From positions 1 through 31,080 of the forward strand of contig JBLNCY010000028.1 in NCBI GenBank assembly GCA_050261115.1: DNA of 31,080 nt. The letters are read 5' to 3'. This document shows positions 1 to 31,080 of the stretch, piece after piece. The first letter of the stretch is position 1, and each line of letters starts with the position of its first letter. Under the pieces are notes generated by a model. That model was given only the letters and a program-made list of their open reading frames with translations, was not told where the DNA came from and made no database searches. The stretch is from Methanocella sp. (GTDB taxonomy: Archaea; Thermoproteota; Bathyarchaeia; Bathyarchaeales; Bathycorpusculaceae). Both the position numbers and the translations under genes were made by a program.

Positions 1-588
1 GGTGTTGTTTATGAATTGGCAGTTATCGATTTTGTTGTATTCGCTCCAGGTGTTGGTGTTTGCGAACTCTATGCCGATGGATGCGTTGATAAACTTGGAG
101 TTTAGGATTGTTGTTCCCAGAGAGTTTTCTATGCGTAGGGTGGTGTTTATGAAGGTTAATCCGGAGACGGTTGCGTATTGGGATTGGGTGTAGTTGTCGC
201 CGTAGATGACGATCCTGCGTCCGTTGCTGGCTATGACTGCATTCTCGCCCTCGATTTTGGCGTTAATTTTGTTAGTTATATAAACATCCTCGGTGAGCGT
301 GTATGTTCCACCGTTTAAGAAAATTGATTTTCCTTCTGATAGGGCTGTGTTGAGTGGGGTGGAGGCGCTTTGGGCTTGGCTGGTGACATGGCCTGTGCGT
401 GTGTTTTTTAGGAGGTAATTGTTGCCGTCTTGTGTTAGGACGTAATCGTAGCCGACAGCGCTGGTGCGGTTTGCCTGCTCGATGCCCTCTAAGATGAGGT
501 AAGTATTCAAGCTGGTCATGCTGAGTAAAATTACGAGTACTATTCCGATTACATGTTTAGAAAGAACACGTTTTAGGGCAGCTTTCAT
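1..588 (-). CDS. Secreted/membrane-anchored right-handed beta-helix (pectin-lyase-like) protein, truncated at the window edge
   Basis: Not in the ORF track. ATG at 588; frame open to position 1: MKAALKRVLSKHVIGIVLVILLSMTSLNTYL...IFLNGGTYTLTEDVYITNKINAKIEGENA...VSGLTFINTTLRIENS...IDNCQFINN. N-terminal hydrophobic segment; GTY motif and I-x-N-x-x-F repeats typical of beta-helix proteins. Confidence 0.75.
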   Translation of the reverse strand, partial: MKAALKRVLSKHVIGIVLVILLSMTSLNTYLILEGIEQANRTSAVGYDYVLTQDGNNYLLKNTRTGHVTSQAQSASTPLNTALSEGKSIFLNGGTYTLTEDVYITNKINAKIEGENAVIASNGRRIVIYGDNYTQSQYATVSGLTFINTTLRIENSLGTTILNSKFINASIGIEFANTNTWSEYNKIDNCQFINNT

Positions 589-808
589 GGGGCTCAGCAG
601 GTTAAAGTACCTTGTATGGTTAAAGCTAATTAAATTTACTGACCCAGCTCTAATCCAGAGTCTGTTGAGCGAGAACCAAGATCAATTCGGTTAGTTGATT
701 TGGGCTTCAAAATACTACTATTTCCTTGATTTTCGGCGAAAATAAGGGCTATTTACGATTATGCTTAAATACAGATATGGTGCAAACAATCCGTTGAGTG
801 GATTAAAC

Positions 809-1582
809 ATGAGTGGTATTCCCGCAGTAGAACTAATCAACGTAACCAAACGCTATGGTGAACTAGTAGCGGTAAACAAAGCCAACCTAACAATAGAAAC
901 AGGCGAAATATTCGCCCTGCTAGGGCCTAACGGGTCAGGAAAATCCACCACACTAAAAATGCTGATGGGTCTACTACAGCCCACCGAAGGCTCAGTCCAA
1001 GTTTTAGGCCTCGATGTCCAGAAAGATCCCATCGCCGTAAAAAAGCAAGTAGGCTACGTACCTGAATCGCCAGATGTCTATGAATTTCTCACTGGCATAG
1101 AGTACTTAGACTTTATCGGCGACATTTACGGTGTTCCAGCCGCCGAAAAGAAGCAACGCATAACAGAATACCTCAAAGCCCTCCAGCTAGAAGGCCGAGA
1201 AGGCGACATGATAAACAGCTACTCCGACGGTATGAAAAAGAAAATCAGCCTCATCTCCGCTTTCCTCCACAAACCCCGCCTCTTAATCCTCGACGAGCCC
1301 CTAAATGCCCTTGACCCCCGAAGTGCACGAATAGTAAAAGACTATCTCCACTCACTCAAAACTCAAGGCGTCACCACAATCCTGTCCACACACGTCCTAG
1401 AAATAGCAGAAGCTGTCTGTGATCGCATAGGCATCATGTACCAGGGCAGCATATTAGCACTTGGCAGCATGGCCGAGCTAAGAGAAGAAGCAAGCTTGCC
1501 CAGTTCAGGATTAGAAGAGATATTCCTCAAATTAACCGGTACCGGTGACTTAAAACCCGTAGTTGAGGAACTCTTGAAATGA
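809..1582 (+). CDS. ABC-2 type exporter ATP-binding protein
   Basis: Walker A GPNGSGKST, signature YSDGMKKK, Walker B LLILDEP, H-loop STH. ATG 809 preferred over 761. Confidence 0.95.
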   Translation: MSGIPAVELINVTKRYGELVAVNKANLTIETGEIFALLGPNGSGKSTTLKMLMGLLQPTEGSVQVLGLDVQKDPIAVKKQVGYVPESPDVYEFLTGIEYLDFIGDIYGVPAAEKKQRITEYLKALQLEGREGDMINSYSDGMKKKISLISAFLHKPRLLILDEPLNALDPRSARIVKDYLHSLKTQGVTTILSTHVLEIAEAVCDRIGIMYQGSILALGSMAELREEASLPSSGLEEIFLKLTGTGDLKPVVEELLK

Positions 1583-3279
1583 ATTGGAAAAACGTCCTCT
1601 ACCTTTTACGTGTGGAACGTAAATCGGGTAGATTAGTCCGTGGCGTCAATAAGGTTCGCTACCGTGAAAATAAAGTCGTGGCTTATTGGCCCTACTGGGT
1701 AGCTGCATTAATTGGTATAGTTGGCGGTTACTTAGCTAACCTACTGGCTCAATCCGTTTATTCAGACCCGCAGGCTAGCGTTCTTCTTCCGCCGCTTGCT
1801 GATTCAGCTCTGGGCTTCTATGTTTCAATGCCTACTCTCATCTTACTTCTTAGCATAATATTCACAATGTTCCAGCAGATACAGATAAGCGGCATCAAGA
1901 AAACCTCTCAAGTCATGTACTGGCTGCCAGTAACCTGGCAAGAAAACACTCTGGCTTCGATATTGTCAAACTTGATGGGGCTACCAATTGCCCTAGCAAC
2001 TGGATTCGCTGCGGGCGCAATTACTTTTGGGGTTATAAACGGCTTAATCCTTGAATCGCTGATAGCAACAGTGGGCATGCTTGCCGCCGCCTTCATCGGA
2101 AGCAGCCTCACGGAGATCATCCGAATTCTGCAAGTACGCTTTACAGGCGCAGTCTACAAGTCAAGCGGAAGAGCAGCCATCTATATCCGATTAATCGGTT
2201 CATTGGTATTTTTCATCGCTTTCTACATAATCTACCTGGCGCTCGTAACAGGCAATGGTGCAATCAATTTCGTCCAAACATTATCTGCCTTCCAGACCTC
2301 AATCTGGTATGTTCCTTTTGTGTGGGCTGGCATCGCGTTATTCTACATCTATAGCAGCGAATTTCTGTTAGGTATAGTATTTTCTGTTGCCACTGTGCTG
2401 TTCACTGCTGGTCTATACTATTTGGCGGTATATCTAAACATGCGCTTTGGGCTATACGAGCCCCCTGCAATCAGGGTACAAGCAAGCGGCGTATATACAC
2501 CTAAAACAGGCTTCCTAGGAAGACTTGGGTTTAGCAGCCTTGAAGCAGCATTGATAAGCAAAGACATCAAATCGTTTACTCGCCGCCGCGAACTCATGGG
2601 CATCTTTATCATACCCATAGTCTTTGTCGTCGTATCCATCTTTAACTCGATAAACCTCCAAAACGTCAGTGGAACCCAAGAGGTCAACTTCTTCTTCCAA
2701 GTAATGATTTTCCTTCTCCCATCAGGCATCATGGCTATGTCAGTGGGAAACATGCTTATCGGGCAAGAAGGCCAAGCCGTCTGGAGAATCTATGTCTCGC
2801 CGGTTTCAGCTAAAAGCCTAGTTAAAAGCAAATACGCCTTCCTAGTATTGATGTCACTGATTGCTTTGATCGCGACTGGAATAGTCGGGGTCGTCTTCTT
2901 CCAGCCATCGTTAAACTTCATTATAGCTGGCTTTGCGGAAGGGGTCTTTTTGGTTTTTGCCTTAGGCGCAATCGGGCTGTCTTTTGGCTTTAAGGGCGCT
3001 GACTTTACCGTTACCAGAAGACCTAGAATGATACGGCAAGAGTGGTCACTGATAAGCTTGGTTGTTTGCACCGTTGCTGGCTTGGTTATTCTTTTGCCAC
3101 TGATACCCTTTGTGATAGCAAAACTCGCAGGATCCTTCTTTAGCTTGCCACCTCTGGGCGTAGTTGAGTTAGCGATTTGCTTGACAATTAGCGGTGTCTT
3201 TGCAGCCATATTCACAGCAGTTTTCTATAAAATCAACCTCAACAGCGCAAAGGAGCTGCTGCGCAAAGCTGAATCCTAA
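1579..3279 (+). CDS. ABC exporter permease (large multi-TM, ABC-2-like)
   Basis: 566 aa, many hydrophobic helices, ATGA overlap with the ATPase gene, KDIKSFTRR and SPVS..LVKSKY motifs. Confidence 0.85.
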   Translation: MNWKNVLYLLRVERKSGRLVRGVNKVRYRENKVVAYWPYWVAALIGIVGGYLANLLAQSVYSDPQASVLLPPLADSALGFYVSMPTLILLLSIIFTMFQQIQISGIKKTSQVMYWLPVTWQENTLASILSNLMGLPIALATGFAAGAITFGVINGLILESLIATVGMLAAAFIGSSLTEIIRILQVRFTGAVYKSSGRAAIYIRLIGSLVFFIAFYIIYLALVTGNGAINFVQTLSAFQTSIWYVPFVWAGIALFYIYSSEFLLGIVFSVATVLFTAGLYYLAVYLNMRFGLYEPPAIRVQASGVYTPKTGFLGRLGFSSLEAALISKDIKSFTRRRELMGIFIIPIVFVVVSIFNSINLQNVSGTQEVNFFFQVMIFLLPSGIMAMSVGNMLIGQEGQAVWRIYVSPVSAKSLVKSKYAFLVLMSLIALIATGIVGVVFFQPSLNFIIAGFAEGVFLVFALGAIGLSFGFKGADFTVTRRPRMIRQEWSLISLVVCTVAGLVILLPLIPFVIAKLAGSFFSLPPLGVVELAICLTISGVFAAIFTAVFYKINLNSAKELLRKAES

Positions 3280-3312
3280 ACAGGGCCCTGCAATTAAACG
3301 CCGCTAAAAAAC

Positions 3313-3330
3313 TCTTTTTTTACATTTTTT
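3313..3330 (+). terminator. Oligo-T archaeal-type terminator
   Basis: TCTTTTTTTACATTTTTT shortly after the permease stop. Confidence 0.45.
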
Positions 3331-3393
3331 GTATACGCCACCATTAAACTTAAATGTCAATACGTGTTTTCGGTAACTTGCTTAGTGATCAAA

Positions 3394-3576
3394 ATGGGGA
3401 ATGAGGGAAAAGGAACAATCTTTAGACGAAAAGACGACAGATACCTACTATACCTGCCAGTTCGTGTGGTTGACGACAGCATGTTCCCCCTAAAATGCGA
3501 GGGATCCATGCCTGTCAAAGTTAAATTCAACCCAAGCGAGGGCACACTAATAGTAGAAAAATGGCAGCAGACATAA
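3394..3576 (+). CDS. Small protein, possible AbrB/SpoVT-like swapped-hairpin fold
   Basis: 60 aa MGNEGKGTIFRRKDDRYLLYLPVRVVDDSMFPLK...VKVKF...TLIVEKW; beta-beta-LP-helix-beta-beta pattern. Confidence 0.6.
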   Translation: MGNEGKGTIFRRKDDRYLLYLPVRVVDDSMFPLKCEGSMPVKVKFNPSEGTLIVEKWQQT

Positions 3577-3677
3577 ACCTGCAACCCTTCAATATTTTAA
3601 GTCTCCTTGTTGTCTTTTTGCACCCACAAATTTATTTTAACCTAAAATAGCAATTGCTGGGCAAAGAGGACCCCGAT

Positions 3678-3803
3678 ATGTACGAAACCTACAAGTGCTC
3701 CATATGCAAACTGGAATTCCAAAACCCCGAAGAACTACGCCAACACCGAATGAACGTACACAAGGGCCAAAGCAGCCAAGCCAAAACCGGCATCACACCC
3801 TAA
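3678..3803 (+). CDS. 41-aa single C2H2 zinc-finger microprotein
   Basis: Below the ORF-track cutoff. MYETYKCSICKLEFQNPEELRQHRMNVHKGQSSQAKTGITP matches Y-x-C-x2-C-x3-F-x5-L-x2-H-x4-H; GAGGA 7 nt upstream. Confidence 0.8.
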   Translation: MYETYKCSICKLEFQNPEELRQHRMNVHKGQSSQAKTGITP

Positions 3804-4128
3804 CAGGACATGCTACAACCAACACACCCAACCTTTTGATTACCCATTGCGTTTTTTCGCTTTCCTGAGTTATAATTCATTGGCTATGCCTGAGGATAAC
3901 TAAACTCTGTTCCATCCTTGATTAGTTCGGTCACTGTTTACTTCGGAATATAATTTTTTTATGAGGCAAGCTTAAAACGCCGTACAATACGTGAAATAAG
4001 GTGTTTCCGCGCTCCTTTGTCGTGCGGTTTTGACGGATTTCCGTTTAACCCGTTTTTTGGATTACATAAATCTTATTTAGGTGTTAAAATGTAACAGTAA
4101 TTGTATCCAGAAAAGGTAGATGTAAAAA

Positions 4129-4266
4129 ATGTTGCCCAAACCAATTCCTGCTCTTGATTCGGAACAGTGGGAAGCTATTGAGAAGGAAATCAAGCGGAAG
4201 CCAACAAAAGCTGACGAGGCTCGGTACAAGCGGGCAACGGAAACTTTTAAGAATTGTCCGCTTTAA
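4129..4266 (+). CDS. 45-aa putative antitoxin resembling the C-terminal half of DUF1778 (AtaR/TacA-like) proteins
   Basis: MLPKPIPALDSEQWEAIEKEIKRKPTKADEARYKRATETFKNCPL, ending 12 nt before the GNAT gene. Confidence 0.6.
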   Translation: MLPKPIPALDSEQWEAIEKEIKRKPTKADEARYKRATETFKNCPL

Positions 4267-4278
4267 TTAAAATAATTA

Positions 4279-5364
4279 ATGCCTGCTAAGCGCTCGCTTA
4301 ATCCTAAAGACCTATCTTTTCCTAAAATTTTAGATGAGAGCGATGATACTAGCAAGTTCAGTTGTGGCAAAAAAGAAATTGACGAATTTATCCAGAAACA
4401 GGCTCTTTCTTTTCAGGCACAAAGTCTTGGAGTCACCTATCTGTTCCATCAGGGAGCAGACTTGGTGGGGTTTGCAACTTTATGCATGGGGCACATTAAC
4501 AAGCACAAAATAGCATCCCAAGACAGACTAACCCAACAGGTTAACAGCTATCCTGCTCTTTTAATTGGGCAATTAGCCGTTTGTGAGGCGCATCAAGGCG
4601 AAGGCGTGGGTACCTACATCTGCGATTTCTGCTTTGACAGGGCTATACGGTTATCCCAACGAGTCGGCTGCAGGTTTCTAGTTGTAGATGCCTTAGAATC
4701 AGCCGTTGAATTCTATCTCAAGATAGGCGTATGGATAGCTGAAGAATTTAATGAACAACATCTATCTGCACTTGCTTACCTGAACGAAAATATGAACGCT
4801 GAAGGACCTAGCTTTTTCGGTATAAAAATCGAATTAAAGAAAATCGGCAATTCTCTGCCTGCCCCCGAGCTTGTGGTTTTAGTCAAGCCAAATAGTTTTC
4901 AGAGAAACTTGTCCAGAGAAGTTGAAAGCGAAAGTGATCGTAAGAGGCATGCACTAAGAGTTGAATTTTTCTCTAAATTGGCTGACGCATATAAAATACT
5001 TAATCCTTCATGGAATAAAGTAAAAGCACAGCCTCAACACTGGCTATCTTTTGGAGCAGGTAGAAGCGGCTTCTCAAATAGCTGGTCCTTTAGGGCTAGA
5101 AATGGCTGGCGTTTTGCAATAGAACTATATATTGACCAGCAGGACCAAGAAGATAACAAGCGGGCTCTAAAGGAGTTGGGACAAATGCGACCACAAATAG
5201 AGCAAGAGTTAGGTTTCTCATTAGACTTTCAAGAATTACCAGAACGAAGAGCATGCAGAATAGAAGTTTCAAAACAAACGAGTGGACCTATAACAAAACT
5301 AAGTGACGACGAGATGAAGGAATTAATCCAATGGGGGCTCAGAAAAAATGACGAGATTCACTAA
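4279..5364 (+). CDS. Chimeric protein: AtaT/TacT-like GNAT acetyltransferase fused to a DUF4268-containing C-terminal part; possibly a degraded gene
   Basis: FSCG..EIDEFI, YPALLIGQLAV..HQGEGVG and LVVDALESAVEFYLKIG (GNAT toxin motifs), then VWIAEEFNEQHLSALAYLN..FFGIKIEL..IGNSLPAP..KPN and PQHWLSFGAGRSG..IELYID..RACRI (DUF4268-family protein). Confidence 0.7.
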   Translation: MPAKRSLNPKDLSFPKILDESDDTSKFSCGKKEIDEFIQKQALSFQAQSLGVTYLFHQGADLVGFATLCMGHINKHKIASQDRLTQQVNSYPALLIGQLAVCEAHQGEGVGTYICDFCFDRAIRLSQRVGCRFLVVDALESAVEFYLKIGVWIAEEFNEQHLSALAYLNENMNAEGPSFFGIKIELKKIGNSLPAPELVVLVKPNSFQRNLSREVESESDRKRHALRVEFFSKLADAYKILNPSWNKVKAQPQHWLSFGAGRSGFSNSWSFRARNGWRFAIELYIDQQDQEDNKRALKELGQMRPQIEQELGFSLDFQELPERRACRIEVSKQTSGPITKLSDDEMKELIQWGLRKNDEIH

Positions 5365-5577
5365 GGTTATGACCCAATATATCAAGAGACTGGAGTAGAG
5401 CCTTGTTAAAAAACCCAGTATTGATTATTAAAACTAAAATGTTTTGACTTGATTCTAAAGTTGCAAGTTTGCGCAGAATTCTCCTAATGCGGTCTGCATT
5501 TACCGCTAAGTATGCCTCCTAACTTAATACCATCAAATTTTTATTTCAAAACCAGAAATAACAACTGGTGAAAGCAA

Positions 5578-6027
5578 ATGAAAACACTCACAGTCACAAG
5601 CTCCGCCTTTCAATATAACCAGAAAATTCCCGGAGACTATGCATGTGACTACGAAAACAAAAATCCGCCCCTAACAATAGAGGGCGTCCCCGAAGGCACA
5701 AAAAGTCTAGCACTAATCTTCGATGACCCCGACGCGGTAGGCGGCACATTTGATCACTGGGTCGTCTGGAATATACCGCCAACCCAGACTAAAATCGGAG
5801 AAAACACTGTTCCAGGAGTAGAAGGTTTAAACAGTGACCAACAAACCGGCTACGTCGGTCCCTGTCCGCCGCCGGGCAAAATACACAGGTACGTCTTTAG
5901 AGTATTTGCGCTTGATACACTGCTGAATCTGGGCGCCAATTCGGGTAAAGAAGATCTCGAGAAGGCGATGGAGGGCCATATTTTAGCAAAGGGTGAACTC
6001 GTCGGGTTATTCGGCCGACCCCAATAG
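5578..6027 (+). CDS. YbhB/YbcL family Raf kinase inhibitor-like (PEBP) protein
   Basis: DDPDA, HWVVWNIP, GYVGPCPP and HRYVFRVFALD motifs. Confidence 0.93.
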   Translation: MKTLTVTSSAFQYNQKIPGDYACDYENKNPPLTIEGVPEGTKSLALIFDDPDAVGGTFDHWVVWNIPPTQTKIGENTVPGVEGLNSDQQTGYVGPCPPPGKIHRYVFRVFALDTLLNLGANSGKEDLEKAMEGHILAKGELVGLFGRPQ

Positions 6028-6090
6028 GTCACTGCTTGGTCTATCGCTAATTGAATCGTGCAAAAATCAGTTGGGCGGTTAATAATTACA

Positions 6091-6447
6091 ATGGAAGCAG
6101 AGAAAAAACCGTTAAAGATGTTATTTGTTTGTGGACGTAATGTTGATCGAAGCACGACTGCTGAAGCCATGTTCAAGGGTTTTGAGGGGCTTGATGTTAA
6201 GTCAGCTGGTGTGTCTGTAGGTGCAACAGTTCCTATAACCAAGGAACTCATTGATTGGGCTGACGCGATTTTTGTTATGGAGTTTAAGCACCAAAAAGCT
6301 GTTCTGAAAATCGAGCCCAAGGCTTGGAGAAAAGTAGAGTCACTGGAGATCGCTGATAAGTATTACAGAGACCAGCCTGAATTAAAACAGCTTATTACTG
6401 ATAAAATGAGACCATATGTGAAAAAACAATTCAACTTGTCCCTTTAG
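6091..6447 (+). CDS. Low-molecular-weight protein-tyrosine-phosphatase-like protein
   Basis: LFVCGRNVDRS (C-x5-R-S P-loop), SAG, WADAIFVME. ATG 6091 preferred over GTG 6058. Confidence 0.85.
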   Translation: MEAEKKPLKMLFVCGRNVDRSTTAEAMFKGFEGLDVKSAGVSVGATVPITKELIDWADAIFVMEFKHQKAVLKIEPKAWRKVESLEIADKYYRDQPELKQLITDKMRPYVKKQFNLSL

Positions 6448-6506
6448 CCATTCTTGGTCTTTATTTAAGATTAAATAGTCTATGCTGATAATTGTATTGA
6501 GAGAAA

Positions 6507-7652
6507 TTGAACCGCAAACTAATCCTAGCCAGCGCCACAGCAATAGTCCTAATTGTTTTGTTGTCGCTTTTTTTGATTCAGAACTGGCCAAGCAGCCAAA
6601 CACAAACCCGCCAATTCTATATAGGCGTAATGTTTGCCTATGACGGCAGCATAGACAACGTAAAAGCGCTGGTGGATAAGGTCCAAAACTACACTAACCT
6701 CTTTGTGTTGGGCTCGGTGGATTTATTCCACAACGAGGCAAAACTCGACGAGGCATGCGACTACATAGCCGCCGCTAACCTTAGCTTCATCGTACAATTC
6801 AGAGGGCTAATGGAATACAACTATAGCATCACCGACTGGATGCTCAACGCCCAAGAAAAATACGGCAGCCAATTCCTAGGCGTCTACCGCTATGACGAAC
6901 CCGGCGGACGCCAAATCGACGGCGGACCCGATATACAACTCATAAATCAAACCGCAGCTGGCTCCAACCCAACTTATGCCAGCGTCGCAGACGCCTACGT
7001 GGGAAACCTCTCAGCCTTCCCAAACTACTACCTACTGTTCACACCCAAAATCTTCACCGCCGACTATGCCCTCTACTGGTTCACCTACCAAGCGGGCTAC
7101 AGCACAGTTTTAGGTGAATTCGTAGGAAACGCCAGCAGAGCACATCACATAGCCCTCTGCCGCGGCCCCGCCACCGCCTTTAACCGCGACTGGGGCGCCA
7201 TCGTCACATGGAAATACAATCAGCCCCCCTACCTTGAAAGCGGCGAAGAACTCTACAACGACTTAGCCTTAGCCTACAGCGCCGGCGCCAAGCACGCGGT
7301 AGTTTTTAGTTACCCTGAAGTGGGAGAATTTGGAACCCTAACCGAGGAGCATTTTGAAGCGTTGGAACGATTCTGGACTACACTTCACACCGACCCAGAT
7401 AGTTTTGGAGTAAACAAAGCGGAAGCAGCGTATGTGGTGCCCGCGGATTACGGGTTTAGCTTTGGAAACCCCACAAGCCCCATCTGGGGGCTATTCCCCG
7501 CCGATGAGCTCACGGCCAAATTGTATGGCGACATCGAAAGGCTTGCGGACATGTATGGGGCAAGGTTTGACGTACTCTACGACGGATTCGAAACGGCTGC
7601 GGTAATCGGGAACTATTCAAGAGTGTACTATTGGAATCAGACCATCAGTTAG
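6507..7652 (+). CDS. Membrane-anchored/secreted hypothetical protein, possibly a glycoside-hydrolase-like TIM barrel
   Basis: TTG start, N-terminal TM helix, FLGVYRYDEPGG, FTADYALYWF, WGAIVTW; function not assignable. Confidence 0.7.
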   Translation: MNRKLILASATAIVLIVLLSLFLIQNWPSSQTQTRQFYIGVMFAYDGSIDNVKALVDKVQNYTNLFVLGSVDLFHNEAKLDEACDYIAAANLSFIVQFRGLMEYNYSITDWMLNAQEKYGSQFLGVYRYDEPGGRQIDGGPDIQLINQTAAGSNPTYASVADAYVGNLSAFPNYYLLFTPKIFTADYALYWFTYQAGYSTVLGEFVGNASRAHHIALCRGPATAFNRDWGAIVTWKYNQPPYLESGEELYNDLALAYSAGAKHAVVFSYPEVGEFGTLTEEHFEALERFWTTLHTDPDSFGVNKAEAAYVVPADYGFSFGNPTSPIWGLFPADELTAKLYGDIERLADMYGARFDVLYDGFETAAVIGNYSRVYYWNQTIS

Positions 7653-7743
7653 CCTCAAAAACCCAGCTTTTCGACCATTACTATGGCAAATTAAATAAAC
7701 AAACAGCTCCGTTACAGAGAGGCTAGAGAGAGGGAAAAAGCAG

Positions 7744-7872
7744 TTGGACTTAATGGTAATCATAAATGTGATTGCTTTCGGCGTGTTCCTATCGTTTAGT
7801 TCCTATCTAACCTATCGACGCAGAACAAAGTATGTTAAAAAAATCAGGGCTAACCAAGCGGTTCTACTATAG
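7744..7872 (+). CDS. Putative small single-pass membrane protein
   Basis: TTG 7744 (or ATG 7753) after purine-rich AGAGAGGG: (MDL)MVIINVIAFGVFLSFSSYLTYRRRTKYVKKIRANQAVLL; hydrophobic helix then a basic cluster. Confidence 0.45.
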   Translation: MDLMVIINVIAFGVFLSFSSYLTYRRRTKYVKKIRANQAVLL

Positions 7873-7929
7873 GGGTAGTACCGAAAAATCTAAAACATGC
7901 TTGGTATGTCATGTGGTGGGAAGGAAACA

Positions 7930-8661
7930 TTGGATCTTGCAGTAGAAGCAAATCAATTAACAAAACAATTCGGCCAAGTACGAGCGCTTGATGGCCTAAG
8001 CTTCCGCATTAAGTGTGGCGAAATTTTCGGTTTAATCGGTCCAAACGGAGCCGGTAAAACAACAACCATCCGTACCGTCTGCACACTAATCAAGCCAACT
8101 TCAGGCGACATAACCATATTTGGTCGAGATGCAGTCAAAGAACCCGAGAAGACCCGGGAAATACTAACTTATCTGCCGGAGGAGTCAGGCGCGTATCCTA
8201 ACCTTACAGGTTGGGAGTATCTGCGGTTTATGGCTAAACTCCAAGCAGCCCCCGGAACCAACATAACTGGCATCGTGGATGAAGCCGCCCAGATTTGCGG
8301 TTTAGGTGACCGATTAAAGGATAAAGCCAAAACCTACAGTAAGGGCATGAAGCGTCGTCTTCTTGTTGCCCGCGCGTTGATGACTAAGCCCAAACTGGCT
8401 GTGCTAGATGAGCCTGCAAGCGGCTTAGACGTAATGCAAGCCTACCACATCCGAGAAATAATAAAGCGATACGTCAAAGAACACGGTGTAACGGTGATGC
8501 TTAGCAGTCATAACATGCTTGAAGTGGACTTCCTATGTGACCGCGTGGCCTTCATCAACAAAGGCAAGTTAGTCATGGAGGGGCAACCCCGAGAACTCAA
8601 AGCGAAATACAACAGCGAGAACCTAGAAGAGGTTTTTGCGAAGGTGGTTGGCTATGCTTAA
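7930..8661 (+). CDS. ABC-2 type exporter ATP-binding protein (NatA-like)
   Basis: GPNGAGKTT, YSKGMKRR, AVLDEP, SSH. TTG 7930 after AAGGA; ATG 7897 is an alternative. Confidence 0.93.
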   Translation: MDLAVEANQLTKQFGQVRALDGLSFRIKCGEIFGLIGPNGAGKTTTIRTVCTLIKPTSGDITIFGRDAVKEPEKTREILTYLPEESGAYPNLTGWEYLRFMAKLQAAPGTNITGIVDEAAQICGLGDRLKDKAKTYSKGMKRRLLVARALMTKPKLAVLDEPASGLDVMQAYHIREIIKRYVKEHGVTVMLSSHNMLEVDFLCDRVAFINKGKLVMEGQPRELKAKYNSENLEEVFAKVVGYA

Positions 8662-9949
8662 AGGCTTTTCCACAATATTGCTAAAAGAGCTCAAAGAGTT
8701 GGTTCGGGATCCCAAGATTCTTGTCGGCATGATTGTGCTACCCTTGGTGATGTTTCCTGTTTTGGGTTTAGTTATGGGTTACGCGGTACAGTCTGCGCAG
8801 GAGGAAGCCCTCAAAGCCAACTTACTAATCGTCAACAACGACACTGACAGCAGCGGCTGGACCACCAATTTCGTAGCATACATGAACTCCAGTATGAACG
8901 TAATAGTCATCGATGACTTAACACCCCAGCAGGTAGTCGATCAAGATTTACTGGCACAGAACAACGCCACAATGTTCCTCTACATACCCGAAGGGTTCAG
9001 CGCTAACCTAACAAGGCACGCAGCAGGCGAATACAACATAACAGGCACAATCACCGCCTATGGCATCTTCAACGCCGGCGGAGGCCTGTTCAGCGGACTT
9101 GGAGGTTCAAGCGTAACCTACCTAGTCGAGATGTTTAACCGAGCAGTCGCACCCGACATGGTAGTAACCACCCAATCCAGCATTATCAAAGGCCAAATCG
9201 AGGAAGGCGTTGACTCAAGCACACTAGCCAGCCTTACGATGACACAAGCCATCGCCCTACCCATAACCATCATGATCATGCTGACATATGCAATGCAAAT
9301 CGCCGCCACAAGCGTCGCCATGGAAAAAGAAGAAAAAACCCTCGAAACTCTCCTAACCACACCAGTAGATCGCTTTGCGGTACTGATGGGCAAAGTCGCA
9401 AGCACCATCATCGTTGCCGGCGTCGCAGCAGTAACAGTGCTAATCGGCTACAATTACATGATTGGCTCAATGACATTCAACATAACCGGGGCAATCGGCA
9501 CAGGCATAGACCTGGTAGCATTGGGTTTAGTGCCATCCATGGGCGGCTACGCACTTTTAGGTGTGAGCCTCTTCTGTACGCTGCTTTCGGCGTTGGCGCT
9601 TGCAGTTGTTATGTCAGCGTTTAGCGAGAACGTTCGCGGCGCACAAGCACTAGTTGGCTACATTTACCCGTTGATCTTCATTCCCTCAATGGCACTGATG
9701 TATCTCGACTTCAACTCGCTACCCATGGCGCTCAAGGCCGTCTTCTATGCGATTCCCTACAGTCACCCAATCATTGCCTCTAGAGCTGTAATTGCAGGCG
9801 ATTATCTTACTGTAGTGCTGGGCATAGTCTACGTTGCTGCATTCACGGTCTTCATAATGTACGTTGCTTCACGCCTATTTGCCACAGAAAAGATCCTAAC
9901 AGCTAAGCTCAATGTAGGCAAGAAAAACAATAAAACCCCAAGCGAATAA
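8654..9949 (+). CDS. ABC-2 type exporter permease (NatB-like)
   Basis: KELKELVRD, EKEEKTLETLLTTPV..GK motif, multiple TM helices; overlaps the ATPase stop. Confidence 0.9.
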   Translation: MLKGFSTILLKELKELVRDPKILVGMIVLPLVMFPVLGLVMGYAVQSAQEEALKANLLIVNNDTDSSGWTTNFVAYMNSSMNVIVIDDLTPQQVVDQDLLAQNNATMFLYIPEGFSANLTRHAAGEYNITGTITAYGIFNAGGGLFSGLGGSSVTYLVEMFNRAVAPDMVVTTQSSIIKGQIEEGVDSSTLASLTMTQAIALPITIMIMLTYAMQIAATSVAMEKEEKTLETLLTTPVDRFAVLMGKVASTIIVAGVAAVTVLIGYNYMIGSMTFNITGAIGTGIDLVALGLVPSMGGYALLGVSLFCTLLSALALAVVMSAFSENVRGAQALVGYIYPLIFIPSMALMYLDFNSLPMALKAVFYAIPYSHPIIASRAVIAGDYLTVVLGIVYVAAFTVFIMYVASRLFATEKILTAKLNVGKKNNKTPSE

Positions 9950-10042
9950 CTGCTTGGTTTTTTCCTCTATTTTCTGTTAGAGTTTTGCGTAGCTTGTTTA
10001 TAGTTAGTAAGCGATGGTTGCCGTTAACTTAGTTTTATTGTG

Positions 10043-11011
10043 TTATATTCCAATACCTAACTCGACGAGGACAACCTGCAGTAAGGCCAAGGGAAGCAGA
10101 TACTTCCACATGCCAGCTATGGATTGGTCAAGCCGTAAACGGGCAAAAATCGCACGCATAAAGGAGACCAGAAGTACCACCGCTATAGTCTTCACCAAAA
10201 ATACCCCTACTGCCGGGACAAAGTAGAAGTCATGTATACCCCCAAAGTATAGCGCGGCTATCAAGGCTGAGGCTAAAACAAGTTCCAAGTTTTTACCCAG
10301 CCGAATCATGGCGAGTTTGCGTCCGCTGAATTCTGTGCGCCAGCCAGCAACTACCTCTGATTCGGATTCGGGGATATTGAAAGGTGAAGCCTCCAACTCT
10401 GCTAATATGCAGATCAACAGGACCCCGAAACCTATCGGTTGAAGGAGAATCAGCCAAGTTGCCTGACTCTGCCACATCGAAATCGTGCTGATAGAGAGGC
10501 TTTGGGCTGCGATTGCAGGGCCGCTCAATGCCAGGGCCATAGGAATTTCAAAGCTCATCATCTGCAAAATAGCTCGGGAGCCACCCATCATGCCGTATCT
10601 ATTCATGGAGCTCCACCCACCCAAAAACACGGTGATAATCAGTAACGCAAAGATGAACATCACAAAGACTAAGTCGCCCTCAAAAGCAGCTAATCCTGTA
10701 TTGCTGGCGATTGGCATAACAAATAGCGCTGTTAAAGGCAGCGTCAAATAGATGATCGGTGTAGCCGTGAACAGGAGCTTGTCGCATACTGCGGGTGTGA
10801 TGTCTTCTTTAGAGAGTAGCTTTATGAAGTCGGCAAAGGGCTGGAGGATTCCTGCGGGTCCTGCACTTGAGGGTCCTCGTCTGTTCTGTATTTTCGCAAA
10901 CGTCTTCCTGTCGATCCATTCGTAGAAGAATGCTAAGGCTAAAAGGAAAAATACGCCTGGAAAAATTATGATTTGTAAGATGCCCAGCGCGACCAAATCT
11001 AAGCCTCTCAA
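10043..11011 (-). CDS. nuoH: Complex I subunit H-like (NuoH/HycD/MbhM) membrane subunit of the hydrogenase
   Basis: DRK..AKIQNRRGP, GILQPFADFIKLLSKE, PFNIPESESEVVAGWRTEFSG, ARLRLDQ. Confidence 0.92.
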   Translation of the reverse strand: MRGLDLVALGILQIIIFPGVFFLLALAFFYEWIDRKTFAKIQNRRGPSSAGPAGILQPFADFIKLLSKEDITPAVCDKLLFTATPIIYLTLPLTALFVMPIASNTGLAAFEGDLVFVMFIFALLIITVFLGGWSSMNRYGMMGGSRAILQMMSFEIPMALALSGPAIAAQSLSISTISMWQSQATWLILLQPIGFGVLLICILAELEASPFNIPESESEVVAGWRTEFSGRKLAMIRLGKNLELVLASALIAALYFGGIHDFYFVPAVGVFLVKTIAVVLLVSFMRAIFARLRLDQSIAGMWKYLLPLALLQVVLVELGIGI

Positions 11012-11067
11012 AGAGCAACATTATGCTAACTTGGCTTTTAACACTATTGATTAAAAACAAAATTTTG

Positions 11068-11403
11068 CTATTGCTTCTTTATCACTAATATCAGCATTCC
11101 AACGGCTGTTAGAACTATAAGCGAATAGATGACTGGGAGAAAACCGGAGGCGTAAAAGGAAGTCATGGTTACAAACGCTAAAATGTCAAAGATGAGAAAG
11201 TACACGGCATACGTAAGAAACCGTTCAAGATCCATTTTGACGTCTTTGGTTGGTCCCTGCTCGCCGCAACTGTACGCGGCGGTTTTACCCTCGCTCTGGT
11301 TGCCTTTGGCGGAGATTCGTCCGCCGACTCGATAGATAATCACTGCTGCCGCAAGCGAAACCCCAAAGACAAGTGGGAGAATAAACGGGATATCAGTTGT
11401 CAT
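11068..11403 (-). CDS. nuoA: Complex I subunit A-like membrane subunit
   Basis: K..AYSCGE loop, FLTYAVYFLIFD, three TM helices. Confidence 0.82.
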   Translation of the reverse strand: MTTDIPFILPLVFGVSLAAAVIIYRVGGRISAKGNQSEGKTAAYSCGEQGPTKDVKMDLERFLTYAVYFLIFDILAFVTMTSFYASGFLPVIYSLIVLTAVGMLILVIKKQ

Positions 11404-11597
11404 GCGGATTCTCAGTACCAAACGGGGCTTGATGTTGCTAATTAACTTTTCTTATACAACCCCTCACCTCATGGCAGAACAAAAATAATGTAATTCATTG
11501 TTTGTGACAATTAAACTGCAATATTTAGGGGCAAAACTTGATAGGTACAAAGCGCATCTCATAAGCAACATACACGTCATCGGGTCAGGGGCTAATC

Positions 11598-13169
11598 ATG
11601 ACAGAAAACACCGATATACTAACAAAGTTACAGACCGCTTTTCAAGGTAACCCTCATGTTCAGTTTCAACCCGGAGAGCTAGGATTAGCCGCCATACAAA
11701 CAAGCAGCGATCTACACAGGGACGTAATCAAAGCCCTGCTTGATGCAGACGAAAAAACGTGTCTCTCAACCATAACCTGCCTCGACTTAGGCGAAACGTT
11801 TGGCGTCTACCACCACATGCGAACCTCCCAAGGGTACTTCACGATTAAAACAGACGTCCCTCGAGAAAACCCAAGCATAGCCTCCATTACAGACCTAATC
11901 CCGGGAGCAGCGTTCACCGAGCTGGAAGGCGCCGACCTTTTGGGCATAACCTTTGAAGGCAACCCCTTATCTGGTCACTTCATTCTACCTGAGAACTGGC
12001 CCCAAGGGATCTATCCACTGCGCAAAGACTGCAAGATAGACGAAATCAAACTCGAACCCTTACCTCTAAAAGAGGAAACAGAAGACAGCAATGTGTTCAA
12101 AGTTATAATCGGCCCACAGCACCCCGCATTGATTGAACCCGAAAAGTTATCCGTTACAGTTGCTGGCGAACGAGTAGTGAAGGTGGAGCCCCGCTTGGGC
12201 TATGTGCATCGCGGAATAGAAAAAGCAGCGGAATCTCGAAGCTATGTACAAGACATCTATCTGGTTGAGCGCATCTGCGGCATCTGCAACGCAATTCATG
12301 CCACAACCTTCGCTGAGGCAGTAGAAAAAATCCTCAAAGCCGAAATTCCAGAGAGAGCTAAGTACATACGTACCATAGGCTTAGAGCTCAATCGACTGCA
12401 CAGTCACCTCTTAACCTTGGGTCATGCCTGTCTCGAAATGGGATATGATACCCTTTTCCAGTACCTATGGCGAGACCGAGAACCCATCATGGACCTTATC
12501 GAATTAACAAGCGGCAACCGTGTATACTCCTCCAACATAACCATCGGCGGAGTCCGCAGAGACCTAAACGAAGCCGATCTGCCAAAAATAAAATCCACCC
12601 TACAAGACCTAAAAAAGAAGCTCCCAGGCTTTAGAGAAACCTACCAGAACAGCCAATCGATTCAGCTTCGCATGCAGGGCGTAGGGGTGCTCTCTAGGGA
12701 GGACGCTATAAAACTCTGTGTCGTTGGACCCGTTGCCCGCGCCTCAGGCTTAGACATTGACGTACGCAAGGATACTCCTTATGAAGCCTATGCTGGGATT
12801 CCATTCAAGAAGGTAGTTTACACGGAAGGCGACGCCTGGGCCAGAATGAACGTGCGACTAGACGAAGTTGACGAAAGTATTAACATCATCCTCTATGCGC
12901 TGGATCATTTACCGACTGGCCCCATAAAAGTAAAAACCCCAAGAGCGGTGCCGGCCGGCGAAGCCATCGTCGCCACAGAAGCCCCCCGAGGCGAACTATT
13001 CTATTACCTAAAAAGCAACGGAACAATGAACCCTGACCGAGTAAAAGTACGCACCCCCACCTTCGCCAACCTGCCCTCATTTCTCAAAACCGCCATTGGC
13101 CAAAACTTCGCAGATTGCCCCGTCAACTTTGTAAGCTTGGATCCCTGCTTCTCATGCACAGACAGATAG
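11598..13169 (+). CDS. Group 4 [NiFe] hydrogenase large subunit with fused NuoC-like N-terminal domain
   Basis: NuoC-like part (E..DLLGITFEGNP..LPENWPQGIYPLRKD), IGPQHP, GYVHRGIEK, L1 ERICGIC, EAPRGE, L2 DPCFSCTDR at the C-terminus. Confidence 0.93.
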   Translation: MTENTDILTKLQTAFQGNPHVQFQPGELGLAAIQTSSDLHRDVIKALLDADEKTCLSTITCLDLGETFGVYHHMRTSQGYFTIKTDVPRENPSIASITDLIPGAAFTELEGADLLGITFEGNPLSGHFILPENWPQGIYPLRKDCKIDEIKLEPLPLKEETEDSNVFKVIIGPQHPALIEPEKLSVTVAGERVVKVEPRLGYVHRGIEKAAESRSYVQDIYLVERICGICNAIHATTFAEAVEKILKAEIPERAKYIRTIGLELNRLHSHLLTLGHACLEMGYDTLFQYLWRDREPIMDLIELTSGNRVYSSNITIGGVRRDLNEADLPKIKSTLQDLKKKLPGFRETYQNSQSIQLRMQGVGVLSREDAIKLCVVGPVARASGLDIDVRKDTPYEAYAGIPFKKVVYTEGDAWARMNVRLDEVDESINIILYALDHLPTGPIKVKTPRAVPAGEAIVATEAPRGELFYYLKSNGTMNPDRVKVRTPTFANLPSFLKTAIGQNFADCPVNFVSLDPCFSCTDR

Positions 13170-13177
13170 GTGACCAA

Positions 13178-13600
13178 ATGAAAAAACGCAAGATATCACT
13201 ACAACTACCCAAAGATGCCTTATCTAACCTCTTTAAAAAGGCAGCAACCCAAAGATACCCTGAACAACCCGCCGATGTCGCCGAAAACTTCAGGGGCAAA
13301 CAGATACTAAACATAGAAAACTGCATAGGCTGCACCCTCTGTGCAAGGGATTGCCCTGCCCAAGCCATAGACTTTGTCATGGTCGATGGCAAAAAACGCC
13401 CCCGCATACACCTAGACCGTTGTGTTTTCTGTTACCAATGTGCGGACACCTGCCCAAGGAACGTTTTCCAAAAATCCAAGGTCTTCGAATTAGCCACCAC
13501 CGAAAAGAGCACCCTTGTTATGCAGCCGCCCCAACCAACAGTTAAATCCGAACAAGCCACGGCTGCTCCGTCTGCTTCTGAGAACAAACCGCCCTCATAG
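13178..13600 (+). CDS. nuoI: 2x[4Fe-4S] ferredoxin subunit (NuoI/HycF-like)
   Basis: T..YP..FRG, CIGCTLCARDCP and CVFCYQCADTCP; AGGTGA 4 nt before ATG 13178. Confidence 0.9.
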   Translation: MKKRKISLQLPKDALSNLFKKAATQRYPEQPADVAENFRGKQILNIENCIGCTLCARDCPAQAIDFVMVDGKKRPRIHLDRCVFCYQCADTCPRNVFQKSKVFELATTEKSTLVMQPPQPTVKSEQATAAPSASENKPPS

Positions 13601-13747
13601 GCTCCAGCCGCATATTCTAAAACTTTTTATCGCTATATCGGCTATTTTTCCGATAAGTCTTGAACCAAATTCAAGTTTTATCTATAAATTTATATATTGA
13701 CTCAAGCGCTAAAACTACATCCCATCAAGATGGGAGGGGTCGGTTGG

Positions 13748-13999
13748 ATGATTGAAGAGATAATCCAAATTGTACTCATGGTTTTAACGGTGCTTCTCGC
13801 TCTGTGCGCCATCGAAGCTAAAACTGTCCTCCATGGAGTCATCTACTTCTGCGGCATGTGCATCAGTATAGGCGGCATATTCTGGCTCCTCAACGCGCCC
13901 TATGTAGCTGTCTTCCAAGTGCTCATCTACGCGGGCGCAGTCGTTGCGATTTTTCTGGCAGCAGTGATGCTGACAACACGCAAGGAGACCCTAAAATAA
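13748..13999 (+). CDS. NuoJ N-terminal-half-like membrane subunit
   Basis: LLNAPYVAVFQVLIYAGAVVAIFL motif; GGAGG upstream of ATG 13748. Confidence 0.82.
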   Translation: MIEEIIQIVLMVLTVLLALCAIEAKTVLHGVIYFCGMCISIGGIFWLLNAPYVAVFQVLIYAGAVVAIFLAAVMLTTRKETLK

Positions 14000-14274
14000 T
14001 GAAACCCGACCCGCTGGTAGTTGCATGCATTATTTGCGCTGCCTTAGCAATCGTTTTGTTTTCGCTGCTTGCATTCGAGCATTCCTTTCCCGTCTTCAGC
14101 GGCGATCAAACCTCAAACCTTGTCGACATCACAGCAGACGTCGGCGGGGAAGATAGCCGTTTCCTCTGGACAAACACCGGATTAGCGCTAATCGCTCAAG
14201 CCTTTGTGCTATTTGCAGCGGCAGCGGCGACCCTTGGGCTATTAAAAGTAAACGAAGAGAAACAGCATGCTTGA
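13999..14274 (+). CDS. Small membrane subunit, NuoJ C-terminal-half/MbhE-like
   Basis: TAATG coupling to the upstream gene; two TM helices, FLW...LIAQAFVLFAAA. Confidence 0.7.
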   Translation: MKPDPLVVACIICAALAIVLFSLLAFEHSFPVFSGDQTSNLVDITADVGGEDSRFLWTNTGLALIAQAFVLFAAAAATLGLLKVNEEKQHA

Positions 14275-14581
14275 CCTAACAATATACCTAATCTTCACCG
14301 TTACTCTCTTCATAATCGGCATATACTGCCTAGCGACTAAGCGTAACCTCATCCGTCTCCTAATAGGCATAGAGATACTGGTAAACGCGGCAAACATTAA
14401 CTTCATCGTATTTGCCGCCTATGCTGTGCCGGGGTTTGTGGATTCGCTGGGCCACTCGTTTGTAGCAATCTCAATCGGGCTGGCGGGGGCAGTTAGCGCT
14501 GTGGCTTTGGCAGTTGCAGTGCTGATTTATCGGCATTATGGCACGCTGGATGCTGATGAGCTAAAAAAGTTGAGGGGATAA
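14267..14581 (+). CDS. nuoK: NuoK/MnhC-like membrane subunit
   Basis: IGIYCL..KRNLIRLLIGIEILVNAANINF, YRHYGTLD..LRG. Confidence 0.9.
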   Translation: MLDLTIYLIFTVTLFIIGIYCLATKRNLIRLLIGIEILVNAANINFIVFAAYAVPGFVDSLGHSFVAISIGLAGAVSAVALAVAVLIYRHYGTLDADELKKLRG

Positions 14582-14587
14582 AAAGGT

Positions 14588-16051
14588 ATGTTTTCGTTAC
14601 CGCTTGATCTGCTGCTTATATTCACGGTCGCTTCACCCATTCTCGGCTACTTAATGCCTAAGCAGTACCGCGGCAAACTATTGGGAATTTACGCTGCCGT
14701 TGCATTGCTAATCACGGGCGTCGCCCTCTACGACCTATACCTCAGCTTAGCTGAAAACACAGTGATTTACCTTCCCAGCAACGATATAGCTTGGGCAACT
14801 CTGCGCATCGATGCCTTAAGCGTCTTTATGGCGTTCACATTTATAGGCTTAGGATTTGCCGCAACCATCTACTCCATCGCCTACATAAAAAACAAACCTG
14901 AAACATCCTTCTACTACACCCTAATCCTCGCCTTAATCGGCGGCATGATGGGCATCGTCTTTGCCGGCGACTTACTCGTACTCTATGCGTTTTGGGAGGT
15001 TATGTCTATTAGCTCCTACGCGCTGGTAGCTCTCTTTAAAGAAGAGAAAATTTCCATAGAAGCAAGCTTCAAATTCTTAATCATGAGCGCCGCTGGCTCC
15101 GCCACCGCCCTTTTCGGCATATCCCTCCTATATGGATTAGCGGGCACCGTCAACTTCGAGGGTCTCGCTACCGCTTTAATGGGTGCATCAAACGTTTGGG
15201 TTTTTGTTGCGGCGGTGTTTGTCTTTTTAGGGTTCGGAGTTAAGCTCGCCGTTTTTCCCCTGCATACTTGGCTTCCGGACACCTATCAAGCTGCGCCCTC
15301 GCCAGTGTCTGCCTTGCTTGCAGGCATCGTGATTGGCCCAGGCGTCTTCGTGGTTGCTAAGGTTTTCTTTTCGGCTTTTCTTTCCATACAGGCAATGTGG
15401 GCGCCAACCCTTGCCGTACTAAGCGTAGTTACCATGCTGGTTGGTAACATAACCGCGTTAAGGCAAACTGATGTTAAGCGTATCTTGGCTTACTCGAGCA
15501 TAGGGCAGGTCGGATACATGCTAATCGGGTTGGCTGTGGGGTCTGAGCTTGGTTTAATGGGGACTTTCCTGCAGTTCTTCAATCATGCCTTGATGAAGGG
15601 TTCTGCTTTTCTGTGTGTCGGCGCAATCATCTATCGCTTGGGCTCCAGGGACCTTGGTGACATGCAGGGGGTCGGCAGAAAAATGCCCCTCACCGCATTT
15701 GCCCTGGCAATCTCTGTTGCGGCATTGATTGGGCTGCCTCCGCTTGCTGGGTTCCCAGGCGAGCTCACCCTGTTTGTTGCAGCAGTCCAAGACTGCTTAA
15801 CCTGGCTAGGCGTGGCACTGCTACTTAACAGCGTAATCTCCGCTGGTTTCTATTTGCGCATTATCTATACCCTAATCCAACCCGTTTCTTCACCTAAAGC
15901 TGAAGCCGTAACAGAGGCGCCGCTTCTAATGCTCATCCCCCTCATCGCCCTCACCGTCTTAATCGTGCTCTTTGGCATCTGGCCCGACCCGACCATTAGC
16001 TTCGCCGGCGACGCTGCGAAGGCGCTGTTATCTTTGGGAGGTGGCGTCTAG
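14588..16051 (+). CDS. nuoN: Antiporter-like subunit (NuoN/MrpD-like)
   Basis: FWEVMSISSY, EASFKF, GVKLAVFPLHTWLPD, KRILAYSSI, PPLAGFPGE. Confidence 0.85.
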   Translation: MFSLPLDLLLIFTVASPILGYLMPKQYRGKLLGIYAAVALLITGVALYDLYLSLAENTVIYLPSNDIAWATLRIDALSVFMAFTFIGLGFAATIYSIAYIKNKPETSFYYTLILALIGGMMGIVFAGDLLVLYAFWEVMSISSYALVALFKEEKISIEASFKFLIMSAAGSATALFGISLLYGLAGTVNFEGLATALMGASNVWVFVAAVFVFLGFGVKLAVFPLHTWLPDTYQAAPSPVSALLAGIVIGPGVFVVAKVFFSAFLSIQAMWAPTLAVLSVVTMLVGNITALRQTDVKRILAYSSIGQVGYMLIGLAVGSELGLMGTFLQFFNHALMKGSAFLCVGAIIYRLGSRDLGDMQGVGRKMPLTAFALAISVAALIGLPPLAGFPGELTLFVAAVQDCLTWLGVALLLNSVISAGFYLRIIYTLIQPVSSPKAEAVTEAPLLMLIPLIALTVLIVLFGIWPDPTISFAGDAAKALLSLGGGV

Positions 16052-18133
16052 TTGCAGGTAATTGATATTGCCCCTTGGCTTTGCTGGATAATACCCGCCC
16101 TTGGCGCATTAATCTCATTAGCGTTAAGAAAAACCAATCGCCGAACCCAAAACATACTCGTACTCACAACAACATTGCTGAGCTGGATACTAACGCTTCT
16201 GATGGTTCCGACTCTGTTTGACGGCGGCGTCGTTGACCGGCCGCTTTTCTGGTTTAGCATCGCAGGCGCACAAGTCAACGCTGGCCTACTAATCGATACC
16301 CTCAGCGTCATAGTAGCCAACGTCGTCTCCTTCCTAAGCTTCCTAATCATCGTGTACTCCACCAAGTACATGGCCGAAGATCCCTCCATCGCCCGCTTCT
16401 GGTTCTTCATGCAACTCTTCGTCTCATCCATGCTACTGCTGGTGTTAGCGGACAACCTTATCCTGATGTTTGTCGGCTGGAAAATGGTAAGCATCTGCAG
16501 CTTCGGCTTAATCGGCTACTACTACCGCGACGAAAAAGAACACTGCATCGGCGGCCCCGCACCTTTTCCCTTCCAGAAACCAAGCCGCAACGGCCTAAAA
16601 GCCCTCCTCATTACAACCCTAGGCGACACCGGGCTACTCGCAGGCATAATAATCCTCTACCTCCATGCGCATACCTTCAACTTCTTGGAGTTGCTTCAAA
16701 CCGCGGGTACATGGTTGCCCTCGATGGCGGCAACCCCTGGCTTACTCACCCTAACCTGTGTTTTGCTGCTACTTGGGCCCTTAGCTAAATCCGCCCAGTT
16801 CCCCTTTCACGAGTGGCTCCCCGAAGCAATGTCTGGGCCCACGCCGGTCAGCGCCTTAATCCACGCGGCTACTATGGTGAAAGCAGGCGTCTATCTCATC
16901 GCGCGGTTGCTTCCAATCTTTTTCTTCGCCGTTTGGGTAGCAACCCCCGCTTATCCGGAAGCGTTAACCTTCTTTATCGTCGCCGCTGCCATCGGTGCGT
17001 TTACTGCTTTCCTTGGTGCTACACAGGCGATCGTAGCTAAGGAACTCAAGAAGGCCCTCGCCTACTCCACAATGAGCGCCATAGGGTACATGGTTCTCGC
17101 ATTAGGCATCTCCGGATTAAGCGAGTCATCGCTTGTTGCAGGCACTTCTGCCTCAATCTTTTTCCTAATCAACCATGGCATCTTCAAAGTTGTCCTGTTC
17201 CTATGCGCCGGCGTCGTCATCCATGCGGCAGGCTCAATCTATCTTGACCACATGAACCTTTCAACAAAGCGAATGCGCTTTACAACGGGTTTCATGTGGA
17301 TAGGCAGTTTAGCTTTGATGGGTGTGTTTCCACTTTCGGGCTTCTGGAGCAAAGACAACGTGCTAATAGCATGCCTAGAAAGTGGTCAATACGTCGTGTT
17401 TGCTGTTGCATTACTCTCTGTGGTGCTGACTTCGTTCTATGTTTTTCGGATGATGGGGTTAATTTTCCATACCGGAATACCTGACGGTAACATTCACCGA
17501 GAACAAGAATTCCATGACCGCAAACTAGCTGAAGATCATGCGCATGGCGAAGAAGGTCACTGGATAGAAGTCTTACCCTACGGTATACTGGCTATCCTAA
17601 CCGTGCTGATTGGATTGGTCGGGCCTTTAGTGGGTGACTTTTTAGCCTCAGCTTTTTCCAACTATTACGCTAGTATGGGTCTCGCAGTGGGGGCTGATGC
17701 GCACTTTAGTGTTTTTGGGCTCAGCGGCTTAGGCTTAGAGGCCCTAGTTGCAGTTGCATCTACACTCATGATTCTTATCGGCGCTGTGCCCGCATACATA
17801 CTCTACATTAAACCCACCTCAAACCCGGGAAACCTACTTCCTGAACGGGGCTTACGCAGAAAAATCTACAATTTCCTTTGGAACCGCTGGTACATCAACG
17901 CATTCTACAATAAAGTTTTCGTGCAACCCTCGATTAAGCTCGGCGGTCTGGTTCAGCACTACATCGAGGACCCACTAAACAGCGCCATCAACGGTGGCAT
18001 ACCTGCAATCCTTAAACGGCTAAGCACCGCCTTCAGCAGGCTCCAAACAGGTAAACTCAGAAACAACATGGCTTACCTGCTGGCGGCGCTTGTAGTTGCG
18101 TTAATCATCCTTTGGCTGGGAGGTTTCATCTAA
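16052..18133 (+). CDS. nuoL: Antiporter-like subunit (NuoL/MrpA-like)
   Basis: AKSAQFPFHEWLPEAMSGPTPVSALIHAATMVKAGVY, GFWSKD, C-terminal amphipathic helix and LQTG. Confidence 0.9.
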   Translation: MQVIDIAPWLCWIIPALGALISLALRKTNRRTQNILVLTTTLLSWILTLLMVPTLFDGGVVDRPLFWFSIAGAQVNAGLLIDTLSVIVANVVSFLSFLIIVYSTKYMAEDPSIARFWFFMQLFVSSMLLLVLADNLILMFVGWKMVSICSFGLIGYYYRDEKEHCIGGPAPFPFQKPSRNGLKALLITTLGDTGLLAGIIILYLHAHTFNFLELLQTAGTWLPSMAATPGLLTLTCVLLLLGPLAKSAQFPFHEWLPEAMSGPTPVSALIHAATMVKAGVYLIARLLPIFFFAVWVATPAYPEALTFFIVAAAIGAFTAFLGATQAIVAKELKKALAYSTMSAIGYMVLALGISGLSESSLVAGTSASIFFLINHGIFKVVLFLCAGVVIHAAGSIYLDHMNLSTKRMRFTTGFMWIGSLALMGVFPLSGFWSKDNVLIACLESGQYVVFAVALLSVVLTSFYVFRMMGLIFHTGIPDGNIHREQEFHDRKLAEDHAHGEEGHWIEVLPYGILAILTVLIGLVGPLVGDFLASAFSNYYASMGLAVGADAHFSVFGLSGLGLEALVAVASTLMILIGAVPAYILYIKPTSNPGNLLPERGLRRKIYNFLWNRWYINAFYNKVFVQPSIKLGGLVQHYIEDPLNSAINGGIPAILKRLSTAFSRLQTGKLRNNMAYLLAALVVALIILWLGGFI

Positions 18134-19621
18134 ATGGACACCGCAATCCCCTCAATCTTGCTGCAAGCTGTAACTGTACCCTTAATCGGAGCAATCCTAT
18201 GCGCATTCCTAGGCAAATACCTGAAAAAGAACACTGGCTGGATAGCCGCCGCAGCATCCCTTTACTCTACTGCGCTCCTAGCGTACGCTGCTGTCATAAT
18301 GTGGACCCAGGGTGGATCGCTCAATGAAACCTACACTTGGGGCACCATCGTCTACCCCCTTAACTTCGGCTTCCTCGCAGACGGCTTAAGCCTCCCAGTA
18401 GCTTTTGCTATGAGCATAATCTGCACCGCCATGTCCCTCTACTCAATAAACTACATGCACCACCGCATACAACACCTCTACGGCGAAGACAAACCAGGCA
18501 CTTATGGCCTCTACTACGCGATGTTTCTGCTTTTCCCCGTAGGCTTAATCGGCGGCGCATTATCAACCAACACCATCGAGCTATTCCTATTCTTAGAATC
18601 CGGTCTCTTCCCATTCTACATCCTTATGGACGTATTCGGCTACAAAGACCGCCACCGCATCGCCATGATGTCCTTTATCTGGACACAAATCGGAGCGGCA
18701 GTCTTCTTGATCGGCGCAGTCATTGCAGGAGTTAAGGCGGGCAGCTTCGCCATAGTATCCCTATCGGTTCTGTCTGGAACAGAATTGGGTTTGCTTGTCT
18801 GCGGCCTGATTCTTGTGGGGATACTTGTCAAGATGGGTACTTTTGGTTTCCATGTTTGGTTGCCGTTGGTGCACGCTGAACACCCCACTTCAATCGCCGC
18901 CATCTTAGCCACCATCGTGGGTTTCGGCACATATATGATCGCGCGCCTGCTCTACCAGAACATGTTCAGCTCTTTTCAATTCTTTAGTTTGCCTTTGATG
19001 GTACTTGCTGTCGTCACCATGCTCTATGGCGCTTATCTAACTATGGGGCAAGATGATGTGAAGCGCCTGTTTGCTTGCTCAACCATAGGCCAAACATCCT
19101 ACTCGATTCTGGGGCTTGCCAGCATGACTGCGCTAGGCGTAGAGGGCGGCGTCTTTTATTTCATCAGCCACATCATAGGCAAAGCCATACTCTTCTCAGT
19201 CGCAGGCATCCTAGTAACCCAAACAGGAACCCGAAGCATCAAAGAAATGGGTGGGTTGGCACAGAAGATGCCCCTCACCGCCACGTTATGCATACTGGGC
19301 GCCATGGTACTGTCTGCGATTCCGCCCCTTAGCGGCTTCCAGGGAGAATGGCTACTGTTTACCGGTGTATTTCAGCAGGGCTTAAATTCGCCAGTCTATC
19401 TTGCCATCGCAATGGTTGCTATCTTTGCAACTTTCCTGACGGCGGCTTATACGTTCTGGCCCGCTATACGCATATTCTTTGGCCCCATATCGCCCAGCAT
19501 GGAAAAAGTTAAGGAAGCACCCCCTACCATGACCGCGCCCCTGTGCGTCTTAGCGGTGCTGTCAGTGCTGTTGGGGCTTTTCCCCGAAGTAATCCTGCGC
19601 TTCCTTTCCTCTGTCCTTTAG
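18134..19621 (+). CDS. nuoM: Antiporter-like subunit (NuoM-like)
   Basis: DGLSLP, FLES..PFY, VKMGTFGFHVWLP..HAEHP, GGLAQKMP, PPLSGFQGEW. Confidence 0.87.
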   Translation: MDTAIPSILLQAVTVPLIGAILCAFLGKYLKKNTGWIAAAASLYSTALLAYAAVIMWTQGGSLNETYTWGTIVYPLNFGFLADGLSLPVAFAMSIICTAMSLYSINYMHHRIQHLYGEDKPGTYGLYYAMFLLFPVGLIGGALSTNTIELFLFLESGLFPFYILMDVFGYKDRHRIAMMSFIWTQIGAAVFLIGAVIAGVKAGSFAIVSLSVLSGTELGLLVCGLILVGILVKMGTFGFHVWLPLVHAEHPTSIAAILATIVGFGTYMIARLLYQNMFSSFQFFSLPLMVLAVVTMLYGAYLTMGQDDVKRLFACSTIGQTSYSILGLASMTALGVEGGVFYFISHIIGKAILFSVAGILVTQTGTRSIKEMGGLAQKMPLTATLCILGAMVLSAIPPLSGFQGEWLLFTGVFQQGLNSPVYLAIAMVAIFATFLTAAYTFWPAIRIFFGPISPSMEKVKEAPPTMTAPLCVLAVLSVLLGLFPEVILRFLSSVL

Positions 19622-19767
19622 CTACACCCTGAGGCTTAACTTCTCAAGTATTTGAGTTTTTAGTGCTTGGCTGGTTCCTTTTTTTCGCTAAATATGCCCA
19701 ATGTAATGAACATGGTTATAAGCAAGAAAAAACTATTGTACTCAAATCCATACACTGAGGCTAACTA

Positions 19768-20073
19768 ATGGGAAAGAAAAAAGTACTATCCGAAGGCGCA
19801 ATAAGCGAAATGGTTTACCCCGCTCAGGGTGAAGTTTTAGGTGTGGTTACTAAGCTGCTTGGCTTTGACCGCATCCTAGTCAAATGCCAAGATGGCGCCG
19901 AACGTCTCTGCCGTATCCGCGGAAAAATGAAACGCCGCGTTTGGATACGCGAAGGCGACATAGTTATTGTATCACCATGGGATTTCCAGACTAACGAGCG
20001 CGGAGACGTCGTTTGGCGCTATACCCATGCCCAAGCTGAAAACCTAAGACGCAAGGGCTTACTAAACCTCTAA
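19768..20073 (+). CDS. eif1a: Archaeal translation initiation factor aIF-1A
   Basis: GVVTKLLG..CQDG..RLCRIRGKMKRRVWIREGD.V.VSPWDFQ..GDVVWRYT. Confidence 0.97.
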   Translation: MGKKKVLSEGAISEMVYPAQGEVLGVVTKLLGFDRILVKCQDGAERLCRIRGKMKRRVWIREGDIVIVSPWDFQTNERGDVVWRYTHAQAENLRRKGLLNL

Positions 20074-20166
20074 TTTCTCCTTTTAGTGTTTTAATTCACA
20101 ACCGATTTGCCAAGTAAACTCGCAGTTAAGGCAATCTGTATTTTAACCTCTTTAGGGTTGCTAAAG

Positions 20167-20173
20167 TTTAAAG
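20167..20173 (+). promoter_or_regulatory. Putative TATA box of polB
   Basis: AAAG-TTTAAAG about 37 nt upstream of the TTG start. Confidence 0.4.
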
Positions 20174-20209
20174 GGCAACCATGCTCAATTTTATATTGGC
20201 GAAAGCTCG

Positions 20210-22585
20210 TTGAAACTTTTTTTCTGGCTGCTAGATATAAACCCTAAAGTTAACGACGGCAAAGTAGACATCTGGCTATGGGGCATCGACCAGTCAGGAA
20301 ACCGCATCCTACTAATCGACCACAACTTTAGCACATACTTCTATGCTGTCCTGCATGGCGCAGCGGACGGGACACTAATTTTACAGCAGATAATGCTTCG
20401 CTATGGCGGTCTTGTTTCCAACGCAGAAGTTGTTTCCCGCCGATTTTTTGGTAAACCCGTTACCGCAATCAAAGTTACATGCAAAGTTGCTACCCAAGTC
20501 ACCAAAATAGCTCGGCAAGTGCGCAAACTCGATGGCGTATCTGACTGCTATGAGGACGACATACGCACTGCCATGCGTTACTTAATAGACAACAATGTTA
20601 TTCCCTGCGGTTGGAATGAAGCTGACGTAGGGCCAGAAGAGTTTCCGCCACCGGTTAGAGCCTCAAGCGTTTACAAAGTTAATTCCTCGCCTAGGTCGGT
20701 GGAAGACGTCGGGGTTACGCCCGCTTTGCGGGTGATTGCTTTTTCCATGATTTGCTACAGTAAAGAAGGAACCCCAAAACCTGACCGAAACCCCATCCTA
20801 ATGATCTCCATTGTTGATAGTCAAGGTGGCCAAAAACAGTTCATCGCAAACCAAGACAGAGACGATAAACAAGTTATTCAAGAATTCATCCCATACATCC
20901 GCCGATTCGACCCAGATGTTATTGTAAGTTATGGCGGGAACACCACTGACTGGAATTATCTATTGCAGAGAAGTCATCTGCATGGTTTTTTGCTTAATCT
21001 TGACCGGGGCTCCTTTGAGCCGCATGCAAGCATATATGGCCATATGGCGATTGCGGGTATAGCTAATGTGGATTTAGTTGATTTTACCGATATGTTTCCA
21101 GAAGTCAAGGTCAAGACCCTTGAACATGTCGCTGATAACTTGGGTGTCACTATGGGGCAACGGGGAGTTATAGACCAGGTCTTATTCGCTGACTACTGGG
21201 ATGACCCCGACAAGCGTGATCTGCTGCTTGCTTTTAATTTAGATAATGCCCGCCGAATATACGGTGTTGCTTTGTTGTTGCTTGATTTCGCTATACAACT
21301 CTCCAGCCTAACTAATCTCCCCTTAGATCATGTGATGACCGCCGCCACGGGCTTCCGCGTCGAATGGTATCTGATTAAGCGGGCGCAGAAGTCCAGCGAG
21401 ATAATTCCTCGACGCGTAGAACAATCCTACATGCCCTACACGGGTGGACTCGTGCTCTCCCCCAAGCCTGGGCTGCATGACAATGTTGCTGTTTTAGACT
21501 TCAAGTCCATGTACCCCAACATCATGATAACTTACAATATTTCGCCCGACACCTACATTCAACCAGGCGACCCTTTACCTCCTGACGGTGTCTATGTGGC
21601 GCCTGAAGTAGGATACCAATTCCGAAAATCACCCCCTGGATTTTACAAAGAAGCCCTCACTTACCTACTTGATGTGAGACGCCAAATACGCCAAAAAATG
21701 AAAACCCTGACTGCCAGTTCTGTTGAGTATCAGGTGCTGGATGCCCGCCAAAAAGCGGTAAAAATCCTAACCAACGCAGCTTACGGATACGCTGGCTGGG
21801 TAGGGGCAAGATGGTACATAAAACCCGTAGCTGAAGCAGCCTCAGCATGGGGGCGACACATCATCTTAACCGCCTCACAGACGGCACAGCAACTACACAT
21901 TCAAGTAATCTACGGAGACACAGACAGCCTCTTCATAAAATACGACAAAGCAAAAGCAGAACAGCTACAGGCAAACATACAAAGAGACCTAAAGTTCGAG
22001 GTGGAAATCGGTGAGATTTATCGGCGGATTTTCTTTACGGAGGCAAAGAAACGCTATGCTGGGCTGCGTCAAGACGGCAGTTTGGATATTGTGGGTTTGG
22101 AGGTTATTCGGGGTGACTGGGCTGAGGTGGCAAAGAAGGTGCAGGAGCATGTGCTTGAGATTATTCTAAAGGAGCAGTCGCCCACGGAAGCGCTTGAGTA
22201 TGTTAGGGGTGTTGTGAAGGACTTGCGGCGTAGGATTGTGCCGCTTGAAGATTTGGTTATTTGGAAGACGCTTACAAAGCCACCTAAGGCGTATGCTGTT
22301 AGGGCTCCGCATGTGGAGGTAGCTAAGATGCTAATCGAGAAGGGTTGGCGGCTTAGTGTCGGCGACAAGGTGGGGTATGTGGTGCTATCAGGGAAGGGGC
22401 CTTTGTATGCACATGTCGCGCCCTACGTTTATGCCAAACCCGATCAAATAGATATGGACTACTATATTACTAACCAAGTTCTGCCGGCTGCGGCGCGTAT
22501 ACTTAACTTTTTTAATGTAACCCAAAAAGAGTTAGAATCAAAAACAAAAGAAGAAAAAACAAAAAGCCTAACAGATTATTTTTAG
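20210..22585 (+). CDS. polB: Family B DNA polymerase (PolB3-like) with degenerate 3'-5' exonuclease motifs
   Basis: DFKSMYP, KILTNAAYGY, YGDTDS, KKRYAG, RGDW and C-terminal PIP-like TKSLTDYF. Confidence 0.95.
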   Translation: MKLFFWLLDINPKVNDGKVDIWLWGIDQSGNRILLIDHNFSTYFYAVLHGAADGTLILQQIMLRYGGLVSNAEVVSRRFFGKPVTAIKVTCKVATQVTKIARQVRKLDGVSDCYEDDIRTAMRYLIDNNVIPCGWNEADVGPEEFPPPVRASSVYKVNSSPRSVEDVGVTPALRVIAFSMICYSKEGTPKPDRNPILMISIVDSQGGQKQFIANQDRDDKQVIQEFIPYIRRFDPDVIVSYGGNTTDWNYLLQRSHLHGFLLNLDRGSFEPHASIYGHMAIAGIANVDLVDFTDMFPEVKVKTLEHVADNLGVTMGQRGVIDQVLFADYWDDPDKRDLLLAFNLDNARRIYGVALLLLDFAIQLSSLTNLPLDHVMTAATGFRVEWYLIKRAQKSSEIIPRRVEQSYMPYTGGLVLSPKPGLHDNVAVLDFKSMYPNIMITYNISPDTYIQPGDPLPPDGVYVAPEVGYQFRKSPPGFYKEALTYLLDVRRQIRQKMKTLTASSVEYQVLDARQKAVKILTNAAYGYAGWVGARWYIKPVAEAASAWGRHIILTASQTAQQLHIQVIYGDTDSLFIKYDKAKAEQLQANIQRDLKFEVEIGEIYRRIFFTEAKKRYAGLRQDGSLDIVGLEVIRGDWAEVAKKVQEHVLEIILKEQSPTEALEYVRGVVKDLRRRIVPLEDLVIWKTLTKPPKAYAVRAPHVEVAKMLIEKGWRLSVGDKVGYVVLSGKGPLYAHVAPYVYAKPDQIDMDYYITNQVLPAAARILNFFNVTQKELESKTKEEKTKSLTDYF

Positions 22586-23811
22586 GCTTGATCTTTAGGA
22601 ATGACGCTTTGGAATGTCATCAATTCAACGTTAAGCGCGGGCTTCACTGCTTCTGAGACGCGTGAGGCAACGATGCGTTTGATGTTTTTGTCTCCTGCAA
22701 TGTCAACGATACGTTGGGTGATGATGCCGTCAAAGACTACTGTGTCCACGCCTGAGATTTGCTGAAGTCTCTCGGCAAGCTGGCTTACTGGTAGGCGCTC
22801 AATTAACTCAAGTTTCTCGTTTAAGACGACTGCTTCAAGTGTGCCCACGAGCGCTTTTGCTGCTTGTATGATTGTGTCTGGTACCTCGACTTTTGGGGGT
22901 TTGGGACGTTCTTGTGGTGGTGGAGGTACTTGGACCTGTGGCTGCGGTGCTGGAGCTTTCTTGGGTTGCGGTGGCGCAGGTTGCTTGCCTTGGAGTAGTT
23001 CGCTGACTGGCACACGGCCTTCGATTGCTTCGTTGATTTCTTTGCAGTTGCATTCTTCGATTTCTTTTCCGCGTGGTGCGCGGCCGATGTATTTTATGTT
23101 GGTGACTTGGAGTAGCTCTTTTTGGATTAAGTCGCCGCCTCTGTCGCCGTCAAGTAATGCCGTTGCATTGCGTTCTTTGGTTATTTTTCTGATTGAGTCG
23201 GGGACTTTGGCGCCTTCAAGTGCTACAGTGTTAAAGATTCCGCAGCGCATGAGGTTTATGATGTCTGCTCGACCTTCGACTACAAAGATTTCTTTGGCGC
23301 CTTCTAAGCCTGGGCCTGCAGGTAGGTCTTCGGGGCCGTATTTTTCGACTTTGCCTACTTTCATGGTGTCACTTATTTCTTTGTAGACTTCATCTACGCT
23401 TGGCATTGATTCGATGTTCCAGCGGTGTAGGATTTCTTTTGCGCGGTCTATGATGATTTTTCGGCGGGCTTCTCGTATGTCTTCGATGCGTTCGAGGGTT
23501 ACTTTGGCGCTGCAGGGGCCTACGCGGTTGATGCTTTCTACGCTTGCGGCTATGAGTGCTGTGGATACTCGGTCGAGGCTGGTGGGTATGGTTATGCTGC
23601 CGTTTGTGCGGTCGTTTTTAGAGTGTAGGTCGATTTCGATTCTGCCGATGCGTCCGGTTTTCTGTAGTTCTCGGAGGTCGAGTTCTGGGCCGAAAAGTCC
23701 TTCTGTTTGGCCAAAGACTGCGCCTATAACATCGGGTTTTTCTACTACGCCTTCAATTTCAAATCTAGCATGTACAACGTACTTTATCGTAAAGGTTTGG
23801 GATTGTCCCGT
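22582..23811 (-). CDS. dnaG: Archaeal DnaG (TOPRIM primase-like, exosome-associated), about 409 aa, non-canonical start
   Basis: The frame stays open 135 codons upstream of the track's ATG 23406 and encodes KY.....EIEGVVEKPDVIGAVFGQTEGLFGPELDLRELQKTGRIGRI; TOPRIM VVEGRAD and DGDRGG; VFDGIITQR. Start inferred at ACG 23811. Confidence 0.93.
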   Translation of the reverse strand, partial: TGQSQTFTIKYVVHARFEIEGVVEKPDVIGAVFGQTEGLFGPELDLRELQKTGRIGRIEIDLHSKNDRTNGSITIPTSLDRVSTALIAASVESINRVGPCSAKVTLERIEDIREARRKIIIDRAKEILHRWNIESMPSVDEVYKEISDTMKVGKVEKYGPEDLPAGPGLEGAKEIFVVEGRADIINLMRCGIFNTVALEGAKVPDSIRKITKERNATALLDGDRGGDLIQKELLQVTNIKYIGRAPRGKEIEECNCKEINEAIEGRVPVSELLQGKQPAPPQPKKAPAPQPQVQVPPPPQERPKPPKVEVPDTIIQAAKALVGTLEAVVLNEKLELIERLPVSQLAERLQQISGVDTVVFDGIITQRIVDIAGDKNIKRIVASRVSEAVKPALNVELMTFQSVIPKDQA

Positions 23812-23868
23812 AAATATACAACTCCTGTAAATTATTTGTTATTTATTTGATTATGTAATCGTCACTTA

Positions 23869-23889
23869 TTGCGAGTGTTCTACTCGCAA
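23869..23889. promoter_or_regulatory. Perfect 8-bp inverted repeat between dnaG and the ParB-like gene
   Basis: TTGCGAGT-gttct-ACTCGCAA. Confidence 0.45.
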
Positions 23890-24046
23890 GATGAGATTAT
23901 GATCTGATTAGAAATTAGGGTGCATGCCGTCATATAACACTTGTGGTATTGTAGCACAGACAGATAAGAGGCTATCCCCCCGTTTTACATGCGTTCCTCC
24001 TTGCACTTTTATATACTTACACATACAACAAGGATTAGGATCCCAC

Positions 24047-24829
24047 ATGAGCCTGCGCATAAACCCAACTTACGATAAGATGCTACCCCGCATGTCTGAG
24101 GAAGAATTCGCTGAACTAAAAAAATCCATAGAAACCGAAGGCCAACACTATCCCATCATAGTAAACGAAGACCTCGAAGTACTCGACGGACATCACCGCT
24201 ATCGCGCCTGTGTCGAACTTGGCATAGACCCTGATTTCGAAGTCAAAAGATTCGAGGACAAACTCCTTGAGAAAAAATTTGTCATAGAAGCTAACCTAAG
24301 AAGGCGCCACCTAAACAACTTTCAACTTGTCGAGTTAGCAGTGCCTCTGCTTGAAATCGAAAAGGCACTGGCAAAACAGCGGCAACCCAAAAGTGGCAAA
24401 AGCGATGCCATTCAGCAATTCAATGCTGAAGAAGAGGATTTGCCCCTTGAGCCTGTAATCAAAGCAAAAGCAACCGAAGTTGTCGCCAAAAAGGCAGGTG
24501 TCTCAACCCGTACGCTTGAGAAGGGTAAAAAAATTCTAGAAAAAGCCGACGAAGAAGACTTGCAGAAGCTTAGGGAAGGCAAGACAAGCATATCCCGAGT
24601 GTATCAAGAAATAGTCAACGCCGGCAAACCTCCCGCGCCAGAGCCCGAACCCCCCAAGTTAGATCCGGCTCAAGAGCTACGCAACAAAGAAGAGCTACTT
24701 ACAATCCTAGAGAAACTGCTAAACAACGACCTCTTCTGCCCATCTTGCGGTAACACCATGTTTGAATGCAGCAAATGCCACCGTAACCTCAAAGAGTTAC
24801 TTGCAAAATTCAAAGCAGAAAACCTCTAA
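24047..24829 (+). CDS. ParB/Srx N-terminal-domain protein with HTH and C-terminal zinc ribbon
   Basis: LKKSI..EGQHYPIIVN...VLDGHHRYRAC, NLRRRHL, VAKKAGVSTRT, CPSC..CSKC; TTTATATA about 32 nt upstream of ATG 24047. Confidence 0.85.
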   Translation: MSLRINPTYDKMLPRMSEEEFAELKKSIETEGQHYPIIVNEDLEVLDGHHRYRACVELGIDPDFEVKRFEDKLLEKKFVIEANLRRRHLNNFQLVELAVPLLEIEKALAKQRQPKSGKSDAIQQFNAEEEDLPLEPVIKAKATEVVAKKAGVSTRTLEKGKKILEKADEEDLQKLREGKTSISRVYQEIVNAGKPPAPEPEPPKLDPAQELRNKEELLTILEKLLNNDLFCPSCGNTMFECSKCHRNLKELLAKFKAENL

Positions 24830-24841
24830 TCCCGTTTGGGT

Positions 24842-25501
24842 TTAGAGTTTGGTTTCAAGAATTTGCTTAATTAGCCTCTGTTCTGCCTTTCGCAGGTGCT
24901 CTACTACGGTTGAATCCCCCAAGCCAAGTTTACTCGCCAGTTCTTGGGAGGTGATTTTTCTTGGGATGTCATAGTAGCCCCATTTATAGGCTGCAAGCAA
25001 CACTTCCTGTTGCTTCTCTGTTAACTGGCTGAGGGGTGAAATGGGTGAAAAGTTGGCATCCGCCAAAAGTACTACGCGGTAATGGACTCCTAGGGCGTCA
25101 ACTTTTTCCATAAACTCTTTGATTTGTTTTTCACTGCCCAAAAAAGAGAACCTTACCTTTCCCTCATTGATTCCAAGTGGTGGAAAAAGGTAGCCGCCCT
25201 CTATACCAATGTACTTTAGAACTGAAGAGAGGCTGGGTGATCCGCTGCGGGTGAAGAGTATGTAGGTGCCGTTTTTTTCTTTCTCTATTACTTGGGCATC
25301 GGTGAGTAATCCGCTTCCTATGAACTCTTCAATTTTTTCGTTGGGGTCTTTGAATTCTACTCGGGAGATGGCGGCAAGCTCTGTGTCGTCTTGTCGTAGA
25401 AAATAGAGGAGTTCTAAGGATTTTATTTTCCTTACGGGAGGTAGCTCGATGCCTGCTTTTAGTAGCTCTCTTTCGGATACTTCGAGGACGAGTCGCCGCA
25501 T
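24842..25501 (-). CDS. HTH_10 (bacterio-opsin-activator-type) transcriptional regulator
   Basis: C-terminal LTEKQQEVLLAAYKWGYYDIPRKITSQELASKLG...TVVEHLRKAE; start ATG 25501 (or 25525). Confidence 0.9.
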   Translation of the reverse strand: MRRLVLEVSERELLKAGIELPPVRKIKSLELLYFLRQDDTELAAISRVEFKDPNEKIEEFIGSGLLTDAQVIEKEKNGTYILFTRSGSPSLSSVLKYIGIEGGYLFPPLGINEGKVRFSFLGSEKQIKEFMEKVDALGVHYRVVLLADANFSPISPLSQLTEKQQEVLLAAYKWGYYDIPRKITSQELASKLGLGDSTVVEHLRKAEQRLIKQILETKL

Positions 25502-25641
25502 AACAATAGCTACTCGTATGCCCATTTATGCTTTTTGAATACCCGCATATACTCGGTACAATCTTAAAGAGCATGCAAGCTATCCATAGATGGACAATTT
25601 ACAGCTTTAAATTAATCAAATTACAGGAAGTAACTAGTGAA

Positions 25642-28600
25642 ATGACTCACGAAAAACTCAACGCTTTCGGAAAACTCGGTCGATTAATAACTAAGAGAAA
25701 ATTCGCGGTCCTCAGCATCTGGATTTTACTATTAGCAATTATTCTTCCAGTTGTGTTTACAGCCGCAGGCTATACTTCTTTAACGTTTGATTCTTCCACC
25801 GACGAAAACACCGAATCGGGCAAAGCAAGCAGCATAATTAAGGAGCACTTTAAAAGCGCAGTATCTAACGATTCTCTCATAATAGTCATATCTACTGATG
25901 ACGCGTCGTCGATTGAGACCCAAGCTTTTGTGGACGAGTTGGTAGATAGACTCCAAAATGACACCCGCCTGATAGGCGTCGAAAACGTAACAAGTATTTA
26001 CTCGATTCTTATTCCCGCACTTAACCAAACAAACCAAGCGGTTTATCTAGTCTATAACAATGGGAACTTAACCTACAACCTGCTCTACAGTGTCCCAACG
26101 ATTTACTCAAAAGTCTGGGATACCGCCTTCAACACAGCATTATCACAGTTAGTTCCAGGATTAAACCAAACCAACCAAGCAGTCTATCAACTTATCCCAG
26201 CCGCAAACCAAACCTACAACCTACTATACAGCGTACCCTACATTTACGCAAACGTCTACGCCAACGCCTACAACACAACCCGCGACTCAACCCTGGTTCC
26301 AGCAATCAACCAAACAAACCAAGGCGTCAACACCGTTCTATACAACGCAAACATGACCTGTAATCTCCTCTACGGTCCAGGCGCATTGTACCTTCAATAC
26401 TGGGTAGCCAATTATACCGAAACCTTCGATGTCACTCAAGCCAATGACTACGCTAACCAAATGACCGACCAAACACTACAGCAAGCCGATCCTAACGCCT
26501 ACGCATACACCTCACAGGTACTTGCCATATTCCATAATGCATGGCAAAGCACATTCACAAACTTCACAAACCCCGCCATGACCCCCCAGGAGCGTGCTAT
26601 TGCCGCCTCAGCAATAACCACCCAAACATACATAGCATCCCTACCCGACGCAACCGAAGCACAGTTTGTCACTGCTGTCACAAGCACCCTAACCTTCCAA
26701 GATTACCTCTCAAATAGTCAAGAACAGAACAACGCTATACTAACTGGGCTATCCATTCAGATGGTTGCCATCCAAGGAGGCGTCTCAACAGAGTACGTTA
26801 CTGCTGCTTATGGCTTGGGCATAAACCCCTCTTTCTCTTCATTAACTGCTCTAGCTGAGAGCATTATCCAAACACCAAACGCATACAATATGGGCACAGA
26901 CTTCATCTCAACTTTTAATGAAGTTGCCTATAACCAAACCCGCGACATCCTATCCCAAGCCGACGCAGACGCCTATGCGCAGTATACGGGTCCTCTTCTA
27001 TCTGCCTTTAACACCACTTGGGTACTTAGCTTTCAAAACACAACTCTACAATCATACCCAGTTATGCAGCGTGCTTCACTGGCTGCAAACATAACTAACA
27101 AGGCTTTCATTGAGCAAGCTTTCAGCGGAAACGCCACTGCCAAAGCCTTCGCAACAGCAGTAATCAACTCTTTCTCGTTTGAAACTTACATAAATAACAC
27201 ATTAACTAACAACGCTAACCTCCAGGGGCAACTGGAAAACTTTGCAATCCGCTTTATAGCTAACCAAGCGGACAGCACAGAGGCGTTTGTTAGGGCAGCC
27301 TACACTCTAGGCTCCGCGCCCAGCCAGGCTTCCCTAACTTCAAAGGCTAAAGACATCATCTGGCATGGCACCAACTATGGCATGGATAACTTCCTAACGG
27401 AATTCAACAAGGTCTCCTTTGACCAAACTAAATCAATCCTTGAAAAAGCAGACAAAGAAGCATACGCAAACTACACTTCCCACATGCTATCATACTTCAA
27501 CACTGCCTGGGCTGCAAGAATACCCAGCTCGCCAACTGAGAACTGGATCAACAACACCGCAGCAAAGGCCAGCCAGGAAGCGAACACGAAATTCATCGCT
27601 AACCACCTTGGCGACAATCAAGACTTCGCAAACGCCATAGCCCAAACCTTCATGCTAAGCGACTTTATGTCAGGCAACACATCATACACCAACGCAAAAC
27701 TCTACGATTTCACAATTAACTACGTGGCTAACGAGTCTGGCTTATCCGAGGACTTAGTGAAAGCTATATTCGGTATGGGAGAGAACGCAACTCTAACTGC
27801 TCTAAGAACCTTAGCCTCAGATATTGTATATGACCCCTACTACTACAATGTAGGCGATGGGCTAGATACGGCAATTTCGTCGTTTGTTTCTCCCCAAAAC
27901 GATGTTACACTGGTGTCTATCACTTTTGATGATTCCCATGACGAAAACCTCTTGGTAATAAGAGACATCACCCAGACTATGCTCGCGAAAAACCCCCTTG
28001 ACATCACTGGAGTGGACGTTACGGGTTCTGACGCCATCAACTTTGACTTCATGGAGGCAACTAATGCAGACTTAGACTTGATTCTCCCTGTCACCATCGC
28101 CCTGCTGGTAATAGCGACTGCTTTGTTCTTCCGATCAATCGTAACCCCTATCATTACCTTGGGTACAATCGGTATCGGCCTTGGCGTTTCACAGATCTTC
28201 CCATACTTGGTGGGTACCTACATCAACCCCGTTGACTACACCATCTCAACCGTACTCTTAACAGTCATCTTAGGAGTCGGAACCGACTACAGCATCTTTG
28301 TCATTGCACGGCACCGAGAAGAACGAATCAACGGGTTACCCGTAATTGAAGCAATCAAACAATCCGTCACTTGGGCGGGCGAGAGTATCGTTACAAGCGG
28401 CATAACCGTCATCATCTCCTTCCTTGCCTTGTCATTTACAAGCACCGTTATGCTTCAAACCATGGGCTTAATCATTGGATTAGGCGTCATAGTTACGCTT
28501 TTGGCCTCCCTAACCGTTGCGCCAGCATTAACAGCCATCTTAGGCGATAGAATTTTCTGGCCAAATACGGGTAAACGCTTTGAAAAGTACGCGGAAGGTA

Positions 28601-29844
28601 TAGCTGAAAAGAATCGGCAAAAAGGCGGCTACTTCGCACGAAGCGGCGCCTTCTCAGTGAAACATGGTAAGGCAATCATACTTGTCGCCATACTGATCAC
28701 TGTGCCAGCCTTCTACCTCTACTCGACCACAACACAAACCTACGATGTCATCGGCAGCGCCTCCAACAACCTTGAATCCATCCGAGGCATGAACAGCCTG
28801 ACGGACTCTTTTGGCGGCGGCAGAATGTTACCCTCCTATGTAGTGGTCACCTTCTCCAGCCCAATACTGTATAGTAATGGCAGCTTTAACATGGAAAAGA
28901 TGTCCGCGTTAGATGACATCGCAACCTACATTGTAGGACATGACGGCGTTGACAAAGTAACTGGACCAACTAACCCCTACGGAACCACAGTGGATTACCA
29001 CTCAATAACCAACGACTCTGACTACACAACATACAGCAGCATGATAAGCTGCATCGGCGACGACAACAGCTCCGCCTTGATAACCGTCCAGTTCACCGCT
29101 GACCCCTACTCCACCACAGCAATGGATGTTGCAGAAGACATCCGAACAAACCTGCACCAAAACTTCGACAACACAACCGACCTAACAGGCCTCTATCTTG
29201 GCGGAACAACAGGAGCAATTCTTGACCAAAGAAGCAACTTTGAGCAAGAATTCAATGCGATTCTTCCCATCGTCATTATAGGCGTAGGCATCGTGCTCTT
29301 CATAGTGTTGGGTTCGCTGATTTTGCCGATTTTCGCAGTACTCTCCGTGTTGATGAGTATTGTTTGGACGCTCGCCGCCACGATAATTGTCTTCCAATCC
29401 TTCTTTGGATACGGCATGCTATTCATGACCCCGCTCATCCTCTTCGTACTATTGCTAGGCATAGGCATGGACTACAACATCTTTATCTTGACACGCATAC
29501 GTGAGGAAGCAGCCAAGGGCAAAAGCCAAAACGAAGCCATCATAAACGCCATACAGCAGACTGGCGGAATCATTACAGCAGCCGCCATCATACTTGCAGG
29601 CTCACTAGGCGCACTCATGCTATCGAGCAACATGATGCTATGCGAAATGGGATTCGCGTTCGCGTTTAGTATCTTAATCGATGCGCTGGTTGTGCGAACC
29701 TATCTTGTGCCGGCGGTTATGTCGACCTTTGGCAAATGGAACTGGTACAATCCAATCAAACGTTTACGCCGAGTCAAAGAAGACAATGCAAACCCTGCCA
29801 TCGCAGCCGATTCCGAGGATAGGCCTCAATCAACGGGGAACTAA
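25642..29844 (+). CDS. MMPL/RND family transporter with a very large extracytoplasmic insertion (1400 aa)
   Basis: GVGTDYSIFVIARHREE and GIGMDYNIFILTRIREE, TGGIITAAAIILAG, DALVVRTYLVPA; ATG 25642. Confidence 0.92.
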   Translation: MTHEKLNAFGKLGRLITKRKFAVLSIWILLLAIILPVVFTAAGYTSLTFDSSTDENTESGKASSIIKEHFKSAVSNDSLIIVISTDDASSIETQAFVDELVDRLQNDTRLIGVENVTSIYSILIPALNQTNQAVYLVYNNGNLTYNLLYSVPTIYSKVWDTAFNTALSQLVPGLNQTNQAVYQLIPAANQTYNLLYSVPYIYANVYANAYNTTRDSTLVPAINQTNQGVNTVLYNANMTCNLLYGPGALYLQYWVANYTETFDVTQANDYANQMTDQTLQQADPNAYAYTSQVLAIFHNAWQSTFTNFTNPAMTPQERAIAASAITTQTYIASLPDATEAQFVTAVTSTLTFQDYLSNSQEQNNAILTGLSIQMVAIQGGVSTEYVTAAYGLGINPSFSSLTALAESIIQTPNAYNMGTDFISTFNEVAYNQTRDILSQADADAYAQYTGPLLSAFNTTWVLSFQNTTLQSYPVMQRASLAANITNKAFIEQAFSGNATAKAFATAVINSFSFETYINNTLTNNANLQGQLENFAIRFIANQADSTEAFVRAAYTLGSAPSQASLTSKAKDIIWHGTNYGMDNFLTEFNKVSFDQTKSILEKADKEAYANYTSHMLSYFNTAWAARIPSSPTENWINNTAAKASQEANTKFIANHLGDNQDFANAIAQTFMLSDFMSGNTSYTNAKLYDFTINYVANESGLSEDLVKAIFGMGENATLTALRTLASDIVYDPYYYNVGDGLDTAISSFVSPQNDVTLVSITFDDSHDENLLVIRDITQTMLAKNPLDITGVDVTGSDAINFDFMEATNADLDLILPVTIALLVIATALFFRSIVTPIITLGTIGIGLGVSQIFPYLVGTYINPVDYTISTVLLTVILGVGTDYSIFVIARHREERINGLPVIEAIKQSVTWAGESIVTSGITVIISFLALSFTSTVMLQTMGLIIGLGVIVTLLASLTVAPALTAILGDRIFWPNTGKRFEKYAEGIAEKNRQKGGYFARSGAFSVKHGKAIILVAILITVPAFYLYSTTTQTYDVIGSASNNLESIRGMNSLTDSFGGGRMLPSYVVVTFSSPILYSNGSFNMEKMSALDDIATYIVGHDGVDKVTGPTNPYGTTVDYHSITNDSDYTTYSSMISCIGDDNSSALITVQFTADPYSTTAMDVAEDIRTNLHQNFDNTTDLTGLYLGGTTGAILDQRSNFEQEFNAILPIVIIGVGIVLFIVLGSLILPIFAVLSVLMSIVWTLAATIIVFQSFFGYGMLFMTPLILFVLLLGIGMDYNIFILTRIREEAAKGKSQNEAIINAIQQTGGIITAAAIILAGSLGALMLSSNMMLCEMGFAFAFSILIDALVVRTYLVPAVMSTFGKWNWYNPIKRLRRVKEDNANPAIAADSEDRPQSTGN
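26008..26420 (+). repeat. Three 47-48-aa intragenic repeats (type A) in the MMPL loop
   Basis: L(I/V)P(A/G)(L/I)NQTNQ(A/G)V...N.T.NLLY starting at 26008, 26149 and 26293. Confidence 0.9.
26450..27845 (+). repeat. Three ~160-aa intragenic repeats (type B) in the MMPL loop
   Basis: T..(T/I)L..AD..AYA.YT...L..F...W...F..A(V/I)...V.A(AY/IF).(L/M)G, with AD at 26485, 26959 and 27448. Confidence 0.85.
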
Positions 29845-29849
29845 TCCCC

Positions 29850-29872
29850 TCTTTCTATTTCCTTTTTTCTTG
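29850..29872 (+). terminator. Pyrimidine/oligo-T terminator of the MMPL gene
   Basis: TCTTTCTATTTCCTTTTTTCTT directly after the stop. Confidence 0.5.
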
Positions 29873-29966
29873 TGCTAAACCAGTGTAAGCTTTAGCAATT
29901 TTTCTAACGCTGATTCTCAATAACTGTCTTGCCCTCTGTAGTTCTGGCAAGTGCAACTTTGGCAAG

Positions 29967-29975
29967 TTATAAATA
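29967..29975 (+). promoter_or_regulatory. Putative TATA box of the PQQ-repeat gene
   Basis: TTATAAATA about 30 nt upstream of the AGGAG at 30005. Confidence 0.5.
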
Positions 29976-30019
29976 ATACATATATCGAAAAAGGAATCCT
30001 ATTCAGGAGAGAGAAAAGT

Positions 30020-31080
30020 ACGAGAAACATAAAGAACTTAAAACAAAAAATCATTGCAACAGCAATCGTTGCAGTGATGCTGCTCTCAATCTCAGCGCTA
30101 ACTCCCACCGCTTCAGCAGCAGACTACCCTACCTGGCTATTCTTAACAGTGCAACCAGATCCCATAGGCATCGGCCAAGCCGCAAACGTTGTCTACTGGC
30201 TCGATAAAGCGCCACCCACCGCGTCTGGACCACGAGGCGACCGATGGCAAGGCTGGACACTTGAAATCACAGACCCCGACGGCGCCAAAAAAACCATGAA
30301 ACTAGCCGAATCAGACGCAGCCGGTTCAGGCATAATAAAATTCGTCCCTGACAAGCTTGGCAACTACACCTTCAAGATGTATTTCCCAGGACAGAACATA
30401 ACCCAGGGCTCAGCCATAAACTGGTATAAACCCTCAGAAAGCGCAACCGTACAGTTGACTGTTCAGGAGGACCAGATACAGCCAATACCCTACATACCCC
30501 TACCAACAGATTACTGGAGCCGACCCATAAACGCGGCAAACCACGGCTGGAATCAGCTGGGCGGCAACTGGTTAGCCGGAGGCTCAGCAGGACCCCACGG
30601 ACCCAGATGCTATGACAGCAACGGCAACTTTAACCCCTACGGCACCGCGCCAAACTCACCCCACGTCATGTGGACAAAGGAGATCGCTTTTGGTGGAATC
30701 GTCGGTGAAGCAACAGGTGACACTAACTATTTCCCAGGCGAAACCTATGACCGCAAATTCCAGCCACCAATCATCATGCAGGGCAGACTCTACTATAACC
30801 AACGCTTAGGCGTCGCTGGCTGGCAAGGCCTTTACTGCGTCGATTTACAGACCGGCGAAGAAATTTGGTTCAAGAACGCTACTACTGCAACTTTTGGTCA
30901 ATTACTTGACTGGCAGACACCCAACGTACACGGTATCATCCCGCACCTCTGGGCTGTTTCTGGAAGTACCTACAAGATGTATGATGCATTCACAGGCGAC
31001 TGGATACTCGACGTACAAAACGTACCCTCAGGCACCATGGTCTATGGACCAAACGGCGAAATCCTAATCTACACATTAAC
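30020..31080 (+). CDS. Secreted PQQ-like beta-propeller repeat protein, truncated at the window edge, non-canonical start
   Basis: Not in the ORF track. Signal peptide RNIKNLKQKIIATAIVAVMLLSISALTPTASA, then PDPIGIGQ, DYWSRPINA.N.GW...GNWL, APNSPHVMWTKEIAFGGIVG, PPIIMQGRLYY, GLYCVDLQTGEEIW. Confidence 0.8.

Follow-up and report, generated by a model that had tools for sequence, protein, structure and literature searches.

Conserved ACG codon behind a Shine-Dalgarno motif as the probable start of an archaeal dnaG

The minus strand of the window, the whole stretch of 31,080 nt that was analysed from an uncultured Bathyarchaeia archaeon, carries a dnaG gene whose stop-to-stop frame (P0001, 418 codons) matched NF003108, the NCBIfam equivalog for DNA primase DnaG, at 458 bits (cut-off 300). 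The match was full-length, with profile positions 1–419 falling on P0001 residues 19–408, which places the profile start 9 codons after an ACG codon (Table 1). A TOPRIM domain was found centrally, at residues 183–254 (PF01751, 25.4 bits; PF13662, 25.1 bits). As a preliminary description of this DNA had stated, aIF-1A is encoded two genes away (ORF 19768–20073, plus strand), with polB (20210–22585) in between. Read from the upstream TAA, the dnaG frame runs CAA ATA ATT TAC AGG AGT TGT ATA TTT, then ACG, GGA and CAA, and none of the 144 sense codons that separate this TAA from ATG 23406–23404 is ATG, GTG or TTG. The same description had reported this absence and had identified the start-less stretch as the conserved N-terminal part of archaeal DnaG; both points agreed with our codon reading and with the family match from residue 19. 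The start-less run exceeded chance expectation, 144 codons against a genomic 99th percentile of about 128 (computed over the 2512 stop-to-stop frames that reach 120 codons or more), and it was strongly coding by codon usage (log-odds 0.435 per codon; known coding chunks averaged 0.31). No SD-like motif was seen in the sequence preceding ATG 23406.

Table 1 Features at the 5' part of dnaG and their positions in the window.
Feature	Position	Strand	Basis
Proposed initiation codon ACG of dnaG	23809..23811	-	Homology to canonical starts; RNA contigs agree with the DNA letters
Shine-Dalgarno motif AGGAGtTG (core AGGAG, 23822-23826)	23819..23826	-	Complement of 16S 3' end; spacing
In-frame upstream stop TAA, 9 codons 5' of ACG	23839..23841	-	Frame reading
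Proposed dnaG CDS, 409 codons from ACG, and stop TAA (22584-22582)	22582..23811	-	NF003108; Toprim PF01751, PF13662
Region coding for the DnaG N-terminal domain, without in-frame ATG/GTG/TTG	23407..23808	-	dN/dS
First in-frame canonical start, ATG; would yield 274 aa, lacking the N-terminal domain	23404..23406	-	
Conserved hairpin, 46-87 nt 5' of ACG	23857..23898	-	Covariation in 68 family sequences

Comparisons of the N-terminal 130 codons with 11 relatives gave dN/dS of 0.018–0.075, and synonymous sites were saturated in 3 more. Against 9 relatives of the window's own genus, dS was 0.7–2.4, with synonymous sites near saturation. These ratios indicate that the region coding for the N-terminal domain is translated and under purifying selection. 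For this domain, identity over 153 residues was 79–96% within the family and 68–81% in the other matches listed from the order. The available part of PMC4227792 describes the N-terminal domain of archaeal DnaG as a conserved RNA-binding domain, with binding known there from Sulfolobus only.

The 16S rRNA of this genome ends in GATCACCTCCT at its 3' end, with which AGGAGtTG pairs at 7 of 8 bases. The gap from AGGAG to ACG is 10 nt, and an in-frame ATA (23817–23815) follows AGGAG after 4 nt. Among 193 canonical genes of the genome, the spacing between GGAG and the start had its mode at 8–10 nt (39, 39 and 30 genes) and was 4 nt in a single gene, which bears out the earlier statement that the ACG stands in the register of canonical genes. 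SD-like motifs were present in all 96 of the ACG genomes from the first pass of the comparison described below, and the commonest classes of motif and spacing were common to ACG and ATG relatives. The initiator tRNA was ordinary (A1:U72, GGG/CCC anticodon stem, anticodon CAU), and it was the only tRNA with initiator features in the genome. The tRNA-Thr(CGU) was an ordinary elongator, closely like the UGU isoacceptor over the 50 bases compared and devoid of initiator features in them. In a crude genome-wide count of codons that follow a strong SD by 4–11 nt, belong to a long open frame and have no canonical start close by, ACG appeared 3 times and was not enriched over many other codons; since the design takes every in-frame codon per SD, the count carries little weight.

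To place the codon among its relatives, we compared the dnaG 5' ends from across its order, in 169 genomes that could be classified, using 351-nt stretches, which are too short for a tree; one more genome was left unresolved where its contig ends. The codon homologous to the ACG of the window was ACG in 100 genomes, ATG in 48, TTG in 18, GTG in 2 and CTG in 1 (the first pass had comprised 96 ACG genomes). Any further codon was absent from this column in the 169 genomes, including the synonymous threonine codons ACA, ACC and ACT. In the window's own family, f1, represented by 69 genomes of 22 genera, the column held ACG in 67 genomes and ATG in 2; the threonine codon 7 codons further 3' was ACG in 24, ACT in 18, ACC in 21 and ACA in 6, and a tyrosine codon near the start was TAC in 33 and TAT in 36. 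Every relative without ACG thus has ATG, TTG, GTG or, in a single case, CTG in that very place, the pattern that marks an initiation codon. The codons after ACG (Gly, x, Ser, Gln) changed synonymously, and those before it changed at first and second positions. The alignment of relatives that the preliminary description had proposed as a check therefore upheld its ACG, at 100/169 in the order and 67/69 in the family. Judged from the genomes compared, the ACG start appears to have been retained in the relatives for a very long time; the comparison establishes constraint on the codon but says nothing of its purpose.

In most of the first-pass ACG genomes (72/96), the stretch from the upstream stop to ACG was free of in-frame canonical codons. 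Sixteen of the 96 had such codons only 2 to 5 codons 5' of ACG, in or beside the SD, and 8 had them 12 to 50 codons 5' of it; three genomes, from families f3 and f8, had an ATG two codons 5' of ACG. These 24 genomes, with an in-frame upstream TTG, GTG or ATG, could start at that other codon. In several relatives the upstream stop stands merely 4–5 codons 5' of ACG. At the class level, 60 regions and 3 loci from outside the order were read by eye, without formal classes. Most of those genomes had ATG, TTG or GTG near the N-terminus; G306 had ACG where two sister genomes carry ATG, and G334 was ambiguous.

The dnaG stretch was present in 17 public runs from 14 studies, which shows the organism to be widespread, and in 8 of these, all DNA runs, every sampled word of 23300–24000 was found. 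RNA-library contigs of four runs (X12, X13, X15 and X16) spanned 23809–23811 without a differing letter. All four keep the C, so that C-to-U editing of the majority of transcripts is not indicated; a minor edited fraction may exist, since assembled contigs lose rare variants and some DNA may be present in RNA libraries. The contigs ended at 23861 (X16), 23871 (X15), 23915 (X13) and 23960 (X12), ends that do not fix the transcription start. A gap in RNA coverage followed in the intergenic stretch up to 24058, where three runs resumed and X16 did not; this break suggests that the contigs derive from real transcripts rather than from DNA.

A hairpin upstream of the SD was first spotted by eye and then assessed by pair counts. 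It comprises an inner stem (23888–23882 with 23876–23870) and an outer stem (23898–23891 with 23865–23857). Across 68 aligned family sequences, 80.6% of the cells of its 15 pairs were paired, against 27.5–48.6% when the partners were slid, and changes on both sides were seen in 12 pairs. Double changes were found in 71 cells against 27.9 ± 4.3 in shuffles, and none of 500 shuffles reached 71. RNAalifold predicted no consensus structure on a MAFFT alignment of the 68 upstream regions, and an Rfam scan of 23600–24150 at E values up to 1 gave no match. All four RNA-library contigs covering dnaG enter or pass the hairpin. Coupling to an upstream ORF was rejected for the window, since no ATG in any frame lies within about 100 nt before ACG; in family f7, an in-frame TGA within the SD precedes dnaG, and coupling to the upstream gene is possible there.

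Starts with ACG or ATA were also observed sporadically in other genes of the lineage. At 30 family loci of an Ntn amidotransferase, the column before Gly-Cys held ACG in 2, ATG in 2 and ATA in 11, with an ATG farther upstream in 13 and 2 loci unclassified. For NMNAT, this genome has ACG, and 28/29 loci of relatives have ATG, TTG or GTG. Database records of dnaG varied in where they begin: 12 records examined had at least 7 different N-termini, some extended upstream and some shortened by up to about 35 residues. The predicted protein of the window begins MIYRSC, and NCBI entries begin MLTGQ, MTYRSC, MKYVVHA or MGAVFGQ. A search of the literature for ACG starts in archaea or Bathyarchaeia found no description; one match that mentions ACG seven times concerns a viral tRNA-Thr and not initiation.

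Several other explanations of the ACG were weighed. Translation might begin at another non-canonical codon nearby, namely ATA 23817–23815, ATA/ATT 23835–23830 or ATA 23787–23785 (the Ile before Lys-Tyr). NCBI table 11 includes ATA and ATT as starts, and the database entries for relatives' proteins begin at codons of this kind, gene callers having variously assumed each of them. We consider this improbable, because the codon two before ACG is ATA, ACA, ACG, AAC or TCG among relatives, because its distance from the SD has the single parallel among the canonical genes given above, because the codons at 23835–23830 stand 5' of the SD, and because the Ile codon is GTA in 8/69 family genomes. The residues from ACG to Lys-Tyr are conserved with synonymous variation, which places the beginning of translation upstream of them, and in some relatives the upstream stop leaves just 4–5 codons ahead of ACG. 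The preliminary description had likewise ranked the ATA 4 nt after AGGAG as the weaker alternative, and that ranking stands. A protein begun at ATG 23406 without the N-terminal domain, or a decaying gene, would make use of the first canonical start in frame; this is hardly credible given the low dN/dS with near-saturated dS over the 130 codons 5' of that ATG, the full-length family match from residue 19 of the stop-to-stop frame, and the conserved RNA-binding role ascribed to the N-terminal domain (in the available part of PMC4227792).

Editing of C to U could turn ACG into AUG in the mRNA, as in plant organelles, and in several genes of the lineage a genomic ACG does occupy the very codon that is ATG in relatives. 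It is very unlikely here, as the four RNA-library contigs carry no other letter at the codon although differences are listed elsewhere in them, so that variants were being reported; the intergenic coverage break suggests real transcripts, and editing would leave the ATA and CTG starts of the lineage unexplained. About equally unlikely is that ACG is a true, efficient start codon in this lineage through a non-standard decoder, for instance tRNA-Thr(CGU) or a lineage-specific change in aIF1 or aIF2. The lineage shows ACG, ATA and CTG starts repeatedly, and some N-terminal Thr from an ACG start is recorded for E. coli in the available part of 10.1101/063800; against this stand the elongator character of tRNA-Thr(CGU), without initiator features in the 50 bases compared, and the CAU anticodon of the sole initiator-type tRNA. 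Assembly error or a private mutation is refuted for practical purposes by the ACG in 100 separately assembled genomes and by the 17 runs from 14 studies, with 8 DNA runs holding all sampled words.

The explanation that we prefer, with a probability of roughly 0.8, is SD-led near-cognate initiation of dnaG at ACG, kept by selection and probably holding DnaG synthesis low. Near-cognate initiation at this codon behind an SD had been proposed in the preliminary description, and it was supported by the start-codon column, the SD spacing and the non-conservation of the ATA. Under this proposal, the 16S rRNA 3' end would pair with AGGAGtTG and set ACG in the P site, where the ordinary initiator Met-tRNA (CAU) would decode it with a single mismatched base, the middle one. 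The product would be the full-length DnaG of 409 residues, presumably with an N-terminal Met, and the ACG would act as a built-in, selected brake on DnaG synthesis. To our knowledge, every measurement of near-cognate initiation has shown it to be inefficient; from this, and from the ACG being held family-wide and beyond though a single C-to-T change gives ATG, we infer the brake. The decoding by Met-tRNAi, the low efficiency, the purpose of dosage control and selection for low dnaG expression are thus plausible readings of the genomes.

As had also been suggested, initiation at ACG may limit dnaG expression or tie it to the stringency of initiation factors; a link to the nearby aIF-1A would be speculative. 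In a further, tentative and rather unlikely version, the ACG would be a selected translational throttle or sensor in an order with relaxed start stringency on SD-led mRNAs, on which ACG, AUA and CUG work, and DnaG synthesis would be coupled to aIF1/aIF2 activity, perhaps together with the 5' hairpin. DnaG figures in this version as the RNA-binding subunit of the exosome.

The proposed initiation has partial counterparts in other systems. Near-cognate ACG initiation occurs in eukaryotes and viruses, for example in AAV VP2 and Sendai virus C'. As proposed for dnaG, a codon one base from AUG serves there as a real start, presumably through initiator Met-tRNA and with an output below that of AUG. 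Those starts depend on a scanning 40S subunit and nucleotide context and give an alternative isoform, whereas the ACG of dnaG follows an SD in an archaeon and would be the only start that this conserved housekeeping gene has. Bacterial infC keeps a conserved AUU start that serves autoregulation by IF3. Like dnaG, it is a housekeeping gene that retains a weak start under selection, one base from AUG; its codon is AUU instead of ACG, and its product discriminates its own start codon, which closes a feedback loop. According to the available part of PMC4705826, IF3 is a fidelity factor and aIF1 rejects AUU in Sulfolobus. The product here is DnaG, which is not an initiation factor (aIF-1A is a separate gene), so no infC-type loop is evident. 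Plant organelles edit ACG to AUG at start codons, and they resemble the present case in having a genomic ACG at the starts of conserved genes where relatives have ATG; the four dnaG RNA-library contigs, in contrast, keep the C. When initiation from all 64 codons was measured in E. coli, ACG was among the codons at 0.1–1% of AUG (10.1101/063800, available part). SD-led ribosomes started at ACG there as proposed for dnaG, with Met at the N-terminus, in an artificial reporter and no natural gene, whereas the dnaG codon is natural and conserved (same part of 10.1101/063800). In ribosome profiling of Haloferax volcanii, about 30% of the putative alternative initiation sites were near-cognate and were set aside by the authors to limit false positives; the available part of that report (PMC7261190) contains no conserved, gene-defining ACG start like that of dnaG.

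In Archaea, Shine-Dalgarno selection as in bacteria is paired with initiation factors that resemble those of eukaryotes, and the dnaG start bears on the stringency of their start-codon check; besides AUG, GUG and UUG are permitted (PMC4705826, available part). Gene finders disallow ACG, at a practical cost that shows in the differing N-termini given to dnaG, and other genes of the lineage are likewise affected. If the throttle or sensor version were true, dnaG would provide the first natural example in Archaea of near-cognate initiation with a regulatory role, and there would be grounds to include ACG in the start set used to annotate the lineage. A near-universal archaeal gene with ACG kept in 100 separately assembled genomes would in this respect serve as a natural experiment on start-codon stringency.

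The dnaG frame on the minus strand translates, from stop to stop, into a 418-residue product (P0001) that is a full-length archaeal DnaG, scoring 458 bits against the NCBIfam model NF003108 (cut-off 300) and carrying the Toprim domains at residues 183-254. Its close database relatives are labelled Candidatus Bathyarchaeia, Bathyarchaeota or Bathycorpusculum. Profile positions 1-419 align with residues 19-408, so that the family model starts 9 codons past ACG 23811-23809 and the approximately 135 codons without a canonical start are the DnaG N-terminal domain, which in Sulfolobus is described as RNA-binding and working with the exosome (PMC4227792). The preliminary description, which had reported no in-frame canonical start before ATG 23406 and a conserved DnaG N-terminus within the start-less stretch, was correct on both points. 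The genome carrying the window (G000; 2.15 Mb, 66 contigs) has 2512 stop-to-stop frames that are 120 codons or longer, and among these the 144-codon run of dnaG before the first canonical start lies above the 99th percentile of about 128. The codon-usage log-odds of the start-less part was 0.435 per codon, versus a mean of 0.31 in 100-codon chunks of long genes. For the N-terminal 130 codons, dS ranged from 0.7 to 2.4 inside the genus and reached saturation in comparisons of several genera, and the dN/dS of 0.018-0.075 at this high dS shows, by comparative measures, that the start-less region is translated.

Positions of the dnaG features, the RNA contigs over the proposed start and two further genes with candidate near-cognate starts
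Feature	Position	Strand	Remark
Upstream in-frame stop TAA	23841-23839	minus	opens the dnaG frame
5' end of the dnaG frame		minus	after the upstream TAA: CAA ATA ATT TAC AGG AGT TGT ATA TTT ACG GGA CAA
Shine-Dalgarno AGGAGtTG	23826-23819	minus	7 of 8 positions complementary to the 16S 3' end
Proposed start ACG	23811-23809	minus
ATG	23406-23404	minus	earliest in-frame ATG/GTG/TTG in dnaG; 144 sense codons past the upstream stop
Terminal stop TAA	22584-22582	minus	frame uninterrupted until here
Hairpin	23898-23857	minus	46-87 nt upstream of ACG; conserved in f1
RNA contig, run X12	23406-23960
RNA contig, run X13	22400-23915
RNA contig, run X15	22636-23871
RNA contig, run X16	22609-23861
Ntn-type amidotransferase gene (L181/L190)	G000:C31:8224-8973	minus	near-cognate start candidate
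NMNAT gene (L184/L220)	G000:C12:14795-15475	plus	ACG start in G000

When the 153 N-terminal residues of DnaG were used to search the order, 187 of 201 genomes matched (38 of 41 in an earlier, smaller draw). The dnaG 5' end was read in 170 distinct genomes, of which 169 were classified and one (G093) was left out at a contig end; the classification took three passes, namely a motif pattern, a looser pattern that added 14 loci, and a third look that added three, plus one further genome. The column homologous to the ACG, located four codons (three in some lineages) ahead of a conserved Gln, contained ACG in 100 genomes, ATG in 48, TTG in 18, GTG in 2 and CTG in 1, and no other codon was present among the 169. 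Read as sense, AUG, GUG, UUG, ACG and CUG would give Met, Val, Leu, Thr and Leu, and such a mixture has the look of an initiation codon. ACG was found in 67 of the 69 genomes of the window's own family, f1 (22 genera), with ATG only in G006 and G090, and also in all three genomes of f3 and the single genomes of f8 and f9. The family f6 had ACG in four genomes (two genera) and ATG in 19, and f7 had ACG in 24 (22/23 in one genus, 2/2 in another), ATG in 16, and GTG and TTG once each. The starts in f2, f4, f5, f10, f11 and f12 were canonical except for the single CTG, at locus L174 (G052, f11), whose sister genomes have TTG. Outside the order, 63 further genomes from the class were inspected by eye and had mostly canonical dnaG starts; L323 (G306, from another order) has a clear ACG in place of the ATG of two sister genomes, and the start in G334 was ambiguous by eye.

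The flanking codons differ in how they vary. Those right after the ACG, for Gly, a variable residue, Ser and Gln, show synonymous variation throughout the order (GGA/GGT/GGG, TCA/TCC/TCT/TCG, CAA/CAG), and those ahead of it change at their first and second bases (ATA/ACA/ACG, TTT/CTT/ATT), merging into the Shine-Dalgarno motif. In several relatives an in-frame stop lies only 4-5 codons ahead of the ACG. Between the upstream stop and the ACG, 72 of the 96 ACG genomes from the first pass have no in-frame canonical codon; the sole canonical codons lie 2-5 codons upstream, in or beside the Shine-Dalgarno (e.g. GTG within GGAGGTG), in 16, and 12-50 codons upstream at differing distances in 8. A Shine-Dalgarno-like motif precedes dnaG in all 96, and the commonest motif-and-spacing classes are common to ACG and ATG relatives. 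In G000, whose 16S rRNA 3' end is GATCACCTCCT, the spacing from GGAG to the start in 193 canonical genes peaks at 8, 9 and 10 nt (39, 39 and 30 genes), and the dnaG ACG, at 10 nt, has the canonical-like register claimed for it. The ATA at 23817-23815, previously named as a weaker alternative, fits less well: its spacing is 4 nt (1 of the 193 genes) and the codon is unconserved.

The stretch 23300-24000 was present in 17 public runs from 14 studies, six of them RNA libraries, and eight DNA runs contained every sampled word of it, which speaks against an assembly error. Four RNA-library runs were compared as contigs, one per run over 23809-23811, and none had a letter differing from the DNA at these positions, differences being listed at four other places. 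The RNA coverage breaks in the intergenic stretch and restarts at 24058 in X13 and X15, which favours transcripts over contaminating DNA. The RNA keeps ACG at the dnaG start, at the level of contigs, where a minor edited fraction is possible. Among the 69 genomes of f1, ACA, ACC and ACT were never found at the start, while the Thr codon seven downstream varied (ACG 24, ACT 18, ACC 21, ACA 6) and a nearby Tyr codon was TAC in 33 and TAT in 36, so the third base of the start is kept as if obliged to pair. The middle C was retained even though one transition would yield ATG. Together with the high synonymous divergence of the N-terminal codons, this shows an ACG under purifying selection and not a recent accident, kept by selection and not an error. 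Initiation of dnaG at ACG, the main interpretation of the preliminary description, is upheld by the order-wide start column, the codon constraint and the Shine-Dalgarno register, and we consider it most probable (about 0.8).

The database annotations compared do not reflect this start. The window's own predicted DnaG begins at an upstream ATA (MIYRSC...), NCBI records begin MLTGQ..., MTYRSC..., MKYVVHA... or MGAVFGQ..., and the 12 database proteins compared had inconsistent starts, none of them using the ACG.

The hairpin upstream of dnaG was evaluated by pair counts on a by-eye structure in 68 aligned f1 sequences. Across its 15 pairs, 80.6% of cells were paired versus 27.5-48.6% with slid partners, a control that flatters the hairpin because the structure was derived from the same sequences. 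Better evidence is given by the double changes: both sides changed at 12 pairs, and 71 cells were doubly changed versus 27.9 +/- 4.3 after shuffling (0 of 500 reaching 71). RNAalifold predicted nothing on the 68-sequence alignment, and Rfam gave no matches. The outer stem and flanks are conserved in sequence (5' AATCTC, 3' GATTAAAC) and the inner stem covaries. The hairpin may be an mRNA leader element or a protein-binding site. A similar 3' flank is also present in the ATG-start family f6, so the hairpin is seemingly not tied to ACG. In f7 loci (e.g. L025 and L130), the Shine-Dalgarno GAGGTGA holds an in-frame TGA after a conserved (A/G/T)TGATTGAGGTGA, and translational coupling of dnaG to a gene upstream is possible there, both in loci with ACG and in those with ATG. 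The X13 and X15 contigs that begin at 24058 lie on the adjacent plus-strand gene and may mark the vicinity of its transcription start; an internal ATG is the probable start of this 301-codon ORF, downstream of the listed position 23924. On the other side, polB (20210-22585, plus strand, listed from TTG) converges with dnaG, the two overlapping by 4 nt at their stops (22582-22585), and the X13 contig spans both 3' ends.

A scan of G000 for frames that look coding but lack an early canonical start gave further candidates, two of which were compared with 40 family genomes each. In the Ntn-type amidotransferase gene, the column before Gly-Cys in 30 loci was ACG in two (G000 and one other), ATG in two and ATA in 11, with an ATG further upstream in 13 and two loci unclassified. 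The 11 ATA genomes have no canonical alternative, so ATA seems likewise to be a start codon in f1. In the NMNAT gene, the ACG of G000 aligned to ATG, TTG or GTG in 28 of 29 relatives' loci, the pattern missing one, and the ACG start is private or recent in this gene. Two further coding-like frames of this kind, one encoding a large protein and one methyltransferase-like, have a Shine-Dalgarno 7-8 nt before an in-frame ACG (G000:C64 offset 12298 and G000:C8 offset 43143, both plus; L183 and L182). Three genes without an in-frame canonical start, SufS-like, TrpE-like and acyltransferase-like (G000:C31:80377-81126, C16:9846-10595 and C34:10996-11745; L187-L189), each have a Shine-Dalgarno-led ATG out of frame, with runs of A after it, a pattern that may reflect a frameshift, an error in a homopolymer or another non-canonical start.

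The simplest mechanism would be reading of ACG by Met-tRNAi, with C mismatched to A at the second codon base. The initiator tRNA of G000 is typical for archaea, with A1:U72, a CAU anticodon and an anticodon stem that has three G:C pairs, and over the 50 bases compared its tRNA-Thr(CGU) is very similar to the UGU isoacceptor. An E. coli reporter study places ACG among codons at 0.1-1% of AUG, with N-terminal Met detected (10.1101/063800). A review states that archaea permit GUG and UUG starts, with aIF1 rejecting AUU in Sulfolobus (PMC4705826), and in Haloferax ribosome profiling about 30% of putative alternative starts fell on near-cognate codons, which the authors set aside (PMC7261190). Searches of open-access PubMed Central and bioRxiv found no description of archaeal initiation at ACG. 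It is reasonable to infer that ACG may limit or regulate DnaG synthesis; a link to aIF-1A would be speculation. Near-cognate starts appear to be tolerated sporadically in this lineage, and dnaG is the extreme case, with ACG fixed across the family and recurrent across the order.

Follow-up and report, generated by a model that had tools for sequence, protein, structure and literature searches.

Probable ACG translation starts in an uncultured Bathyarchaeia archaeon: a gene for a secreted protein, and further genes in its lineage

The window analyzed here is the whole stretch of 31,080 nucleotides, which comes from an uncultured member of the Bathyarchaeia near Ca. Bathycorpusculum. Its right end carries the 5' part of a secreted-protein gene, on the plus strand, in a reading frame free of stops from 29941 up to the contig end, which cuts it at 31078; the minus strand carries dnaG. 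The features considered below are as follows.

22582-23811, minus strand: dnaG, the second ACG-start gene of the window (ACG 23811-23809, AGGAG 23826-23822)
29951-29953, plus strand: GTG, the canonical alternative upstream, rejected
29967-29975, plus strand: TATA-like box TTATAAATA, from sequence reading; putative promoter
30005-30009, plus strand: Shine-Dalgarno (SD)-like AGGAG, complementary to the 3' end of 16S rRNA (GGAUCACCUCCU)
30020-30022, plus strand: ACG, proposed initiation codon, at the position of the ortholog ATG; ACG is in genome-wide excess at such spacing
30020-30118, plus strand: predicted Sec-type signal peptide, 33 codons, from a by-eye reading of the translation
30020-31078, plus strand: 5' part of the secreted-protein gene (353 codons; family members have about 870 aa), cut by the contig end
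30022, plus strand: first base common to RNA contigs of three metatranscriptome studies (X12, X13 and X14)
30029-30031, plus strand: ATA, near-cognate alternative, 19 nt after the SD-like site and not conserved in orthologs
30074-30079, plus strand: GTG-ATG, rival start within the hydrophobic core, without an SD-like site (run 2)

In the window sequence, AGGAG at 30005-30009 is followed by ten nucleotides (agagaaaagt) and by ACG at 30020-30022. The aligned spacing between the two is 9 nt, and the SD-led ATG starts of the genome peak at 7-10 nt. The site is covered by the DNA run X2, for which no difference is listed. The same frame contains GTG 29951, ATA 30029, GTG 30074 and ATG 30077, and the only canonical codons available to the gene are GTG 29951, 23 codons upstream, and the GTG/ATG pair at 30074/30077. 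A preliminary description of this DNA had pointed out the AGGAG-N10-ACG arrangement, the equal spacing at dnaG, the complete signal peptide that follows from the ACG, and the poor fit of the canonical alternatives. All four observations hold: (i) the site is present and in frame with the signal-peptide gene cut by the contig end, (ii) AGGAG 23826-23822 and ACG 23811-23809 of dnaG are likewise separated by ten nucleotides on the minus strand, (iii) the basic n-region, the hydrophobic core and the A-S-A site are all present, and (iv) GTG 29951 lies upstream of the TATA-like box and 30074/30077 lie inside the core. Within the window alone, the AGGAG-N10-ACG pattern is not beyond chance, with two matches versus 0.5 expected and at least two matches in 10 of 100 shuffles. 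The putative promoter has counterparts in the orthologs L151 and L152, which carry a similar box (cTTATAAct or cTTATTAgc) 44-49 nt before their ATG. In a position profile of sparse hits, TATA-like words also occur ahead of the genome's SD-led starts, at positions -56 to -41; the motif hits are too few to fix the promoter geometry.

Read from ACG 30020, the product would be (M)RNIKNLKQK-IIATAIVAVMLLSISAL-TPTASA/ADYP, that is, a basic n-region RNIKNLKQK, a 17-residue core IIATAIVAVMLLSISAL and TPTASA, with the predicted cut before ADYP. A start at GTG 30074 or ATG 30077 would drop the basic n-region. The paralog family comprises 28 tblastn matches in the genome itself and from 8 to 54 matches per genome in the 25 relatives that have any. 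By eye, all 27 own-genome paralogs with a visible N-terminus have the same layout of a basic n-region, a hydrophobic core and a small-x-small site, and none of the 27 contains an internal stop; their starts, also read by eye, are ATG in 20, TTG in five and ACG in two. No Pfam family was detected on the window gene fragment. In the full-length paralog C20, which is 37% identical to the window gene by tblastn, PQQ_2 was found at residues 485-591 (E = 1.9e-8), beyond the point where the window fragment ends. The gene most likely belongs to a large paralog family of secreted, PQQ-like beta-propeller proteins.

The secreted-protein gene is intact and under purifying selection. It is stop-free over 352 codons, and its dN/dS versus orthologs is 0.055-0.106, similar to the ortholog-ortholog values, these estimates being rough since dS is saturated (0.9-1.9). 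On the G000 branch dN/dS is about 0.08, again with saturated dS. Signs of a pseudogene, namely relaxed constraint or further lesions, were not found in the 352 codons, and the gene is covered by RNA contigs of three metatranscriptome studies. Among the five gene sets considered for this analysis, dS was saturated in two, so that no dN/dS is given for the methyltransferase and membrane protein genes described below.

The orthologs of the gene came from a search of related loci; the best match of a first search among relatives had 48% identity. The three nearest orthologs, L151, L152 and L153 (80-83% identity), have an ATG 19 codons before the conserved Met of the MLLS motif, exactly as the ACG does, and this ATG aligns codon for codon with ACG 30020. 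Among nine orthologs with 71-83% identity, the signal peptide starts with ATG in seven and with TTG in one, and the remaining one has no canonical codon. The ACG is therefore exchanged with ATG or TTG in eight of the nine, and an ACG at the start of this gene was not found in any of these nine.

A genome-wide scan of spacing from SD motifs, as the preliminary description had proposed, gave a positive result. Upstream of the first canonical start codon, ACG occupies the SD spacing in 9 of 102 cases versus 1.73 expected (p = 8e-5); for spacings of 6-10, 0-4 and 13-17 nt the counts are 9, 0 and 1 of 104, respectively. ACG is the top non-canonical sense codon at SD-optimal spacing before long ORFs, and no other codon is significant. 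A separate genome-wide count is only moderately significant once the higher ACG background at flanking spacings (19 versus 12.2) is allowed for, and the genome-wide excess amounts to a handful of genes. Half of a second genome (G003, first 1.2 Mb) has a similar trend: ACG was observed in 4 of 57 cases, representing three genes, versus 0.88 expected, with counts of 4, 1 and 1 of 57 at the same three spacings. In the genome itself only ACG is in excess: taken together, near-cognate codons show no enrichment (23/1172 versus 133/8231, p = 0.22), ATA shows none (5 of 244 versus 8 and 4 of 244 at control spacings), and neither do ATT and ATC. The proposal of relaxed or expanded start-codon use in this lineage thus stands for ACG, which is enriched and is lineage-wide in dnaG and hflX, and not for near-cognate codons as a group. 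The rate suggested earlier, two in about 30 genes, proved too high: of about 2040 long ORFs, some 10-12 would have an ACG start, or about 0.5% and not 7%. A pooled scan of loci from other genomes was discarded as a statistic, being dominated by the deliberately chosen dnaG and hflX loci; without them four ACG sites are left, which serve as examples only.

The supposition that ACG initiation is lineage-wide is supported by two housekeeping genes. The start of dnaG is ACG in 80 of 80 public relatives. Among 29 order-level relatives it is ACG in 24, ATG at the same codon in four and a shifted codon in one. A Thr codon near the start varies among ACG, ACT and ACC, whereas the start ACG is without such variation. 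The first canonical start of dnaG is ATG 23406, and its use would remove 135 conserved residues. The start of hflX is ACG in 29 of 29 congeners, and a stop codon directly precedes the ACG in 6 of 30 loci. Four further genes of the genome have ACG where congeners or other relatives have a canonical start. The codons found at the ACG position are the following.

Methyltransferase, 28 congeners: TTG in 25, ATG in two, TTG one codon on in one
DtxR-type repressor, 27 congeners: ATG in 16, GTG in one, the next codon canonical in six, other in four
Membrane protein, 18 congeners: ATG in 14, TTG in one, ATA in one, ATG one codon upstream in two
Paralog C20, nine relatives: ATG in five, TTG in two, ATG within three codons in two

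Two components of the initiation machinery were inspected for the unusual substitutions that relaxed start selection might have been expected to bring. The initiator tRNA (C31:91637-91715) has the anticodon CAU, the A1-U72 pair and three G-C pairs, and aIF1 (C51:28125-28343; 102 aa) aligns end to end and without indels with the aIF1 of Methanocaldococcus (4MO0, E = 2e-32). Both look ordinary, and the fidelity of start-codon selection is not readable from aIF1.

From the sequence comparisons above we infer that the secreted-protein gene starts at ACG 30020. We consider it probable, with some reservation, that translation begins there, the gene being transcribed and selected and its start being one of about ten ACG starts scattered over the genome. 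The process would run as follows: (i) a promoter with the TATA box at 29967-29975 would yield an mRNA whose leader has a length of about 20 nt, (ii) pairing of AGGAG 30005-30009 with the 16S rRNA 3' end would, judging from the spacing, set the ACG in the P site, and (iii) the ordinary initiator Met-tRNA (CAU) would read the ACG despite a mismatch at its second base, and the protein would start with Met. The lineage would accept ACG as a weak start codon, and its retention in dnaG across the order and in hflX across the genus would probably hold those proteins at a low level.

The alternative that fares best, and which we nevertheless regard as unlikely, is that the start was lost by a change of ATG to ACG and the ACG is unread, leaving either a truncated signal peptide made from 30074/30077 or a very young pseudogene. 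The change is a single transition, and because no other species has ACG at the start of this gene, selection on the ACG itself is unsupported and a very recent loss is conceivable. The RNA data point in the same direction. Contigs X12 record 8, X13 record 16 and X14 record 24 have the third base of the ACG, 30022, as their common first base; if 30022 were the true 5' end, the ACG would not be in the mRNA, and GTG 30074/ATG 30077 would be the first canonical starts on it. The DNA contig X2 record 32 continues across 30022, and X12 record 8 has an Illumina adapter joined on. The contig ends at 30022 leave real doubt on the presence of ACG 30020 in the mRNA. Indirectly, however, the doubt is countered by an equally sharp contig end of the same libraries at 24058, 11 nt inside a neighboring gene; in 37 of 38 orthologs of that gene, both the ATG (24047) and the N-terminal peptide are conserved. 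It follows from this one gene, and from contigs, not reads, that RNA contig ends may fall at least 11 nt inside real mRNAs. Contigs cannot show where a transcript starts, for which reason their ends were rejected as transcript starts, and gaps in the RNA cover, such as 29783-30021 in X13, do not show that transcripts are absent.

Further observations speak against the loss of the start. The codons at 30074/30077 have no SD-like site before them, their product would be without the basic n-region common to all 27 paralogs, and in L151-L153 the Met encoded at 30077 is conserved as part of the core. The low dN/dS and the intact reading frame do not suggest a gene in decay. Moreover, a recent start loss would have to be assumed for five genes separately, with ACG as the outcome every time, and yet ATA, which a transition would also produce, is without excess.

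Initiation at ACG 30020 is also to be weighed against a start at another in-frame near-cognate codon, ATA 30029, ATC 30050 or ATT 30053, which we consider improbable. ATA is the only start candidate in the ortholog L156, it occurs at SD spacing in the start position of L276, the closest relative of the membrane protein ACG gene, and both ATA and ATT candidates are present in G003; in addition, ATA 30029 would still lie on an mRNA beginning at 30022. On the other hand, ATA 30029 is outside the peak of SD spacing, the own genome has no excess of ATA, ATT or ATC at that spacing, and the ortholog ATG aligns with the ACG and not with any of these three codons.

Slightly less probable still is a start at GTG 29951, which would add 23 residues before the signal peptide. 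This GTG is the only in-frame canonical start upstream of the hydrophobic core and would be a gene caller's choice, but it precedes the TATA-like box, and the extension is not conserved: in L153 the frame is interrupted by a stop two codons ahead of the ATG, and in L159 a stop occurs within six codons. The upstream gene has a T-rich, terminator-like site at 29835-29859. No listed RNA contig joins the GTG to the gene, and the depth of X12 is zero in 29628-29891, both of which are weak indications because they come from contigs only.

C-to-U editing of the ACG in the mRNA, by which the ribosome would see AUG as in plant organelles, is very improbable. It would account for an ACG at a start position, and no supporting data were found; at dnaG no C-to-U difference at 23810 was detected in three RNA runs (contig depths 20.8, 15.9 and 30.8) or in one DNA run, a check made on contigs, which drop rare variants and could hide partial editing, with base 30021 lying outside the RNA contigs. 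Least probable of all is a dedicated initiator-like tRNA with anticodon CGU: nothing was found in its favor, the actual initiator carries CAU, and the only CGU tRNA among the 41 predicted by Aragorn, with G1-C72 and lacking three consecutive G-C pairs at the base of its anticodon stem, looks like an elongator, although such a gene may have been missed because the genome is 95% complete.

Initiation at ACG has counterparts in other systems. Near-cognate ACG starts are used in eukaryotes and their viruses, for instance for AAV VP2 and the C' protein of Sendai virus. The likeness lies in an ACG at the start position, presumably read with one mismatch by initiator Met-tRNA, with weaker initiation and a low protein level. 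Those starts depend on scanning and Kozak context, whereas the archaeal ribosome would be guided here by SD pairing 9 nt upstream, and the ACG is fixed here across lineages in the housekeeping genes dnaG and hflX. In plant organelles, ACG starts are edited to AUG by C-to-U conversion; these share the DNA-level ACG at the start of conserved genes, while the C at the dnaG ACG is unchanged in the contigs of the three RNA runs. The starts in NCBI table 11 are ATG, GTG, TTG, CTG, ATT, ATC and ATA, and AUU is the start of bacterial infC. As in infC, a weak codon is conserved in a given gene behind a ribosome-binding site, plausibly with low expression. In contrast to the table 11 starts, to our knowledge without ACG among them, the mismatch of ACG is at the second position. 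In literature searches, no paper describing ACG starts in archaea was found. In the passages considered, one related work (10.64898/2026.09.13.751334) treats ACG only as the Thr codon of a viral tRNA, and another (PMC8211752) contains no ACG start.

On a broader reading, which we find about evenly balanced between right and wrong, ACG would be a regular, selected start codon of SD-led translation in archaea, long kept by this Bathyarchaeia order in dnaG and hflX as a built-in throttle, and otherwise arising and being tolerated in a few genes per species; CTG, and perhaps ATA and ATT, would behave alike, as in uS11 of G003. If ACG has indeed been kept for long as the start of two housekeeping genes, start selection in archaea would be looser than thought and would resemble the eukaryotic kind, though with a bacterial-type SD interaction to position the codon, and the lineage would offer a concrete, testable case of expression control via the start codon. 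If the property is general across archaea, it has been overlooked by the standard start-codon list and by all gene callers.

The consequences for annotation are practical. Gene callers accept ATG, GTG and TTG only, and sometimes CTG and ATN; as ACG is outside this set, several starts in the lineage are mis-called. At dnaG a mis-call costs the 135 N-terminal residues, a mis-called methyltransferase would start inside its SAM-binding domain, and a mis-call of the secreted protein described here either extends the N-terminus or removes the signal peptide. Such mis-called starts would distort what is predicted on secretion, domain content and orthology across thousands of genomes of the Bathyarchaeia.

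Start codons other than ATG may also include TTG in the window, where the preliminary description had counted at least five other genes with such a start. Eight ORFs of at least 100 aa have TTG as the first possible start, and an SD-like site was observed in only two of them, before TTG 16052 (run 7) and in the minus-strand ORF 10043-11020 (run 4). Within the ORF at 8627-9949, an SD-led ATG comes nine codons into the frame. Genome-wide, the spacing scan identified TTG as a common SD-led start.

The start region of the propeller-family gene at the end of the window, which is one entire contig of the source genome (2.15 Mb, 66 contigs, 47% G+C, 95% complete), and the second site of the same architecture comprise the following elements:

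29951, + strand: GTG, in frame, 5' of the TATA-like element
29967-75, + strand: TATA-like element TTATAAATA, downstream of GTG 29951
30005-30009, + strand: Shine-Dalgarno (SD) motif AGGAG, ten bases before ACG 30020
30020, + strand: ACG, proposed start, in frame with an ORF open from 29941 and running off the contig at 31078
30029, + strand: ATA, in frame with ACG 30020
30074 and 30077, + strand: GTG and ATG, both within the hydrophobic core
22582-23811, - strand: dnaG, with an ACG start, the second AGGAG-N10-ACG site of the window

The coordinates of the SD, ACG, GTG, ATA, ATG and TATA elements in the preliminary description were all correct on re-reading. The 16S rRNA 3' end of this genome is GGATCACCTCCT, and thus AGGAG is a true SD match. 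The product translated from ACG 30020 begins with a basic n-region (RNIKNLKQK); a hydrophobic core of 17 residues follows, and then TPTASA and ADYP. The occurrence of two AGGAG-N10-ACG sites in the window is by itself within chance (0.5 expected; 10 of 100 shuffles reach 2). Directly upstream of the gene lies an MMPL-family protein of 1438 residues (25528-29844, + strand), matched twice by Pfam MMPL.

Comparison with nine orthologs in species genomes (71-83% identity) places ACG 30020 at the ancestral start. In the three nearest orthologs (L151, L152, and L153), an ATG with a GGAG-type SD 8-13 nt ahead of it stands exactly 19 codons from the MLLS motif's conserved Met, as the ACG does here. 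The signal-peptide start is ATG in seven of the nine orthologs and TTG in one; the ninth, L156, has no canonical codon (ATG, GTG, or TTG) but ATA behind AGGGGGA. GTG 29951 was rejected as the family start, since the upstream stretch is not conserved as protein among the orthologs; L153 has a stop codon two codons before its ATG.

The family consists of proteins of about 870 residues, with 28 tblastn matches in the own genome and 8 to 54 in each of the 25 relatives having any. A Pfam search with the window fragment of the gene gave no match; in a full-length paralog, residues 485-591 match PQQ_2, a BamB-type propeller domain. All 27 paralogs of the source genome with a visible N-terminus share an identical signal-peptide layout, and no internal stops were found in them. 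Their start codons, assigned by eye, are ATG (20), TTG (5), and ACG (2), the latter in the propeller-family gene and in the paralog at C20:23646. Neither ACG paralog has a canonical codon ahead of the hydrophobic core, except for the distant GTG 29951. ACG 30020 is probably the start of this gene, the remaining doubt coming from the ends of RNA contigs.

The stretch is present in 17 public runs from 11 studies, and six of these runs are digester and sludge metatranscriptomes. Contigs of three RNA runs and one DNA run were compared with the window. In all three studies, the RNA contigs over the propeller-family gene have 30022 as their first base; one of them carries a joined Illumina adapter, and none of those listed extends as far back as GTG 29951. 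If this end is accepted as it stands, the ACG would not be on the mRNA, which is the main evidence against an ACG start. An equally sharp end is found in the same runs at 24058 (in X12, with adapter, and in X14), within the neighboring ParB-like gene. Of the 38 orthologs that 109 examined loci yielded, 37 conserve ATG 24047 of that gene and its N-terminal peptide MSLRLNPEYDKLLP, and the remaining one has ATA; therefore, the end at 24058 lies at least 11 nt inside the real mRNA. Measured from the center of a strong TATA box, both ends are at 46-51 nt, which exceeds by about 20-25 nt the usual archaeal TATA-to-start distance of about 26 nt. We interpret the ends at 30022 and 24058 as recessed by library preparation, in which case the true transcript start would be near 30000, with both the SD and the ACG on the mRNA.

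The ParB-like gene (24047-24829, + strand) starts at ATG 24047 rather than at ATG 23924 in the longest ORF, and is preceded by TTTATATA at 24008-24015. Between dnaG and this divergent gene, within the dnaG RNA contig cover, there is a perfect 8-bp hairpin at 23868-23890 (TTGCGAGT, loop AGAAC, ACTCGCAA, minus strand).

The excess of ACG at SD spacing to be expected from lineage-wide ACG initiation was found on the genome scale. SD-led ATG starts of the source genome have an aligned spacing peak of 7-10 nt, and an SD run of at least 5 is present ahead of 270 of 1584 first ATGs vs. 267 of 4920 interior positions. We considered 2042 non-overlapping stop-to-stop ORFs of at least 100 codons and, within each, the zone from the ORF opening to nine codons before the first canonical start. 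In this zone, an SD precedes ACG at spacing 6-10 in 9 of 102 cases (1.73 expected, p = 8e-5), which places ACG first among all codons, no other being significant; control spacings give 0 of 104 for 0-4 nt and 1 of 104 for 13-17 nt. Taken together, near-cognate codons show no enrichment at SD spacing in this genome (p = 0.22), and the signal is thus ACG-specific. A looser count gave 16 ACG sites vs. 5.2 expected, with flanking spacings also somewhat high (19 vs. 12.2).

Six of the nine sites were judged strong (a PD-(D/E)XK-domain protein, the C20 paralog, a membrane protein, hflX, dnaG, and a methyltransferase) and three doubtful (on C51, on C31, and in the Alba gene, where a good ATG is found 16 codons downstream). 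Three further ACG sites, including the propeller-family gene, fall outside the zone because of a chance canonical codon upstream. ACG-start genes thus number about 10-12, about 0.5% of genes, and ACG makes up roughly 3% of SD-led starts at spacings 7-10 (ATG, 244; TTG, 124; GTG, 43).

The aligned dnaG start codon is ACG in 80 of 80 public relatives, 73 of which have an open frame upstream without any canonical codon. The first canonical start of dnaG was rejected, as it would cost 135 residues of the conserved N-terminal domain. Among 29 relatives from the genus and other families of the order, the start is ACG in 24, ATG at the same codon in four, and shifted by an indel in one, with an SD 8-10 nt before it throughout. 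A Thr codon seven codons downstream varies between ACG, ACT, and ACC while the first ACG is invariant, which shows a constraint beyond Thr coding. At the class level, ACG is present in all three same-family relatives; other families have ATG or TTG at or adjoining that place, and one has only CTG. Another housekeeping gene, hflX (C12:25035), likewise keeps ACG at its start: its ACG, behind GAGGAGG, is found in 29 of 29 congeners with similar SDs about 10 nt ahead, and a stop codon immediately precedes it in 6 of 30 loci. An Ile codon three codons on was rejected as the start since it is Val or Leu in several genomes.

Lineage-wide use of ACG starts, extrapolated in the preliminary description from two cases, is therefore well supported by dnaG, hflX, and the scan, and we consider it very likely; the rate that those cases implied did not hold, and two ACG-start genes on one 31-kb contig are a coincidence.

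In five other genes, including the propeller-family gene and the C20 paralog, comparison of orthologs indicates that ACG is peculiar to the species and stands on an ancestral start. In the methyltransferase (C8:43171), whose next canonical codon falls within the SAM-binding domain, 28 relatives have TTG (25), ATG (2), or TTG one codon on (1). In the DtxR-type repressor (C57:17472), where residue 4 aligns with position 4 of the Pfam N-terminal domain profile, 27 relatives have ATG (16), GTG (1), a canonical codon one position further on (6), or another codon (4). The membrane protein (C8:67566; 18 relatives) shows ATG in 14, TTG in one, and ATG one codon up in two, its closest relative having ATA behind TAGGAGG. 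Nine relatives of the C20 paralog have ATG (5), TTG (2), or ATG within three codons (2). Besides the genes compared here, C64:12311 and C6:98102 are strong candidates for an ACG start. Just 5' of the repressor gene (C57, about 17480-17500), a palindrome TAGGTnnACCTA, kept in most congeners (L216-L244), is probably the repressor's own operator; the copy here holds an in-frame GTG that a gene caller would choose.

Were these ACG codons dead starts, five recent losses, each ending at ACG, would be required. ATA, which is also one transition away from ATG, is not in excess in this genome. All five genes are intact. With dS saturated and the values accordingly rough, dN/dS is 0.055-0.106 for the propeller-family gene vs. 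orthologs (0.054-0.085 among the orthologs themselves; about 0.08 on the source-genome branch) and 0.09-0.15 for the C20 paralog and the repressor; two gene sets yielded no value. The ACG genes are unlikely to be pseudogenes.

Plant organelles have ACG start codons that are edited to AUG; here the dnaG ACG matches the window in all four runs (three RNA, one DNA), which, within the limits of contigs, speaks against C-to-U editing. An assembly error at ACG 30020 is dismissed, as an X2 DNA contig spanning 29012-30400 agrees at the ACG. A second X2 contig matches from 29986 on, with 255 unlike letters before, and appears to represent a related strain with a different promoter region ahead of the same SD and ACG.

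The initiator tRNA (C31:91637-91715) is ordinary: its anticodon is CAU, it has A1-U72, and its anticodon stem has three G-C pairs at the foot. Only one tRNA carries anticodon CGU, and it resembles an elongator. aIF1 can be aligned over its entire length to an archaeal aIF1 of solved structure, an alignment that gives no reading of fidelity. ACG initiation occurs in eukaryotic and viral mRNAs, and bacteria have conserved weak starts, for example the AUU of infC. Full-text literature searching found no description of ACG starts in archaea.

In the first 1.2 Mb of a second genome (G003), ACG occurs at SD spacing in 4 of 57 cases (0.88 expected; 1 of 57 at each control spacing), representing three genes: a pilin-like protein, an Lrp/AsnC regulator, and one of unclear identity. 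CTG occurs there in 5 of 59 cases (0.91 expected; 0 of 59 at both controls), including the uS11 gene and a DegT-type aminotransferase. CTG at SD spacing without a nearby canonical start was noted at G003:C1:82525, 654254, and 6095, at C52:5930 and C27:8530 of the source genome, including one signal-peptide gene, and in dnaG of G097 (L310). In relatives, some genes that otherwise lack a start have ATA or ATT at the start position, preceded by a strong SD (L276 of G050, L156, L018, and G003:C1:660449 and 133682); there is no statistical excess. Other loci examined yielded ACG candidates in one more paralog (L170) and in MBF1 of two genomes. The latter is an MBF1-like zinc-ribbon gene adjoining hflX (L262:943 and L264:916; G055 and G008), with ACG behind AAGGTGA and the first canonical codon 71-79 codons on.
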